Positions 1 through 64,000 of a DNA stretch of 64,000 nt are shown piece after piece (positions within the stretch are counted from its first letter, which is position 1; every line of letters begins with the position of its first letter). The position numbers were made by a program, and so were the translations under genes. Where the stretch lies: NCBI GenBank assembly GCA_963555995.3, contig OY821641.1, positions 896,001-960,000 of the forward strand, read 5' to 3'. The DNA is from Vicinamibacteria bacterium. GTDB lineage: Bacteria; Acidobacteriota; Vicinamibacteria; Marinacidobacterales; Marinacidobacteraceae. The notes under the pieces are model-generated. The model made no database searches, was not told the origin of the DNA, and was given only the letters and a program-made list of their open reading frames with translations.

Positions 1-106
1 AGACCGGCGTGCGGAAACGGTCCACGAACGCGCGCCAGCCGTCCTCGTGACCGGAGAGGCACTGGCGAACGAGTTGGGCATCGGAGATCTGTACGGGGGA
101 ATCCAA
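1..106 (-). CDS. Probable ECF sigma-70 factor, N-terminal part (runs off window start)
   Basis: Minus-strand translation from TTG at 106: MDSPVQISDAQLVRQCLSGHEDGWRAFVDRFRTPV, matching the 'SDxELVxxCxxGDxxAWxxLVxRY' ECF start. GGGGAG lies upstream. Confidence 0.55.
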   Translation of the reverse strand, partial: MDSPVQISDAQLVRQCLSGHEDGWRAFVDRFRTPV

Positions 107-235
107 TGGCGGCGCTTCGGTCTTCTCCCCGTCAACCGACCATAACGAAACCGGGCGTTCGCCGGTTCTCGATTCCCGGGACCGGGGCTTTCGGGATCCC
201 TCCGGAGTGGGGATTCGGCCAGCTTCGGGGCTTAG

Positions 236-414
236 CAGCCTGTGGTGGAACCCACGTGAGCGCCGAGAGCGGTGAGGCGCCCGGCTGACAAGGCGCGTGA
301 GGGAGGAATACCGGGTGTATTCCGACCGAAACGCAACGCAGAGCGCCTCGTAGAGGCGCGGTTCAGCCGGGATGCATCGCCGCTCGAACGCCGCGTGGGT
401 TTCACCACAGGCTG
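236..414. mobile_element. 179-bp MITE, copy 1
   Basis: TIRs CAGCCTGTGGTGGAACCCACG / CGTGGGTTTCACCACAGGCTG flanked by a TTAG direct repeat (232-235, 415-418). A near-identical inverted copy is at 63329-63507. Confidence 0.9.
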
Positions 415-906
415 TTAGCGGGTCTTCCGAACCTTCTTCCGCCGCTTGGCGGGCGCCCGCTTGCGCAGCAGGGCCTCGACCTCCTTCACGAAGTCGCGGG
501 TGTCCTGGAAGTCGCGGTACACCGACGCGAAGCGGACGAAGGCCACGTGGTCCTCCCGCTTCAGTTCCTCCATCAGCACTTCGCCGATCTCGGCGGCGCT
601 GAGTTCGCGGTCGGGACTCTTGGCCACCTGCGCGCCGACCCGGTCGGCGATGGCCTCGATCTTCTCCTCCGCGACCCGCGTTCCGCACGCCTTCTTGAGT
701 CCCGACAGCACCTTGGCCCGGTCGAAGACCTCCCGGTCGCCGTTCTTCTTGACCACCATGCACGGGATTTCCTCGACCGCCTCGTAGCTGGTGAACCGCT
801 TCCCGCACCGGATGCACTCGCGCCGGCGGCGAATGACCTCGCCCTCCCGGCTCTCCCGGGAATCCACGACCCGGTCTTCGGGATTGCCGCAGTACGGGCA
901 CTTCAC
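415..906 (-). CDS. nrdR: Transcriptional repressor NrdR
   Basis: MKCPYC..DSRES..IRRRREC..CGKRFTSYE zinc ribbon, ATP-cone, VAFVRFASVYRDF. Confidence 0.97.
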   Translation of the reverse strand: MKCPYCGNPEDRVVDSRESREGEVIRRRRECIRCGKRFTSYEAVEEIPCMVVKKNGDREVFDRAKVLSGLKKACGTRVAEEKIEAIADRVGAQVAKSPDRELSAAEIGEVLMEELKREDHVAFVRFASVYRDFQDTRDFVKEVEALLRKRAPAKRRKKVRKTR

Positions 907-1829
907 GATGGTTGCTCCACGGTGCGGGCAGCGTACATGTTCTCGATGGTCCGGGCCGGCTCCCGGAGGGCGATGTCCATCTCCATCCCGGCCCAGGTCG
1001 CCGCGCGGGGGACGAGGCCGACGATCTCCGAGTGGACGACCCCGGTACCGGCGGCGCCCGCCTCCGCGAGGACGCGGCCGAACGCGTCCGCCAGCGAGGT
1101 CCGGCGCCAGTCGAGCAGGTTCATCGAGACCTGCGCGAGGACCCGGCGCCCCCCGGGATCGTCCTGCCGCACCCCGATCGCCCGGAGCGCGGGAAGACCT
1201 CCCCCGCTCGTGCGGATCCGTCCGGCGATGGCCCGCGCGATGCCCACGTCGGACGTGTCGAGGTTGACGTTGAAGGCGATGAGCGGCTGCCGCGCGCCGA
1301 CGGCGACCCCGCCGGCCGACGGGTGGAGGGCGGCGGGGCCGTAGTCGGGACGGATCTCCCCCCGGGCGAGGCGGTCCGCGAGGCCGCGGAGTCCGCCCTG
1401 CCGAATCCGGGGCAGCGCGCGCCGGCCGGGCTCGGCTTCCCCGTAGAGGAAGACGGGCACCGACCGGCCGGCGCCGATCTCTTCGGCCAGCGAGACGGCG
1501 AGGCGCACCGCCTCCTCCATGGCGGTCGCTCCCAGCGGCACGATCGGGAGGACGTCGAGGGCGCCGATGCGCGGGTGTTCGCCGCGGTGGCGGCGCAGGT
1601 CAATGCGGCGGATGGCGGTCTCGAGGAGGGCGCGCGCGGAGGAACGCAGTTCCGCGGCGCTCCCGGCGAGGGTGAGGACCGAGCGGTGGTGGGAAGGGTC
1701 CGCGTGCACGTCGAGAAGCGGCCGCCCGGCCGCGTCCGCAAGCAGGCGGAGTGTCCGCTCGGACCGTCCCTCGCTGAAGTTCGGGACCGCCTCGAGCAGC
1801 GCGTTCGGGGCCGGTGCGTCGTTGCCCAT
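903..1829 (-). CDS. ftcD: Glutamate formiminotransferase
   Basis: LEAVPNFSEGR, DPSHHRSVLT, IDLRRHRGEHPRIGALDVLP, VGARQPLIAFNVNL, QVSMNL. ATG at 1829 chosen within the 903..2282 ORF. Confidence 0.92.
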   Translation of the reverse strand: MGNDAPAPNALLEAVPNFSEGRSERTLRLLADAAGRPLLDVHADPSHHRSVLTLAGSAAELRSSARALLETAIRRIDLRRHRGEHPRIGALDVLPIVPLGATAMEEAVRLAVSLAEEIGAGRSVPVFLYGEAEPGRRALPRIRQGGLRGLADRLARGEIRPDYGPAALHPSAGGVAVGARQPLIAFNVNLDTSDVGIARAIAGRIRTSGGGLPALRAIGVRQDDPGGRRVLAQVSMNLLDWRRTSLADAFGRVLAEAGAAGTGVVHSEIVGLVPRAATWAGMEMDIALREPARTIENMYAARTVEQPS

Positions 1830-1966
1830 CCAGCCCTCCTCGCCGGGCCCGTTTCGGGCGAAATCCGACCGTTCCGTCCCGGAGGCCGGCAGTATAGTTT
1901 CGCTGTTCCCCACCACCCCCGGTGCCGGGTTCCACCCATGATTCGTGTTTTCCCCGGTTCCGCTTT

Positions 1967-3016
1967 GTGAGCCCGGACGATCGGGGAGAGGGCGCCGCCG
2001 GGTCCGGTCCGGAAGCAGGGGCCGGCGTCGCGAGACCCGATCCCGGGCCGGGCCAAACCGGGGGAGCGACCGCCGCCGGGGAGGCGGAGGGGCAGCGGGA
2101 GGCCGGCGCGCGCGAACGGGTCGAGGAGGCGCTCCGCCGCCGGGCCGCGCGCGCCGCGGAGGCATCCGATGCCCCTCGCGACGGGGAACCGACCGCCGCC
2201 CGGCCTCCTGCTCCGGAGGCCGCCGCCGGCGAACACTGGAGTCGGACCGTCCGGAGGCGCGTGGCGGAACGAGACGGCGCACCGGCCGCGGAAGGGGAGG
2301 GTGCGGGCGGGCGTTCCCCTGCCGCTCCGGCCGAGGAAGTCCGCGAACGGGTCGAGCGCCGCCTCCGGGAAGCCGAGGAGCGCCGCAGCCGGAGCGCCGT
2401 CGCCGCCGGCCCGGCGGGAGGGCCGGCCCCGGCGAGTCCGCCGCGGGCCGCCGCCGGTCCCGGGCCCGAGGACCTGCCGCTCCGGCCCGATGGCGCGCCC
2501 GATTGGGAGACGCCCCCGGCCGAACCCGGAGCGGCGTCCGCGCTCGCCGGGGAGACCCTGCCGCCGGAGCGTCCGTCGCGGCTCGCCGCCTTCATCGCGA
2601 CCTGTGCGTTCCTCGGGCGGGTCCCGATCGCGCCGGGAACCGCCGGTGCGGCCGCCGGCCTGGCCGCGTTTCTCCTGACGCGGAATCTGCCGGGCGTGCT
2701 CCCGGTGGCCCTGTTCGGGGCGGCGGTGGCGGTCGGCCTCTGGGCCGGCGCGCGTCACGCCAAGGACCTTCGCCAGCCGGATCCGCGTTCGGTGGTGGTG
2801 GACGAGTTCTGCGGCATGTGGCTCGCGCTCGTCGGCACGAACCCCTCGGTTCTGGTCATGGTGGCGGCTTTCGTGGCGTTCCGCTTCCTGGACATCGTGA
2901 AGCCGCCTCCCGTGCGGCAGGCCGAGCGGCTTCCGGGCGGGATCGGGATCATGGCCGACGACCTGGTCGCGGGCGGCGTCGTGCGCCTGGCGCTCCTGCT
3001 CGCCCTGGGCATGTGA
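1967..3016 (+). CDS. pgpA: Phosphatidylglycerophosphatase A with a long low-complexity N-terminal extension
   Basis: C-terminal PIAPGTAGAA, DPRSVVVDEFCG, FRFLDIVKPPP, GIMADDLVAG. Start uncertain (GTG 1967 chosen). Confidence 0.88.
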   Translation: MSPDDRGEGAAGSGPEAGAGVARPDPGPGQTGGATAAGEAEGQREAGARERVEEALRRRAARAAEASDAPRDGEPTAARPPAPEAAAGEHWSRTVRRRVAERDGAPAAEGEGAGGRSPAAPAEEVRERVERRLREAEERRSRSAVAAGPAGGPAPASPPRAAAGPGPEDLPLRPDGAPDWETPPAEPGAASALAGETLPPERPSRLAAFIATCAFLGRVPIAPGTAGAAAGLAAFLLTRNLPGVLPVALFGAAVAVGLWAGARHAKDLRQPDPRSVVVDEFCGMWLALVGTNPSVLVMVAAFVAFRFLDIVKPPPVRQAERLPGGIGIMADDLVAGGVVRLALLLALGM

Positions 3017-4317
3017 CGAGCGGCGGGGCTCTGCCGCCCGGTGCGGCCGTGGTGGCGGTCGGCACCGAACTCCTCGCGCCCGGCCGCACCGACCGCAACA
3101 CCCCGCTGCTGAAGGAGCGGCTCGCGGACCTGGGAGTGCCGGTGCTGTTCTCGGCGGTCGTTCCCGACGAACGGGCGATCATGGAGGAGACCCTCAAGAC
3201 GGCCCTCGGCCGCCACCGGTACGTGCTGGTCTGCGGCGGGCTCGGCCCCACCACCGATGACCTGACGCGTTTCGCGGCGGCGAGCGTCCTCGGGGTCCGG
3301 CTGATCGAGGACGCGGCCTCGCTTGCGAGCATCGAAGCGCGGTTCCGGAACCGCGGGATCGAGATGCCGGAAGTGAACCGGCGGCAGGCCCTGATTCCCG
3401 AAGGAGCGGCGGCGCTGCCCAATCCGGCGGGGACCGCGCCGGGAGTCCTGGCGCGCACCGGCGCCGGCGCGTGGCTCGTGCTCCTCCCGGGGCCGCCGGC
3501 CGAACTGGCCGCGATGTTCGACGCCGAGGTGCGTCCGCGTCTCGCGCGCGCCACCGGAGGTGTCGAGGGTCCCGTCCGCGAGACCCTGATGGTCGCCGGA
3601 CTGCCCGAATCGGTCCTGCAGGAACGGATTCTGGATCTCACCCCGGCGCCGGAGGCGCCGGACCGGCTCGCGATCCTCGCTTCCGGCGGCGAGATCGAGA
3701 TCCGGGTCACCGGACGCGCCGGACGGGCGGCGGAAGTCCGGGGGCTCGCGGATCGAATGGCGGAACGGCTCGGACCGGCGGTCTTTGGCCGGACCGCCGG
3801 GGAGCATCTGGAGCATGCGGTGGGACGGCTGCTGGAGCGGCGGGGAGAACGCGCCGCGTTCGCCGAGTCGCTCACCGGCGGCCTGATCACCGAGCGGTTG
3901 ACCCGCGTGCCGGGATCCTCGGGGTGGTTCGACGTGGGCGTGGTGGCCTATGCCAACGAGGCCAAGCGGGATCTGCTGGCGGTTCCGGAAGAAGCGCTCC
4001 GGGCGCACGGAGCGGTCAGCGAAGCGGTGGCGACGGCAATGGCCGACGGTGCGCGCCGCCGCTCCGGCAACACCTGGGGAGTCGCGGTTACCGGGATCGC
4101 CGGTCCGGGGGGAGGGAGCGCGGAAAAACCGGTGGGTCTCGTCTGGGTCGCGGTCAGCGGCCCGGTGTCCCGCACCCGGCGGTTCCGCCTGCCGGGAGAC
4201 CGGTCGCTCGTGCGGCAACTCACCGCGACGGCGGCGCTCGACCTGCTGCGCCGGAGCATCGTAGCGGCCGGCGGACAACGCGGCGGGAGGGCCGACGCTG
4301 GCGATGCACCCGGCTGA
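3013..4317 (+). CDS. cinA: CinA competence/damage-inducible protein (MoCF-like plus NMN deamidase PncC domain)
   Basis: VGTELL, GGLGPTTDDLTR, LPNPAGTAPG, LPGPP, AESLTGG, GSSGWF, HGAVS, TGIAGPGGGS. GTG overlaps the pgpA stop. Confidence 0.95.
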   Translation: MTSGGALPPGAAVVAVGTELLAPGRTDRNTPLLKERLADLGVPVLFSAVVPDERAIMEETLKTALGRHRYVLVCGGLGPTTDDLTRFAAASVLGVRLIEDAASLASIEARFRNRGIEMPEVNRRQALIPEGAAALPNPAGTAPGVLARTGAGAWLVLLPGPPAELAAMFDAEVRPRLARATGGVEGPVRETLMVAGLPESVLQERILDLTPAPEAPDRLAILASGGEIEIRVTGRAGRAAEVRGLADRMAERLGPAVFGRTAGEHLEHAVGRLLERRGERAAFAESLTGGLITERLTRVPGSSGWFDVGVVAYANEAKRDLLAVPEEALRAHGAVSEAVATAMADGARRRSGNTWGVAVTGIAGPGGGSAEKPVGLVWVAVSGPVSRTRRFRLPGDRSLVRQLTATAALDLLRRSIVAAGGQRGGRADAGDAPG

Positions 4318-4729
4318 CCCGGTTGCTGTGAAAACGCCGTCTGGGCGAAAGGTCAACCAGCGCAAGTCGCGCCGCCGGCTGGGACCGCCGGTCTTCAGAC
4401 CGGCACTGGCGATGCGCCGGGCTGACCCGGCTGCCGGGCGAAAGCTCAACCAGCGCAAGTTGCGCCGCCGGCTGGGAGCGCCGGTCTTCAGACCGGCACT
4501 GGCGATGCGCCGGGCTGACCCGGCTGCCGGGCGAATGGTCAACCAGCGCAAGTTGCGCCGCCGGCTGGGAGCGCCGGTCTTCAGACCGGCACACGCTGCG
4601 CGGCAGCGCAGCGCACGGCACGACTCCGGTCGGCGCGGTGGCGCCCCGCGCCCGGTTCATCACCGCGGGCAGCGACACGACATCCGCGGGCCTTCGGCCC
4701 GCTGTGCCGCTCTGAAGAGCGGCGCTCCC
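4301..4729. repeat. REP cluster: three 93-bp tandem REP units followed by a REPIN-like doublet (4567-4729)
   Basis: GGGA(C/G)CGCCGGTCTTCAGACCGGCA at 4381, 4474 and 4567 (period 93). Inverted REP TGCCGCTCTGAAGAGCGGCGCTCCC ends at 4729. Confidence 0.88.
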
Positions 4730-4803
4730 AGCCGTTTCCGCCGTTCTCCTGCCCGGTGGGGTGCGCGCGAGGGTGCGACAGGCGGTTGAGGCCGGCTGTA
4801 CCA

Positions 4804-5460
4804 ATGCGAGGGTCCGGGCCGATCCCGCGAAAGCGCGGGGTAGCAGCCCCGGCGCCGCGGCTCTTCGCGGCGCTGCCGCTCCCCGAATCGCTCCGCCGGG
4901 AACTCCTTGCCGCCTCGGGAGCGGTCGCCGGCCTGCTCCCGCCCTCCGTCTTCCGCCGGGTCCCTCCCGGGAACCTCCACCTGACCCTGCGCTTCTTCGG
5001 CCCGGAAGGGGGTCCCGTGGAGCGCGGGCGCATCGCGGCGCTCCTCCGCGCGCGCCTCGAGACCCGCCCCCCGGGGCCGCTGACCCTGAAGGCCGGGGAG
5101 ATCTCGGCCTTCGGCTCGCTCCGCCGCGCCCGGATCGTCTGGGTGGGGCTCGCCGAGCCGGCGGTTCCGGAGGGTGCGCCGGGACGGCTCCCGCGCCTCC
5201 AGACCGAGGTCGAGGCGGTGGCGCGCGAACTCGGCCTGCCTCCCGAAACGCGGCCCTTCGTTCCCCACGTGACCCTGGGGCGGTTGCGCGCTCCCGCGCG
5301 GCTGTCGGCCCGCGGCCTGAGCGCCGCCGTGCCGCGGGCGCCGGACGCCGCCTGGTCCGCCGCGTTCCCCGTGACGGAGCTCGGTCTCTTCGCCAGTTCC
5401 CTCCGCCCCGGCGGGGCGGTGTACGAACGCCTCGACCGGCTCCCCCTCGCCGGACCCTGA
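4804..5460 (+). CDS. thpR: RNA 2',3'-cyclic phosphodiesterase (2H family)
   Basis: RLFAAL, two HxT motifs (NLHLTLRFFG, FVPHVTLGR). Follows cinA as is common. Confidence 0.92.
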   Translation: MRGSGPIPRKRGVAAPAPRLFAALPLPESLRRELLAASGAVAGLLPPSVFRRVPPGNLHLTLRFFGPEGGPVERGRIAALLRARLETRPPGPLTLKAGEISAFGSLRRARIVWVGLAEPAVPEGAPGRLPRLQTEVEAVARELGLPPETRPFVPHVTLGRLRAPARLSARGLSAAVPRAPDAAWSAAFPVTELGLFASSLRPGGAVYERLDRLPLAGP

Positions 5461-5470
5461 CCGGACGCGG

Positions 5471-6610
5471 CTATTCGCGCCGCTCGGCGAGCCGGAAGTC
5501 GGCGAGGAGATCGGGGCCGAGGCAGGCGTAGCGCGCCGAGCGGTGCTCGGGCTGGGCGGGGGGCAACTCGCGGTGGCCCCCGGCCGGCGCCCGGGTGGCG
5601 TCGAAGAGTCCGGTTCCCTCGGCGCGGCCGAGGAAGCGCGGCGCCAGGTAGAGCACCAGGCGGTCGGCCAGCCCCTGCTGCAGGAAGGCCGAGGTGAGGC
5701 GGGGACCCGCCTCCACCAGCAGGGTGTGCGCGCCGCGGCGGGCCACTTCCGCCAGCACCGGTTCGAGCGCGATCGGCTGGGCGACGCCCGCGGCCGGGGC
5801 GCCCGCGGCGCGCTCCACGGCGGCCTCGACCACTTCGACGCCCCGGTCCTCGAGGCGGCGGCGGGTGGCCGGAGGCGCCCCGGGTGCGCAGATGACGAGC
5901 ACCGGGTCCCGATCGAGTCCCCGCAGGATGCGCGCCTCGGGGGAGATCCGCAGGCTCGGGTCGAGGACCACCCGGAGCAGGGGACGCGAACCGCGCCGCG
6001 GCCGGGGCGTCAGCAGGGGGTCGTCGGCCGTCACGGTCGCGATCCCGGTGAGGATGGCGTCGTTCTCCCGGCGCAGCACCCGCCCGTGGCGGCGGGTGCG
6101 GGGCCGGGTGATCCAGCGGGTCCCCGGCGGGGCCATGACCCCGTCCACGGAAACCGCCGCCTTCACCGTGACCCAGGGGGCGCCGGTCAGGAGGAACTTG
6201 AAGAACGACGGATTCAGGTCCTGCGCTTCCTCGCGGAGGACGTCCGTCGTCACCTCGACGCCGGCGGACCGGAGGCGGTCAAACCCGCCGCCGCGCACCC
6301 GCGGGTCGGGGTCGGGATGGGCGGCGACGACCCGCCGCACTCCCGAGGCGATGATCCGCTCGGCGCACGGTGGGGTCCGTCCGACGTGACAGCAGGGTTC
6401 CAGGTTGACGTAGAGCGTCGCGCCGCGCGCCGCGCGCCCCACCTTGAGCACCTGCGCTTCCGCGTGCGGGCGTCCGGCGCGGGCGTGGAAGCCCTCGGCG
6501 AGCACCCGCCCGTCGCGGACCAGGACGGCGCCCACCGCCGGATTGGGCGGCGCGGTGTACTGCCCGAGCCGGGCGAGCTCGAGGGCCCGGCGCATGAAGC
6601 GGTCGTCCAC
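5471..6610 (-). CDS. ribD: Bifunctional riboflavin deaminase/reductase
   Basis: PNPAVGAV, HAE, YVNLEPCCHVGRTPPC, DPDPRV, TADDPLLT, LLVEAG. Confidence 0.96.
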   Translation of the reverse strand: MDDRFMRRALELARLGQYTAPPNPAVGAVLVRDGRVLAEGFHARAGRPHAEAQVLKVGRAARGATLYVNLEPCCHVGRTPPCAERIIASGVRRVVAAHPDPDPRVRGGGFDRLRSAGVEVTTDVLREEAQDLNPSFFKFLLTGAPWVTVKAAVSVDGVMAPPGTRWITRPRTRRHGRVLRRENDAILTGIATVTADDPLLTPRPRRGSRPLLRVVLDPSLRISPEARILRGLDRDPVLVICAPGAPPATRRRLEDRGVEVVEAAVERAAGAPAAGVAQPIALEPVLAEVARRGAHTLLVEAGPRLTSAFLQQGLADRLVLYLAPRFLGRAEGTGLFDATRAPAGGHRELPPAQPEHRSARYACLGPDLLADFRLAERRE

Positions 6611-6676
6611 GGAGCGGATCGTATGGGCACGGCCGCCGGCTTGCGCGGCGGGAACGGATCGGGCAATCTCAGCCGC

Positions 6677-7300
6677 ATGTTCACGGGACTGGTCAGCGCG
6701 GTGGGAGACGTGCAGGCGGTGCGGGACCTCGAAACCGGACGGCTGCTCACCATCGGGCACGGCGGCGGCGCGTTCGCGGGGCTCGCCGCCGGTGACAGCG
6801 TCGCGGTGTCCGGGGCCTGCCTGACCGCGGTGGCGGTCCAGCCCGCGTCCGCGTCCTTCGAAGTCGCGGCGGAGACGCTCTCGCTGACGACGCTGGGCGG
6901 CCTGGGACCGGGGAGCCGGGTCAACCTGGAGTTGCCGCTGCGGGCCTCCGACCGGCTGGGCGGGCACTTCGTCCAGGGGCACGTGGACGGCCGCGGCGAG
7001 GTGGTCGAAGCGGGGGGACCGGACGACGACTACCGGATCAGGATCCGGCACGGCGAGCCCCGCTGGATCGTCCGCAAGGGTTCCGTCGCCGTGGACGGCG
7101 TCAGCCTGACGGTGGCCTCCGCCTCGCCGGGCGAGGCGTGTTTCGAGGTCATGCTGATCCCCCACACGCGCGCCGCCACCACCCTCGGGGCGCTCCGGAA
7201 CGGGGACCCGGTCAATCTCGAATACGACATCCTCGCCAAGTACGTCGGCGCGCTCGTCTCGAATCCCGCGTGGAGGCCGGCAGGAACGGGCGAAGGCTAG
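6677..7300 (+). CDS. ribE: Riboflavin synthase alpha chain
   Basis: MFTGLV N-terminus, GDSVAVSGACLT, VNLE, RLGGHFVQGHVDG, KGSVAVDGVSLTV. Confidence 0.96.
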   Translation: MFTGLVSAVGDVQAVRDLETGRLLTIGHGGGAFAGLAAGDSVAVSGACLTAVAVQPASASFEVAAETLSLTTLGGLGPGSRVNLELPLRASDRLGGHFVQGHVDGRGEVVEAGGPDDDYRIRIRHGEPRWIVRKGSVAVDGVSLTVASASPGEACFEVMLIPHTRAATTLGALRNGDPVNLEYDILAKYVGALVSNPAWRPAGTGEG

Positions 7301-7355
7301 ACTTTCTCGTCGAGACGGTTACCGAACCAGGGCCCCCGGGGTCCGACGAGGTGTT

Positions 7356-8591
<1,236 letters not shown>

Positions 8592-8628
8592 CGCACCGCA
8601 GCACCGGCCCGGATGGCGCCGCCGGCTT

Positions 8629-8948
8629 GGAGCGCCGGCTTCAGCCGGCACAGCCCGCCGGAGGCGGGCGGCGGGAAGGACCTCATCTGCGGTGATGGCG
8701 CGAAGGCCGGGAACGCCGGCTTCAGCCGGCACAGCCTGCCGGAGGCAGGCGGCGGGAAGGACCTCATCTGCCGTGATGGCACGAAGGCCTGGAACGCCGG
8801 TCTCCAGACCGGCACCCGCTGCGCGAAGCGCAGCGGACTGCACGACGCCGATCCGCGCAAAGGCGTTCGACTCTCGGTCCATCACGGCAAACAGCAACAC
8901 GACATCCGCGGCCCGGCGGGCCGCTGTGCCGGCTGAAGCCGGCGCTCC
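8629..8948. repeat. REP cluster: 81-bp tandem units plus REPIN-like doublet (8791-8948)
   Basis: GGA(G/A)CGCCGGCTTCAGCCGGCA at 8629 and 8710, a variant at 8791, and an inverted REP ending at 8948. Confidence 0.88.
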
Positions 8949-9026
8949 AAGCCGGGGTCAACACCGACGCTCCTCCTCCCCATTGGTACGATTCCACCAC
9001 TCCACACCCCCGAAGGGAGCGACTCC

Positions 9027-9599
9027 TTGGCCAACACCTACGCGACGAACGAGTTCCGCAGCGGGCTGAAGGTCCTGCTCGATTCCGATCCGTGCGTCCT
9101 GCTCGACTGCGAGTTCGTGAAGCCCGGCAAGGGGCAGGCGTTCACCCGCATCCGCTACCGGAACCTCAAGACCGGCCGGGTCCTCGACAAGACCTTCAAG
9201 TCGGGCGAGAAGGTGGAAGCGGCCGACGTGCTGGACACCGAGATGGAGTTCCTCTACAGCGACGGCGGCGACTGGCACTTCATGGACCCGAACACCTACG
9301 AGCAGTACTCGGCCAGCCGGGAATCGCTCGGCGGTCACGAGAAGTGGCTGCTCCAGGGCATGAGCTGCGGCATCACCCTCTACAACGACGCCATCCTGCT
9401 CGTCCACCCGCCGCACTTCGTGGACCTCAAGGTGGTGGAGACCGAACCGGGGATCCGGGGCGACACCGCCACCGGAGGCTCCAAGAATGCCACGCTCGAA
9501 ACGGGAGCGGTGGTCCGCGTTCCGCTGTTCATCGAGGTGGACGAGACGCTCCGCCTCGACACCCGCACCGGCGAGTACGTCTCCCGGGTAAAGAACTGA
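9027..9599 (+). CDS. efp: Elongation factor P
   Basis: [49 protein letters not shown]. Confidence 0.97.
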
Positions 9600-10543
9600 C
9601 CGGCGCGGACCGCACCGGCCGGGGCCCCTCCGCCCCCGTCGCGGCGCTCCGCGAGCGCGCCCGGCTGGTCGCCCGGCTGCGGGGCTTCCTGACCGCGCGC
9701 GGCTACCTGGAGGTGGAGACGCCCATCCTCGGGCCGCACGCCACGCCCGACCGGCACCTGGAGTCGGTCCCCGCGGCGGGCGGCTTCCTCCACACCTCGC
9801 CGGAGTTCCCCATGAAGCGCCTGCTGGCGGCGGGCAGCGGCCCCATCTTCCAGATCGTGAAGTGCTTCCGGGCCGGGGAGGCCGGCCGCCGGCACGCCGT
9901 CGAGTTCACGATGGCCGAGTGGTACCGCCTCGGCCCGCTCCCGGGACTGCTGTCGGAGATGGACCTCCTCCTCGGCGACCTGCTGGGAACGCCGCGCGCG
10001 GAGGTCCGCACCTACCGGGACCTCTTCCTCGCCGCGGTCGGCGCCGACCCCCTCGCGGCCCCCGACGAACGCCTGCTGACCCTCGCCGAGGCGCACGGCC
10101 ACCCGGGCCGGCCCGACGACCGCGCCGCCGCGCTCGATTTCCTGTTCACGCGGCTCGTCGAGCCCGGCCTGGGGGCCGAGGCGCCGGCCATCGTGACCCG
10201 GTTCCCGGCCCCCTTGGCGGCGCTCGCCCGGCTGAGCGACGACGACCCCCGCACCGCGGAGCGCTTCGAGGTCTTCCGGGCCGGACTCGAGCTCGCGAAC
10301 GGCTACGACGAGCTCCAGGACCCGGCGGAGCACCGCCGCCGCTTCGCCGCCGAGAACGAGGCCCGCGCCCGCCTCGGCAAGCCCCCCGCCGCCCCGGACG
10401 AACGTTTCCTGGCGTCCCTTGAAGCGCCCGGCCTGCCCCGCGCCTCTGGCGTCGCCCTCGGCGTGGACCGGCTGGTGATGGCGGCGCTCGGCGCGTCGCG
10501 GCTCGACGAGGTGGTCTCCTTCCGCGAGACGCCCGGCCGCTGA
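9596..10543 (+). CDS. epmA: EF-P lysine aminoacylase (GenX/PoxA)
   Basis: [59 protein letters not shown]. Probable CTG start overlapping the efp TGA. Confidence 0.93.
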
Positions 10544-10609
10544 ATCCAACCCCCCCTGGTCCCGCGCGCCCCGGTACACTGACGGGCTGTTTCCCGGAGG
10601 GACCTCTCG

Positions 10610-13600
10610 ATGCACACTGGACGATTTCTTCGCACTTCGGCGGCCGCCGCCATGGCCGTCCTGCTCGCCGCGCCGCTCGCGCTCGGGCAGGGGAGCCATC
10701 GCGACTACGACGAGCACTTCGATGAAGCGAACGTCACGGTTCCGCCGGAGTACACCGAGGACATGCGGTTCCGCTCCGTCGGTTTCACCCGCGGCGGGCG
10801 CTCCACCGCGGCGACGGGAGTTCCGGGCGATCCGCTGACCTACTACTTCGGCGGCACCGGGGGCGGCGTCTTCAAGACGACCGACGCGGGGATCAACTGG
10901 ACGAACGTGAGCGACGGCTTCTTCGGCGTGGGCTCGGTGGGCTCCATCCGGGTGGCCCCCTCGGACACCAACGTCATCTACGTGGGCACCGGCTCCACCT
11001 CCACCCGGGGGAACATCTCGGTCGGGGACGGCATGTACCGCTCCGACGACGCGGGCCGGACCTGGGAGCACATCGGACTCCGGCACGCCGGCCAGATCGG
11101 CGCCCTCGCGATCCACCCGGAGGATTCCGACCTCGTGTACGCGGCGGCGCTCGGCTACATCTTCGGCCCCAACGACGAGCGCGGCATCTACCGGACGAAG
11201 GACGGCGGCGAGACCTGGGAGCAGGTGCTCCACATCTCCGACCGCACCGGTTTCGTGGAGATCCAGATGGATCCCAACAACCCGCGCATCCTCTACGCGG
11301 GCGCCTGGCGCGCCGAGCGGAAGCCGTGGACCATGATCTCGGGCAGCGAGGACGGCGGGATCTTCCGCAGCCGCGATGGCGGGGACACCTGGGAGCGGGT
11401 CGAGAACGGGCTTCCCACCGGCATGATCGGGAAGACCGCGGTCGCCATTTCGGCGGCGAACTCGGACCGCGTCTGGGTTCTCCTCGAAGCCGAAGGGGAG
11501 CGCGGCGGGCTGTACCGCTCGGACGACGGCGGCGAATCGTTCACCCGGATCAACGGCGACGCGGCCCTCCGGCAGCGTCCCTGGTACTACATCCACCTCT
11601 ACGCCGACACCCACGACGAGAACACCGTGTACGTGCTGAACGTGGCCTTCCACAAGTCCATTGACGGGGGACGGACGTTCCCCGAGCGCATCCGGGTGCC
11701 GCACGGCGACAACCACGATCTCTGGATCAACCCGGACAACCCGATGAACATGATCAACGCCAACGACGGCGGCGCCAACGTGTCGTTCGACGGCGGAAAG
11801 AGCTGGACCGACCAGATGGGGCAGGAGACCTCCGAGATGTACCGGGTGTACGTGGACGACCAGTGGCCCTACCGGATCTACGGTTCGCAGCAGGACAACA
11901 GCACCATCTCGGTGCCGTCCCGCGGCGGCTTCAGCGTGACGCCGGACTGGTACCAGGTCGGCGGCTGCGAGAGCGGCCACATCGCGGTGGACCCGCGCGA
12001 CCCGGACATCATCTACGCGGGCTGCTACGGCGGCTCCATCACCCGGGTGAACCGGAAGACAGGCGAGTTCCGGCAGATCCTCCACTACCCGCAGCTCCAG
12101 CTCGGCCAGGCGGCGCGGGACCTCAACTACCGCTTCCAGTGGAACGCGCCGATCCGGCTGTCGCCCCACGACCCGGACATCCTCTACCACGCCTCGCAGG
12201 TGGTCCACATGTCCCGCGACCAGGGCCAGAGCTGGCGGGTGATCAGCCCCGACCTGACCACCAACAACCCCGAGCACCAGGACTACGCCGGGGGGCCGAT
12301 CACCCGCGACGGCACCGGCGTCGAGGTCTACAACACCCTCTTCTCGTTCGAGGAGTCGCCCCACACGCCCGCCGAGCTGTGGGCGGGCAGCGACGACGGC
12401 CGCGTCCACATCTCGCGTGACCGCGGCGACACGTGGACCGAGATCACCCCCGCGGACATGCCCGAAGGGGGCACCGTCAACGTCATCGAGATGTCCTCGC
12501 ACGACCCCGCGCGGGTGTTCATCGCGGTGTACCGCTACCGGGAGAATGACTTCCGGCCCTACATCTTCCGGACGAACGACTCCGGCGCGAGCTGGGACCT
12601 GCTGACCGACGGCACGAACGGCATCCCGCCGACGCACTTCACCCGCGCCATCCGCGAGGACCACGACAAGAAGGGACTGCTCTACGCGGGGACCGAGTTC
12701 GGGCTCTACGTCTCCTTCGACGACGGCGTCCACTGGCAGCGCTTCCAGAACAACCTCCCAATCAGCCCGATCACCGACCTGCAGGTGCACCGCAAGGACC
12801 TGGTGATCGCGACCCAGGGCCGGTCCTTCTGGGTGCTCGACGACCTCAGCCCGCTCCACCAGATCACCGACGAGACGATGGCCGCGGACTCCGTCCTCTA
12901 CGCCCCCCGCACCGCCTACCGGGGCGGCTTCGGCGGCGGCGCCGACATCCGGTACCACCTCAAGGAGCAACCCGAGTCGGCCATCACCCTCGAGATCCTG
13001 GACTCCGACGGCAACCCGGTGCGCAAGGTCACCGGCCAACCCGGCGCGGCGGCCCCGACTGGTCCCGTCTCCCCCTTCGCGGCCTTCTTCGGCGGCGGCC
13101 CGGGCGCCCGGCTCCCGGCCGCGGCGGGGCTCAACGCGTTCCGCTGGAACCTGCGCAGCGAGGGCATCCAGCGCCCCGCCGGCGTCGTCCACTGGGGCGG
13201 CACCCCGGGCCTCTCGGTCCTCCCGGGCGCCTACGAGGTCCGGCTGACCGTCGGCGAGGAGACCCACACCCAGCCGCTCGAAGTGGCGCTCAACCCGAAC
13301 CTCTCCTCCACCGCCGAGGACCTCGCGAAACAGCGCGAGCTCGGCGAGACCGTCGCCGGCGAGATCACCAAGCTCTTCGACGCGCTCACCCGGCTCCGCG
13401 ACGTCAAGACCCAGGCCGGAGACATCGTCGGCCGCCTCACGAAGGCCGGGAAGGCCGACGAAGAGCTCGGCGCCCTCAGCAAGGCGCTCACCGACCGCCT
13501 CACCGAGATCGAGGAGACCATCACCCAGACGAACAGCAAGTCCTCCCAGGACCCGATCAACTTCCCCCCGCAGATTGACAACCAGCTGGTCACCCTCTAC

Positions 13601-13789
13601 GGCTACATCGTCCAGGGCGACTACGAACCCACCGCCGGCGCCTACGAACGCTTCGACGACCTCAAGCCCGGCCTCGACGCCATCCACACCGACCTCGAAG
13701 CCGCCATGACCGAACACCTCACCCCCTTCAACGCCCGCGTAGCCACCCTCGGCATCCCCGCCGTCCTAGTCGCCACCGAGGAGAACTGA
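10610..13789 (+). CDS. Secreted BNR/Asp-box (VPS10/sortilin-like) beta-propeller protein, glycosyl-hydrolase-like
   Basis: Signal peptide, repeated SxDxGxTW Asp-boxes, HGDNHDLWINP, RFQWNAPI, LYAGTEFG. Confidence 0.88.
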   Translation: MHTGRFLRTSAAAAMAVLLAAPLALGQGSHRDYDEHFDEANVTVPPEYTEDMRFRSVGFTRGGRSTAATGVPGDPLTYYFGGTGGGVFKTTDAGINWTNVSDGFFGVGSVGSIRVAPSDTNVIYVGTGSTSTRGNISVGDGMYRSDDAGRTWEHIGLRHAGQIGALAIHPEDSDLVYAAALGYIFGPNDERGIYRTKDGGETWEQVLHISDRTGFVEIQMDPNNPRILYAGAWRAERKPWTMISGSEDGGIFRSRDGGDTWERVENGLPTGMIGKTAVAISAANSDRVWVLLEAEGERGGLYRSDDGGESFTRINGDAALRQRPWYYIHLYADTHDENTVYVLNVAFHKSIDGGRTFPERIRVPHGDNHDLWINPDNPMNMINANDGGANVSFDGGKSWTDQMGQETSEMYRVYVDDQWPYRIYGSQQDNSTISVPSRGGFSVTPDWYQVGGCESGHIAVDPRDPDIIYAGCYGGSITRVNRKTGEFRQILHYPQLQLGQAARDLNYRFQWNAPIRLSPHDPDILYHASQVVHMSRDQGQSWRVISPDLTTNNPEHQDYAGGPITRDGTGVEVYNTLFSFEESPHTPAELWAGSDDGRVHISRDRGDTWTEITPADMPEGGTVNVIEMSSHDPARVFIAVYRYRENDFRPYIFRTNDSGASWDLLTDGTNGIPPTHFTRAIREDHDKKGLLYAGTEFGLYVSFDDGVHWQRFQNNLPISPITDLQVHRKDLVIATQGRSFWVLDDLSPLHQITDETMAADSVLYAPRTAYRGGFGGGADIRYHLKEQPESAITLEILDSDGNPVRKVTGQPGAAAPTGPVSPFAAFFGGGPGARLPAAAGLNAFRWNLRSEGIQRPAGVVHWGGTPGLSVLPGAYEVRLTVGEETHTQPLEVALNPNLSSTAEDLAKQRELGETVAGEITKLFDALTRLRDVKTQAGDIVGRLTKAGKADEELGALSKALTDRLTEIEETITQTNSKSSQDPINFPPQIDNQLVTLYGYIVQGDYEPTAGAYERFDDLKPGLDAIHTDLEAAMTEHLTPFNARVATLGIPAVLVATEEN

Positions 13790-13837
13790 CCCACAGTGCC
13801 CCCGCAGCGCCGTGAGTGAAGAAGGACGCGCCGGCTT

Positions 13838-14103
13838 GGAACGCCGGCTTCAGCCGGCATCGTCCCGCGCCAGCGGGGCGACCGCGTCGCGGTTGGCTGT
13901 CCGGCCCCGCGACGAGACAGCTTGGAGCGCCGACCTCCGGTCGGCATCGCGCGGAAGCGCGAAACAGGAGGAACCACTCCGGAGTTCGGTCCTTCCCGCC
14001 GCCCGCCTTCGGCGGGCTGTGCCGACCGGAGGTCGGCGTTCCAAGCCGGCAGCGCCATCACGGCGCTCGGCCGACCCGCGGGACTGCACTTACACAGCAA
14101 ACC
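13838..14103. repeat. REP cluster with doublet (13924-14042) and a terminal motif GACTGCACTTACACAGCAAACC
   Basis: GGAACGCCGGCTTCAGCCGGCA at 13838, GGAGCGCCGACCTCCGGTCGGCA at 13924 and its inverse ending at 14042. Confidence 0.82.
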
Positions 14104-14176
14104 TGCGCCATGGTGCTGCGCGATGCCCGGTTGGGGCGGCCGGGGAGACGGAGCCGATGACCCGAGGAGTCGAAGA

Positions 14177-14572
14177 ATGGACGATTTAATCGCTGCCATC
14201 GTGGATGTGCGCGACAAGCTCCGCCGGGGCGTGTTTTCCAACGAAGATCAGGTATCGAAGGGAGTGGTCATGCGACTGCTTCAGCAACTCGGCTGGGATG
14301 TCTACGACCCGACCCAAGTGAGTTCCGAGTTCAAGATTGGCAACAGGAAGGTGGATTACGCCTTGAGGCACGGACCCTTGGGATCCGCCGTTCTGATTGA
14401 GGTCAAGGATGTGGGCAAAGCAACCCCGGCGGGCGAAGATCAGCTCTTTGACTACTGCTTCCGCGAAGGTGTCCCACTGGCGGTGTTGACCGATGGTGGC
14501 GTGTGGAACTTCTACCGGTCGGCTGGCCGGGGCAGCTACGAGCAGAGGCGCTTCGCCGTAACGGCCCTAGAG
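14177..14572 (+). pseudogene. 5' half of an HsdR_N-type PD-(D/E)xK nuclease gene, interrupted by IS256
   Basis: NEDQV..LLQQLGWDV..EF..KVDYAL..LIEVK..QLFDY..AVLTDG.VWNFY. The frame runs into the IS terminal repeat. Confidence 0.8.
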
Positions 14573-15963
14573 GAGAGCTATGTCCGAAAGTGGGTGACGG
14601 CATGATCAGGCGGCGGCGCGGGTTTCGGTTTCGTCGGCCTGGATGCCGTCGGTGAACTGGACGCCCTCGATGACCTGGGTCAGTTTGTCGTAGCCGTTGA
14701 GCCGACGCCAGGTTTCGCTGGCGGCGGTGACCAGCTTGAAGACCATCGCCAGCGCGGTTCGGTGGGAGAGGCATCCCTTGCTGCGAACGGTGCGATGGCG
14801 GACGGTGGCGAACACGCTCTCGATGGGGTTGGTGGTGCGGATGTGCTGCCAGTGCTCGGCGGGGAAGTCGTAGAACGCGAGCAGCGCCTCCTGGTCCTTG
14901 GTCAGGCAACGAACGGCTTCCCCGTATTTCGCCTGGTATTTGGCGGCGAAGGTGTCGAGCGCCTTCTCCGCCTTCTTGCGGCTCTCCGCCATCCAGATCT
15001 GGTGGAGGTCCTGCTTCGCGTTGCGTTGCCGGGACTTGGGCAACTTGTTCAGCACGTTCGCCGTCTTGTGGACCCAGCAGCGCTGCCGGCGGGTCTTGGG
15101 GAAGACCTCGTCCAGCGCCTTCCAGAAGCCCAGCGCACCATCCCCGATCGCCAGCTCCGGGGAGACTTCGAGGCCGCGCCCACGCAGGTCCACCAGTAGC
15201 TCCCGCCAACTCTGGGCGCTCTCCCGGAACCCGGCCTGGAACCCCAACAGTTCCTTCTTGCCCTCCGGGGTGGCGCCGATGAGCACCAGAACGCACTGCT
15301 TCTCGTCTTCCAGCCGGCCCTGCAGGTAGATCCCGTCCGCCCAGACGTAGACATACCGCCGACCCGAGAGATCCCGCCCCCGCCAGCGCTCGTGCTCCGC
15401 CTCCCATGCCGACTTCAGCCGGCCGATCACCCCCGGCGACAGCCCCGATGCCCCCGAGCCCAACAGCTCCGACAGCGCCTCCCCGAAGTCCCCGCTCGAA
15501 ACCCCCAGCAGATACAGCGTCGGCAGCGCCGCGTCCAGCGAGCGCGTCCGCCGCGCGAACCGCGGCAGAAGCCTCGACGAGAACCGAATCCGGTCCTCCC
15601 CGCTGTCCCCGCGATCCCGGACCTTCGGCCGCCGCACCGGAACCGGCCCGATCCCCGTCAGGATCGTCCGCTCCGGGCCGTGGCCGTGACGCACCAGACG
15701 CCGAACTCCGGTTGCCGTCCGATGATCCTCGTACGCCGCCAGCAGGGCAGCCACCTCCGCCTCCACGGCGTGCCGCACCAACTCGCGGGCGCCCGCTCGA
15801 AGAACCTCCGTCAGCGGGTCCTCAACCCCCTCTGGCGAGGGAAGGCGAACAACAGTACTCTCCTTCATGGCGTATCACTCCTCCTTGGAGATGTGGAAGG
15901 TCAGCAACCCCCACGATACGCCACCCCCTTCTCAGCCGTCACCCACTTTCGGACATAGCTCCC
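14573..15963 (-). mobile_element. IS256-family insertion sequence
   Basis: Perfect 27-bp TIRs GAGCTATGTCCGAAAGTGGGTGACGGC (14575-14601 / 15935-15961) enclosing one transposase. No target duplication visible. Confidence 0.93.
14606..15868 (-). CDS. IS256-family (Mutator-type) DDE transposase
   Basis: YVWADGIY, RESAQSWRELL, AIGDGALGFWKAL, QRCWVHK, HIRTTNPIES. Confidence 0.96.
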   Translation of the reverse strand: MKESTVVRLPSPEGVEDPLTEVLRAGARELVRHAVEAEVAALLAAYEDHRTATGVRRLVRHGHGPERTILTGIGPVPVRRPKVRDRGDSGEDRIRFSSRLLPRFARRTRSLDAALPTLYLLGVSSGDFGEALSELLGSGASGLSPGVIGRLKSAWEAEHERWRGRDLSGRRYVYVWADGIYLQGRLEDEKQCVLVLIGATPEGKKELLGFQAGFRESAQSWRELLVDLRGRGLEVSPELAIGDGALGFWKALDEVFPKTRRQRCWVHKTANVLNKLPKSRQRNAKQDLHQIWMAESRKKAEKALDTFAAKYQAKYGEAVRCLTKDQEALLAFYDFPAEHWQHIRTTNPIESVFATVRHRTVRSKGCLSHRTALAMVFKLVTAASETWRRLNGYDKLTQVIEGVQFTDGIQADETETRAAA

Positions 15964-16618
15964 ATCACGGTGCGCCGAGACGCTGAGCCGCTATCTCGCT
16001 TTCGAGGCTGTTCGGTCGGGTCAGTTCGAGAAAGACGTGCAGGGTGACTACGAGGGGCACCAGCGTCAGATCGTGGCGAAGGAACAGATTCCGGACGTGT
16101 TCCGACTGTTGATCGAAGGGGCGGACGTACGCGTCGTTGCCGCAATTGCGGAGGAGGTGGAGGAGCACTGCGGTATTCGTCCGGAGGAGGAGACGGTTCG
16201 TCGCTATCTGCGGCGTGTGGTTCTGTCCAATCCGGAGCCGAGGCCCGTGCCAACACCACAACCCGGTCCTACGCTTGGTAAGCGTCCGGAACTGACCGTT
16301 GGTGGTGAGACGAAAACCTTCCGGACCAACCGGGAATGCCTGATTGAGGTCTTTGAGACTCTGGCGACACGTGATCCGACGTTTTGCGAGCGTTACAGCA
16401 CCAGACGCGTTCACGTGCGTCGACGTCGTCAAGACTTGTCGCCGAGGCAACAGAAATACGCGCAGCAACTCCGGAGTGGCTGGTGGATCGGGACAGGTGG
16501 CCAGATCGAAACGAAGTACCAGCAAGTGCGAACTGCCTGTGATGTGGCGGGGATCGAATACGAACGTGATCTGACGGTACTGTTCGTCAAGGGGCCGAAA
16601 TGGAGCCGTGCCCGTTGA
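15962..16618 (+). pseudogene. 3' half of the interrupted nuclease gene, with a SeqA-like C-terminal domain
   Basis: Open frame starts right after the IS (PSRCAETLSRYLAFEAVRSG...) and continues into ORF 16037..16618. C-terminus reads LIEVFETLATRDPTFCERY...SGWWIGT...ACDVAGIEY. Confidence 0.72.
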
Positions 16619-16745
16619 AGTGAATCCGGAGTAGCTTGCGCAACGCGGCGGCCTGCCGACTCCAAGGCCGCCTAGGCGTCACCACTGGTATTCGGCCCGC
16701 ACCTGAACACACGACCCGGAAGGAGATGAGGGGCAGGAGTGAGCG

Positions 16746-16932
16746 ATGAGCCCGCGCATCGCACGCCGGAGCGCGCCGGGGCGACTCGGAGCGATAGTCG
16801 GAACGCGCTTCGCGGCTGGCCGCGCCCTCCATCCGGACCTGATCCGGCCGCCCCGGGTCCAAGTTCGGCAATGTCTTCGGTATCGTCAGTCCCGCCACTG
16901 CCGCCTTCGAAACGGCCCCGACCGATTCGCGG
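16746..16932 (+). pseudogene. Decayed 5' fragment of an LD-carboxypeptidase, paralog of 21152-22207
   Basis: DNA CCGGACCTGATCCGGCCGCCCCGG...TTCGGTATCGTCAGTCCCGCCACTGCCGCCTTCGAAAC aligns by eye to about 21266-21345. Frameshift near 16862. AGGAG RBS and ATG retained. Confidence 0.8.
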
Positions 16933-16985
16933 CTCCCTCAATCCGGGGGCCGGTGTAGTGTCTTCCGCCGGAGAGGCCCCGCCAT

Positions 16986-17264
16986 TTGAGGAAATCAGAT
17001 TCGCCCGCGCAGACCGGCTCGGAACCGATTCCCGGGTCATTCCGTCCGGGTCGGCTCTTTGGGAGTACGTTGGATGGCGTGCGGGTCATTGCCTCGTTCG
17101 CCGTCAATCTCTTTGGTTCCGGCTCTCGGGGCCGGTACGAGTCCTGGTACCGGCCGACAAGCCTCGCCGGCGACTTCGAGCGCGTTGGCCAGGACTTCTG
17201 GGCGGCTATCGAAGCGAATGGCCCACGCGTTGAAGAAGTTGAAGAAGAACAGAGGGTCCGGTAG
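16986..17264 (+). CDS. Small hypothetical protein
   Basis: GGAGAGG RBS and TTG start. Motif SLAGDFERVGQDFWAAI recalls small proteins found upstream of DUF2335 genes. Confidence 0.5.
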   Translation: MRKSDSPAQTGSEPIPGSFRPGRLFGSTLDGVRVIASFAVNLFGSGSRGRYESWYRPTSLAGDFERVGQDFWAAIEANGPRVEEVEEEQRVR

Positions 17265-17375
17265 CGAGCGCCCACTCGCGCGAGAACCGTCGCCGGGTTC
17301 GTCCGTTGGGGTCGGCCCGGATCCTTCGGGCTCCACGATTGGCGATCCACCGCGCCGTTGATGTGGGGCGGGACC

Positions 17376-18401
17376 TCAGTCGGAGCGTCGCGCGCGGTAG
17401 GCCTGGTCGGGGTGGTTGGGGTTCTCCGGATACTTGAGGACCAACGCGCCCTCGTCCACCAGCACGCGGAGGTGGCGCTGGACGAGGCTCGGCTGGTGCA
17501 TCTGGAGCCAGCGCGCCAGGTCGGCGGCCGTGGTCCACTCGCGGAACTGGCAGATCTGCTGGATCAAGGGGTGCAGGACCTGCCGCGGTGTCCGCTGACC
17601 GAGTGCCAGCACGTTGGGTCGCAGAACCGGTGGCAAGCCTTCGAGGCGTGCTTCCCGTACGGCCCCGGGCGTCCTGGACTCCGCCTCGGCCGGGGCGGGG
17701 GAGCGTTCGGCCTTCTCCGGGGTGGGCGCCGGAACCGGAGCGCGCGGCTCCGGTTCGGAAGGCTCCTCCTCGGGAGGTTCCGGTGCGGGCTGCGGCGGCG
17801 GACGGCTGGGGACCTCCGGGCGGGGTGCGGGTTCTGGCGCGGGCTTCCGCGTTTCGGCGGTCGACGCTCTGCCGGCCGGGGGAAGGGGCTTCGCCGCCGG
17901 CTGGTCCTGTTCCCCCGAGTCGTCGCGGCTCTCCCGCTCGGGGAGGATGGACAGGGGCTCGTCGGCGTGGGAGCGGGGGCCGAAGAAGGAGAGGAACGTC
18001 CGCAGTACTCCGGCGCCCGCCTCCATCTGCGCGCCGATCCGTTTGCCGGCGTCCCCCGTCTCCTTGATCGCCTCCTGGGTTCTGGTGGACTTGCCCTCGG
18101 GGTCGCGGAACGCGCGCGCTCCGGCGGCGGTCCGGGCGCCCAGCGCCTGGAGCAGCGCGCCGACCCAGGCCAGCGCGCGGGCGAGGTGGCGGAGCGCCTT
18201 GACGGTCGGTTCGCGCTGCCTCTTGAGGAACGTCCACATCTTCGGGATGCGGGAGAACAGGAAGGGGACCCAGCTCCACGCTTGGCGGAGCCGGGGACGG
18301 GGTTTGCGAACCCAGGCGCGGATCGCCTCAAGACCGGGAGGTGGCTCCTCCGGCTCCTGAAACAGGCGGAAACGGGAGGGATCGTCGGCCACGGACTCCA
18401 T
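17376..18401 (-). CDS. Hypothetical protein: amphipathic N-terminus, Pro/Glu-rich linker, C-terminal winged HTH (Fic-like/RecG-associated C-terminal type)
   Basis: C-terminus LIQQICQFREWTTAADLARWLQMHQPSLVQRHLRVLVDEGALVLKYPENPNHPDQAYR matches the 'LxxLVxxGxLxLxYPxxPNHPxQAY' wHTH. Confidence 0.75.
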   Translation of the reverse strand: MESVADDPSRFRLFQEPEEPPPGLEAIRAWVRKPRPRLRQAWSWVPFLFSRIPKMWTFLKRQREPTVKALRHLARALAWVGALLQALGARTAAGARAFRDPEGKSTRTQEAIKETGDAGKRIGAQMEAGAGVLRTFLSFFGPRSHADEPLSILPERESRDDSGEQDQPAAKPLPPAGRASTAETRKPAPEPAPRPEVPSRPPPQPAPEPPEEEPSEPEPRAPVPAPTPEKAERSPAPAEAESRTPGAVREARLEGLPPVLRPNVLALGQRTPRQVLHPLIQQICQFREWTTAADLARWLQMHQPSLVQRHLRVLVDEGALVLKYPENPNHPDQAYRARRSD

Positions 18402-18950
18402 GCGTCAGCGCGCCGTGGAATCGTACCGGTTGTCGAGGGAACTCCACGCACTAACCGACTCGGAGGGTGGGAAGTCCACGCATTACGGGGGTCTGTGGGC
18501 GGGGAACTCCATGCATTGGGAGAGCCGGTTGGCGGGAACTCCCAGCACTGGCCGGATCTGCGGACGGGAGGTCCACGCACTGCGGGGGTCTGTTGACCGG
18601 GGACTCCATGCAGTAGGAGAGCCGGTTGGCGGGAACTCCCAGCACTGGCCGGATCTGTGGGCGGGAGGTCCACGCACTGCGGGGGTCCGTTGGCGGGGGA
18701 CTCCATGCAGTAGGAGAGCCGGTTGGCGGGGACTCCCAGCACTGGCCGGGTCTGCGGGCGGGAAGTCCACGCACTGCGGGGGTCTGTTGGCGAGGGACTC
18801 CATGCAGTAGGAGAGCCGGTTGGCGGGAACTCCCAGCACTGGCCGGGTCTCCGGGCGGGAACTCCACGCACTACGAAGGTCTGCTGGTGGGGGACTCCAT
18901 GCATTAGGAGACTCGGTTGGCGCAACGGGGAGCGAAACTCCCAGCGCTGA
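18390..18950. repeat. Phased direct-repeat array: 16-bp core, approximately GGGRASTCCMHGCANT, 97-bp higher-order unit
   Basis: Cores at 18437, 18469, 18502, 18534, 18566, 18599, 18631, 18663, 18696, 18728, 18760, 18793, 18825, 18857, 18890. Degenerate copies near 18391 and 18933. Confidence 0.93.
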
Positions 18951-19056
18951 TTTGTCGCGTGGTGGAACGCCGCGCTTAATGGGGCAACGCCACATGGCCA
19001 GCTGCCGAAAAAGAGTCCTGTGGTTCCGCCAGGGGCCGCGAGGGCGCCAGCGGCTT

Positions 19057-19323
19057 GGAGCGCCGGCTTCAGCCGGCACCCGCTGCGCGGAGCGCAGCGG
19101 ACTGCACGACGGAGGCCCGCGCGATGGCGTTCGACCCCTGGTCCATCACCGCAAACAGCGCGACGACGTCCGCGGGCCTTTGGCCCGCGGTGCCGGCTGA
19201 AGCCGGCGTTCCAAGCCGTTTCCGCCACAACGCCACACGGATTGGCGCAACGCGATGCGGCCACGTAACACCGGGAGTGTCGCCCGCTGTGCGGGCGATG
19301 CCGGTCTGAAGACCGGCGCTCCC
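19057..19323. repeat. REPIN-like doublet (19057-19212) plus a single REP (19299-19323)
   Basis: GGAGCGCCGGCTTCAGCCGGCA ... TGCCGGCTGAAGCCGGCGTTCC around the conserved cargo. Confidence 0.87.
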
Positions 19324-19357
19324 CCCTGGCGCCGGTCGCGCGGATGGATAATCCCGG

Positions 19358-20665
19358 TTGATGACTCGGGACGTGCTTTCCGAACTGCTGCGGGACGGGG
19401 AGAACTCCGGGGTGGAGTTCAAGCGGGACAGCGTGACGCCGGAGAAGCTCGCCCGGGAGATGGCGGCGCTGCTGAACCTCGAAGGCGGGGTGATCCTGCT
19501 GGGGGTCGAGGACGACGGCGCGGTCTCCGGGCTCCGGCGCGATCCGAAGAAACGCGAGGAATGGGTGATGGAGGTGGCCAGGACCCATCTCCGCCCGGGC
19601 GTCATTCCCTTCTGGGAGACCAGCGAGATGCCGGACGGCAACGTCGTCGGGGTGATCTCCCTGCCCGCCGACGCCCCCGACAAGCCGTACAAGGCGAAGC
19701 GCGGCTCGGCGTGGATGACGCAGGTGCGGGTGGGCACGACGACCCGCGACGCCAGCGACGACGAGGAGATGCGCCTCTACGCGCAGTCCCGGCGGCTGCT
19801 CTATGACCACAAGCCGGTTCCGGGCGCGATGCTCGACGACTACGACATGCGGCGGCTCACCAACTACTTCCGCGACATCCGGCAGCAGGAATGTCCGGAA
19901 CTCGCAGACCTCGAGGGCTGGTCGCGGTTGCTTGTGAACGTCGATCTCGCCTTCGAGGATCGCGGCCGGGCGCTTCCCAGCGTCGGTGGACTGCTGCTGT
20001 TCGGCAAGGACCCCAATCGGTGTCTTCCCCAGGCAGGTATTACCGCCGTCGCGTTCGGCGGGGTCGAGAAGGACTACGACATCAAGGCGCGCGCGTTCCT
20101 GCGCGGTCCGCTGGTTTCGCTGTTCGCTCCGGACGACGATCCGTACCGGGGCCGCTACCCGAAGCTCGCGAGATCCTTTTCCGAGCCGGCGGCGGTCATC
20201 GAGGTCGGAGTGATCGAGAAGGCGCTCGACTTCGTGGCGCGGGCGACCGACGTGGAGGGTTTCGTGGACCGAACCGGACGCCGCCGGGAGCGCTGGGACT
20301 ATCCGCTGGATGCGGTGCGCGAAGCGGTCGTGAACGCTGTCGCCCACCGGGACTACACCATCGGCGGGACGGACATCGAACTGGCGATCTACCCGGATCG
20401 CCTGGAGGTCATTTCGCCGGGCCGGCTACCGAACACGGCGACCGTGGAGAAGCTGCGCCTCGGATACCGGTCTCTTCGGAACGACGTGATCCGCGATTTG
20501 CTGACCGCCTACGGTTACATCGAGGCGCTCGGCCTCGGCATTCCGCGCAAGATCATTGCGGGGATGCACGATCACAACGGCACCGATCCGGATCTGATCG
20601 AGGAGGAGAGCCGCTTCATCGTGCGCCTTTGGAAGGAGCGCGAGTCCCACGGCGACCGAGGTTGA
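19358..20665 (+). CDS. Schlafen/AlbA_2 domain plus RecG C-terminal-like (HATPase_c_4) protein
   Basis: GENSGVEFK, AALLNLEGGVILLGVEDDG, YPLDAVREAVVNAVAHRDY, YPDRLEVISPGRL, RN..I..LL..YGYIEALGLGI. Confidence 0.9.
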   Translation: MMTRDVLSELLRDGENSGVEFKRDSVTPEKLAREMAALLNLEGGVILLGVEDDGAVSGLRRDPKKREEWVMEVARTHLRPGVIPFWETSEMPDGNVVGVISLPADAPDKPYKAKRGSAWMTQVRVGTTTRDASDDEEMRLYAQSRRLLYDHKPVPGAMLDDYDMRRLTNYFRDIRQQECPELADLEGWSRLLVNVDLAFEDRGRALPSVGGLLLFGKDPNRCLPQAGITAVAFGGVEKDYDIKARAFLRGPLVSLFAPDDDPYRGRYPKLARSFSEPAAVIEVGVIEKALDFVARATDVEGFVDRTGRRRERWDYPLDAVREAVVNAVAHRDYTIGGTDIELAIYPDRLEVISPGRLPNTATVEKLRLGYRSLRNDVIRDLLTAYGYIEALGLGIPRKIIAGMHDHNGTDPDLIEEESRFIVRLWKERESHGDRG

Positions 20666-20732
20666 GGAACCAGCGGAACGGATCGAGGCGCCATCGGATC
20701 GCGGATCGCGGCATCCGTCGTCGCGGCGGCCG

Positions 20733-21189
20733 GGCTGCGCGACCTTCATCTGGGGGACGTTAGGATTGCCGCGTGGGTCGCTTGGACCCTGATGCTTCCG
20801 CGCCGTGCGGAACGGACACCTTGATGCTTGACGATTCCATGAACCCGGAGGGGTTCGATGGCCGGCAACCGGCTGGAGGAAGTGTGAAGAGGAAAGACTG
20901 GATTCCGTTCGTTTCGCTCGGAGTCTTCATGGCGGTGATGAACCTCACCATCGCAGGGTTCGGTTTCGAGCGGATCAACCGGATCGAGGTCCGGATAGAC
21001 CGGCTCGATGCCCGCATAGACCGGATCGAGGCGCGGATCGAGGCACGCATGGATCGCCTCGAGGACAAACTGAGCGCTCTGGAACAGCGGGTCTCCCGGA
21101 TCGAGGGCGTCCTGAGGATCCGGCTCGACCCGACCGAGCCGCCCGCGGACGGTGTCTCCGGCGCGCCACCGGAGTAGCGGCGCCCCCCG
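20733..21189. repeat. Duplicated cassette, copy 1 (leader plus small membrane/coiled-coil gene)
   Basis: Near-identical to 22249-22688. Confidence 0.9.
20884..21177 (+). CDS. Small membrane-anchored coiled-coil protein
   Basis: GGAGG RBS and GTG start, TM segment WIPFVSLGVFMAVMNLTIAGFGF, heptads RIDRLDARIDRIEAR...LEQRVSRIEG. Confidence 0.75.
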   Translation: MKRKDWIPFVSLGVFMAVMNLTIAGFGFERINRIEVRIDRLDARIDRIEARIEARMDRLEDKLSALEQRVSRIEGVLRIRLDPTEPPADGVSGAPPE

Positions 21190-22207
21190 GCTCACCCGGC
21201 GTGCCGCGATGGGGCTCCTCGGCGGCGCGTTGTCGGCCCCGCTGGCGGTGGCGCGAGTTGCGCAACCGGACCTCATCCGGCCGCCGCGTATCCGGCCCGG
21301 CGACGTGTTCGGCATCGTCAGCCCCGCCACCGCCGCCTTCGAGACCGACCCGACCGAGATCTTCGCGGACGCCTTCCGGGCGGTCGGGCTCGAACCGCGG
21401 CTCGGGTCGAACTACTACCGGCGGCGCGGCTACTTCGCCGGGAGCGACGCCGAGCGGGCGGCGGACATCATGGAGTTCTTCGCCGACTCCGAGGTGAAAG
21501 GCGTCTTCGCCCGGGGCGGCTGGGGGTCGGCGCGCGTCCTGCCGCACCTCGACTACGGCGTGATCCGGGCGAATCCCAAGGTCCTGCTCGGCTACAGCGA
21601 CGCCACCGCGCTCCTCACCGGGGTCCACGCGAAGACGGGGCTGATCGTCATGCACGGCCCCGGGCCGGGGAACCGCTTCTCGACCGAACACTTCCGCCGG
21701 ACCCTGATGGAAGGCGAAGCGGACCTGCTGGAGAACCCGGTAGGGGACCCCGGGAACCACATCGTGCCGCGGGAGCACCGGGTCCGCACCATCACCGGCG
21801 GGCGGGTGACGGGACCGCTGCTCGGCGGCAACCTGACGGTGCTGACCGCGATCATGGGGTCGGAGTACCTGCCGGACTTCACCGGCTCGATCCTCTTCCT
21901 CGAGGACGTGGACGAGGCGGTGTACCGGGTGGACCGGATGCTGACCACCCTGAAGCTCGCCGGGGTGCTGGACCGGATCGCGGGGTTCATCTTCGGGCGC
22001 TGCACGGACTGCGACCCGGGATCGGGGTTCGGCTCGCTCACCCTGGAGCAGGTGCTCGAGGACCACATCGCTCCGCTCGGCATCCCGGCCTTCCGGGGGA
22101 GCATGATCGGTCACATCCCCGAGCAGTTCACGCTTCCCATCGGGGGCCGCGCGGAAATGGACGCCGACCACGGCACGATTCGCCTCCTCGAGCCCGCCGT
22201 CGGGTAA
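21152..22207 (+). CDS. LD-carboxypeptidase (peptidase S66) with a Tat-like signal
   Basis: GIVSPA, AGSDAERAAD, ARGGWG, LGYSDAT, HGP, GGNL, LFLEDVDE, IGH. Tat-like LTRRAAMG. Start uncertain. Confidence 0.92.
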   Translation: MSPARHRSSGAPRLTRRAAMGLLGGALSAPLAVARVAQPDLIRPPRIRPGDVFGIVSPATAAFETDPTEIFADAFRAVGLEPRLGSNYYRRRGYFAGSDAERAADIMEFFADSEVKGVFARGGWGSARVLPHLDYGVIRANPKVLLGYSDATALLTGVHAKTGLIVMHGPGPGNRFSTEHFRRTLMEGEADLLENPVGDPGNHIVPREHRVRTITGGRVTGPLLGGNLTVLTAIMGSEYLPDFTGSILFLEDVDEAVYRVDRMLTTLKLAGVLDRIAGFIFGRCTDCDPGSGFGSLTLEQVLEDHIAPLGIPAFRGSMIGHIPEQFTLPIGGRAEMDADHGTIRLLEPAVG

Positions 22208-22248
22208 GGCTGCCCCCCAACCGGTTCCGCCGGCGGCGTCTTCCGGAC

Positions 22249-22688
22249 GGCTGCGCGGCCTTCACCCGCGGGTGGTGAGGTTAGGATTGCCGGGTGGGTC
22301 GCTTGGACCCTGACGCTTCCGCGCCGTGCGGAACGGACACCTTGATGCTTGACGATTCCATGAACCCGGAGGGGTTCGATGGCCGGCAACCGGCTGGAGG
22401 AAGCGTGAAGAGGAAAGACTGGATTCCGTTCGTTTCGCTCGGAGTCTTCATGGCGGTGATGAACCTCACCATCGCAGGGTTCGGTTTTGAGCGGATCAAC
22501 CGGCTCGAGGCCCGGATGGACCGGATCGAGGCGCGCATGGACCGCCTGGAGGAAAGGCTGAGCGCCCTGGAACAGCGGGTCTCCCGGATCGAGGGCGTCC
22601 TGATGATCCGCGTGGGTCCGACCGAGCCGGATCCCGCGCCGCCCGCGGACGGCGCCTCCGGCGCGCCACCGGAATAGCGGCGCCCGCC
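22249..22688. repeat. Duplicated cassette, copy 2
   Basis: Near-identical to 20733-21189, with a shorter heptad tract. Confidence 0.9.
22405..22677 (+). CDS. Small membrane-anchored coiled-coil protein (paralog of 20884-21177)
   Basis: Same TM segment, fewer heptads. Confidence 0.75.
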   Translation: MKRKDWIPFVSLGVFMAVMNLTIAGFGFERINRLEARMDRIEARMDRLEERLSALEQRVSRIEGVLMIRVGPTEPDPAPPADGASGAPPE

Positions 22689-22754
22689 GTTCCACCGGCG
22701 GGCCGGCCCACCGGGAGGGCTGACCAGCGGTTCACGCCGACTCGGCGCGTTGTC

Positions 22755-22789
22755 TTGACAGAACGATATAACTAGGGTTATAGTTATAT
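22755..22789 (+). promoter_or_regulatory. Sigma-70 promoter overlapped by an ArsR-type operator
   Basis: TTGACA (22755-60), 18 bp, TATAGT (22779-84). Inverted repeat ATATAACTA-N6-TAGTTATAT at 22766-22789. Confidence 0.8.
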
Positions 22790-22793
22790 TGTC

Positions 22794-23180
22794 ATGACGA
22801 CAACGGCCCCGCTCAACGAGGAACTCGCGGCGACGAGTCTGGGGGCGCTCGGGAACCCGACGCGCCTGCGGCTCTACCGGCTGCTGGTAAGGGCCGGACC
22901 GTCCGGTCTCCCCGTGGGGACGCTCGTCCGGACGCTCGGCGCGCCGGCTTCCACGCTCGCCCACCACCTCGCCTGCCTGACCCGGGCCGGCCTCGTGGAG
23001 CAGGAGCAGCGGGGACGGGAGGTGCGTTCGCGTCCCGATTTCGCCGCCATGACCCGGCTCATGGACTTTCTGACCGCCGAATGCTGCACGGGTGCGCCTT
23101 CGGCCCCCGCGACGGAGGAAACCGACGGTGTCCCGACTGCAACTTGCCCTGAATGTGACGAACCTCGAGAAGGCGATTGA
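22794..23180 (+). CDS. arsR: ArsR/SmtB family repressor
   Basis: ALGNPTRLRLYRLLV..G..VG.L....GAPASTLAHHL..L..AGLV..EQRGR, C-terminal AECC. Confidence 0.88.
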   Translation: MTTTAPLNEELAATSLGALGNPTRLRLYRLLVRAGPSGLPVGTLVRTLGAPASTLAHHLACLTRAGLVEQEQRGREVRSRPDFAAMTRLMDFLTAECCTGAPSAPATEETDGVPTATCPECDEPREGD

Positions 23181-23568
23181 CTTCTACTCGCGGATGTTCG
23201 CGACCGCGCCGGCGAAGGTGAAGCCCGGCTACGCGAACTTCGCCATCAGCGACCCGCCGCTGAAACTCGTGCTCTTCGAGGGTTCGGAGGGGGCGACGAT
23301 CAACCACCTGGGCGTGGAGGTGGAGGCGACCCGGCAGGTGCGGGCGGCCGAGGGACGGCTGCGGGAGTCGGGGCTCGAGACGACCGGAGTGGAGGACACC
23401 GTGTGCTGCTACGCGGAGAAGACGGAAACCTGGGTGACCGATCCGGACGGGGCGCGCTGGGAGTGGTACGTGAAGTCGCGGGACGCGGAGCGGTTGCAGA
23501 ATGTGGTGATTTCGGCGGACGGGGCCGACGTGGGGGCGGACATCGCGAAACAGACCTGCTGTACCTGA
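23128..23568 (+). CDS. ArsI/CadI family VOC metalloenzyme
   Basis: MSRLQLALNV..L..AIDFYS.MF...PAKVKPGYANF...DPPLKLVL, NHLGVEV, CCYA, WVTDPDG.RWEWY. Confidence 0.9.
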   Translation: MSRLQLALNVTNLEKAIDFYSRMFATAPAKVKPGYANFAISDPPLKLVLFEGSEGATINHLGVEVEATRQVRAAEGRLRESGLETTGVEDTVCCYAEKTETWVTDPDGARWEWYVKSRDAERLQNVVISADGADVGADIAKQTCCT

Positions 23569-23570
23569 CG

Positions 23571-24238
23571 GCGCACCCCGCCGGGCATGAAAGCGGCGGG
23601 AACGGCTGGGAGCGCCGCTCTTCAGAGCGGCACAGCGGGCCGAAGGCGCGCGGATGTCGTATCGCTGTCTGCGGGGATGAACGGACAGCAGAGCACCACC
23701 GCGCCGCTCGACATGGCGCCGTGCGCTGCGCTATCGCGCAGCGCGTGCCGGTCTGCCGTTGTGAACGGCCCCACCGGGAGAAACCCCCATGTGCGTGTCC
23801 TGTTGCGCACCCCACCGGGCATGAAGACGGCGGGAACGGCTGGGAGCGCCGCTCTTCAGAGCGGCACAGCGGGCCGAAGGCGCGCGGATGTCGTATCGCT
23901 GTCTGCGGGGATGAACGGACAGCAGAGCACCGCCGCGCCGCTCGACATGGCGCCGTGCGCTGCGCTATCGCGCAGCGCGTGCCGGTCTGCCGTTGTGAAC
24001 GGCCCCACCGGGAGAAACCCCCATGTGCGTGTCCTGTTGCGCACCCCGCCGGGCATGAAAGCGGCGGGAACGGCTGGGAGCGCCGCTCTTCAGAGCGGCA
24101 CAGCGGGCCGAAGGCGCGCGGATGTCGTATCGCTGTCTGCGGGGATGAACGGACAGCAGAGCACCGCCGCGCCGCTCGACATGGCGCCGTGCGCTGCGCT
24201 ATCGCGCAGCGCGTGCCGGTCTGAAGACCGGCGCTCCC
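23571..24238. repeat. Three tandem 234-bp units, each carrying a REPIN-like element
   Basis: Units start at 23571, 23805 and 24039. Only the last has an intact right-hand REP. Confidence 0.92.
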
Positions 24239-24282
24239 AGCCAGCGGCGCAACGGATGCTGGTTGCATTTTCACAGCAACTG

Positions 24283-25698
24283 CTAGGCCCGTGCTTCTAC
24301 AGCGAGTTCGATGCGGTGCGGAAGCGCCGGCTGCCCCGGAGCGCGGGCGACGTTCGCGGTTGACGGGAGGCGTTGGCGAAGGACGGCCAGCACGTCCGGC
24401 CAATCTTTCTCGTGGGAACGCGCTTCGACCCGAGCGGTGTCCGTGATTTCGGCGGCGAGGGACTGGAGGGCGCCTTCGACCCGGTCGAGCACGAAGTGGG
24501 TCTGCGCCCGGACGTGGTCGCCGCCGATGGGGCGGCCGCGATGGGTGGGGGTGACCCCGGCAATCCGGATTTCGTTCCCGGCGCGGACCGCTTCCGCGAA
24601 ACCCGCCTCCGGGTCCAGTTCCACTCCGCGCGCCGTTTCCCGCACCGCGTAGGGCGCCGGGAAGTGGGTGACGTGGTGGTGGAGGTCTCCCGATGCGGTC
24701 AGGTAGGGCGGCCTCCGGTATTCGTCCCCGCAGTCGCCGGGAATCGGGTCGAGCCCGGCCTGCGCCTCGGCGAGTTCCGCGCGGGACCGCTCGTCGAGCG
24801 CGAAGTCGAAGAGCCGCAGGTTGTCCGCGACGTGGGTCCGTTCCCCGGGACGGGCTCCGACGATCACCCCGGCCACCGCCGGCGCTTCCAGCACGTGGCG
24901 CGCGGCCACGTTGGCGATGGACACGCCGTAGTGGTCCGCGACCCGGCGCGCGGCGCGCAGCACCGCCTGGAAGCGGTCCCAGCCGCCCGCCTGGTCCATG
25001 AAGCGGCGGTATTTCATCTGCGACCAGGTGAGCGCATCGTCCATCGGAGGTTCCGGAGCGTCGAGCCAGCGGTCGCTCAGCAGCCCCCCGGCCAGCGTCC
25101 CGTACGCCAGCAGGCCGACGCCGTGGCGCCCGCAGACCTCGGTCATCCGCCCCGCGGCCCGGCGGTCCACCAGCGAGTAGCAGACCTGGTTCGAGACGAG
25201 GGGGATGCCGCTCCGGAGCGCGAGATCGAGATGGACCGCGTCGAAGTTGGTGACCCCGAGGTGACGGATCCGGCCCGAATCCCGGATCTCCATCAGGTGG
25301 AACAGGCAGTCCAGCCAGCCGGGGTGGGGATAGCTCCACGCGTGGAACTGGAGGAGGTCGAGGCGCTCCGTTCCGATCCGGTCGAGCGATCGCCGGACCG
25401 CGTCTTCCACCTCCGGGCGGGAGGCGACCCCGGGCTCGGGCACCCACTTGGTGAACACCCGAACTTCGGGACGGCGTCGGTGCAGGGCGCCGGCGATCAG
25501 CTCCGCCGAGCCGTAGTGGTCGGCGACGTCGAACGTGGCGAAGCCGGCGTCCACCGCGGGTTCGAGCGCCCGGGCCGCCCCCTCCGTTTCGAGCGCGGTC
25601 CCGCCCCGCTCCTGGTCGGCGACCTGCCAGAGCCCGGTCAGGACCCGGGAGACCTCCAGCCCGGCGGCCAGCCGGGCGCGCTCCACCGGCCCGCTCAC
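24283..25698 (-). CDS. Aldo/keto reductase fused to a C-terminal RidA/YjgF-like domain
   Basis: GLWQ, FDVADHYGSAE, FTKW, LDLLQFH, LGVTNFD, SNQVCYSLVDRR. C-terminus FAEAVRAGNEIRIAG..AQTHFVL...PSTAN...HRIELAVEA. Confidence 0.85.
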   Translation of the reverse strand: MSGPVERARLAAGLEVSRVLTGLWQVADQERGGTALETEGAARALEPAVDAGFATFDVADHYGSAELIAGALHRRRPEVRVFTKWVPEPGVASRPEVEDAVRRSLDRIGTERLDLLQFHAWSYPHPGWLDCLFHLMEIRDSGRIRHLGVTNFDAVHLDLALRSGIPLVSNQVCYSLVDRRAAGRMTEVCGRHGVGLLAYGTLAGGLLSDRWLDAPEPPMDDALTWSQMKYRRFMDQAGGWDRFQAVLRAARRVADHYGVSIANVAARHVLEAPAVAGVIVGARPGERTHVADNLRLFDFALDERSRAELAEAQAGLDPIPGDCGDEYRRPPYLTASGDLHHHVTHFPAPYAVRETARGVELDPEAGFAEAVRAGNEIRIAGVTPTHRGRPIGGDHVRAQTHFVLDRVEGALQSLAAEITDTARVEARSHEKDWPDVLAVLRQRLPSTANVARAPGQPALPHRIELAVEARA

Positions 25699-27200
25699 TC
25701 GGGCGGCAGGCTTCGGAACAGGCGGTCGGTGTCCACCCCGCGCCGCCGGAGCCGCCCCATCTCCCGGAGGTAGATCAGCGAGGCGATCCCCATCACGAGC
25801 AGCCACACCCAGGTCGAGTGGAAGTACCAGGCGGCCGTCTCGGTGGTGAGGTCCTTGACGATGTGGAGGACCAGGAACAGTCCGAGAATCGCCGCGCCCC
25901 CGCCGCCCACGAGCACCTGCGCGGGCCTCCCCAGCACCTTCACGCCGGCGGCGAGGTCCGGGTTGCGTCGGGGCAGGGTGACCAGCGAGAGGCAGATGAG
26001 CCCGAAGTTGACGAGCATCGACGTCACCAGGATGTCGATCCCCAGGAAGAAGTCGCCCGCGAGGTGGCTCCCCAGGATCCCCACCGTCGCCATCGTTCCG
26101 CTCAGCAGGATCGCCACCCAGGGGGTGTGGAAGCTCCGGTGGACGGCGGCCACCCCCTTGGGGAAGATGCCGTCCTCGGCCCAGGCGAACATCATGCGGG
26201 AGACGGCGAGCAGCATCGCGGGGAGGTCGTTGATGAGCGCCACCGCGGCCCCGGCGAGGATCGCGGCGGTGCCGGCCGCCGGGAGCAGGTAGCCGAGCAG
26301 TCCCGGCGCGGTCACGTCGCGGAGGGCCGCTTCTTCGGCGACGAACTGCCACGGCACGGCGTGGTACATCGCGGCGGTGAACAGGAAGTAGAACCCGCCG
26401 ACCGAAGCGATGGCGATCCCGATGGCCAGCGGGATGTTGCGGCCGGGGTTCTTCGCCTCGCCGCCCGCCTGCGCGATCGAGTCGAACCCGATGAAGGTGG
26501 AAAAGAGCACCACCGCGGCGGCCACGAACGGGACGAGCTGGAGCGGCGTGGCCGGCGCGTCCGGGACCGACCGGCCCTCGCTCGCCAGCAGCGCGGCGGC
26601 GAAGTCCCCGTGGTCGAAGGCGAAGCCGCTGACGATCACCACCCCGCCCAGCGCGAACATCAGGAACATCATGGGGACGAGGGTCCGCTCGTAGAGCTTC
26701 AGTCCCCGCACGTTCACCAGCACGAAGGTCCAGAGGAAGGCGATCGAGATGCCGACCCGCACCGGGCCGCGCTCGAGGGCGCCGGCGACCGCGGCGTAGC
26801 CGAGCGCGCCGGCCATGTCGCGGATGAAGGGAACGAGCAGGTACGACACCACGCCGATGGCGATGGACAGCCCGAACCACTGGGAGAAGCTGGCGATGAA
26901 CCCCCACCAGGGGCTGAGCGCGCGGCTCGCGTACACGTAGCTGCCCCCGGCGCGGGGCATCGCCGATCCCAGGCTGCCGTAGGCGAGCGCCGCGAGCACC
27001 GCCGGGAGCGCGGCGAAGAGGTAGGCCGGCAGGACGTATGGGCCGATGTCCGGAAGGCCGCGCAGCAGCATGAACGGCATCACGTTGATCGCCGCCCCCA
27101 GCATCGAGCAGATCCCGGTGGCGGCGAGCCCCATGAGCCCGAGGTTCCGCGCCAGCCCGGTGGCGGAACGCGCTGCTCCTTCCCGGCGCCCGTTCGTCAT
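25695..27200 (-). CDS. APC-family amino acid permease
   Basis: LARNLGL..GICSMLGAAI, MPRAGGSYVY, FIGFDSIAQAGGEAKNPGRNIP, SRMMFAWAEDG, about 12 TM segments. Confidence 0.9.
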   Translation of the reverse strand: MTNGRREGAARSATGLARNLGLMGLAATGICSMLGAAINVMPFMLLRGLPDIGPYVLPAYLFAALPAVLAALAYGSLGSAMPRAGGSYVYASRALSPWWGFIASFSQWFGLSIAIGVVSYLLVPFIRDMAGALGYAAVAGALERGPVRVGISIAFLWTFVLVNVRGLKLYERTLVPMMFLMFALGGVVIVSGFAFDHGDFAAALLASEGRSVPDAPATPLQLVPFVAAAVVLFSTFIGFDSIAQAGGEAKNPGRNIPLAIGIAIASVGGFYFLFTAAMYHAVPWQFVAEEAALRDVTAPGLLGYLLPAAGTAAILAGAAVALINDLPAMLLAVSRMMFAWAEDGIFPKGVAAVHRSFHTPWVAILLSGTMATVGILGSHLAGDFFLGIDILVTSMLVNFGLICLSLVTLPRRNPDLAAGVKVLGRPAQVLVGGGGAAILGLFLVLHIVKDLTTETAAWYFHSTWVWLLVMGIASLIYLREMGRLRRRGVDTDRLFRSLPPE

Positions 27201-27246
27201 TTCCCGCTCACCATATCGCCGAACCGCGCTCCCGTGGCGCTCCGGT

Positions 27247-27608
27247 GGTTTGCGGTGCAAATGCAGTCCCGCGAGTCCGCGTCGGAGCGCCGGCCTCCGG
27301 CCGGCATCGCGCGGCAGCGCGAAACCCGCGCATGATGGAGTTCTCCTGCACACCCCGCCGGTCCTGAAAACGGCAGAGACGGCTGGGAGCGCCGGTCTTC
27401 AGACCGGCACAGCGGGCCGAAGGCCCGCGGATGTCGTGTCGCTGTCGGCGGTGATGAACCGGGAGCAGAGCGCCACCGCGCCGGCCACCGTCGTGCCGTG
27501 CGCTGCGCTGTCGCGGAGCGCGTGCCGGTCTGAAGACCGGCGCTCCCAGCCGGCGGCGCGACCCACGCTGGTTGACCCTTCGCCCAGACTGCACCTTCAC
27601 AGCAGACC
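27247..27608. mobile_element. Composite non-autonomous element: imperfect 22-bp terminal inverted repeats enclosing one REP and one REPIN-like doublet
   Basis: GGTTTGCGGTGCAAATGCAGTC (27247-68) vs GACTGCACCTTCACAGCAGACC (27587-608), 17/22 match. REPs at 27284, 27385 and ending at 27547. Confidence 0.6.
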
Positions 27609-27682
27609 CGCGCTGAGGGCGCTCCTCCCCGTGAACGCGGCCAGTCTCTTGACGCCCTTCGCCGCGGGAAGCGCGGCTCCTC

Positions 27683-28456
27683 CTAGCGCGAGGCCGCTTC
27701 GGCCGGCTCGGTGGTCCATTCCGCATGTCGCACGCACGCGTCGATGCGAATGCCTCGGACCGTGATCTTGGCGTCGGACCTGTCGGTCGCGATGCGGGCG
27801 ACTTCCTCTTTGTTCACGAAGCACGGTAGGACGGGAGCATCGCTGGAGAAGTGCTCGGTGGACAGATCCGCGATCGATTCGAAGATCGCCGTCGGGATTT
27901 CCAGCAGTTCGTAGCGCCTTGGAATTTCGTTCCCCGTCCGGAACGCCCGCAGCATCACGATGGCATCCACGGCCGCCCGGTAGTCCTCGAACAGGTGGGT
28001 CAGCCGCTCCTTCCGTTCCTTTGCCTTGCGCACATCCTGGATCCACGCTGCTTCGGTGAGCTTCGAGATGTGGGCGCTGTTCTTGGAGAGGTTCCGGGCC
28101 GCCGTGGACTTCAGGGACAGCCTGCGTGGGAGCCCGTCGTCCGGCGTTACTTCGAGGTCCACGAACCTCCTGGTGGGAGAACCCGGCGGATCCAGAGACC
28201 AGCCGACCGATTCGCAGGCGTTGCGGAAGACCGTTTCGAAGCTGGTCAGTTGCAGCGGTTCGCGTGTGGTTCCGTGATGAAGCGACAGCGCCAGACTGAA
28301 GTACTCCATCCAATCCCCGGATTCGGTAATCCAGGTGCCGGACTCCAGGACGCCGGGGCGTGGCGGGTCCGAGAGTGCGTCCACGACGCGGGCCACGAAC
28401 TTGACGCCCGCCGGCGACAGGTGGTCCAGTCTGGCCTTGAGCTGCTGGAGAGTCAC
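27683..28456 (-). CDS. Type II restriction endonuclease, SmaI-like
   Basis: Coupled to an MTase. Motifs LHHGTTREPL..TSFE..F, RLSLKSTAARNLSKNSAHISKLTE, YELLEIP, ACVRHAEW parallel SmaI as I recall it. Confidence 0.7.
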   Translation of the reverse strand: MTLQQLKARLDHLSPAGVKFVARVVDALSDPPRPGVLESGTWITESGDWMEYFSLALSLHHGTTREPLQLTSFETVFRNACESVGWSLDPPGSPTRRFVDLEVTPDDGLPRRLSLKSTAARNLSKNSAHISKLTEAAWIQDVRKAKERKERLTHLFEDYRAAVDAIVMLRAFRTGNEIPRRYELLEIPTAIFESIADLSTEHFSSDAPVLPCFVNKEEVARIATDRSDAKITVRGIRIDACVRHAEWTTEPAEAASR

Positions 28457-29523
28457 GTACTCGCAAGCCGGCGCGCCATCAGCTCGACGTACGCCGGGTT
28501 GAGATCAATGCCGATCCATTTCCGACCGAGATTCCTGGCGGCCACGAGCGTGGTTCCCGATCCGGCATAGGGGTCGAGGACGACGCTGCCTTCGCGGCTG
28601 GTAATGGCGAGACAGCGATGGACGATGGCGAGGGGCATCACGGCGGGGTGGCCCGCCGTTGATCCATTGGCCTTCTGCGGTTCCGTGGGAATCTCCCAGA
28701 TCGTCCTGAGCCTCCGCCGGTTCGGTCCCCGGACCGCTTGCACGTCGTAGAAGTAGTCCTGGCTCTTTGACAGGAGGAACACCGTTTCGTGCGCCTTCGT
28801 GGGACGATCGCGCACGGATTCCGGATGGGCGTTGGGTTTCGCCCAGATGACCTCGGAGCGCAACCACCAACCGGCGTCCTGGAGCGCGAAGGCGATCCGC
28901 CAGGGAACGCCGATCAGGTCCTTGGGCTTCAGGCCGTCCGGGGTCGGCGGACGCACGTTCATCTTGCGGACGCGGTTCTTGCGGTCCGGGGCGCGGTAGC
29001 GGCGATTGCCGGAGGTGTAGGCGTCGCCCACGTTGAGCCAGACGGTTCCGTCGCTTCGCAGCACCCTCCGCAGTTTCCCGAAGACGGCGACGATGCTGTC
29101 CACGTAGTCACTGAGCGACTCGGCGCACCCGACCTGGTGCTCCACCTGGTAGTCCCGGAGCGACCAGTACGGGGGAGAGGTGACCACCGTCTGGACCGAC
29201 TCGTCGGGCAGGATGTCGAGAGCGTTGAGCGCGTCTCCGCAGATGAGCACGGGCTTGTCGATAGCGTTCAGACGCTTCGTCGTGGGCGTTTCAATCCGCT
29301 TGAAGTCCGCCGCTTCCCGAGGACGGGGCAGCGGGGTCAACAGGAGCGGCCCCGCCGGTTCCGTGAACCCCGGGCCGATCGAAGTCTCTCGACCCGCCGT
29401 CGGCGGAGGCGGCGCGGCGACAGGTGTCCGAAGCGCCGGTGGCGTCTCGGGCAGGGTGTTTCCCACGCGACGTTCCCAGCCCGGATTCTGCCCCGGAACG
29501 GCCCTTCGAGCAACCATCGCCAC
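28453..29523 (-). CDS. N4-cytosine/N6-adenine DNA methyltransferase (beta class)
   Basis: VTSPPY precedes HPAVMP...VLDPYAGSGTT. KPKDLIGVPWRIAFALQDAGW is M.SmaI/M.Cfr9I-like. Start uncertain. Confidence 0.92.
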   Translation of the reverse strand: MAMVARRAVPGQNPGWERRVGNTLPETPPALRTPVAAPPPPTAGRETSIGPGFTEPAGPLLLTPLPRPREAADFKRIETPTTKRLNAIDKPVLICGDALNALDILPDESVQTVVTSPPYWSLRDYQVEHQVGCAESLSDYVDSIVAVFGKLRRVLRSDGTVWLNVGDAYTSGNRRYRAPDRKNRVRKMNVRPPTPDGLKPKDLIGVPWRIAFALQDAGWWLRSEVIWAKPNAHPESVRDRPTKAHETVFLLSKSQDYFYDVQAVRGPNRRRLRTIWEIPTEPQKANGSTAGHPAVMPLAIVHRCLAITSREGSVVLDPYAGSGTTLVAARNLGRKWIGIDLNPAYVELMARRLAST

Positions 29524-29526
29524 GCC

Positions 29527-31410
29527 TCAGATCACGCCGTGCAGCGGGCCGCCGGGGGCGGCGAGGGTGTCCACCCGGCGGGTGACGGCGGGGTCCTCGA
29601 TCAGCGGGGGGGCGTGGTGGGGCTTGAGGCGGGCGTCGATGAGCACGGGTTCCACGCAGCTCCAGTGCTTGTGGCGGATTGCCGCCCGGCGGCCGTGCAT
29701 GTCGTGCGAGGGGTTGGACCGGGTGAAGGCCACCCAGAGCAGGTTGCGGAGGCTCTCGGCGGCGAAGCCCGGATCGTCGCAGAGGACGACGAGCGGCATC
29801 CCGGTCAGGTCGCTTCCGGCGCGCTCCGCCGCGTCGAGCGCGTCCCAGAGCGGGGCCAGGCCGGCTTCCACGCGTTCGTAGGCGTCGAACCGCGGTCCGC
29901 CCAGGACGAAGATGCCCGGCAGCACCACCGAGAGGCCCGAAAACCCCGGGGGAAGCGCCCCGCCCACTCCCGCCGGAACCTCGCGGGCGAGCGACCGCCG
30001 TTCCGCTCCCGCTCCGGCGATCACCAGCTTCGACCCCGCGTTCAGGCCGGTGCCCGAGTAGTCGAGGGTGTCCATGGTGGTGCGGGTCTGGAAGTGGAGA
30101 TCGGAAGCGAGGTCCACCCGGCGGAGGACGTGGTCCAGCATCGCGGGGATGTCATGCGCCGCGAGGTCGGGCGCGTCCTCGCGGGCCGCGATGAACAGGT
30201 ACTTGGCCAGCGAGCACTGTCCGAAGCCCAGGATCGCGTTGGCGATGGTCCAGAGTTCCTGCGGCCGCCGGCCCGTGAAGGGCGAATAGCGCTCGCTGCC
30301 GACCGCGAGCAGCAGCGGGTGGACCCCGGCGGCGTCCACCGCGTGCACCGAGTGGACGCCCGGCAGCGTGGTGGGGACCATCGGTTCGGTGATCTCGTGG
30401 ATGAGCTGGCCGAAGGTGGTGTCCTCCTGCGGGGGACGGCCCACCACGGTGAGCGGCCAGACCGCTCCGGCCCGGTGGGTCACGGAGGTCACCCGCAGGA
30501 CCGGGAACGGATGGGTCAGGCTGTAGTAGCCGAGGTGGTCCCCGAAGGGGCCCTCGGGGAGGGTGCGGCCGGGGTCCACCCACCCGGTGATGGTGAAGTC
30601 GGCGTCCGCCGAGACCACGAACCCGTCGTCCCGCCGCCGCCACCGGAACCGGCGTCCGGCGAGCATCCCGGCGAAGAGCAGTTCGCTCAGCCCCTCCGGC
30701 AGCGGCATCACCGCGGCGAGGGTGTGGGCGGGCGGCCCGCCCACGAAGATGCTCACCCGGAGCGGCTCGCCGCGGCGCTCGGCGGCGGTGTGGTGGACGC
30801 CGATGCCGCGGTGGATCTGGTAGTGCATCCCGGCTTCGTCCGCGCCGTATGCGCCCCCGGCGAGCTGGATGCGGTACATCCCCACGTTGGAGGAGAGCGG
30901 GGCGCCCAGGGGGCCGCTTCCCGGGGGAACTTCCGGATCTTCCGTGAAGACTTGGGGCAGGGTGATGAAGGAGCCGCCGTCGTCGGGCCACGAGGTGATC
31001 CGGGGGACTTCCGCAAGGGTGATCCGGTGCGCCTGGCTGGGAGCCGAGCGCACGCGGCCGGGCAGCGAATGCACGGCGGCCTCCGCGGCTCGTAGCGGCG
31101 CTGACGGCCGGCTGCGGAGGTCGGAGAAGACCTTCCCCGGCGCCGCCCGGTAGCGGACCGCCGCCTTCGCGCCGTCGAGCCCGTGCCGGAGCAGGAACCG
31201 CGCCCGCTCCATGGTCCCGAAGAGGTTGGAGACGCAGGGAAACGCCGACCCCTTCACGTTCTCGTAGAGGATGGCGGGCGCTCCGGCGGCGTAGGCGCGG
31301 CGCTGGATCTCGGCGACTTCGAGGTGGCCGTCCACCTCGTCGGGCACCCGGACCAGCATCCGGTTGGCTTCGAGGTCGGCGACGGCGTCGGCGAGCGACC
31401 GGTAGGGCAT
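29527..31410 (-). CDS. UbiD-family (prFMN-dependent) decarboxylase
   Basis: VSNLFGTMER, WPDDGGSFITLP, NVGMYRIQ, PEGPFGDHLGYYS, VVGRPPQED. Confidence 0.92.
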   Translation of the reverse strand: MPYRSLADAVADLEANRMLVRVPDEVDGHLEVAEIQRRAYAAGAPAILYENVKGSAFPCVSNLFGTMERARFLLRHGLDGAKAAVRYRAAPGKVFSDLRSRPSAPLRAAEAAVHSLPGRVRSAPSQAHRITLAEVPRITSWPDDGGSFITLPQVFTEDPEVPPGSGPLGAPLSSNVGMYRIQLAGGAYGADEAGMHYQIHRGIGVHHTAAERRGEPLRVSIFVGGPPAHTLAAVMPLPEGLSELLFAGMLAGRRFRWRRRDDGFVVSADADFTITGWVDPGRTLPEGPFGDHLGYYSLTHPFPVLRVTSVTHRAGAVWPLTVVGRPPQEDTTFGQLIHEITEPMVPTTLPGVHSVHAVDAAGVHPLLLAVGSERYSPFTGRRPQELWTIANAILGFGQCSLAKYLFIAAREDAPDLAAHDIPAMLDHVLRRVDLASDLHFQTRTTMDTLDYSGTGLNAGSKLVIAGAGAERRSLAREVPAGVGGALPPGFSGLSVVLPGIFVLGGPRFDAYERVEAGLAPLWDALDAAERAGSDLTGMPLVVLCDDPGFAAESLRNLLWVAFTRSNPSHDMHGRRAAIRHKHWSCVEPVLIDARLKPHHAPPLIEDPAVTRRVDTLAAPGGPLHGVI

Positions 31411-31491
31411 GGGAATGGCTTGGTCTCCCTTACGCCGGTGGCCGGTGAGCGACCCGATGTCCGAACGGGTCGCCCGTCCCAGGATGAACGC

Positions 31492-31728
31492 TCACCATCG
31501 TTTACGCCGGTCGGCGATCACGGTGTCCGCGATTGGCCGACCCCGCATGGGGATCGGCTGGAAGTGGCTGGCCGGCTCTGCTCGTGGGGAGGCGGTACCT
31601 GATTCGCGAGGATCAGACCCCGTTCGACGGTGTTCAACAGCGACGGATGGATCCTCCAGGGGCCGACCGTGGCTTGGCGCAGGCTCACGGGCAGGGCCCG
31701 GTCCCGAGGGTTCGTCATGGGTCTTCAT
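31492..31728 (-). CDS. Small hypothetical protein, possible orphan antitoxin
   Basis: GGGAG RBS. C-terminus FQPIPMRGRPIADTVIADRR resembles tails of VapC-associated antitoxins. Confidence 0.45.
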   Translation of the reverse strand: MKTHDEPSGPGPAREPAPSHGRPLEDPSVAVEHRRTGSDPRESGTASPRAEPASHFQPIPMRGRPIADTVIADRRKRW

Positions 31729-31850
31729 GGTCTGGCTCCCTGAATGGTCGTTACCGAGTTCGCGTCGAGGACGAGGAAGGATACGGTCCGATGAACACGA
31801 GGAACCCCTCCCCGAAGAATGCCGACGGCCCCGGGACCCCGAAAGTTAGG

Positions 31851-32846
31851 ATGCGGCGCGTGGAGAGGAAGACGGTCAGCCTGATCGGGGTGCCGCTGGA
31901 TCTGGGGGCCGGTTGCCGGGGGGTGGACATGGGGCCCTCCGCCATGCGCCGCGCGGGGATCGCATCGCGCCTCGAGCGCCTGGGACACCGGGTCGAGGAC
32001 ACCGGCAATCTCGACGCCCCGGTGGCGGAGGCGCTCGACGGTTTCGGGGATCCGGGCGCCCGGTACCTCGACGAGGTCGTCCGGGTGCTCGGGGACCTCG
32101 CCCGGCGGGTCCGCGACCTGCGCCGCCGCGGGCGGCTGCCGCTCGTGCTCGGCGGCGACCATTCGATGGCGGCCGGGACGGTCTCGGGGATGACGGGGTG
32201 TGGGGACCCCGCCGCCGGCGCCGGTGGCCGGACCGAGGAGCTGGGACTCCTCTGGGTGGACGCCCACGCCGACGCCAACACCCCGGACACCTCTCCGAGC
32301 GGCAACCTGCACGGGATGCCGGTCGCGGTCCTCTTCGGGCGCGGCCCGGAGGCGCTCGTCCGGGTCGGCGGATTCGCTCCCGGGGCGCGCCGGCTGGATC
32401 CGCGGAACGCCGTGCTCATCGGGGTCCGCAGCGTGGACGAGGCGGAGGCGGGGGTGGTCGCCGATCTGGGGGTGCGCGTGTACACCATGGAGGAGGTGGA
32501 TCGCCGGGGTTTCGCGACCGTTGTGGACGAGGCGGTCGCCCGCGTGCTCGACGGGACCGACGGGATGCACCTCAGCCTCGACATGGACGGACTCGATCCG
32601 GAGATCGCCCCTGGGGTCGGGACCCCCGTCCGGGGCGGACTCAGCTACCGGGAGGCGCACACCCTGATGGAGGCGGTGGCGGAGAGCGGCGGACTCCGGT
32701 CGCTCGAGGTGGCGGAGGTGAACCCGATCCGCGACGTCCGCAACCAGACCGCCGAGCTCGCGGTCGAGCTGGTGGCGTCGGCGCTCGGCAAGCGGACGCT
32801 GCCGGGGATTGACGGATCCCGGAACCGTTCGGCAGACCCGCGGTGA
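31851..32846 (+). CDS. rocF: Arginase
   Basis: GVPLDLGA..RGVDMGP, LGGDHS, WVDAHAD.NTPDTSPSGNLHGMP, SLDMDGLDP, EVNP. Confidence 0.93.
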   Translation: MRRVERKTVSLIGVPLDLGAGCRGVDMGPSAMRRAGIASRLERLGHRVEDTGNLDAPVAEALDGFGDPGARYLDEVVRVLGDLARRVRDLRRRGRLPLVLGGDHSMAAGTVSGMTGCGDPAAGAGGRTEELGLLWVDAHADANTPDTSPSGNLHGMPVAVLFGRGPEALVRVGGFAPGARRLDPRNAVLIGVRSVDEAEAGVVADLGVRVYTMEEVDRRGFATVVDEAVARVLDGTDGMHLSLDMDGLDPEIAPGVGTPVRGGLSYREAHTLMEAVAESGGLRSLEVAEVNPIRDVRNQTAELAVELVASALGKRTLPGIDGSRNRSADPR

Positions 32847-33556
32847 TCCTCCACCTGCCGGACGGTGGCTCGGGGACCGTCAGCGCGGCCCTTCACGATC
32901 CTGCCACCGCCGCCGGCGCCACCCCGCTGCTCATGCTCACCCACGGCGCCGGCGGGAACCGGGACACGCCCGGGCTCGTCTCGCTGGCCGAGTCGCTGGC
33001 GGCGCGAAACATCCGGATCCTCCGCTTCAATCTGCCGGCGGCGGAAGCCGGACGGCGACGCCCCGACCGGGCGGACCGCGCGATCGCCTGCGTCGCCGCG
33101 GTCGTGGACCGGGCGGCGCGGGAACTGGGCGGCCCTCTCTTCCTCGGCGGCCGCTCCTTCGGCGGGAGGATGGCGTCCCTCCTGCTCGCGGACGAGGGCG
33201 CGTCGGGGCGTCGTCCGGTGGCGGGTCTGGTGCTCCTCGCCTATCCGCTGAAACCGCCGGGCAAGGCCGAGGTTCCACCGGAGCGGATGGGGCACCTCTC
33301 CCGGATCGGCGTCCCCACGCTCTTCGTGAGCGGTGACCGGGATCCCTTCGCGCCGCCGGCCCTGCTGAACCCGGTGGCCGCCGCCGCGGGCGCCGAGGTG
33401 CGCTGGATCGCGGGGGGCGACCACGGGTTCCGGGTGTCGAAAGCGATCCTCACGGAGACCGGACGCACCGCGGCCGCTGTCCGCGACGAGATCGCCGGGA
33501 CGGTGGCGGCGTTCATCGCCGCCACCGCCGCTCCCGGCCCGACCGGCGTCGGGTAG
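32843..33556 (+). CDS. Alpha/beta hydrolase (KANL3/Tex30-like)
   Basis: LTHGAGG, GGRSFGGR, LLAYPL.PPGK, GDRDPF, GGDH. Confidence 0.85.
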   Translation: MILHLPDGGSGTVSAALHDPATAAGATPLLMLTHGAGGNRDTPGLVSLAESLAARNIRILRFNLPAAEAGRRRPDRADRAIACVAAVVDRAARELGGPLFLGGRSFGGRMASLLLADEGASGRRPVAGLVLLAYPLKPPGKAEVPPERMGHLSRIGVPTLFVSGDRDPFAPPALLNPVAAAAGAEVRWIAGGDHGFRVSKAILTETGRTAAAVRDEIAGTVAAFIAATAAPGPTGVG

Positions 33557-33568
33557 GGTTTCGCGCCT

Positions 33569-34936
33569 CTACTTCGGTCCGAAAACCCAGGACATCCCGA
33601 TGGTGAAGGTGTTCTGGCTCTTCGAGAGGCCCTCGCCGCAGCCGGAGCAACTGAAGAAGTCGGCGTCCGACCAGTCCCGCCGGTACTCGAGGCGGGCGAG
33701 GAAGCGCGGGTCGTCCACGACCGGCTGGAACTCCAGCGTCAGCGTGTTCTCCATGAGCATCTGCTCCAGCCCGGTGGAGCGCGCCTCGCGGTCGTTCATG
33801 AACTCGTAGCGCTCGGCGATCCGCACCCGGTCGTTCACGTGGAAGCGGAGGTAGCCGCCGAGTCCCCACGAGGTCGCGCTGGTCCCCATCTCGTCCGTCG
33901 CGGAGATGTAGTCCATGTTCACCATGGCCTCCACCCGGTCGGAGAGGCCGGCGTAGGCGTTCCAGCTCAGGTCCCGGAGCCAGCCGTCGTTGGTGCCGGC
34001 GTTCTCGGGTCCGTTGATCCAGGTCAGCGTGGTGTTGAACTGGTCGCTGGGAGCGAGCGACCCCTGGACGCCGTAGGACTTTCCGGTGTTCTGGTCCCAG
34101 GCGTTGTCGAAGCCGTTCACGAGCATCAGGGTCCCGGTGAAGGTATCCGTCAGCGGGATGCCGAGCCGCGCCCCGACGTGCGAGAACGGCTCGTTCCAGG
34201 CCCACAGGATGCCGCGGGTGTAGTTCCAGTTCAGGTGCGATTCGGCGACCTCGAGTCCGGCGATCGTCCCGAAGGCGCCCATGTCGAACTGGGCGCCGTT
34301 CCCGAACCGGTAGTAGCCGTAGGCCTGCTGGACGTACAGGAGGTCCGCCAGCGGTCCGGGCTCGAGGCCGTCGCGGAAGAGGCGCGCCCCGGAACCGAAC
34401 CAGATGTCGGAACGGAACCCGAAGGGGCCGTCGCCGGTGGTCTCGATCTCCAGCTTCAACTGGTTCAGGCCGAATCCCCGGGCGTTCGGGTTCGTGTAGT
34501 AGAGCGTGTTGTTCCCGTCGGCGGGGTCGTTCGTGTTGTGGGTGAAGTAGGTGTCCACCAGGCCGGTGATGGCGAGCGGCTGCCCGCCGGTGCTCGCGAG
34601 GCCCTCGGGCATTGCCCCGGCATCGTCCTGGGCCGCCGGGGCGGGCAGGTCGGACACGGAGGAGGCGCCGGCATCGGCGGCCGCGAGGGCCAGGCCGGGC
34701 GCCGCGTCCGCCGGCGGGACCTCGGCGCCGCGGGACGCCACCAGGGTTGCCAGCAGGACCTCGAGGTCCTCGATCCGCTCGCGCAGGGAATCCAGTTCGC
34801 CGCGGATCTCCGCTTCCAATTCGGCGGTGGTCACCGCGGCGGGTGGCGGAGATTCGCCGGCGAGCAGCGCCGCCGGCGCAGCGAGTCCGCCCACGAGGAT
34901 CGCGACGAAAGCCGCAAGTGTGATTCGCGTCTTCAT
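33569..34936 (-). CDS. Outer-membrane beta-barrel protein (BBP2/porin-like) with N-terminal coiled coil
   Basis: Signal peptide, GLVDTYF, QQAY, F.TIAGLEVAE...NWNYTRG, EPFSHVG, RLEYRRDWSD, C-terminal W.F. Confidence 0.8.
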   Translation of the reverse strand: MKTRITLAAFVAILVGGLAAPAALLAGESPPPAAVTTAELEAEIRGELDSLRERIEDLEVLLATLVASRGAEVPPADAAPGLALAAADAGASSVSDLPAPAAQDDAGAMPEGLASTGGQPLAITGLVDTYFTHNTNDPADGNNTLYYTNPNARGFGLNQLKLEIETTGDGPFGFRSDIWFGSGARLFRDGLEPGPLADLLYVQQAYGYYRFGNGAQFDMGAFGTIAGLEVAESHLNWNYTRGILWAWNEPFSHVGARLGIPLTDTFTGTLMLVNGFDNAWDQNTGKSYGVQGSLAPSDQFNTTLTWINGPENAGTNDGWLRDLSWNAYAGLSDRVEAMVNMDYISATDEMGTSATSWGLGGYLRFHVNDRVRIAERYEFMNDREARSTGLEQMLMENTLTLEFQPVVDDPRFLARLEYRRDWSDADFFSCSGCGEGLSKSQNTFTIGMSWVFGPK

Positions 34937-35009
34937 GATGTTTCCTCCGCCCATCCCGGGCTGCACAAGCGAAAAGTGAGTTGTCCCATCCCCCCGTAGC
35001 CAGACTCGG

Positions 35010-35990
35010 TTAATCCGGGCCTCCGGGGTTTTCGAGGGCGTAGCGGGCCACCGCTTCGTGGGTGGCGTACCAGACGCCGCCGGCCGCGCCCATGTGCTCG
35101 ATCAGCCGTTCCAGCATGGCGATGCGGGAGCGGTGGCCGATGACGTGGGGATGCATGGTGAGCAGGAACATGCCGCCCTCGGCGTGCGCCATGTCGAACT
35201 CGGCCTTCCAGATGGACAGCACGTCGTCGGGCGTGCTGTGCGGACGCAGCGCCGAGTAGCGGCTGAAGCCGAAGTAGGGGGCGTCGTCCAGGATCCACTC
35301 CACCGGGAGCTCCACGACCCCGGTGGGCTCGCCGTTCGCGACGATCTCGTAGGGCCAGTCGTCCGCCATCAGGCTGGAGTCGTAGAGGAAGCCGAGGTCG
35401 CGGACGATCTGCAGCGTGTTCGGGCTGTAGTCCCACGACGGCGTGCGCAGTCCGACCGGGCGCGTTCCGGTCAGTTCGGTGAGGGTCTCGACCGCGCGTT
35501 CGATGAGTTCGCGCTCCACGTCACCGGGGATGAGCGAGTTGCGTTCGTGGATCCAGCCGTGGACGCCGATCTCGTGCCCGTCAGCGACGATTTCGGCCAC
35601 GTCCTCCCGGTAGATCAGCGCGCTCACCGCGGGGATGAAGAACGAAGCGGGGATCTCGTGCCGCCGCAGCAGGTCGAGGACCCGGGGCAGGCCGGCTCTC
35701 GATCCGTACTGCCCCCGGGAGAGAACGGACGCCGAGGTGTTGTTGTCCCGGAGCGACACCGTTTCGTTGTCGAAGTCGAAGGACAGGGCGACCGCGACGC
35801 GGTTCCCGCCCGGCCACTCCGAGGGCGCGAGGCGCCGGCCGGCGCGGACCGCCTCGATCGGCGCCCGCCACTCCGCTTCGGTCCACTCCCAGGGCCGGAC
35901 CTCGGGTTCCTCGACCGCCGGCTGCGGGTTGCAGGCGCCGACCGACACCGGTACGGCGAACAGGAGCCAAGGGAGCACCGAACCACGCAT
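35010..35990 (-). CDS. Polysaccharide deacetylase family lipoprotein (PuuE/HpPgdA-like)
   Basis: Lipobox VGAC, ALSFDFD, YG.RAGLPRVL, HEIGVHGWIHE, RTPSW, YDSS, TMHPHVIG. Confidence 0.88.
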   Translation of the reverse strand: MRGSVLPWLLFAVPVSVGACNPQPAVEEPEVRPWEWTEAEWRAPIEAVRAGRRLAPSEWPGGNRVAVALSFDFDNETVSLRDNNTSASVLSRGQYGSRAGLPRVLDLLRRHEIPASFFIPAVSALIYREDVAEIVADGHEIGVHGWIHERNSLIPGDVERELIERAVETLTELTGTRPVGLRTPSWDYSPNTLQIVRDLGFLYDSSLMADDWPYEIVANGEPTGVVELPVEWILDDAPYFGFSRYSALRPHSTPDDVLSIWKAEFDMAHAEGGMFLLTMHPHVIGHRSRIAMLERLIEHMGAAGGVWYATHEAVARYALENPGGPD

Positions 35991-36101
35991 GGCCCGCGAT
36001 TCTACGCGGTGCGGTGCGCGCGCGGCCCCCGGTGCGTCCCACGCGCGCCGCCTCCGGCACGGCCCGGCCGGGAGCCTCCCAAACGGTAGAATGCGGCGCC
36101 C

Positions 36102-36686
36102 GTGGCCGCCCCGCACGATCCCTCCGCCCTGAGCGTCAACCTGGCCGCGGTGCCTTCGCACGGCGCCCGCGTCGCCGTCTCCGCCGCGCGGGAGGCCTTC
36201 GGGTTCCCGGAAGCGGAGTTCGAGATCGTGGGCGGTCTCCGGTTGCGCGGCCGTATTGACCGCCTCGAGCGGGACGGCTTTCGACTGCGGGCGCGGCTCG
36301 GAGGGGAGTTGCGGCTCGAGTGCGTCCGCTGCCTCGGTCCCGTTCCGCTTCCCGTGGACGAGGAGCTCGATCTGGTGTACCTGCCCCGGGTCGCCGAGTC
36401 GGGTGCGCCGGGAAGCGGCGAGCGGGCCCTCGAAGCCTCCGACATGAACGTGTCCTTCTACGACGAGGACCGCCTCGAACTGGCCGAGACGGTCTGGGAG
36501 CAGCTTCACCTGGCCCTGCCGGTCAAACCGCTGTGTTCCTCCGGCTGTCTCGGGCTTTGCAGTTCCTGCGGAGCGGACCGCAACCGGCGCCCCCGGTGCG
36601 GTTGCGACGACAATACCGGCCGTTCCGACCGGAGCGGACTCGGCGCCCTCCGCGATCTGGCGGGCTTCGCGCAGACTCCCGGATAG
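36102..36686 (+). CDS. yceD: DUF177/YceD protein
   Basis: LECVRCL, LALPVKPLCSSGCLGLCSSCG. Lies upstream of rpmF. Confidence 0.9.
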   Translation: MAAPHDPSALSVNLAAVPSHGARVAVSAAREAFGFPEAEFEIVGGLRLRGRIDRLERDGFRLRARLGGELRLECVRCLGPVPLPVDEELDLVYLPRVAESGAPGSGERALEASDMNVSFYDEDRLELAETVWEQLHLALPVKPLCSSGCLGLCSSCGADRNRRPRCGCDDNTGRSDRSGLGALRDLAGFAQTPG

Positions 36687-36765
36687 GCACGCGAACAGAA
36701 GCTCCGCGCCGGCCGGCGGCCGGCCGACAACACCATTCCTCCCGTGAACGGACAGGAGAACCGAA

Positions 36766-36948
36766 ATGCCACAACCCAAGAGGCGGCACTCCCGCGGCCG
36801 CCGGAACAACCGGCGTTCCCACGACGGCCTGAAGGCTCCGGGCCTCTCGGTGTGCACCGAGTGCAATCGCCGGATCCGGCCGCATGTGGTCTGCCCGCAT
36901 TGCGGCCACTACAAGGGCAAGAAAGTCATCGAAGTCGGGGACGCGTAA
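36766..36948 (+). CDS. rpmF: 50S ribosomal protein L32
   Basis: MPQPKRRHSRGRRNNRRSH, C..C...PHVVCPHCGHYKG. Confidence 0.96.
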   Translation: MPQPKRRHSRGRRNNRRSHDGLKAPGLSVCTECNRRIRPHVVCPHCGHYKGKKVIEVGDA

Positions 36949-36949
36949 G

Positions 36950-37921
36950 TTGAGCCGGACGGCCTTTCTCTTCCCCGGCCAGGGGTCGCAGCGACCGGGC
37001 ATGGGCCGGGCGCTGCGCGACGCCTTCCCGGAGTCGCGGGCGATCTTCGAGGAGGCGGACGACGTTCTCGGGGAACCGCTCTCGACGCTCTGCTTCGAGG
37101 GGCCGGCGGAGGATCTCCGGCGCACCCGGAACACCCAGCCCGCCATGCTCACGGTGAGCGTGGCCGCCTGGCGCGCTGCGGAAGCGCGCGGGGCGGCCCC
37201 CGACATGGCGGCGGGCCACAGCCTCGGCGAGTACTCGGCGCTGGTCGCGCTCGGCGGTCTGGCGTTCGCGGACGCCCTCCGCCTGACCCGACGCCGCGCC
37301 GAGCTCATGCAGCAGGCGGTGCCCGAGGGCGAGGGCGCCATGTCGGCGGTGCTGGGCCTTCCCGCCACCACGGTGACGGCGGTGACGCGCGAGGTCAGCG
37401 CTCGCGGGGGCGGGCTGGTGGCGCCCGCCAACTTCAACGGCCGTTCCCAGACGGTGATCGGGGGCAACGCCGCCGCGGTCGCCGCCGCCGGCCGGGCGCT
37501 CGAGGCGCGCGGCGCGACGCGGGTGATCCCCCTGCCGGTGAGCGCCCCCTTCCACACCCGCCTCATGGAGCCCGCCGCGCGGCGGTTTGCGCCGGAACTC
37601 GACGCCGCGCCCTTCTCCGACCTGTCGGCGCCCCTCTGGACCAACGTGGACGCTGCTCCGGTCCGTACGGGCGCCGAGGCTCGGGAGGCGCTGAAGCGCC
37701 AGGTGGCGTCCCCGGTACGCTGGGAGGAGACCCTGCGGGGGATGGCGGCGGCGGGCGCTTCCGTCTTCCCCGAGATCGGCGAGGGCCGGGTGCTGACCGG
37801 GCTGGTGCGGATGAACCTGCCGGGCGTGGAGGCTTTCGGGGTTTCCGATCGGGATGGGATTGCCCGGCTCCAGGGATTCGCCCACGGCCAGCGCCCCCCG
37901 GTCCGCGGGAGGACGTGGTGA
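36950..37921 (+). CDS. fabD: Malonyl-CoA:ACP transacylase
   Basis: FLFPGQGSQ, TQPAM, AGHSLGEYSAL, VSAPFH. Confidence 0.95.
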   Translation: MSRTAFLFPGQGSQRPGMGRALRDAFPESRAIFEEADDVLGEPLSTLCFEGPAEDLRRTRNTQPAMLTVSVAAWRAAEARGAAPDMAAGHSLGEYSALVALGGLAFADALRLTRRRAELMQQAVPEGEGAMSAVLGLPATTVTAVTREVSARGGGLVAPANFNGRSQTVIGGNAAAVAAAGRALEARGATRVIPLPVSAPFHTRLMEPAARRFAPELDAAPFSDLSAPLWTNVDAAPVRTGAEAREALKRQVASPVRWEETLRGMAAAGASVFPEIGEGRVLTGLVRMNLPGVEAFGVSDRDGIARLQGFAHGQRPPVRGRTW

Positions 37922-37952
37922 AGGCCCGGGTCCCGGCGGTCGGGGCCGACTG

Positions 37953-38720
37953 ATGGTCTCCGCGGCGCAGGACCCCCGGGCCATGCGGTTCGAGGAACAG
38001 ACCGCGCTGGTCACCGGCGGGACGCGCGGCATCGGCCACGCCATCGCCGCCCGGCTGGCCGACGAGGGAGCGACGGTGTTCCTCACCGGGACCGACGCCG
38101 CCCGCGCGGAGGCCGCGGCCGCCGAACTGGATGCGGGTCGGGGGCGCGTGCACGGCCTGGAGCTGGACCTCACCGATCACGAATCCGTCCGGAGCTGCGT
38201 GGCGACCGCCGGCGCGAACGGCGGGCTGCAGGTCCTGGTCAACAACGCCGGCGTTTCCCGGGACGGGCTGCTCGTGCGCCACTCGGCGGACGCCTGGCGC
38301 GCGATCATGGCCACCAACCTGGACGGCCTCTTCGTTTGCTGCCAGGCGGCGGTCCGCCCTATGATGCGCGCCCGCTACGGTCGGATCGTCAACCTGAGTT
38401 CCATCGTGGGGCTCCGCGGCAATCCGGGCCAGGCCGCCTACGCGACGTCGAAGGCGGGCATCGTCGGCTTCACGAAGTCGCTCGCGAAGGAACTGGCGCG
38501 CCGGAACGTCACCGTGAACGCGGTGGCCCCGGGGCTGGTGGAGACGGACATGACCCGGGAAATGCCCGAGGCGGCCCGGTCCCAGTTCGGGAGCGCCGTC
38601 GCCATGGGTCGTCCCGGATCGCCGGAAGAAGTGGCCGCCGCGGTCGCTTTCCTCGCTTCGGCCGAGGCGAGTTACATCACCGGCGCGGTCCTCGAAGTAA
38701 CCGGAGGACTCGCGCTTTAG
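37953..38720 (+). CDS. fabG: 3-oxoacyl-ACP reductase
   Basis: TGGTRGIG, LVNNAG, GNPGQAAYATSKAG, VNAVAPG. Confidence 0.94.
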   Translation: MVSAAQDPRAMRFEEQTALVTGGTRGIGHAIAARLADEGATVFLTGTDAARAEAAAAELDAGRGRVHGLELDLTDHESVRSCVATAGANGGLQVLVNNAGVSRDGLLVRHSADAWRAIMATNLDGLFVCCQAAVRPMMRARYGRIVNLSSIVGLRGNPGQAAYATSKAGIVGFTKSLAKELARRNVTVNAVAPGLVETDMTREMPEAARSQFGSAVAMGRPGSPEEVAAAVAFLASAEASYITGAVLEVTGGLAL

Positions 38721-38777
38721 CCCCGCGCCGGCGGATCACCCGGCAGGCGCGGAAGAGCATGGACAGGAGTAAGACCA

Positions 38778-39059
38778 ATGCCCGACAAAGCCAAGGAAGC
38801 GGAAGGCGCTCCGGAGCCGGAAGAGCTCCCGGTGGACGAGCGCGTCCGGGAACTCATCTGCGAACAGCTTTCCGTAGCCCCCGACGAGGTCACGCCGGAG
38901 GCCACCTTCGTGGGCGACCTGAGCGCCGACTCGCTGGATATGGTCGAGCTGATGATGGCGCTCGAGGAGCAGTTCGGGATTGACATCTCGGAGGACCAGG
39001 CGGAACGGATCCAGACCGTCGGCGACGCGGTGGCCTTCATCGAGGCGCGCATGGACTGA
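38778..39059 (+). CDS. acpP: Acyl carrier protein
   Basis: [20 protein letters not shown]. Confidence 0.96.
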
Positions 39060-39158
39060 GGGAGGGCGAGTCCTGCCCCTCGAACACCGGTCCGTCCTGC
39101 CGCGAACCGCCAGACCGCCAGTGCCGCCCGCGATTCCGCCGCGCGCGTTTCCGCTCCG

Positions 39159-40406
39159 ATGACGACGCGTCGGGTCGTGGTCACGGGGGTGGGCCTCGTG
39201 TCGCCCCTCGGCATCGGAACCCGCGAGACGTGGGACGGTCTGGTCGCGGGCCGTTCCGGCGCCGGCCGCATCACGCGTTTCGACGCCGCCGACTTCTCCT
39301 CGCGGATCGCGTGCGAGGTCAAGGGCTTCGATCCGCTCGACTACGCCGACCGGCGCGACGCGCGCAAGATGGACACCTTCATCCAGTACGCGCTCGCCGC
39401 CTCGCTGTTCGCGGCCGAAGACGCCGGGCTGGAAACCCCGCTCGCGGACCCCGATCGGGTCGGGGTGGTCATCTCCTCGGGAATCGGCGGTTTCGAGACG
39501 ATCGAGCGGGAGCACCGCAAGCTGCTCGAGAAGGGGCCGCGCCGGATCTCTCCCTTCTTCGTCCCGGCGATGGTGGTGAACCTGGCGGCCGGCTGGGTGT
39601 CCATCCGGCTGGGCGCCAGGGGACCCAACTCGGCGATGGCGACGGCGTGTTCCGCCGGCGCCCACGCGGTGGGAGAGGCCTTCCGCCTCGTCCGCCACGG
39701 CCACGCCGACGTCATGGTCGCCGGGGGGGCGGAAGCGACCATCACCCCGATGTGCATCGGCGGCTTCGCCTCGATGAAGGCGCTCTCCACCCGCAACGAC
39801 GAGCCCGAACTCGCATCGCGCCCCTTCGACCGCGACCGGGACGGCTTCGTGGTCGGCGAGGGAGCGGGCATCCTCGTCCTCGAGGAGCGCGAGCAGGCGC
39901 TGGCGCGGGGCGCCTCGCTCTACGCGGAAGTGCTCGGCTACGGCATGAGCGGCGACGCCTTCCACATCACGGCGCCGGCGGAGGATGGGAGCGGTGCGGT
40001 GCGGGTGATGCGGGCGGCGCTCGCCGAAGCGGGAGCCGCCCCGGAAGACGTGGACGCGGTGAACGCGCACGGCACCTCCACGCCCCTGAACGACCGCATC
40101 GAAACGGCCGCCATCCGGCGGGTGTTCGGCGGGCACGCCGACCGGCTCGCGGTCAGTTCCACGAAGTCCATGACCGGGCACCTGCTCGGCGGCGCCGGCG
40201 GACTCGAGGCCGGGATTTCCTGCCTGACGCTGCGCCACCAGACGCTGCCGCCGACGATCAACCACGAGACCCCGGACCCCGACTGCGACCTGGACATCGT
40301 CCCCAACACCGCCCGGCCCGCGACGGTGCGGAGCGTGCTCTCCAACTCCTTCGGGTTCGGTGGCACGAACGTATCCCTGCTGTTCCGGCATCCGGACGAT
40401 TCCTGA
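39159..40406 (+). CDS. fabF: Beta-ketoacyl-ACP synthase II
   Basis: [30 protein letters not shown]. Confidence 0.97.
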
Positions 40407-40413
40407 GCCCGCC

Positions 40414-41427
40414 ATGGACGATCTCTTCCGATACCTGCGGGAGATCGTGGACATCCCGTCGGTGACCGGCGATGAGGAAGCCGTCGCCCGGCGCGTCGCC
40501 GCGGACCTCGAAGCCGTCGGACTCGACGTCGAGTTCGACGAGGCCGCCCCGGGCCGGCCGAACCTGATCGCGCGCGCCGGGGCCGGCCCGACGCGGCTCT
40601 GGTACTGCACCCATCTGGACACGGTGCCCCCCTTCTTCCCGTCGAGCGAGACCGAAACGCACATCGCCGGGCGGGGTTCCTGCGACGCCAAGGGCATCCT
40701 GGCGGCGATGCTCTTCGCGGCCCGCCGGCTCCGGGAGGACGGCGTCTCCGGGTTCGGAATGGCCTTCACCGTCGGGGAGGAGGTGGACAGCGCCGGCGCC
40801 ATCCACCTCGAGGCGCGCGGCCCCGGCGGCCCGGCGGAAGGTGTCCACCTGGTGTGCGGCGAGCCCACCGAGGGGTTCATGGCGAGCGGCCACAAGGGCA
40901 CGCTCCGGGTCCGGATCCGGGCGCGCGGGAAGGCGGCCCATTCGGCCTATCCCGAGGCGGGCGACTCCGCGATCCACCGCCTGCTCGCGATGATCGCCCA
41001 TCTCCAGTCGCTCGACTGGGGAACGAGCGACGTGCTCGGCCCGGCGACCCTGAACGTGGGAATCATCGCGGGCGGGGTCGCGGGGAACGTGCTCGCCCCT
41101 GCCGCCGAGGCCACCCTCTACTGGCGGCTCGTCGGGGAGGCGGAACCGGTCCGGCGCCGCCTCGAAGGCATCCTCGCCGCCGACGCCGACCTCAGCTACG
41201 AGCACGTCGGCCAGAACGACGCCGTCTTCTGCCGGACGCTCCCCGGCTTCCAGGTGGCTCCGATGTCCTATTCGACCGACATCCCCTTCATGCCCTCCTG
41301 GGGAACCCCGTTGCTCATCGGCCCGGGCAGCATCCACGACGCCCACACCGCCCACGAGCACGTGCTGAAGAGCGACCTGGTGGACGCCGTCGGCTACTAC
41401 CAGAAGATCGCCCACGAACTCCTCTAG
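40414..41427 (+). CDS. M20 metallopeptidase / acetylornithine deacetylase-like
   Basis: THLDTVPP, GRGSCDAKG, VGEE, GEPT, GKAAHS, GPGSIHDAH. Confidence 0.88.
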   Translation: MDDLFRYLREIVDIPSVTGDEEAVARRVAADLEAVGLDVEFDEAAPGRPNLIARAGAGPTRLWYCTHLDTVPPFFPSSETETHIAGRGSCDAKGILAAMLFAARRLREDGVSGFGMAFTVGEEVDSAGAIHLEARGPGGPAEGVHLVCGEPTEGFMASGHKGTLRVRIRARGKAAHSAYPEAGDSAIHRLLAMIAHLQSLDWGTSDVLGPATLNVGIIAGGVAGNVLAPAAEATLYWRLVGEAEPVRRRLEGILAADADLSYEHVGQNDAVFCRTLPGFQVAPMSYSTDIPFMPSWGTPLLIGPGSIHDAHTAHEHVLKSDLVDAVGYYQKIAHELL

Positions 41428-41510
41428 CTGGAGCGCCGGGAGCGCCGGCCAGTTGCTGCGAAAATGCGGTCTCGCCGGGACGTCCGTGAGCGCAGGTTGC
41501 GCCGCCGGCT

Positions 41511-41673
41511 GGGAGCGCCGGTCTTCAGACCGGCACGCGCTGCGCCAGAGCGCAGCGCACCGCACGACGCCGACCTGCGCGGTGGCGTTCTGCTTTCGAT
41601 TCATCAACGCGAACGGTGACACGACATCCGCGGGCCTTCGGCCCGCGGTGCCGGTCTGAAGACCGGCGCTCCC
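41511..41673. repeat. REPIN-like doublet
   Basis: GGGAGCGCCGGTCTTCAGACCGGCA ... TGCCGGTCTGAAGACCGGCGCTCCC around the conserved cargo. Confidence 0.9.
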
Positions 41674-41685
41674 GCTCCGCCCCCA

Positions 41686-42768
41686 ATGTCCGACCTTCCC
41701 CCCGCCTCGCCGTTCCGTCTGCTGCGGCGGACCCTGCTCGCCTGGTTCCGGGAGAACCAGCGTCCGCTCCCGTTTCGCGAGTCCCCCGACGCCTGGCGCG
41801 TCTGGGTTTCGGAGGTGATGCTCCAGCAGACGCGGGTGGAAGCCATGTTGCCGCGCTACCGGGAGTTCGTGGCGCGCTTTCCGAGTCCGGCGGCGCTGGC
41901 CGACGCCCCCGAGGACGAGGTGCTGGGGGCCTGGGCGGGCCTCGGCTACTACGGCCGCGCCCGCGCGCTCCACCGGGCGGCGCGGCAACTGGCCGCGGCG
42001 GACCGGGGCATTCCCGAGACCGCCGAGGCGCTCCGGCGGCTCCCCGGGATCGGCGACTACACGGCGGCGGCGATCGCCTCGATCGCCTTCGGCGCACCGG
42101 TCGCTGCGGTGGACGGAAACGTGCGCCGGGTGCTGTCCCGGCTGTTCGCGGTCGAGGGGTTCCGGGGGCGGGCGCCGTTCGAGGGGCGGGTCCGGGAGCT
42201 GGCCGACCGGCTGATGGAAGCGGACGGCGCCCGGGACCCGGGCGACTGGAACCAGGCGGTGATGGAACTCGGCGCCACGGTCTGCACCCCGTCCGCTCCC
42301 CGCTGCGGGAGCTGTCCGGTCCGCGAGTTCTGCTGGGCGCGGATAGCCGGGAGGCAGGAAGAGCTTCCCGAGCGCCCGCCGCGCCCCCGGACCGTGTCCG
42401 TCCGGCTCGCCGCGGCCGTCGTTCGGGACCCGGAGGGGCGGATTCTCCTGTTCCGCCGCCGGGAGAGCCCGATGCGGGGCCTCTACGAGCTTCCCGGCGG
42501 CGAGTGCCGCGAGGGCGAAGCGCCCGAGGCGGCGCTGGTCCGGGAGACCACCGCGCGCTACGGGATCCGGCTGCGTCCCGGCCGTCCGCTGGCCGGATTC
42601 CGGCACACCGTCATGAACCGGAGGATCGCGGTCCTTCCCTACGAGGCCGCGTTCGAGGGGCCGCCACCGACGGCCCCGCCGGGCGCCCGCTTCGTCCACC
42701 CGCGTGACCTCGACCGGATCCCGTCGGGCTCGATGCTGTCGAAGGCCCTGCGCGGCCTCGCCGACTAG
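41686..42768 (+). CDS. mutY: A/G-specific adenine glycosylase
   Basis: VSEVMLQQT, WAGLGYY, LPGIGDYTA, VDGNVRRV, C-X6-C-X2-C-X5-C cluster, NUDIX-like tail. Confidence 0.95.
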   Translation: MSDLPPASPFRLLRRTLLAWFRENQRPLPFRESPDAWRVWVSEVMLQQTRVEAMLPRYREFVARFPSPAALADAPEDEVLGAWAGLGYYGRARALHRAARQLAAADRGIPETAEALRRLPGIGDYTAAAIASIAFGAPVAAVDGNVRRVLSRLFAVEGFRGRAPFEGRVRELADRLMEADGARDPGDWNQAVMELGATVCTPSAPRCGSCPVREFCWARIAGRQEELPERPPRPRTVSVRLAAAVVRDPEGRILLFRRRESPMRGLYELPGGECREGEAPEAALVRETTARYGIRLRPGRPLAGFRHTVMNRRIAVLPYEAAFEGPPPTAPPGARFVHPRDLDRIPSGSMLSKALRGLAD

Positions 42769-42787
42769 ACTCCGCGCCCGGCGACCG

Positions 42788-45268
42788 ATGAGCACTTTCC
42801 ACGAACGCGTCGAGACGAAGTGGCAGGAGCGCTGGGAGCGGGAGGGCTCCTTCCGGACGCCGGACCTGCCGGAGGGGCCGCGCTTCTACTGCCTCGAGAT
42901 GCTGCCGTATCCGTCCGGGCGCATTCACATGGGCCACGTGCGGAACTACTCCATCGGCGACGTGGTCGCCCGCTTCTACCGGCGGCGCGGGTTCACCGTG
43001 ATGCATCCCATCGGCTGGGACGCGCTCGGCCTGCCGGCGGAGAACGCGGCGCTCCAGCGCGGGGCGCACCCGGCCGACTGGACCACGCAGAACATCGCCC
43101 ACATGCGGCGGCAGCTCCGCCGGCTCGGGTTCAGCTACGACTGGGACCGCGAGTTCGCCACCTGCGATTCGTCCTACTACCGCTGGAACCAGTGGTTCTT
43201 CGTGAAGATGTGGGAGCGCGGGCTCGCCTACCGGAAGAACGGCGCCGTCAACTGGTGCCCGGGTTGCGAGACCGTGCTCGCCAACGAGCAGGTCGAGGCC
43301 GGGGCGTGCTGGCGCTGCGAGTCGGTGGTCGAGGACCGGGAGCTCCCCCAGTGGTTCCTGCGCATCACCGACTACGCCGACGAACTGCTCGACGCGATGG
43401 AGCGGATGCCCGGCTGGCCCCACAAGGTGCTGGTGCTGCAGCGCAACTGGATCGGGCGCTCGGAAGGCGCGGAGGTCCGCTTCCGGATCCCGGCGCTGGG
43501 CGACCGGGGCGACGTCCCGGTGTTCACCACCCGGGTGGACACCATCTACGGCGCGACCGCGCTGGTGCTCGCCCCCCGCCACGCCGCGGCCCAGGCCATC
43601 GCGGCCCAGAACCCCGAAGTGGCCGACTACGTCCGCGCCGCCGCGCACGCCGGCGAGAGCCACCCGACCGGCGAGACCGGCAAGACCGGGGTGGACACCG
43701 GTTTCCGGGCGCTGAACCCCTTCTCGGGAGAGGAGATTCCGGTCTTCGTCGCCGACTACGTGCTCATGGAGTACGGGACCGGCGCCGTCATGGCGGTCCC
43801 GGCGCACGACGAGCGGGACCACGAGTTCGCGAAGACCTACGGGCTCGAGATCCGGACCGTCGTCATCCCGAACGACCCGGACGGCGCGCCGCCGCCGGCG
43901 GACGGCGCCTTCGTGGACTACGGGACGGTGGTGGATTCCGGCCCGTTCAGCGGCCTGCCGACGGAGGAGGCGAAGACCGCGATGGCGGAGCACGCCCGCG
44001 AGGGCGGCTACGGCGAGCCCCGGATCGCCTGGCGGTTCCGCGACTGGGGAATCTCCCGGCAGCGGTACTGGGGCACGCCGATTCCGATGATCCACTGCGG
44101 GGCATGCGGCGAGGTCCCGGTGCCCGAGGACGACCTCCCGGTCGAGTTGCCGCGGGACGTCGAGATCACGGGCATGGGAGGGTCGGTGCTCTCGAAGGTC
44201 GAGTCCTGGCTGCGGGTGGACTGCCCGCGCTGCGGGGCCGCCGCCCGGCGGGAGACCGACACCATGGACACCTTCGTGGATTCGTCGTGGTACTTCTACC
44301 GCTACCTCGATCCGCGAAACGCCGGGGCGCCCTTCGACCCCGAGAAGGCGCGCGCCTGGTTCCCCATTGACCTCTACATCGGCGGCGTCGAGCACGCCAT
44401 CCTGCACCTCATCTACTGCCGGTTCTGGACCAGGATGATGCGCGACCTCGGGCTCGCCGGCAGCGATGAACCGGTGGTCCGCCAGTTGAGCCAGGGGATG
44501 GTCATCAAGGACGGCGCCAAGATGTCCAAGAGCAAGGGCAACATCGTGGACCCCGACGCCGTGGTCGAGAAGCACGGGGCCGATGCGATCCGCCTCTACG
44601 TCCTCTTCGAGTCGCCGCCGGAAAAGGAGATGGACTGGACCGATGCCCGTCTCTCCGGGCCGGCGCGCTACCTCAGGCGGCTCGAACGCATGATCCCCGG
44701 GGATACGGAATGGCTGGCCTCCACCCCGCTGCCGGCCGGGGACGAGGACTTCGCGCCCGCGGACGTGGCGCTCCGCCGCAAGACCCACCAGACGATTCGG
44801 CGGGTCACCCGCGACCTCGAAGAACGCATCCATCCCAATACCGCGATCGCCGCCATCATGGAACTGACCTCCGCCTTCTCGCGCCGCCTGCCGGAGGCCG
44901 CCGGCGAAGCCTCGCGGCGGGCCGTCCGCGAGGCGGCGGAAACGGTGATCTCGCTCCTGAACCCGATGGCGCCGCATCTCACCGAGGAACTCTGGGAGCG
45001 GCTGGGAGGCGGGACGATGCTGGTGGAGACCCCGTGGCCCGAGTGCGACGAGGACCTCGCCCGCGAGGAGCAGGTGCTCGTGGTGCTGCAGGTGAACGGA
45101 AAACTCCGGGGCCGTCTCGAGGTGCCGGCCGGACTCGAACCCGAGGCGCTCGTCGGCCAGGCGCGGGAGAACGCCGGGGTCCGCCGTCACCTGGCGGGGC
45201 TGGAAGTGCGCCGGGTGGTCACGGTTCCCGACCGGCTCGTGAACTTCGTGGCCGCCCCTCCGGCGTGA
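42788..45268 (+). CDS. leuS: Leucine--tRNA ligase
   Basis: PYPSGRIHMGH, FTTR, ISRQRYWG, GGVEHA, KMSKS. Confidence 0.98.
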   Translation: MSTFHERVETKWQERWEREGSFRTPDLPEGPRFYCLEMLPYPSGRIHMGHVRNYSIGDVVARFYRRRGFTVMHPIGWDALGLPAENAALQRGAHPADWTTQNIAHMRRQLRRLGFSYDWDREFATCDSSYYRWNQWFFVKMWERGLAYRKNGAVNWCPGCETVLANEQVEAGACWRCESVVEDRELPQWFLRITDYADELLDAMERMPGWPHKVLVLQRNWIGRSEGAEVRFRIPALGDRGDVPVFTTRVDTIYGATALVLAPRHAAAQAIAAQNPEVADYVRAAAHAGESHPTGETGKTGVDTGFRALNPFSGEEIPVFVADYVLMEYGTGAVMAVPAHDERDHEFAKTYGLEIRTVVIPNDPDGAPPPADGAFVDYGTVVDSGPFSGLPTEEAKTAMAEHAREGGYGEPRIAWRFRDWGISRQRYWGTPIPMIHCGACGEVPVPEDDLPVELPRDVEITGMGGSVLSKVESWLRVDCPRCGAAARRETDTMDTFVDSSWYFYRYLDPRNAGAPFDPEKARAWFPIDLYIGGVEHAILHLIYCRFWTRMMRDLGLAGSDEPVVRQLSQGMVIKDGAKMSKSKGNIVDPDAVVEKHGADAIRLYVLFESPPEKEMDWTDARLSGPARYLRRLERMIPGDTEWLASTPLPAGDEDFAPADVALRRKTHQTIRRVTRDLEERIHPNTAIAAIMELTSAFSRRLPEAAGEASRRAVREAAETVISLLNPMAPHLTEELWERLGGGTMLVETPWPECDEDLAREEQVLVVLQVNGKLRGRLEVPAGLEPEALVGQARENAGVRRHLAGLEVRRVVTVPDRLVNFVAAPPA

Positions 45269-45840
45269 TTCCCGCCGCCCGCTCCGCCGGCAGGGACGGG
45301 GGCGGGAGCTCCCGCCGGCGGTGGAGCGGGATGCTGCTGTCCGGGGCGTTGTTCCTCGGCGTCCTCGCGGGGTGCGGCTACCGGCTCGCCGGCCTCGGCG
45401 GCGGATTGCCGGGTCACGTCGAGGTCGTGGCCATCCTCCCCTTCGACAACGAGAGCGCCTTCCCCGAGGTCGAGGAGGGGATGACGGAACAGATCATCGA
45501 GGGGTTCAACCGGCGGGGCCGCTACCAGGTGCAGGAGACCGAGGAGGGCGCCCACGCGGTGATGCGCGGCACGGTGCTGAGCGTGGACTTCTCGCCGGCG
45601 CAGCTCGATCCGGCGACGGGAGCGGCCTCCACCTATCTCATCATCGTGCGCGCCACCGTGGAGTTCACCGACGTCGTCAACGACGTGGTGCTCTTCGAGT
45701 CGGACGAGTTCACGCTGCGCGACGAGTTCTCGATCGGCGACGACCCCGATGCCGCCTTCGACCGGGAGGGGCTCGCGTTCTCCCGGATCGCCAGCGCGTT
45801 CGCGGACTCCCTGCTGGTGGCGATCCTCGAGGGGTTCTGA
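45265..45840 (+). CDS. lptE: LptE-like lipoprotein
   Basis: Lipobox LAGCGY, position between leuS and holA. Start could be ATG 45331. Confidence 0.8.
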   Translation: MIPAARSAGRDGGGSSRRRWSGMLLSGALFLGVLAGCGYRLAGLGGGLPGHVEVVAILPFDNESAFPEVEEGMTEQIIEGFNRRGRYQVQETEEGAHAVMRGTVLSVDFSPAQLDPATGAASTYLIIVRATVEFTDVVNDVVLFESDEFTLRDEFSIGDDPDAAFDREGLAFSRIASAFADSLLVAILEGF

Positions 45841-46949
45841 TGGCCTTCGCCGAGGCCGGGTTCGGCAAGACCTTCGCCGCGCTCCAGCCCGTTCCGGCGG
45901 AGAAGCTGGCCGACCGGCTGCCGGTCCCCGGGGCGGGCGCCTTCTACGTCGTCGGGGGCGCCGACGGTTGGCTCCGCCAGCAGACCCTGCGAAAGCTGGC
46001 GGACCACCATCTCGGGGAGCCCCCCGCGCCGTTCCGCCTGCGCCGCTTCGACGGCCGGGCCGCCGGCGCGGACCAGGTGGTCAGCGCGACCCGCACGGTC
46101 TCGTTCAGCGGGGCGCCCGTCGTCGTCATCGAGAACGGCCTGCGGATCGCCCAGCCGCCCGCCGCCGTCCCGGCGCTCGCGGGAGTCGTGCTGGAGCTGC
46201 TCGAGCGTCCGCCGGGACGGGCGGTCATCGCGCTCGAATGGGAGCGGAACCCCGACCGGCGGCGGAAGGACTGGAAGGCGCTGGCCTCGGCGCTGGGCGG
46301 CGCCGTCGCCGCCGGAGGGGGGCTGGTGCTCGATTGCGACGCGCCGCCGCCGGCCCGGATGACCCACTGGATCCGCCGCACCGCGCGCGAGCGCGGCCTC
46401 AACCTGCCCGAGCAGGGGGCGGAGCTGCTCTTCGAACGGTTCGGCCGGGAACTGCGCCAGCAGGTGAACGAGATCGAGAAGCTCGCGGTCTATGCCGCCT
46501 GGGACCAGGGCGGGGAGGTCACGCTCGGGGACATGGAGCAGGTGCTCGGCGGCGGCAGCGTGCAGGACCGCTTCCGTTTCACGGATGCGTTGCAGGCGGG
46601 CCGCACCGAGACCGCGCTTTCTTCGCTCGAGTCGCTGCTGCGGGACGGGGAGTCGCCGCAGGCGCTCATGGCTCTCCTCTACCGGCTCGTCACCCAGATC
46701 CAGTTGGCCCAGGCCCACCGCGGGGAGGAACCGCTCGCCGAGGCGCTGCGGGTGCCGCGCCGGGTCGCCGACGACCTCCAGCGCGCGGCACGCCGCTTCC
46801 GTCCCGCGGAACTCCGGGCCATGCTCCGGCAGCTCGCCGAGATGGACCTGCGGATGAAGACCACCCGCGTCCCGGACCGCGCCGCGCTCGCCTCGCTGGC
46901 GCTGCTCCTCGGCCGGGGCTCGTCGGGCGCACGGCAGCGCCCGGGATAG
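45840..46949 (+). CDS. holA: DNA polymerase III delta subunit
   Basis: NEIEKLAVY, F.FTDAL, LAEMDLRMKT, leuS-lptE-holA synteny. Confidence 0.85.
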   Translation: MAFAEAGFGKTFAALQPVPAEKLADRLPVPGAGAFYVVGGADGWLRQQTLRKLADHHLGEPPAPFRLRRFDGRAAGADQVVSATRTVSFSGAPVVVIENGLRIAQPPAAVPALAGVVLELLERPPGRAVIALEWERNPDRRRKDWKALASALGGAVAAGGGLVLDCDAPPPARMTHWIRRTARERGLNLPEQGAELLFERFGRELRQQVNEIEKLAVYAAWDQGGEVTLGDMEQVLGGGSVQDRFRFTDALQAGRTETALSSLESLLRDGESPQALMALLYRLVTQIQLAQAHRGEEPLAEALRVPRRVADDLQRAARRFRPAELRAMLRQLAEMDLRMKTTRVPDRAALASLALLLGRGSSGARQRPG

Positions 46950-47005
46950 GCGCGTCCGGCCGGAACGATGCCGGCAAAACGGGCTCGACCCGTAGAATTC
47001 GCACC

Positions 47006-47497
47006 GTGACCCCGACCGTACTCCGGGCGCCCGGAATCGACCGGCTATCGGCGCATCACCTGCACGCCCTGGCCGTCGCCGCGCTCATTGACCGTTATCT
47101 CAAGGTGGATCCGACGCCCGGGAGGCTGGCGGAAATCGCGGGCAAGGTGGCCGGGTTTGCGGAGAAGGAACTGTTCCCCCACTTCGAGGTGGAGGAGAGC
47201 GCTCTCTTTCCCGCGCTGCGGGCGGTGCTCGACTCCGATCCGTTGATTGACGAGTTGATTGCCCATCACCGGAACATGGAGGGGCTGGTCGGGCGGCTCG
47301 CGGATTCCTCCGCCTGGGAGCGCGCCTCGCTGCTGCGGGAATTCGGGGTATCGCTTCGCCGCCACATCCGCATGGAGGAGGTGGAACTCTTCCGGCAGAT
47401 CGATGGCGGACTCGACGAGGCCGGACGCGAAGAGCTCGGCCGGAAAGTGGACGAGGCCGCCAAGGCGATGGGCCTCACGGTCCACAAGCTCTGGTAG
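47006..47497 (+). CDS. Hemerythrin-domain protein
   Basis: LSAHHLHAL, PHFEVEE..LFP, LIAHH, RHIRMEE..LF. Confidence 0.8.
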   Translation: MTPTVLRAPGIDRLSAHHLHALAVAALIDRYLKVDPTPGRLAEIAGKVAGFAEKELFPHFEVEESALFPALRAVLDSDPLIDELIAHHRNMEGLVGRLADSSAWERASLLREFGVSLRRHIRMEEVELFRQIDGGLDEAGREELGRKVDEAAKAMGLTVHKLW

Positions 47498-47533
47498 AGC
47501 CCACTCTCCACCCCCCCCACGACGCGCCGGCTT

Positions 47534-47557
47534 GGAACGCCGGTCTCCAGCCCGGCA
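47534..47557. repeat. Single REP
   Basis: GGAACGCCGGTCTCCAGCCCGGCA. Confidence 0.7.
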
Positions 47558-47724
47558 CCGCGGCGCTCCGCGCCGCGCCCGTCGCAGGGCCGGGAAGCGC
47601 GGACGCCCGGCGTGGATGCTGCGTGGTACCCTCCGGCCCCTGATGCAACTCGACGAATCCGCCAAACCTCCGGAACCCAGCCGGAGAACCGTCCCCGTCG
47701 AGGTGCGCCCTTCCGGTACCCGCC

Positions 47725-49083
47725 ATGGTTCTCACCAAGACCCCGCTGCTCGCGGAGACGGTGCGCAAACTGGTGTCCCGGGGGGCCTTCGCTAACGCGC
47801 ACCGCATCCTCGAGAAGCTGCATCCGGCGGATGTGGCGCAGGTTCTCGCCGACCTGCCGGAGGCCTACCGGCTGAAGACGTTCCGGGTCGTCTTCCAGCG
47901 CGACCTGAATCTCGCCGCGGCGGCGCTCGGCGAGTTCGGGGTCGAGCGCGCCGCCGACCTGATGCCGCGGCTCGAGCCCGCCGAGATCTCCCAGCTCCTC
48001 CAGGAACTCGACCCCGACGACGCCGCCGAGTTCCTGAGCGAACTCCCGGAGGAGCTCCGCGAGCGGGTGCTCCGGGGGATGCGGACGCGCGAGGCCTCCG
48101 ACGTCGAGGATCTCCTCCAGTACCCGGAGGAGACCGCCGGCCGGATCATGAGCCCGAAGGTGTTCTCGGTGCCCGAGGACGCCAGCATCGGCGAGACCAT
48201 CGCCCGCCTCCAGGAATCTCCCGATGTGGAGATGGTGTTCTACATCTACGTGGTGGACGGCCACGGGACCCTGGTGGGGGTGCTCTCGCTGCGCCAGCTC
48301 CTCCAGCGGCGCCCGGAGGCGCTGCTCTCCGAGGTCATGGTGACCGACGTGCTGCGGGTGCGCACCGAGATGGACCAGGAGGAGGTCGCCCAGTTGGTGG
48401 CCAGCTACAACATCCTCGCGGTCCCGGTGGTGAACCAGCAGGGGAAGCTGGTCGGGGTCATCACGGTGGACGACATCATTGATGTCATCAAGGAAGAGGC
48501 CACCGAGGACATGTACCGGATGGCCGGGCTCGGGGTGTCCGAGAGCGTCTTCACCAAGGCGTCCCGTTCCATCCGGATGCGCATCCCCTGGCTCGCCGTC
48601 AACCTCGCGACCGCGTTCCTCGCCGCCTGGGTGGTCAGCCTCTTCGAGGAAGACATCGCCCGCTTCGCGATCCTCGCGGTGTTCATGCCCATGGTGCCGT
48701 TGCTCGGCGGCAACGCCGGCAACCAGACGCTGACCGTGATGGTGCGCGGGATCGCGCTCGGCGAGCTGAGCTGGAAGAACAGCCGCGAGGCGCTCCTCAA
48801 GGAGCTCGCGGTGGGCACCGCCAACGGCCTGATGATCGGCCTCCTCATCGCCGGGGTCTCCTGGGTCTGGAAGGGCGATCCCCGGATCGGGCTGGCGCTC
48901 GCGCTCGCCATGGTCGGCACCATGGTGGTGGCCGCGGTGGTGGGCACGCTGATGCCGCTGACCCTCCGCTGGCTCAAGGTGGACCCCGCGCTCGCGTCCT
49001 CGGTGTTCGTCACCACCGCCACCGACGTCTCCGGGTTCCTGCTGTTCCTGAGCATCGGGGTGACCGCGCTCACGCACCTCTGA
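47725..49083 (+). CDS. mgtE: Magnesium transporter MgtE
   Basis: LHPADVA, YPEETAGRIM, CBS pair, GGNAGNQT, VDPALASSVFVTTATD. Confidence 0.96.
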   Translation: MVLTKTPLLAETVRKLVSRGAFANAHRILEKLHPADVAQVLADLPEAYRLKTFRVVFQRDLNLAAAALGEFGVERAADLMPRLEPAEISQLLQELDPDDAAEFLSELPEELRERVLRGMRTREASDVEDLLQYPEETAGRIMSPKVFSVPEDASIGETIARLQESPDVEMVFYIYVVDGHGTLVGVLSLRQLLQRRPEALLSEVMVTDVLRVRTEMDQEEVAQLVASYNILAVPVVNQQGKLVGVITVDDIIDVIKEEATEDMYRMAGLGVSESVFTKASRSIRMRIPWLAVNLATAFLAAWVVSLFEEDIARFAILAVFMPMVPLLGGNAGNQTLTVMVRGIALGELSWKNSREALLKELAVGTANGLMIGLLIAGVSWVWKGDPRIGLALALAMVGTMVVAAVVGTLMPLTLRWLKVDPALASSVFVTTATDVSGFLLFLSIGVTALTHL

Positions 49084-49164
49084 GCGGGTCCCCGGCGAGA
49101 CGCGATCCGGCAAATCGGGCAGGATTCCCCGGGGGCTCCGCGCGCCCCCTCCACATTCGTTCCC

Positions 49165-49941
49165 ATGCCGCTCAAACAGTCCCGCGCGTTCGTCCTCCGC
49201 ACCTACGCGGTCGCCGAGGCGGACCGGGTCTGCGTGCTGTTCAGCGGGGACGAGGGGAAGGTCCGGGCGTGGGCGCGCGGGGCCCGGAAGCCCCGGTCGC
49301 GCTACGGCGGCGCCCTCGACATCGGGAACGAGGTGGAGGCGGGCTGGTACGAGCGGGAGGGCAGGGAACTCGTGCATCTCGACCGCTGCGAACTCGTCAC
49401 GTCGGCGCTGCCGCTCGCCCGGGACCCGGTCCGGGCCGCCGCACTGGGCTACCTTTCCCGGCTCGTGGACACCTTCGCCCCCGACCGGGAAGCCGACCCC
49501 AGGCTCTACCGGCTGATCGCCGCCTGCCGGGACGCGCTCCTCGACGAGCGGCCCGCGGAACTCGTGGTGGCCTATTTCGAGGCGTGGCTGCTTCGCTTGT
49601 CCGGGCTCTACCCGCGTCCCGGGCGCTGCGCCTGCGGCGCGGGCTTCGAGCGGGACGGGGCGGTGTTCTTCGCCGCCGGTCCGGTCTATGCCTGCAACCG
49701 CTGCGCTCCCGGGCACGGCGAACCGACCGACCGCCTCTCCGCCGGGGCGCTCGGCCTGCTGGAGACCTTCTGGGTCGCGCCGCCCTCGGCCTCGGTACCG
49801 GAAGCCTCAACCGCGCGGGAGCTCTTCCGGTTCCACGGCCGGCTCACTGCCGGTTTCGCGGAACGGGCGCTGCCGGCCCGCCACGCCCTGGAAGGGCTCC
49901 TCGAACCCCGCGTCGGCCCCGCCGGAGGTCCCGCGCGGTGA
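49165..49941 (+). CDS. recO: DNA repair protein RecO
   Basis: VLRT..VAEADR...LFS...GKV...ARGARKPRSR, zinc-finger remnant. Confidence 0.9.
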   Translation: MPLKQSRAFVLRTYAVAEADRVCVLFSGDEGKVRAWARGARKPRSRYGGALDIGNEVEAGWYEREGRELVHLDRCELVTSALPLARDPVRAAALGYLSRLVDTFAPDREADPRLYRLIAACRDALLDERPAELVVAYFEAWLLRLSGLYPRPGRCACGAGFERDGAVFFAAGPVYACNRCAPGHGEPTDRLSAGALGLLETFWVAPPSASVPEASTARELFRFHGRLTAGFAERALPARHALEGLLEPRVGPAGGPAR

Positions 49942-50783
49942 CCTTTCAGGAACTGATCGCGAAGCTGACCGGCTACTGGGCCGACCAGGGCGCCGTCGTG
50001 GTGCAGCCGTACGACATGGAGATGGGTGCCGGGACGATGCACCCGGAGACGTTCTTCCGGGTGCTGGGTCCGGCGCCGTGGAAGGTGGTGTATGTGCAGC
50101 CCTCGCGCCGGCCCGCCGACGGGCGCTACGGCGAGAACCCGAACCGGCTCTACAAGCACCACCAGCTCCAGCTCATCCTGAAGCCGTCCCCGCAGGACAT
50201 TCAGGATCGCTACCTCGAGAGCCTGGCGGCCTGCGGGGTGGACGCCTCCCGGCACGACCTCCGTTTCGAGGAGGACAACTGGGCCGCGCCCACCCTCGGC
50301 GCCTGGGGCGTCGGCTGGCAGGTCGTGCTCGACGGGCTGGAGATCAGCCAGTTCACCTACTTCCAGCAGGCGGGGGGTATCGAACTCGCTCCGATCTCGG
50401 TGGAGATCACCTACGGGCTGGAGCGGCTCGCGATGTACCTGCAGGACGTGGACGACGTGTACGACCTCGCGTGGACCGCCGGGGTGGACTACCGCACGGT
50501 GCGGCTCGCCGACGAGCGGCAGTCCTCGCGCTACGCGTTCGAGGAGGCGCCGATCGAGGAGTTGCGGAGCGGGTTCGAGGAGGCGGTCCGGGAGGGACGC
50601 CGGCTGATCGAGGCGGGACTCGTGATTCCCGGCTACGAGCAGTGCCTGCGTGCGTCCCATCTGTTCAACCTGCTGGACGCGCGGGGCGCGGTCTCGGTGA
50701 GCGACCGTCCGGGACGCATCCTGGCGGTGCGCGGGATCGCGATGGCGGCGGCGAAGCGGCTCCAGCAGGACGGCGACGCATGA
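49938..50783 (+). CDS. glyQ: Glycine--tRNA ligase alpha subunit
   Basis: TFQELI, GAGTMHP, QPSRRPADGRYGENPNRL, QFTYFQQ, EITYGLER. Confidence 0.97.
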   Translation: MTFQELIAKLTGYWADQGAVVVQPYDMEMGAGTMHPETFFRVLGPAPWKVVYVQPSRRPADGRYGENPNRLYKHHQLQLILKPSPQDIQDRYLESLAACGVDASRHDLRFEEDNWAAPTLGAWGVGWQVVLDGLEISQFTYFQQAGGIELAPISVEITYGLERLAMYLQDVDDVYDLAWTAGVDYRTVRLADERQSSRYAFEEAPIEELRSGFEEAVREGRRLIEAGLVIPGYEQCLRASHLFNLLDARGAVSVSDRPGRILAVRGIAMAAAKRLQQDGDA

Positions 50784-52924
50784 GTTCGGGGGAATTCCTG
50801 GTCGAGATCGGCTGCGAGGAACTGCCGGCCGCGTGGCTCGATCCCCTGATCGCCGAGTTCGGGACGCTGGTCGCCGGGGGGATCGAGACCGCCGGCCTCG
50901 GGAGCGCCGCGGTGCGCGCCTTCGGGACCCCGCGGCGGCTGGTGGCGGCGGCGGAAGGGGTGCGGGCGCGGCAGCCGGACCGGGTCGAGCGGAAGCTGGG
51001 GCCCCCGGCGCGGGTGGGACGCACCGAGCACGGCGAGTGGACCCGCGCCGCGCTCGGGTTCGCCCGCCGGCAGGGGCTGGAGGGTCCGGACGCGGAGGAC
51101 GCGCTCGCCGTCTTCGAGACGGACCGCGGTCCCTACGTCGGGGTCGAGACGGAGATTCCCGGTCGCGCGGCGGCGCAACTCCTCCCCGGCGTCATCGAGA
51201 GCGCGTTGCGGGGACTTGCGTTCCCGAAGGCGATGCACTGGGACGCGACCGTCAGCGGAGCCCCGTTCCCCTTCGGGCGGCCGATCCGCTGGATCGTGGC
51301 GCTGCTCGACGGCGCGGTGGTGCCGTTCCGGATCGAGGTGGTTGGCGGCGAGCCGGTGGTGGCGGGGAACGAGAGCCGGGGGCACCGGTTCCGGTCCTCG
51401 GCGGGGACACCGGGGAAGCCCTTCGCGGTGGACTCCTTCGCCGCGTTGCGCGACGGGCTGCGGGACCGGCACGTGGTGCTCGATCCGGAGGAGCGGAAGC
51501 GGCTGCTGCTGACGGCGCTCGGCAAAGCGGCGGAGGAACTGGGCGAGTCCTCGTTCGAGAAGCCCGGCCTCCACCACCATCTCGTCGAGTGGCCGGGGGC
51601 GGTCGCGGGCCGTTACGACGAAGGGTTCCGGGTACTGCCCGAGGAGGTCCGGCGCGCGGTTCTGGTGCACCACCAGAAATACCTGCCGGTAGCGGGTGTG
51701 AATGGCTTCCTGGCCGTGGTGAACGTGCCGGACGACCCGAAAGGGACGATCCGCAAGGGCGCCGAACGCGTCGTGCGGGCGCGGCTGCGGGACGCCCGGT
51801 TCTTCTGGGACGAGGCGCTGGCACGCCCCCTCGGCGACCGGCAGGCGAACCTGGAGCGCGTCGCGTTCCACCGGCGGCTCGGGAGTCTCCGTGAGCACAG
51901 CGCCCGGGTGGCGCGGCTCGCACGGTGGGTGGCCGAGCGGGTGGGGGCCGATGCGGACGTCGCCGGGGAGGCGGCTGCGCTCGCGAAGTGCGACCTGACC
52001 ACCACCCTCGTCGGCGAGTTCCCGTCACTCCAGGGCGAGGCGGGGGGACGGATCCTGGAGGCGCAGGGGGTGCACGCCGAGGTGTGGATGGCGGTGTACG
52101 ACCAGTACCGCCCGCTCGGCCTCTTCAGCGGCCTGCCCGAGACGGTGGAAGGTGCGGCGGTGGCGCTCGCGGACCGCGCCGCGACCCTCGCCGGGCTCTT
52201 CGCGGCCGGGGAAGCGTCCTCCGGGTCCGGCGACCCCTTCGGACTGCGGCGGGCGGCGCTCGCCACGCTCTCGATCCTCCGGGAGGCGCCGGGCGCGTAC
52301 CCGGACCACGCGGGCGGCTGGCCCACCCCGGCGGAACTGCTGCAGGAGGCGCTCGCCGACCCGGCGTACCGGGAGGGCGCGCAGGTCGTTGAGACCGACC
52401 TTGCGGAACGGCTGCGGGCGTTCGTGGCCGACCGGCTCCCCCACGCGTTGACCTTGCCGCGCTTCCGGCCGGGTGTGGTGCGCGCCGTTCTGGCCGGGCG
52501 CGGAGTCGAGCACCCGGTCGCCGACTCGTGGCGGCGGATCAACGCGCTCAACGAGGCGGCGGCAGGCGGCGAGTACGTCACGCTCGCGACCGCCCACAAG
52601 CGGGCGCGGCGCATCCTGACCCCGGAAGCGCGCGATGTGGAGCTGAGGCCGGACCTGTTGACGGAGGATGCGGAGCGGGACCTCTTCGGAGCGCTCGTGG
52701 AGGTGGAGGACGAGGTTGCGCGACTCGCGGGTCGGGGCCGCTACTCCGAGGCGTTCTCAGCCATCGCCGGTCTGGCTCCCAAGGTGGACGCCTTCTTCGA
52801 CGACGTGCTGGTGATGGCGGAGGACCCCGCGGTCCGCGCCAACCGGCTGGCGCTGCTGGCCCGGCTGGATGCGCTGTTCGGCGAGGTTGGCGATCTGAGT
52901 CAGATAGAAGCCTCGGCGTCGTGA
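50780..52924 (+). CDS. glyS: Glycine--tRNA ligase beta subunit
   Basis: FLVEIGCEELP, TPRRL, RPIRWIV, ARLRDARFFW, GSGDPFGLRR, FFDDVLVM..D..VRANRL. Confidence 0.96.
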   Translation: MSSGEFLVEIGCEELPAAWLDPLIAEFGTLVAGGIETAGLGSAAVRAFGTPRRLVAAAEGVRARQPDRVERKLGPPARVGRTEHGEWTRAALGFARRQGLEGPDAEDALAVFETDRGPYVGVETEIPGRAAAQLLPGVIESALRGLAFPKAMHWDATVSGAPFPFGRPIRWIVALLDGAVVPFRIEVVGGEPVVAGNESRGHRFRSSAGTPGKPFAVDSFAALRDGLRDRHVVLDPEERKRLLLTALGKAAEELGESSFEKPGLHHHLVEWPGAVAGRYDEGFRVLPEEVRRAVLVHHQKYLPVAGVNGFLAVVNVPDDPKGTIRKGAERVVRARLRDARFFWDEALARPLGDRQANLERVAFHRRLGSLREHSARVARLARWVAERVGADADVAGEAAALAKCDLTTTLVGEFPSLQGEAGGRILEAQGVHAEVWMAVYDQYRPLGLFSGLPETVEGAAVALADRAATLAGLFAAGEASSGSGDPFGLRRAALATLSILREAPGAYPDHAGGWPTPAELLQEALADPAYREGAQVVETDLAERLRAFVADRLPHALTLPRFRPGVVRAVLAGRGVEHPVADSWRRINALNEAAAGGEYVTLATAHKRARRILTPEARDVELRPDLLTEDAERDLFGALVEVEDEVARLAGRGRYSEAFSAIAGLAPKVDAFFDDVLVMAEDPAVRANRLALLARLDALFGEVGDLSQIEASAS

Positions 52925-53211
52925 GGAGTGATGTCGCGCGCATTTGGTCTGTGCGGGCCTCCCGTGCCGGGCGCTGATGCGAATCGGTGGGAGGTGGTGA
53001 AGATCCAGTTGTGCCCGGACGCGGCGCAAAGCGCCGCGGGGGTGGGGTGCGGGGAGGGGTTTCCCCTCCCTGCGAAAAACGATGGCGCGGATCGCGCAGC
53101 GATGCGCGCCATCATCTCGTGGAGAGAGCGTCCTGCGTTCTGGACTAGCCCCCGATTTGCCGCCCATGCCGTCCCCGACGCCGTGCAGGACGCTTTCTCC
53201 ACGAGTTAGCG

Positions 53212-54981
53212 ATGGGGCGGATCCACCGGCTGCCGGCGGCGGTGGCCAACCAGATCGCGGCGGGGGAGGTGGTCGAACGGCCGGCCGCGGTGGTTCGTGA
53301 ACTCGTGGAGAACTCGATTGACGCCGGGGCGTCCGCCGTCTCGGTGCGGGTCCGGGGCGCGGGGAAGACCGAGATCCGGGTGAGCGACGACGGGGTCGGG
53401 ATGAGCACGGAGGACGCCCGCCTGGCGCTGGAGCGCCATGCGACCAGCAAGATCGAGTCGGTGGACGACCTCACCGGCATCGGCTCGCTCGGGTTCCGGG
53501 GCGAAGCGCTGCCCTCGATTGCCTCGGTGTCCCGCTTCCGCCTCCGCACCCGGGAGAAGGACGCCGACGCCGGCTGGGAGATCGCCGTGGAGGGCGGCGC
53601 GACGGTGGCCGACCGGCCCGCCGGGATGCCGCCCGGGACGGTGGTGGAGGTGCGCGACCTCTTCTTCAACACCCCCGCGCGGCGGAAGTTCCTGCGCGGG
53701 GAGAAGACGGAGGCGGCCCACATCGTCCAGGCGGTCTCGAACCTCGCGTTCTGCTGGCCGCAGGTCCGCTTCGACCTGGAGAGCGGCGACCGGCAGGTTC
53801 TGGCGCTGGAGCCGGGTGACGCCGCCGCCGGACGCCTGGAGCAGCTCGAGCCCCGCTGGGGCCGCGACGCCATCCCCGTCGAGGCGCGCGCGGGCGACCT
53901 CGCGGTGCGCGCCTTTCTGTCGCCGCCGATGGCGTCGCGCGGCGCTTCCTCGAGACTCCTGCTCTTCGTGAACGGCCGGCCGGTCAGGGACCGGCGCCTG
54001 TTCCACGCGGTCACCGAGGCGTACCGGCGGCTCTCGAGCCTCAGCGGCACGCCGAAGGCGTACGTGTTCCTCGAAGCGCCGCCGGACGCGGTGGACGTGA
54101 ACGTGCATCCGGCGAAGGCCGAGGTCCGGTTCAGCGATCCCGACGAGGCCTGGCGCGCCGTCTTCCGCAGCGTGCGCGCCGCGCTGGAGGGCGGGCCGAA
54201 GCGGGTGGACCTCGGGCCGGCGGCGCCCGGCCGCCGGGTGATTCCCTCCCCGGGGCGCGCCCTGGCCGGCCCTTCGGGGGGCCGAGCCGCCGAACCCGCC
54301 ACCTCCGTCCCGCCGCACCCCGGCTGGGACGGGAAGGCGGCCGCCGACCTGCTCTACGGCGCGGACCGGGTCGAGGACGCGCCGCGGGCCGGGTACCTGG
54401 ACTTCGGCGATGTCCCGCCGGTGGTCCTCGGCCAGTTCCGGCGCACCTACATCCTCGCGGAGCAACGCAACGAACTCGTCATCGTGGACCAGCACGCCGC
54501 CGACGAGCGGGTGATCTACAACCGCCTCATGGAACGGTCCGGCGACCCGCGGACGCATCCGCTGCTGCAGCCGGTCCCGCTCGAACTCTCGCCGGTCGAG
54601 CGCACGGCGCTCGTCGCCGAGCGGGAACGGCTGGCCGCCGCCGGTTTCGACCTGGAGCCGTTCGGGGGCGATTCCTGGATCCTGCGCGGAGTACCCGAAG
54701 TGCTCGGGGTAGGCCGCGGGCTGGACGTCCTCATGCGCTCGCTGGCTTCCGAGGAGAGCGAGTGCGCGGCCAGCGCCGCCCACGACGCCCGCGCCCGGAT
54801 CATGGCGCGGGTGGCGTGTCACGCCGCGGTCACCGCCGGGGTGACGCTCACTGGCGAGAGGATGGAAGAGGTGCTGCGTTCGCTCTGGGCGACGGCGAAC
54901 CCCTCCACCTGTCCGCACGGGCGTCCCACCGTCCTCCGCCTCGACCTGCCCTTCATCGAGCGGCGTTTCGGCCGGAGTTGA
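53212..54981 (+). CDS. mutL: DNA mismatch repair endonuclease MutL
   Basis: IAAGEVVERP, GFRGEAL, VDVNVHPAK.EVRF, DQHAADER, ACH, CPHGRP. Confidence 0.97.
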   Translation: MGRIHRLPAAVANQIAAGEVVERPAAVVRELVENSIDAGASAVSVRVRGAGKTEIRVSDDGVGMSTEDARLALERHATSKIESVDDLTGIGSLGFRGEALPSIASVSRFRLRTREKDADAGWEIAVEGGATVADRPAGMPPGTVVEVRDLFFNTPARRKFLRGEKTEAAHIVQAVSNLAFCWPQVRFDLESGDRQVLALEPGDAAAGRLEQLEPRWGRDAIPVEARAGDLAVRAFLSPPMASRGASSRLLLFVNGRPVRDRRLFHAVTEAYRRLSSLSGTPKAYVFLEAPPDAVDVNVHPAKAEVRFSDPDEAWRAVFRSVRAALEGGPKRVDLGPAAPGRRVIPSPGRALAGPSGGRAAEPATSVPPHPGWDGKAAADLLYGADRVEDAPRAGYLDFGDVPPVVLGQFRRTYILAEQRNELVIVDQHAADERVIYNRLMERSGDPRTHPLLQPVPLELSPVERTALVAERERLAAAGFDLEPFGGDSWILRGVPEVLGVGRGLDVLMRSLASEESECAASAAHDARARIMARVACHAAVTAGVTLTGERMEEVLRSLWATANPSTCPHGRPTVLRLDLPFIERRFGRS

Positions 54982-55047
54982 GATGGCGAAGCGGAAACCA
55001 CGCAAGGAGCCGCCGCCCGCGGCAGCTTCCTTCTCCGCACCAAGTCG

Positions 55048-55076
55048 TTGACAATCGGCACATAATGGGCGACAAT
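55048..55076 (+). promoter_or_regulatory. Probable promoter/operator of the TA operon
   Basis: TTGACA, 17 bp, GACAAT. Direct repeats GACAATCG at 55050 and 55071. Confidence 0.55.
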
Positions 55077-55090
55077 CGTCGCTTAGTGGC

Positions 55091-55375
55091 ATGGCCCGTT
55101 GTCTCTGGGATCCTGCGAAGAACAGACGCCTCATCGCCGAGCGCGGAGTCAGCTTCGAGGAGGTTGCAACCTTGATCGAATCGGGTTTGCTGACGGATGT
55201 CTTCGACCACCCGGACCCGGAACGGTCGCATCAACGGATTGCGGTTCTCGAAATCGGTGAGTACGCCTACTTGGTGCCCTACGTCGAGACGGAAGCGGGC
55301 GACTTCTTCCTCAAGACGATCATCCCGAGTCGGAAGGCGACCAGGAAATATCTGAGAGAGGGTGGCGCACGATGA
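55091..55375 (+). CDS. BrnT/DUF4258-like toxin
   Basis: WDPAKNRRLIAERGVSFEEV, HP, YAYLVPYVE, FLKTIIPSRKATRKY. Confidence 0.85.
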   Translation: MARCLWDPAKNRRLIAERGVSFEEVATLIESGLLTDVFDHPDPERSHQRIAVLEIGEYAYLVPYVETEAGDFFLKTIIPSRKATRKYLREGGAR

Positions 55376-55662
55376 CCCAACGCACGCCGAATCTCGATTC
55401 GGGAGCACTCGATCCCGAGGAGCGGGAGATCCTGCGAGCCTACGAGGAAGGACGTCTTCGAAGAGCCTCGAGCCCGTCCGGGGAAGCCGGCCGGCTGGAG
55501 TCCGCAGCCCGTGAGACGCTTCGCAAGGACAGGCGAATCAACATTCGCCTGCCGAACCACGACCTGGCCGAGATCAAACGGTTAGCGGCCCGGGAAGGAA
55601 TTCCGTACCAGACGCTCATCTCCAGCATCCTTCACAAATACGCCACCGGCGTACTTCGCTGA
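55372..55662 (+). CDS. Antitoxin with CopG-like RHH domain
   Basis: KDRRINIRL...DL..IK..A..EGIPYQTLISSILHKY. ATGA overlap with the toxin. Confidence 0.85.
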   Translation: MTQRTPNLDSGALDPEEREILRAYEEGRLRRASSPSGEAGRLESAARETLRKDRRINIRLPNHDLAEIKRLAAREGIPYQTLISSILHKYATGVLR

Positions 55663-55700
55663 ACCAGGCCGGCTCCCTCGCGCCGGTTCCACCACGGACC

Positions 55701-55943
55701 GTGACCACGATGACGAAGAAACGCCCCCGGGAGCCGCTGCCCACCGCGGTGACGCTTGCGTGGTTGCGCTACTTCGCGGGCCGGACGCTGATGATGGTGG
55801 GGATGCTGGTGGTGACCGCCGCCGCCGCGCTCTTCTTCGGCGCGGACGCCGAGCGCCGGATGCTCGTCTTCACCGGGACGGGGGCGCTCCTGTTCGTCGC
55901 CGGCTGGCTGCTGTCCAAAAAACGCCCGCCGGAAGCGCGGTGA
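55701..55943 (+). CDS. Small two-TM membrane protein
   Basis: Two hydrophobic segments flanked by basic residues. Confidence 0.6.
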   Translation: MTTMTKKRPREPLPTAVTLAWLRYFAGRTLMMVGMLVVTAAAALFFGADAERRMLVFTGTGALLFVAGWLLSKKRPPEAR

Positions 55944-55963
55944 GCTGACCGGCGTCCGCGCTC

Positions 55964-56401
55964 CTATCCCCCGATGCCGTCGGCGGTGAAGAAGCTGACC
56001 ACCGACTCGAGCTCTTCCTTGCCCTCGTCGAGCTTGTGCTTGAGGACGTTCCGCACGCTGGCCATGGCGAGCACCTTGTCGCCGTCCATGATGGGCAGGT
56101 GCCGGAAGTGGTTCGTCACCATGATCTCGAGCGCCTTCTCGAGCGGCGTCTCCTGGGTCACCGTCACCGGATTGCGCGTCATCGCCTCGCCCACGGTGGT
56201 GGTCTCGGGATCGCGGTGCAGCGCCACCACCCGGGTCATCAGGTCGCGTTCGGAGAACATGCCGAGGAGCGTCCCGTCGGGATTCACGACGGCGGCGGCG
56301 CCGACCCGGTCGCGGACCATCAACTTGACGGCGTCGCAGATGGTCTCCTCGGGGGGGACGCAGGTGGCGGGCCGGTCACTGATCTTGAGCAGCGGGTCCA
56401 T
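55964..56401 (-). CDS. CBS-domain protein
   Basis: DAVKLM...VGAAAVV, GMFSERD, MTRNPVTV, HFRHLPI. Confidence 0.9.
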   Translation of the reverse strand: MDPLLKISDRPATCVPPEETICDAVKLMVRDRVGAAAVVNPDGTLLGMFSERDLMTRVVALHRDPETTTVGEAMTRNPVTVTQETPLEKALEIMVTNHFRHLPIMDGDKVLAMASVRNVLKHKLDEGKEELESVVSFFTADGIGG

Positions 56402-56536
56402 GGCATCTTCCTTCGTTGATCGCGGTGTCGGGGTCGGAAGTTTCGCAAAAGGCGGGCGCGATGGCAATTTCGGCGCCCGGATCGCCCCCGGGGGAACAGA
56501 ATTCCGGTCTCCGACGTCCCAACGTTCCCAGGACCC

Positions 56537-57670
56537 ATGAAGCTCGCCATCGTCTGCTACCCCACCCACGGCGGGAGCGGCGCGGTCGCTTCCGAACTGG
56601 CGATCGGGATGGCGGACGGCGGCCACGACGTCCACGTGGTGAGCTACGCGGTGCCCTTCCGGCTGCGGCGTTTCCATCCGGGAGTCCGGCTTCACGAGGT
56701 GGAGATCGCGTCGTATCCGCTGTTCCGCTACCCGCCGTACACCCTGGGACTCGCGACGAAGCTCGCCGAGGTGGCGAGCGACGAGGGCGCTTTCGACGTC
56801 ATCCACGCCCACTACGCGGTCCCGAACGCGGTCAGCGCCTTCCTCGCCCGCGAGATCATCGGGAACGGCCGCACCCGCGTGGTGACCACCCTCCACGGCA
56901 CCGACATCACCCTGGTCGGCGCGGACAAGTCCTTCCACCGGGTGATCCGGTTCGCGCTGGAGCGGTCGGACGCGGTGACGGCGGTCTCGGCGTACCTCGC
57001 CGACCGCACCCAGCGCGACTTCGCCCCGCACGTCCCGGTGGAGGTGATCCCGAACTTCGTGGACACCGCGCTGCCGCCCCCCGGACCGGAGCGGGGCGCC
57101 CGTGACGCCTGGGCCCCGAACGGCGAGCGGATCCTCATGCATATCTCGAACTTCCGGCCGGTGAAGCGCATCAGCGACGTGGTGCGGATCTTCGCCGAGG
57201 TCCGCCGGGAGCTCCCGGCGAAACTGGTGCTGGTCGGGGAGGGGCCGGAGCGGCTCTTCGCCCAGCAGCTCGTGCGCGAGCTCGAACTCACCGGCGACGT
57301 GATCTTCCTGGGGCAGCAGGACGACATCCAGGGACCGCTCGCCGGCGCCGACCTCCTGCTGCTGCCGAGCGAGCAGGAGAGCTTCGGCCTGACGGCGCTC
57401 GAGGCGATGGTGAGCCGCGTCCCGGTGATCGCGACGACCATCGGCGGGCTTCCGGAGGTCGTCGCCGACGGCGAGACCGGGCGGCTGTTCCCGGTCGGCG
57501 AGGTACGCGGGATGGCGGCGGAGGCGGTGCGGCTGCTGCGCGACGAGCCGGCGCGCCGGGCGATGGGCGACGCGGGCCGGGCGCGGGCCATCGAACACTT
57601 CGCCCGCGAGATCGTGATGCCCCGCTACGAGGACCTCTACCGGCGGGTGACGGTTGGCGTTCCGGGTTGA
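56537..57670 (+). CDS. bshA: N-acetyl-alpha-D-glucosaminyl L-malate synthase
   Basis: CYPTHGGSG.VASEL, YPLFRYPPY, HAHYAVP, TTLHGTDITLVG, HISNFRPVKR, ESFGL. Confidence 0.93.
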   Translation: MKLAIVCYPTHGGSGAVASELAIGMADGGHDVHVVSYAVPFRLRRFHPGVRLHEVEIASYPLFRYPPYTLGLATKLAEVASDEGAFDVIHAHYAVPNAVSAFLAREIIGNGRTRVVTTLHGTDITLVGADKSFHRVIRFALERSDAVTAVSAYLADRTQRDFAPHVPVEVIPNFVDTALPPPGPERGARDAWAPNGERILMHISNFRPVKRISDVVRIFAEVRRELPAKLVLVGEGPERLFAQQLVRELELTGDVIFLGQQDDIQGPLAGADLLLLPSEQESFGLTALEAMVSRVPVIATTIGGLPEVVADGETGRLFPVGEVRGMAAEAVRLLRDEPARRAMGDAGRARAIEHFAREIVMPRYEDLYRRVTVGVPG

Positions 57671-57721
57671 GGTCGTCGGGGAAGGGGAGAGGGTCTGGAG
57701 TTTCGCCCGCTGCGCGGGCGA

Positions 57722-57744
57722 TGCCGGCCGGAGGCCGGCGCTCC
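57722..57744. repeat. Single REP between convergent genes
   Basis: TGCCGGCCGGAGGCCGGCGCTCC. Confidence 0.7.
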
Positions 57745-57773
57745 GGTGCGGCGCTCCGGGCGGAGCGCCGGGG

Positions 57774-58736
57774 TTATTCGGGGTAGATCGCTTCGCGGTA
57801 GGCGAGGGGTTGCGGGCGCTCGGCGAGGTAGGCCTGACCGACAAGGCTCTGAACCCCCCGTCGGGCCGCCCAGGTTGCGAGGGAACGGACCGGCGCCGCC
57901 AGGGGGGCCTCCCGCGCCCGGAAGGCGGCGATCTCGCCGCCGAGGCGCGCCCGCGCCGCCGGATCGAGCCGTTTCCTGAGGTGTCCGGCGAGGTGGAGGA
58001 GGACGTTGTGGTGCGTCCCCACGGAGGCCGGTTCGGCGAGCCCGGCGAGGAACCCGTCCCGGTAGCGCGGCAGCGCGCCCCGGGCGTCCCGGGTGGCGGC
58101 GAGCGAGCGGCCGAGCCGGCGGGCGGTCGTTTCCGAGTGCGCCATCAGGACCATTTTCCAGCGGGCGTGGAAGTCGTAGAGCCGTCGGGCGTCCGGCGGG
58201 CGCGAAGCGAGTTCCCGGATCTCGGCGAGCGCGAAGACCCGGGTCAGCCAGTGGTCGCGGCGCGCGGGGTGCTCGAGGTCCGTTTCGGAGATCCGCGGCG
58301 CCTCGGGAAGCGCCGCCGCGAGGCGGCTCGCGAAGATTCCGGTCCCGTCCTCCGAGATCACGGCACCGCCCTCGTGGAGCTTCACGTCCCCCATGCCGCA
58401 GCTCGGTGAACGCGACTTGAGCACGATCCCGGCGACGCGGGCCTCGTCGAACGCGGCGGCGGCCCGCCGCGCGTAGTCGTCCATGAGCCGGGTCAGGTCT
58501 TCGTCCCGCGCGCCGAGGAGGCTGGTGGCGGTTCCCCTGCGTTCAAGCCGGATCTTCGGCCGCGGTACACCGAGCCCGATGCCGACTTCGGGGCACTCGG
58601 AGACCAGTTCGAACGCGCCGCCGAGCGCGCCGGTCACGGTGCGGCTCCGGCGGTGCCCGCCGTCGTAGCGCACTTCCTCGCCGAGGAGGCAGCCCGAAAC
58701 CGCGATCCGTATGGGAGGCTGACGCTCCATGGTCAC
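57774..58736 (-). CDS. DUF523 (2-thiouracil desulfurase-like) plus DUF1722 protein
   Basis: SGCLLGEEVRYDGGH, CPEVGIGLGVPR, KSRSPSCG, FHARWK..LMAHS, H.NVL.H..G. Confidence 0.88.
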   Translation of the reverse strand: MTMERQPPIRIAVSGCLLGEEVRYDGGHRRSRTVTGALGGAFELVSECPEVGIGLGVPRPKIRLERRGTATSLLGARDEDLTRLMDDYARRAAAAFDEARVAGIVLKSRSPSCGMGDVKLHEGGAVISEDGTGIFASRLAAALPEAPRISETDLEHPARRDHWLTRVFALAEIRELASRPPDARRLYDFHARWKMVLMAHSETTARRLGRSLAATRDARGALPRYRDGFLAGLAEPASVGTHHNVLLHLAGHLRKRLDPAARARLGGEIAAFRAREAPLAAPVRSLATWAARRGVQSLVGQAYLAERPQPLAYREAIYPE

Positions 58737-59416
58737 TCCCCGCAGAGTTCGCGCGCCGTCGCGAAGACCTCGTGGAACATGGGCCGGGTGAGCCGGCCGG
58801 TGAACGTGTTCTGCTGGCTCGGGTGGTAGCTCGCCAGCAACTCGACGGTCGGCGCGATGGAGAACCGGGCGCCGTGCCCGAACGCGGGGGCCGGCGCCGG
58901 GACCTCACGGCCGAGCTCCTTCCAGACCCGGAGGAAGGTGCGGAAGGCGATGCCCCCCAGCGCCAGTACGACGCGGAGCCGGGTCGCCCCGAGGATCTCC
59001 TCCTCGAGGAAGGGCTGGCAGGCGGCGAGTTCCTCGGTGGTCGGGCGATTCGCCGGGGGGGCGCAGTGGACCGCCGCGGTGATCCGGGCGCCCAGCAGCC
59101 GCAACCCGTCGTCCGGATCGGGCGAGTGGGGCGCCGACGAGAACCCGAACCGGTGGAGCGCCTCGTAGAGCCACTCGCCCGAGCGGTCCCCGGTGAACAT
59201 CCGTCCGGTGCGGTTCGCGCCGTGAGCGGCGGGGGCGAGGCCCACGATCAATAACCGGAAACCCTCGTCGCCGAACGAGGGCACCGGACGCGCCCAGTAG
59301 TCGTGTCCGCGGTAGCGGCGCGGGGGCTCGGCGGCGACCGCCTCGCGGTGCTCCACGAGGCGCGGACAGGCCCGGCACGCGGCAACGCGCGCGTGGAAGT
59401 CGTCGGAGAGCGGCAC
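58733..59416 (-). CDS. udgB: Family 5 uracil-DNA glycosylase
   Basis: CRACPRL, GLAPAAHGANRTGRMFTGD.SG, HCAPPANRP, SYHPSQQN. Confidence 0.92.
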   Translation of the reverse strand: MPLSDDFHARVAACRACPRLVEHREAVAAEPPRRYRGHDYWARPVPSFGDEGFRLLIVGLAPAAHGANRTGRMFTGDRSGEWLYEALHRFGFSSAPHSPDPDDGLRLLGARITAAVHCAPPANRPTTEELAACQPFLEEEILGATRLRVVLALGGIAFRTFLRVWKELGREVPAPAPAFGHGARFSIAPTVELLASYHPSQQNTFTGRLTRPMFHEVFATARELCGE

Positions 59417-59442
59417 GGGCGCCCCAATTGTCGCAGCCCGCC

Positions 59443-59604
59443 GGGAGCGCCGGTCTTCAGACCGGCACGCGCCGCGCGACAGCGCGGGGCACGGCACGAC
59501 GCTGAGCGGCCCGGTGGTGCTCTCACTCGGTTCATCACCGCACACAGCCACACGACAGCCGCGGGCCTGCGGCCCGCTGTGCCGCTCTGAAGAGCGGCGC
59601 TCCC
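59443..59604. repeat. REPIN-like doublet
   Basis: GGGAGCGCCGGTCTTCAGACCGGCA ... TGCCGCTCTGAAGAGCGGCGCTCCC. Confidence 0.9.
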
Positions 59605-59663
59605 AGTCGTTCCGCCGTTTTTCATGAGTTGACGGGGCGGTATCCGTCAGAATGTGCGGTCGG

Positions 59664-60434
59664 ATGACCGCCCGGGAGCAGTTCCTCGAACCCGACGATC
59701 CGGGGCGCGCCCGGCTGGCGCTGAGCTGGTCGCCGGGAACCGCCGCCGCGGCGCCGGTGTGGGTCTTCCTGCACGGGTTGGGTTCCGACCGCCAGGGGGA
59801 CAAGGCCCGGCGGTTCCGCGACCACCTCGCCGGACGTGGACCCGGGTTCCTGGCGCTCGACTTCACCGGGCACGGCGCATCGGGGGGCGACTGCCGGGGC
59901 CTCTCGCTGACCCGCAACCTCGAGGACATCGGCCGCGCCGGTTCGTTCCTGAGGGAGGAGGCTCCGGCATCCCCGGTCGTCCTGGTCGGCTCCTCGATGG
60001 GGGGGATCGCCGCCCTCTGGTACGCGGCCCTCCATCCCGGTGACGTGCAGCGCGTCTTCGCCATCGCTCCCGCCTTCCTGATGGCGGCGCGCTTTGCGGC
60101 CAGCCTGTCCGCCGCCGCGCGGCGGGACTGGGGCGAGCGCGGGTTCCTCTCCGTGCCGGTGGGCGACCGGGATCTCGAAATCGGCTGGGGCGTCGTCGCG
60201 GACGAGGACCGCTACCCGATGGAGCGGCTGGCGGAGACGCTGCGCACGCCCTCGCTGCTGGTCCACGGGGCCGAAGACGCCGTGGTGCCCCCGGAGCTGT
60301 CGCGTGACTTCGCCGAGCTCTGTCCCGTGGCGGAACTCACGGAGATCGAGGACGGGGACCACCGGCTGAGCGAGCACAAGGACCTGCTCTTCGAACTCAT
60401 GTGGACCGCCGCCGCGGGCGTCCCGGGGACCTGA
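59664..60434 (+). CDS. Alpha/beta hydrolase
   Basis: FLHGLGSD, DFTGHG.S, VGSSMGG, VHG.ED.VVP, DGDHRL. Confidence 0.88.
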   Translation: MTAREQFLEPDDPGRARLALSWSPGTAAAAPVWVFLHGLGSDRQGDKARRFRDHLAGRGPGFLALDFTGHGASGGDCRGLSLTRNLEDIGRAGSFLREEAPASPVVLVGSSMGGIAALWYAALHPGDVQRVFAIAPAFLMAARFAASLSAAARRDWGERGFLSVPVGDRDLEIGWGVVADEDRYPMERLAETLRTPSLLVHGAEDAVVPPELSRDFAELCPVAELTEIEDGDHRLSEHKDLLFELMWTAAAGVPGT

Positions 60435-61507
60435 TGTCCTCCCTGTTCATCGCCCTGAGCGTTTACGCAGCGGTCCTGGTGACCGCCTTCGGCGCCGGGC
60501 TCGTGATCGAGCGCGCGGCGCGCGCCTTCTTCCGCAGGAAGGCGGCGAAGACGCGCACCGATTGGGACGACTGGCTCGCTGCGGAGGGGTTCCACCTGGT
60601 GCCGTCCCTGCTGCTGGCGGTGTTCGCCACCCGGGTCCTGATGGTCGTGCGTCCCCCGGCGGACGCGGTGGAACCCATGGTGACCACCGGCCTGCAGGTC
60701 GTGCTGGTGTTCGCCGCGATGCGGGTGGCGGCGGACCTCGGGCTGGCCAGCCTCCGCATCCGCCAGCAGCGGCTCGGCGAACAGGGCGTCTCCATCCTCC
60801 GCAACACGCTGGTCGGGGTGGCCCTGACGGTCGGGGTCGTCATCGTCCTGGACCAGTTCGGGATCTCGGTGGCGCCGCTGCTCGCGACCCTCGGGGTCGG
60901 AGCGCTCGCCTTCGCGCTGGCGCTCCAGCCGACGCTCGGCAACATCTTCGCCGGAATCCAGTTGGTCGCCGCCGCGCAGTTCAAGGTGGGCGACTTCCTG
61001 CGGGTGAACGACGCGGGGGTCGAGGGGTACGTCACCGACATCGGCTGGCGCACCACCACCCTGCGGACCCTGCTCGACAACCACGTGATCATCCCGAACT
61101 CGCAGCTCGCGGACTCGGTGCTGACGAACCTCTACACCCCCGACCCGCGGGTGCGGCTGAGCATCGCGGTGGGCGTCCACTACGACACCGACCTGGAGGA
61201 GGCCGAGCGGATCGCGCGGGAGGTGATCCGCGAAGTCCAGGACGGGACCGAGGCGGGCGTCTCCGGTTTCGCGGGCGACATCCGCTGGACGGCGTTCGGG
61301 GACTCGGCGATCACCTACGACGCGATCCTGCAGGCGAAGAAGCCGCTCGACCGGTTCGATCTGGCGAGCGCCTTCATCAAGCGGCTCCACCGGCGGTACG
61401 ACGAGGCGGACATCGAGATCCCCTATCCCATCCGCAACCTCTACCTGCGCACCGGGCTGGAAGTGACGGAGTCGCGCCGGCAGGCGTCCGCTCCCTCCCG
61501 CGACTGA
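60434..61507 (+). CDS. MscS-family mechanosensitive channel
   Basis: LGVGALAFALALQPTLGNIFAGI, GD, G.V.DIGWRTT, IPNS, FGDS, IEIPYP. Confidence 0.92.
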   Translation: MSSLFIALSVYAAVLVTAFGAGLVIERAARAFFRRKAAKTRTDWDDWLAAEGFHLVPSLLLAVFATRVLMVVRPPADAVEPMVTTGLQVVLVFAAMRVAADLGLASLRIRQQRLGEQGVSILRNTLVGVALTVGVVIVLDQFGISVAPLLATLGVGALAFALALQPTLGNIFAGIQLVAAAQFKVGDFLRVNDAGVEGYVTDIGWRTTTLRTLLDNHVIIPNSQLADSVLTNLYTPDPRVRLSIAVGVHYDTDLEEAERIAREVIREVQDGTEAGVSGFAGDIRWTAFGDSAITYDAILQAKKPLDRFDLASAFIKRLHRRYDEADIEIPYPIRNLYLRTGLEVTESRRQASAPSRD

Positions 61508-61559
61508 GCCGAAACGGACATACTCCGTCCGGCGGCCCCGCCGCGAAGGAGGTTCCCAG

Positions 61560-63311
61560 GTGACATCAGAAAGCCCCACCGGCTCCGGCTCGGGCGCCGA
61601 GAGTTCCGTCCGCTACCAGCCGAACGAGAGGCCCCCCGAGGCGCTCGCCTTCGGGATGGGCCTCCAGATGGCGATCCTCCAGATCACCGGCGTCGTCCTC
61701 ACCCCGGCCCTCGTGATCCGTTCCGCCGGACTCGGCGAGCCGTACCTCTCCTGGGCGATCTTCGCGGCACTCGCGGTGAGCGGGGCCTCCACCATGCTCC
61801 AGTCGCAGCGGATCGGCCGCTTCGGCGCGGGCCACGTGCTGCTGATGGGGACCTCCGGCGCGTTCATCGCGATCTCGGTGGCGGCGCTCGCGCAGGGCGG
61901 GCCGGCGCTCCTCGCCGTGCTGGTGCTCGCGTCGAGCCTCTTCCAGTTCGGGCTCGCCTACCGGCTCGCCTGGCTCCGCCGCGTCGTCACCCCGACGGTG
62001 GCGGGGATCGTGATCATGCTCATCGCGGCGACCATCATGCCGATCGCCTTCCCGCTGCTCGGCGAGGTCCCCGCAGGCGCTTCGCCGCTCTCGGGCCCGC
62101 TGTGTGCGGGAGTGGCGCTCGGGGTGTTCGCGGTCCTCGCGCTCCGCGGCCAGGGGATGTTCCGGCTATGGGCGCCGCTGATCGGCGTGGTCAGCGGTTC
62201 GGTCGTCGGCGTTCTCTTCGGCATCTTCGACTTCGCGACCGTCGGCGCCGCCGGCTGGTTCGGGATTCCGTCCGGCTGGCCGGGGTTCGATCTGAGCTTC
62301 GGCGCCTCCTTCTGGGCGCTGCTGCCGGCCTTCATCTTCGTGACCCTGATCGGCGCGATCGAGACCATCGGCGATTCCATCGCCATCCAGCGGGCCTCGT
62401 GGCGGAAGCCGCGGGCCCCGGACTACCGGGTGGTGGCGGGGGCGGTCTATGCCGACGGGGTCGGCAACCTGCTCTCCGGAATCGCCGGGACGGTGCCGAA
62501 CACCACCTACTCCAACAGCGTCTCGATCACCGAGCTCACCGGCGTGGCCTCGCGCCGGGTCGGGGTCTGGATCGGGGTCTGTTTCGTCGGGCTGGCGCTC
62601 TCGCCGAAGGTGGCGGCGCTCTTCCTGGCGGTTCCCGCCCCGGTGGTGGGCGCCTTCATCATCGGCCTGATCGGGATCCTGTTCAGTCTCGGCCTGCACA
62701 TGGTGGCCAAGGACGGCATGGACATCCAGAAGGCGGTCGTCGTAGGGCTCTCCTTCTGGATCGGGAGCGGCTTCCAGCACGGCGCGATCTTCCCGGACTT
62801 CCAGGGAGGCTTCGCCGGCGCGCTGCTGGACAACGGCATGACCGCCGGTGGCCTGGTGGCGATCCTGCTGATGGTCTTCCTCAACCTGACCGGCGCGCGG
62901 CCGCGGCGGCTCGCCACCAGCCTCGACCTCGCCGCGGGAGCGAAGATTGAGGAGTTCCTGACCGGTCAGGCCGAACGGCGCGGCTGGGACCGGGGCGCCA
63001 TCATGCGGCTGGCTTCCGCTGCCGAAGAGGCCCTGCTCACCCTGCTCGAGACCGGGGATCCGACCGCCGCGGACGCCCGCCAGCTCCGGTTGACCGCCCG
63101 TACCGGCCGGCACTCGGCCGAACTGGAGTTCGTGGCCGCCGCCGGCGACGTCAACATCGAGGACCGCCTGGCGATGATGCGCGACCGGCGCGAGCTCGAC
63201 GACGAGCGGGAGATCTCGCTGCGCCTGCTGCGGCACTACGCGAGTTCGGTGCGCCACCAGAAGTACTACGACGTGGACATCGTGACGGTGGAGGTCGCCG
63301 GGCACTCCTGA
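61560..63311 (+). CDS. NCS2 (xanthine/uracil) permease with a C-terminal HATPase/RsbW-like extension
   Basis: YQPNERPP, ETIGD, ADGVG, PNTTYSNS...TGVASRRVG, P.PVVG, followed by an approximately 130-aa soluble tail. Confidence 0.85.
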   Translation: MTSESPTGSGSGAESSVRYQPNERPPEALAFGMGLQMAILQITGVVLTPALVIRSAGLGEPYLSWAIFAALAVSGASTMLQSQRIGRFGAGHVLLMGTSGAFIAISVAALAQGGPALLAVLVLASSLFQFGLAYRLAWLRRVVTPTVAGIVIMLIAATIMPIAFPLLGEVPAGASPLSGPLCAGVALGVFAVLALRGQGMFRLWAPLIGVVSGSVVGVLFGIFDFATVGAAGWFGIPSGWPGFDLSFGASFWALLPAFIFVTLIGAIETIGDSIAIQRASWRKPRAPDYRVVAGAVYADGVGNLLSGIAGTVPNTTYSNSVSITELTGVASRRVGVWIGVCFVGLALSPKVAALFLAVPAPVVGAFIIGLIGILFSLGLHMVAKDGMDIQKAVVVGLSFWIGSGFQHGAIFPDFQGGFAGALLDNGMTAGGLVAILLMVFLNLTGARPRRLATSLDLAAGAKIEEFLTGQAERRGWDRGAIMRLASAAEEALLTLLETGDPTAADARQLRLTARTGRHSAELEFVAAAGDVNIEDRLAMMRDRRELDDEREISLRLLRHYASSVRHQKYYDVDIVTVEVAGHS

Positions 63312-63328
63312 GCCGACCCGGCAATTAA

Positions 63329-63507
63329 CAGCCTGTGGCAAAACCCACGCGGCGTTCGAGCGGCGATGCATCCCGCCTGAACCGCGCCTCTACGAGGCGC
63401 TCTGCGTTGCGTTTCGGTCGGAATACACCCGGTATTCCTCCCTCACGCGCCTTGTCAGCCGGGCGCCTCGCCGCTCTCGGCGCTCACGTGGGTTTCACCA
63501 CAGGCTG
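63329..63507. mobile_element. 179-bp MITE, copy 2 (inverted relative to copy 1)
   Basis: Same TIRs, TTAA direct repeat at 63325-28 and 63508-11. Confidence 0.9.
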
Positions 63508-63518
63508 TTAACACCGGC

Positions 63519-64000
63519 ATGATCGCCCTCCGTCGTCGCGCCGTCACGGCGGCGGTCGCGTTCGGGGCGCTCGCCCTGGCGGCGGCGGCGGGGGCGGAGT
63601 CGTGGACGCTGACGGCCGGCGAGGTGCGGGTCCGGTGCCGGCTCACCGTGGGGGGAAGCTTCGACGCGGTCACCTCCGCCATCTCCGGCGTCCTCCGGCT
63701 GGAGAACGCCGGAGCCCCCGAGGAGGCGGGCCGGGTCCGGGTGGGACTGGACTCCCTGGACACCGGCATCGGACTCCGGAACACCCACCTTCGCGAGACC
63801 TACCTGGAAGTGGACCGCGGCGAGGCGTTCCGCGAGGCGGTGCTGACCGGGGTGGAGCTGGCCGAACCGATGCCTTCCGGAGGTCGGGACCACGAGACGA
63901 CGTTTGCGGGACTGCTGTCGCTCCACGGGACGGAGCGGCGGGTTGCGGGAGAGGCGCGGCTGGTGCGGCGGGCGGGAGGTGTCCGGGTCGAGGCCGAGTT
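63519..64000 (+). CDS. YceI-family protein (runs off window end)
   Basis: Signal peptide, V.LDSLDTGIGLRNTHLR, GLLSLHG. Confidence 0.8.
   Translation, partial: MIALRRRAVTAAVAFGALALAAAAGAESWTLTAGEVRVRCRLTVGGSFDAVTSAISGVLRLENAGAPEEAGRVRVGLDSLDTGIGLRNTHLRETYLEVDRGEAFREAVLTGVELAEPMPSGGRDHETTFAGLLSLHGTERRVAGEARLVRRAGGVRVEAE

Follow-up and report, generated by a model that had tools for sequence, protein, structure and literature searches.

The window, meaning the whole stretch of 64,000 nucleotides that was analysed (C1:896001-960000 of genome G000), carries an array of phased direct repeats beside the gene of a winged-helix (wHTH) protein. The features at this locus are the following.

17376..18401, minus strand: gene of a 341-aa wHTH protein with cationic amphipathic N-terminal helices (about aa 20-140), a disordered Pro-rich linker and a winged helix (aa 256-338).
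18391..18406, plus strand: left outlying core, overlapping the first wHTH codons on the opposite strand.
18437..18905, plus strand: core array, 15 cores of consensus GGGRASTCCMHGCAHT, with 32/33/32-bp spacing and a 97-bp higher-order unit; candidate binding platform.
18933..18948, plus strand: right outlying core, degenerate, about 4 turns (43 bp) past core 15.
19043..19226, no strand assigned: REP-type double-hairpin element with 38-nt inverted arms, to the right of the array; one of several hundred genome-wide.
19361..20665, plus strand: divergent Schlafen/AlbA_2 + HATPase_c_4 (“Schlatpase”) gene, without a C-terminal wHTH; context only.

A sequence-only reading of this DNA had described 15 copies of a 16-bp core at strict spacing, and the coordinates agree exactly: cores start at 18437, 18469, 18502 and so on to 18890, with gaps of 32/33/32 bp. 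The 97-bp higher-order unit with three spacer classes was recovered as well, TRF returning a 97-bp period repeated 5.0 times and a 32-bp period repeated 14.7 times. Spacer identity is 0.81 inside classes and 0.54 between them; for the cores, in which 9 of 16 columns are invariant, the values are 0.92 and 0.77. As had been claimed, the core is thus common to all spacer classes while the spacers diverge (0.77 against 0.54 between classes). Both outlying copies announced in that reading were placed, at the positions given above; the left one is out of helical phase, since 46 bp separate it from core 1. Its overlap with the wHTH start codon, to which some weight had been given, exists in the window and is not robust: in a related strain (run X5, one contig, depth 17), an A>G change at 18400 abolishes the ATG, and a core-like word is retained.

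The array is non-coding, as first proposed. Stops are present in 5 of the 6 frames, and the only open one, on the minus strand, belongs to a GC-rich shadow ORF of 927 aa. This ORF is antisense to the AlbA gene, is not in the frame of the wHTH gene and encodes a non-repetitive peptide. The wHTH frame is itself closed by a stop 2 codons upstream of the wHTH-gene ATG. A coding repeat is therefore ruled out by the stops, by the non-triplet period and by the stop just upstream of the wHTH gene. An assembly artefact is likewise ruled out, as Logan contigs from 4 public runs (2 studies) cover the array. In run X1, the zero-difference matches are pieces, none bridging the entire array (17300-18548, 18623-18726, 18701-18823 and 18817-19077), and joints in the Logan contigs suggest shorter strain variants. 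No terminator-like site was found in a scan of the window locus, and no long inverted repeat within the array.

The full wHTH protein received no name from Pfam, NCBIfam or PADLOC and had no usable match in the Atlas; a PDB sequence search gave none below E 0.01. Its C-terminal part (aa 256-338) matches Fic-like_C (PF21247) weakly, at E 0.0011, below the cut-off. This holds for all 6 paralogues of the genome (18-24 bits for a 27-bit cut-off); P0178, another member of the family, scores 26 bits, and linked Schlatpase proteins score above the cut-off. In an AF2 model (47 sequences), the wHTH has a pLDDT of about 97, four long N-terminal helices one of about 75, and the linker is disordered. Foldseek returned nothing at E<=0.001 for this model; its best matches, all above that value, were the Fic protein 4RGL, MarR/ArsR proteins, AspA (rank 5, E 0.17) and 3LMM, with 4RGL first for the wHTH (rmsd 1.5 A over 51 columns, E 0.012). 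The single Fic-like_C-like winged helix at the C-terminus is the predicted cognate binder of the array. Cationic and amphipathic, the N-terminal helices have a hydrophobic moment up to 0.49 and show no clear transmembrane stretch. Judged from helix composition only, they may bind a membrane.

Among 50%-identity representatives, the family profile matched 2740 proteins at E<=0.001 and only 75 at E<=1e-30, so that the full-length family appears small in this set. On plasmids, tblastn gave 4 weak Pseudoalteromonas matches; the one examined is a gene within a type I R-M operon. About ten family genes have no in-frame N-terminal domain, being either broken genes or the product of indel errors.

A scan of the genome for the core, suggested earlier, was carried out with a degenerate 16-mer: all 23 matches on C1 are confined to 3 arrays, the window array and two others at C1:1141760 and C1:3309119, neither of which adjoins a wHTH gene. 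A wider search (TRF and k-mers) revealed about 30 phased arrays in G000, with periods of 20-21, 32-33 or 53 bp and at least 8 different cores, most of them following a GARCT-n-(C/G)A(C/T)T-like grammar. For at least three core classes, ATCATGCC, AGACCGTAG and GCCAATTC, no protein was matched in G000. Arrays are evenly distributed over C1 (n=30, KS p 0.98), and the GC-skew extremes, at 1.62 and 3.52 Mb, both lie a long way from the window array.

Other repeats of this genome are separate. Its CRISPR lies at C1:1462147-1466199 and has a 61-bp period, and its true REP family is distinct from the phased arrays. A MITE model was rejected, arrays of the 32-bp class sharing neither ends nor target duplications. 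Adjacency to REP elements (24 of 34 clusters, against 25% of random positions) was set aside, as intergenic location was uncontrolled and the clusters included duplicate or false ones. A lipid-body tether of the PhaF/MLDS type was also discarded, in a genome that is 93% complete: PhaC_N was unmatched, with a control that matched in 1 of 14 cases, and WS/DGAT was unmatched, with a control that matched nowhere.

We then asked whether arrays accompany homologues of the gene at 17376-18401, and in most cases they do. The window gene has 5 paralogues in G000, and an array adjoins all 6 genes, each with its own core; among the paralogue arrays, 4 are upstream with a period of about 32 bp and 2 directly after the stop with one of about 21 bp. 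With an exact-word detector, an array is found for 5 of the 6 paralogues, the heterogeneous window array being the only one missed, and within 600 bp of a random 1-kb stretch in 1.6% of draws. Over the whole family, the domain is patchily present (22 of 28 genomes), and an array adjoins 58 of the 67 domains examined, on the upstream side in 44 cases and on the downstream side in 14. This count leaves out weak or partial matches (L079, L124, L139, the second match of L145, L146, L147 and four further weak ones), and a non-triplet filter removed three false arrays, consisting of coding heptads or noise (L103 twice, L088). The array of L143 was dropped by the same filter because every gap is a multiple of 3. 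No array was found by the strict detector for 9 of the 67 domains; among the misses, L073 and L130 have no upstream DNA. L094 and L107 seem to have no array.

Cores track the predicted protein sequence across the family. The protein motif MH[QK]PSLV[QY]RHL, for example, goes with core GAACTCCAYGCACT, MD[AE]SNLQKRHL with GAGCCATGGTCAA and MDPANLAKRHL with TCCGGTCGATA; in L098 and L143, close relatives of the window gene, the upstream core is likewise GAACTCCATGCACT. The 1481 pairs below 60% domain identity have core similarities of 10.0-10.4, which is background, and the 85 pairs above 70% reach 16.8-18.0 (Mantel 0/1000). Two mismatches were noted: L074 shares the recognition helix of the window protein and has a different core, and locus L105 carries two core classes. 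Between related loci, cores are more conserved than spacers (0.84 vs 0.68 identity, core higher in 66 of 83 pairs), a difference partly favoured by the choice of cores by pattern.

Because the gene and its array are linked, co-inheritance would by itself make them covary. Linkage alone might explain the above, and unlinked arrays were therefore examined. Among 28 genomes, the TGTGATTC class is confined to the one that has the cognate gene. The TCCGGTCGATA class was found in 13 of the 28 and matches gene presence in 7 of 7 long-contig genomes of the genus; in six fragmented genomes, TCCGGTCGATA arrays are present and the cognate gene was not found. The GTCACTA class is found in 3 of 28 genomes, in two of which no cognate gene was found; conversely, G014 has the GTCACTA gene and no exact pattern match for the array. 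G003, G004, G008 and G010 have CCAYGC-type arrays and no clearly cognate gene was found in them.

The geometry of the arrays was examined through the distribution of gaps. A Rayleigh phase statistic did not separate the periods, most gaps being 32, and gap classes were used instead. Among 749 gaps, 543 are of 31-34 bp and 125 of 18-23 bp; the classes at half-turn values are nearly empty (3 gaps at 24-27, 3 at 35-41 and 1 at 45-51 bp). The 28-30-bp class comes mainly from L114, a 69-copy array with many 28-29-bp gaps. Spacings correspond to 2 or 3 helical turns, and some single arrays alternate between 21 and 32 bp. In the two-cluster arrays, AA/TT/AT in the spacers peak at 10, 20-21 and 30 bp.

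These observations suggest the following picture. It had been supposed that the array is a cooperative platform, phased on the helix, for the neighbouring wHTH protein. Comparative support for this is strong (6 of 6 paralogues, 58 of 67 domains, a core that follows the protein), and direct binding is what we infer from it: the wHTH protein very probably binds the core of the window array. Copies of the protein, one to each core and three turns apart, would line the same side of the helix. Lying over its own upstream region, the protein would repress the wHTH gene. It may also bind the unlinked arrays with the same core, C1:1141760 and C1:3309119, and its cationic amphipathic N-terminal helices would hold linked and unlinked arrays at the inner membrane. 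At gene ends, the complex could additionally serve as an insulator or roadblock and stop read-through. Taken jointly, binding, self-regulation and membrane anchoring have, in our view, somewhat better than even chances of being right.

A simpler scheme, which we consider rather unlikely, sees in the array no more than an autoregulatory operator or a roadblock to transcription, acting on the protein's own and neighbouring defence genes, the N-terminal helices serving only to oligomerise, with no role at the membrane. The position of the arrays speaks for it: 44 of the 58 adjacent arrays are directly upstream of the gene, and solo arrays, which often begin less than 100 bp past the stop of the gene behind, follow its direction in 21 of 24 cases in G000 (p 0.0003, gene calls made here). 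Convergent gaps hold 14 of 30 arrays vs 154 of the 731 gaps genome-wide, again with gene calls made here. However, an operator would need neither the 15-69 sites of an array nor so many unlinked arrays, no sigma-70-like promoter was found at 18300-19400, and the Trp/Arg-rich amphipathic helices are retained across 47 aligned proteins.

We regard as less probable still that the DNA serves as an antitoxin, the wHTH, as a general tether, parking an effector on repeats in or near its own gene until loss or degradation of the DNA frees it. The effector would be a Schlafen nuclease or a Fic enzyme, and in the present protein a helical domain that damages membranes; the N-terminal helices are indeed cationic and Trp-rich. 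Schlafen-GHKL and Fic domains share the same wHTH and cis repeats, and bacterial Schlafens are anti-phage tRNases according to the accessible text of PMC13056530. The surroundings of solo arrays point both ways: by raw counts, 12 of the 23 examined are immediate neighbours of R-M, TA or ATPase-nuclease genes and a further 4 are in such defence islands, but 6 are next to housekeeping genes (1 is unclassified). Against the antitoxin also stand the lack of a PADLOC or NCBIfam match for the protein, and L094 and L107, apparently devoid of arrays.

Kinship with coding sequences raises the question of origin. The same C-terminal domain terminates Schlafen(AlbA_2)-HATPase_c_4 and Fic proteins, and 7-residue linker repeats were found in Schlafen-ATPase proteins (among the best 120 of 454). 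We analysed 68 Schlafen-ATPase-wHTH genes, that is 80 loci less 10 without a full C-terminus and 2 duplicates. In these, the Leu of the linker repeat is encoded by the rare TTA in 166 of 245 units, vs 63 of 3900 elsewhere, and the Ser by TCT in 190 of 230, vs 99 of 1730; TTA is in the majority in 42 of 63 genes, genes and copies being non-independent. The period is 21 bp in 164 of 182 gaps. At 30 Fic-like_C (PF21247) loci, 12 have 12-bp repeats of the CAAGT/GAAGT type, 3 have 11-bp, out-of-frame repeats and 1 has a mixture of 11 and 12 bp; the rest have fewer than 3 exact copies or no ORF. An 11-bp period cannot reflect a constraint on the peptide, and rare codons persist in coding repeats across genes with GC3 of 0.44-0.86: in-gene linker repeats are, by all these signs, constrained as DNA. 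The nearest Schlafen-ATPase relatives carry DRGEL/DRPEL heptads. At 9 loci, 3 genes (two of them near-identical) show heptad DNA that best fits a core of the genus and is oriented like it. We infer that the non-coding arrays derive from in-gene binding repeats. The possibility that the array is a coding remnant had been listed as a refutation of binding. As to origin it is partly so, given the kinship with coding-linker repeats; the binding reading is left standing, because DNA-level constraint also acts on the repeats inside genes.

It is quite improbable, on the same data, that the arrays are neutral minisatellites, remnants of a coding linker expanded by slippage, co-inherited with the gene and unbound. 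The resemblance of the DRGEL heptads to the genus core, in sequence and orientation, would fit, as would the different copy numbers of strains and the homology of spacers across classes. Yet unit lengths are held to about 21 and 32 bp, even where the two alternate in one array, the core of the resident gene is preserved in unlinked arrays, and coding repeats keep rare codons over that range of GC3, with some periods of 11 bp out of frame.

Hardly credible is a repeat RNA, type III antitoxin-like or guide-like, bound by the wHTH protein: units of about 32 nt upstream of the gene and a folding z of -4.9 against plain dinucleotide shuffles favour it, but with the periodicity preserved in the control z falls to -0.3 and -0.4, 14 arrays give no consistent signal, Rfam yields one chance match (E 0.39) outside the window array, arrays lie on either strand relative to the gene, and the spacings fit turns of B-DNA. 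The value of -4.9 was a product of the tandem structure, and the template for a repeat RNA, one of the options first envisaged, gains no support under the period-preserving control (z = -0.3). Taken together, the gap classes, the missing fold signal under the periodic control and the lack of an Rfam match point to recognition of double-stranded DNA.

Binding of the array by the wHTH protein remains the reading we retain, and the arrays and their proteins appear to form a real module, hitherto undescribed, whose comparative support is unusually strong and whose evolutionary background is wide; binding is its candidate activity. No account of the arrays or of DNA binding by Fic-like_C was found in the literature searched, outside of which lay most subscription papers and preprint supplements, and the accessible part of PMC12707154 holds no relevant passage. 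A broader view, which we put forward as a tentative idea, would make the Fic-like_C wHTH a widespread “self-tether” onto helix-phased repeats in its own gene, with a radiation into orthogonal pairs in the Acidobacteriota family. The TPQV, LSSN and DRGEL “low-complexity” linkers would then be read-outs of DNA sites; Schlafen, Fic or membrane-active effectors parked on DNA would constitute a DNA-encoded antitoxin or a sensor of genome integrity; and the module, once released from coding constraint in the Acidobacteriota family, would have given rise to protein-array pairs with a readable recognition code.

Several consequences follow. A testable function is offered for an uncharacterised domain present on many Schlafen-ATPase and Fic proteins (the 2740 representatives above), and repetitive linkers may be reread as DNA sites, in which a protein and a DNA code overlap. 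The 58 protein-site pairs, with different 14-16-bp cores, form a natural panel for reading a wHTH recognition code, and might be of use as orthogonal parts for DNA labelling or tethering. If the anchoring or the antitoxin step is true, this would be a new means of organising or guarding defence islands.

How does the array compare with known systems? Iteron replicons (Rep_3-type; P1, F, RK2, R6K) have phased direct repeats of about 16-20 (or 17-22) bp next to the gene of a winged-helix protein, and the window array is similar in its 16-bp cores, its helical phase and its winged-helix neighbour. It differs in that no Rep family protein was matched in Pfam or NCBIfam among the neighbours of the array, no DnaA box was found within 15000-23000 at <=1 mismatch, and there is no AT-rich unwinding block (GC 0.64-0.77 in 200-bp bins over 17800-19800); moreover, the arrays are chromosomal, about 30 in number, of many specificities and uniformly spread round the chromosome. 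The iteron label initially proposed finds no support. Nor does the comparison with parC, as neither the 13 proteins of the window nor 50 genes next to other arrays included a ParA or other partition NTPase, and the 30 arrays are uniformly placed. REP/BIME elements are dispersed intergenic palindromic hairpin repeats, often past stop codons and in convergent gaps. The arrays have the same dispersed intergenic location, often after stops and in convergent gaps, and differ from them in that they are direct repeats in phase with the helix, not palindromes, and go together with cognate wHTH genes.

Three further array types do not fit. CRISPR arrays have unique spacers between identical repeats, and cas genes close by, whereas here the spacers recur in three classes. 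TIGR arrays adjoin a Tas gene with a Nop domain and have units of about 36 nt whose dual spacers are unique; the units here are of 32-33 nt, spacers recur, and no Nop domain was matched among the neighbours of the window array. Type III toxin-antitoxin systems (ToxI/AbiQ) consist of a structured repeat RNA, a terminator and then a ToxN-family RNase, and at this locus the adjacent protein has no ToxN match, and neither a terminator-like site nor a fold signal was found. A genome-wide search with PF13958 gave no match, and its control likewise matched nowhere.

Closer parallels are found among DNA-binding proteins. In TubR-tubC and pNOB8 AspA, as described in the accessible part of PMC9178275, a wHTH protein coats repeated DNA as a superhelical complex; here, no TubZ, ParM or ParA is in the neighbourhood, and sites are many and uniformly placed instead of forming a single centromere. 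RicO/ricS of S. aureus (bioRxiv 10.64898/2026.03.06.710092) and RocS of S. pneumoniae (10.1101/2024.07.25.605149) are described, in the accessible text, as bridging DNA and membrane with a DNA-binding domain and an amphipathic helix, which is the predicted architecture of the window protein. According to these descriptions, the window protein is set apart by a reversed domain order and a Pro linker in place of a coiled coil; in addition, its family is multi-paralogue and patchy (22 of 28 genomes), with tandem phased arrays that are not origin-proximal, as RicO sites are reported to be in the same accessible text (bioRxiv 10.64898/2026.03.06.710092).

The nearest relatives are the Schlatpase and Fic-like_C proteins (PDB 4RGL, 3LMM). 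The accessible text of the Schlatpase preprint (bioRxiv 10.64898/2026.05.29.728809) and of PMC13056530 mentions C-terminal HTH fusions and leaves repeats unmentioned. These proteins have the same C-terminal wHTH as the window protein, together with cis repeats of related sequence and orientation. Their repeats are present in 2-7 copies inside the coding linker, with periods of 11, 12 or 21 bp, whereas in the family studied here they form non-coding arrays of 21 and 32 bp, and the window protein has amphipathic helices in place of enzyme domains.

Contigs covering the main array in three public sequencing runs (X1, X2 and X4) contain a second allele, in which compensating 1-nt indels at window positions 18259 and 18321, in the N-terminal coding region of the wHTH gene, are accompanied by a shorter array. 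In two relatives, P0152 and P0190, the wHTH domain is apparently doubled in tandem.

The following other repeats and genes were recorded in the window, in the source genome (contig C1) and at a further locus (L055):

window 20773-21177 and 22294-22677 (+), small proteins that nearly duplicate each other, containing a hydrophobic segment and heptad repeats (21/33 nt, coding)
L055:1976-2248, same small-protein type
window 4343-4592, 8629-8815, 19043-19226 and 23571-24223, REP-type double-hairpin family
window 13922-14605, HSDR_N-domain gene, apparently truncated by the IS256 (Mutator) transposase at 14606-15868
C1:1462147-1466199, CRISPR array, period 61 bp, about 67 repeats
C1:183418-183853, 682498-682819, 686768-687061, 1700582-1700988, 1820666-1821028, 2814199-2814604, 2969487-2969840 and 3573942-3574301, two-cluster 20-21-bp arrays
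C1:114456-114790; 1700582, 2278200, 3573942; 41942-42133; 1224681; 3190783, arrays for which no cognate wHTH was found

The small heptad-repeat proteins form a multi-copy family, which repeat scans can confuse with the arrays. Some REP-type elements are in tandem (93, 81, 234 bp), and, when the genome is divided into one-kb bins, BLAST matches to the family occur in about 600 of them.

In the two-cluster arrays, clusters lie 120-240 bp apart, and an AA/TT/AT periodicity of about 10.3 bp suggests curved, looped DNA. No cognate wHTH was found in the source genome for array classes AAGACCGTAGAAC, GATCGRGGCATGAT, GCCAATTC, GATTGTCTATTA and GTGGATCA; the GCCAATTC array lies directly 3' of a Schlafen-ATPase gene ending in an HTH-like tail. 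The main exception to whole-turn phasing lies downstream of a family gene in another genome (L114, G017:C1:2587500-2592700), where an array of 69 copies has mixed gaps of 28/29/31/32 bp.

Repeats were also found inside coding regions. Genes ending in Fic-like_C contain out-of-frame 11-bp CAAGT/GAAGT repeats (L262, L265, L281, L289), a 12-bp 'TPQV' form being commoner among such genes. In Schlafen-GHKL genes (GTDB loci L155-L234), the LSSN/LSTN/LSPK heptads of the linker ahead of the C-terminal wHTH correspond to a DNA repeat of period 21 bp (consensus about CTTATCTAGTAACCC) with strongly atypical codons, and this DNA likely provides in-gene binding sites.
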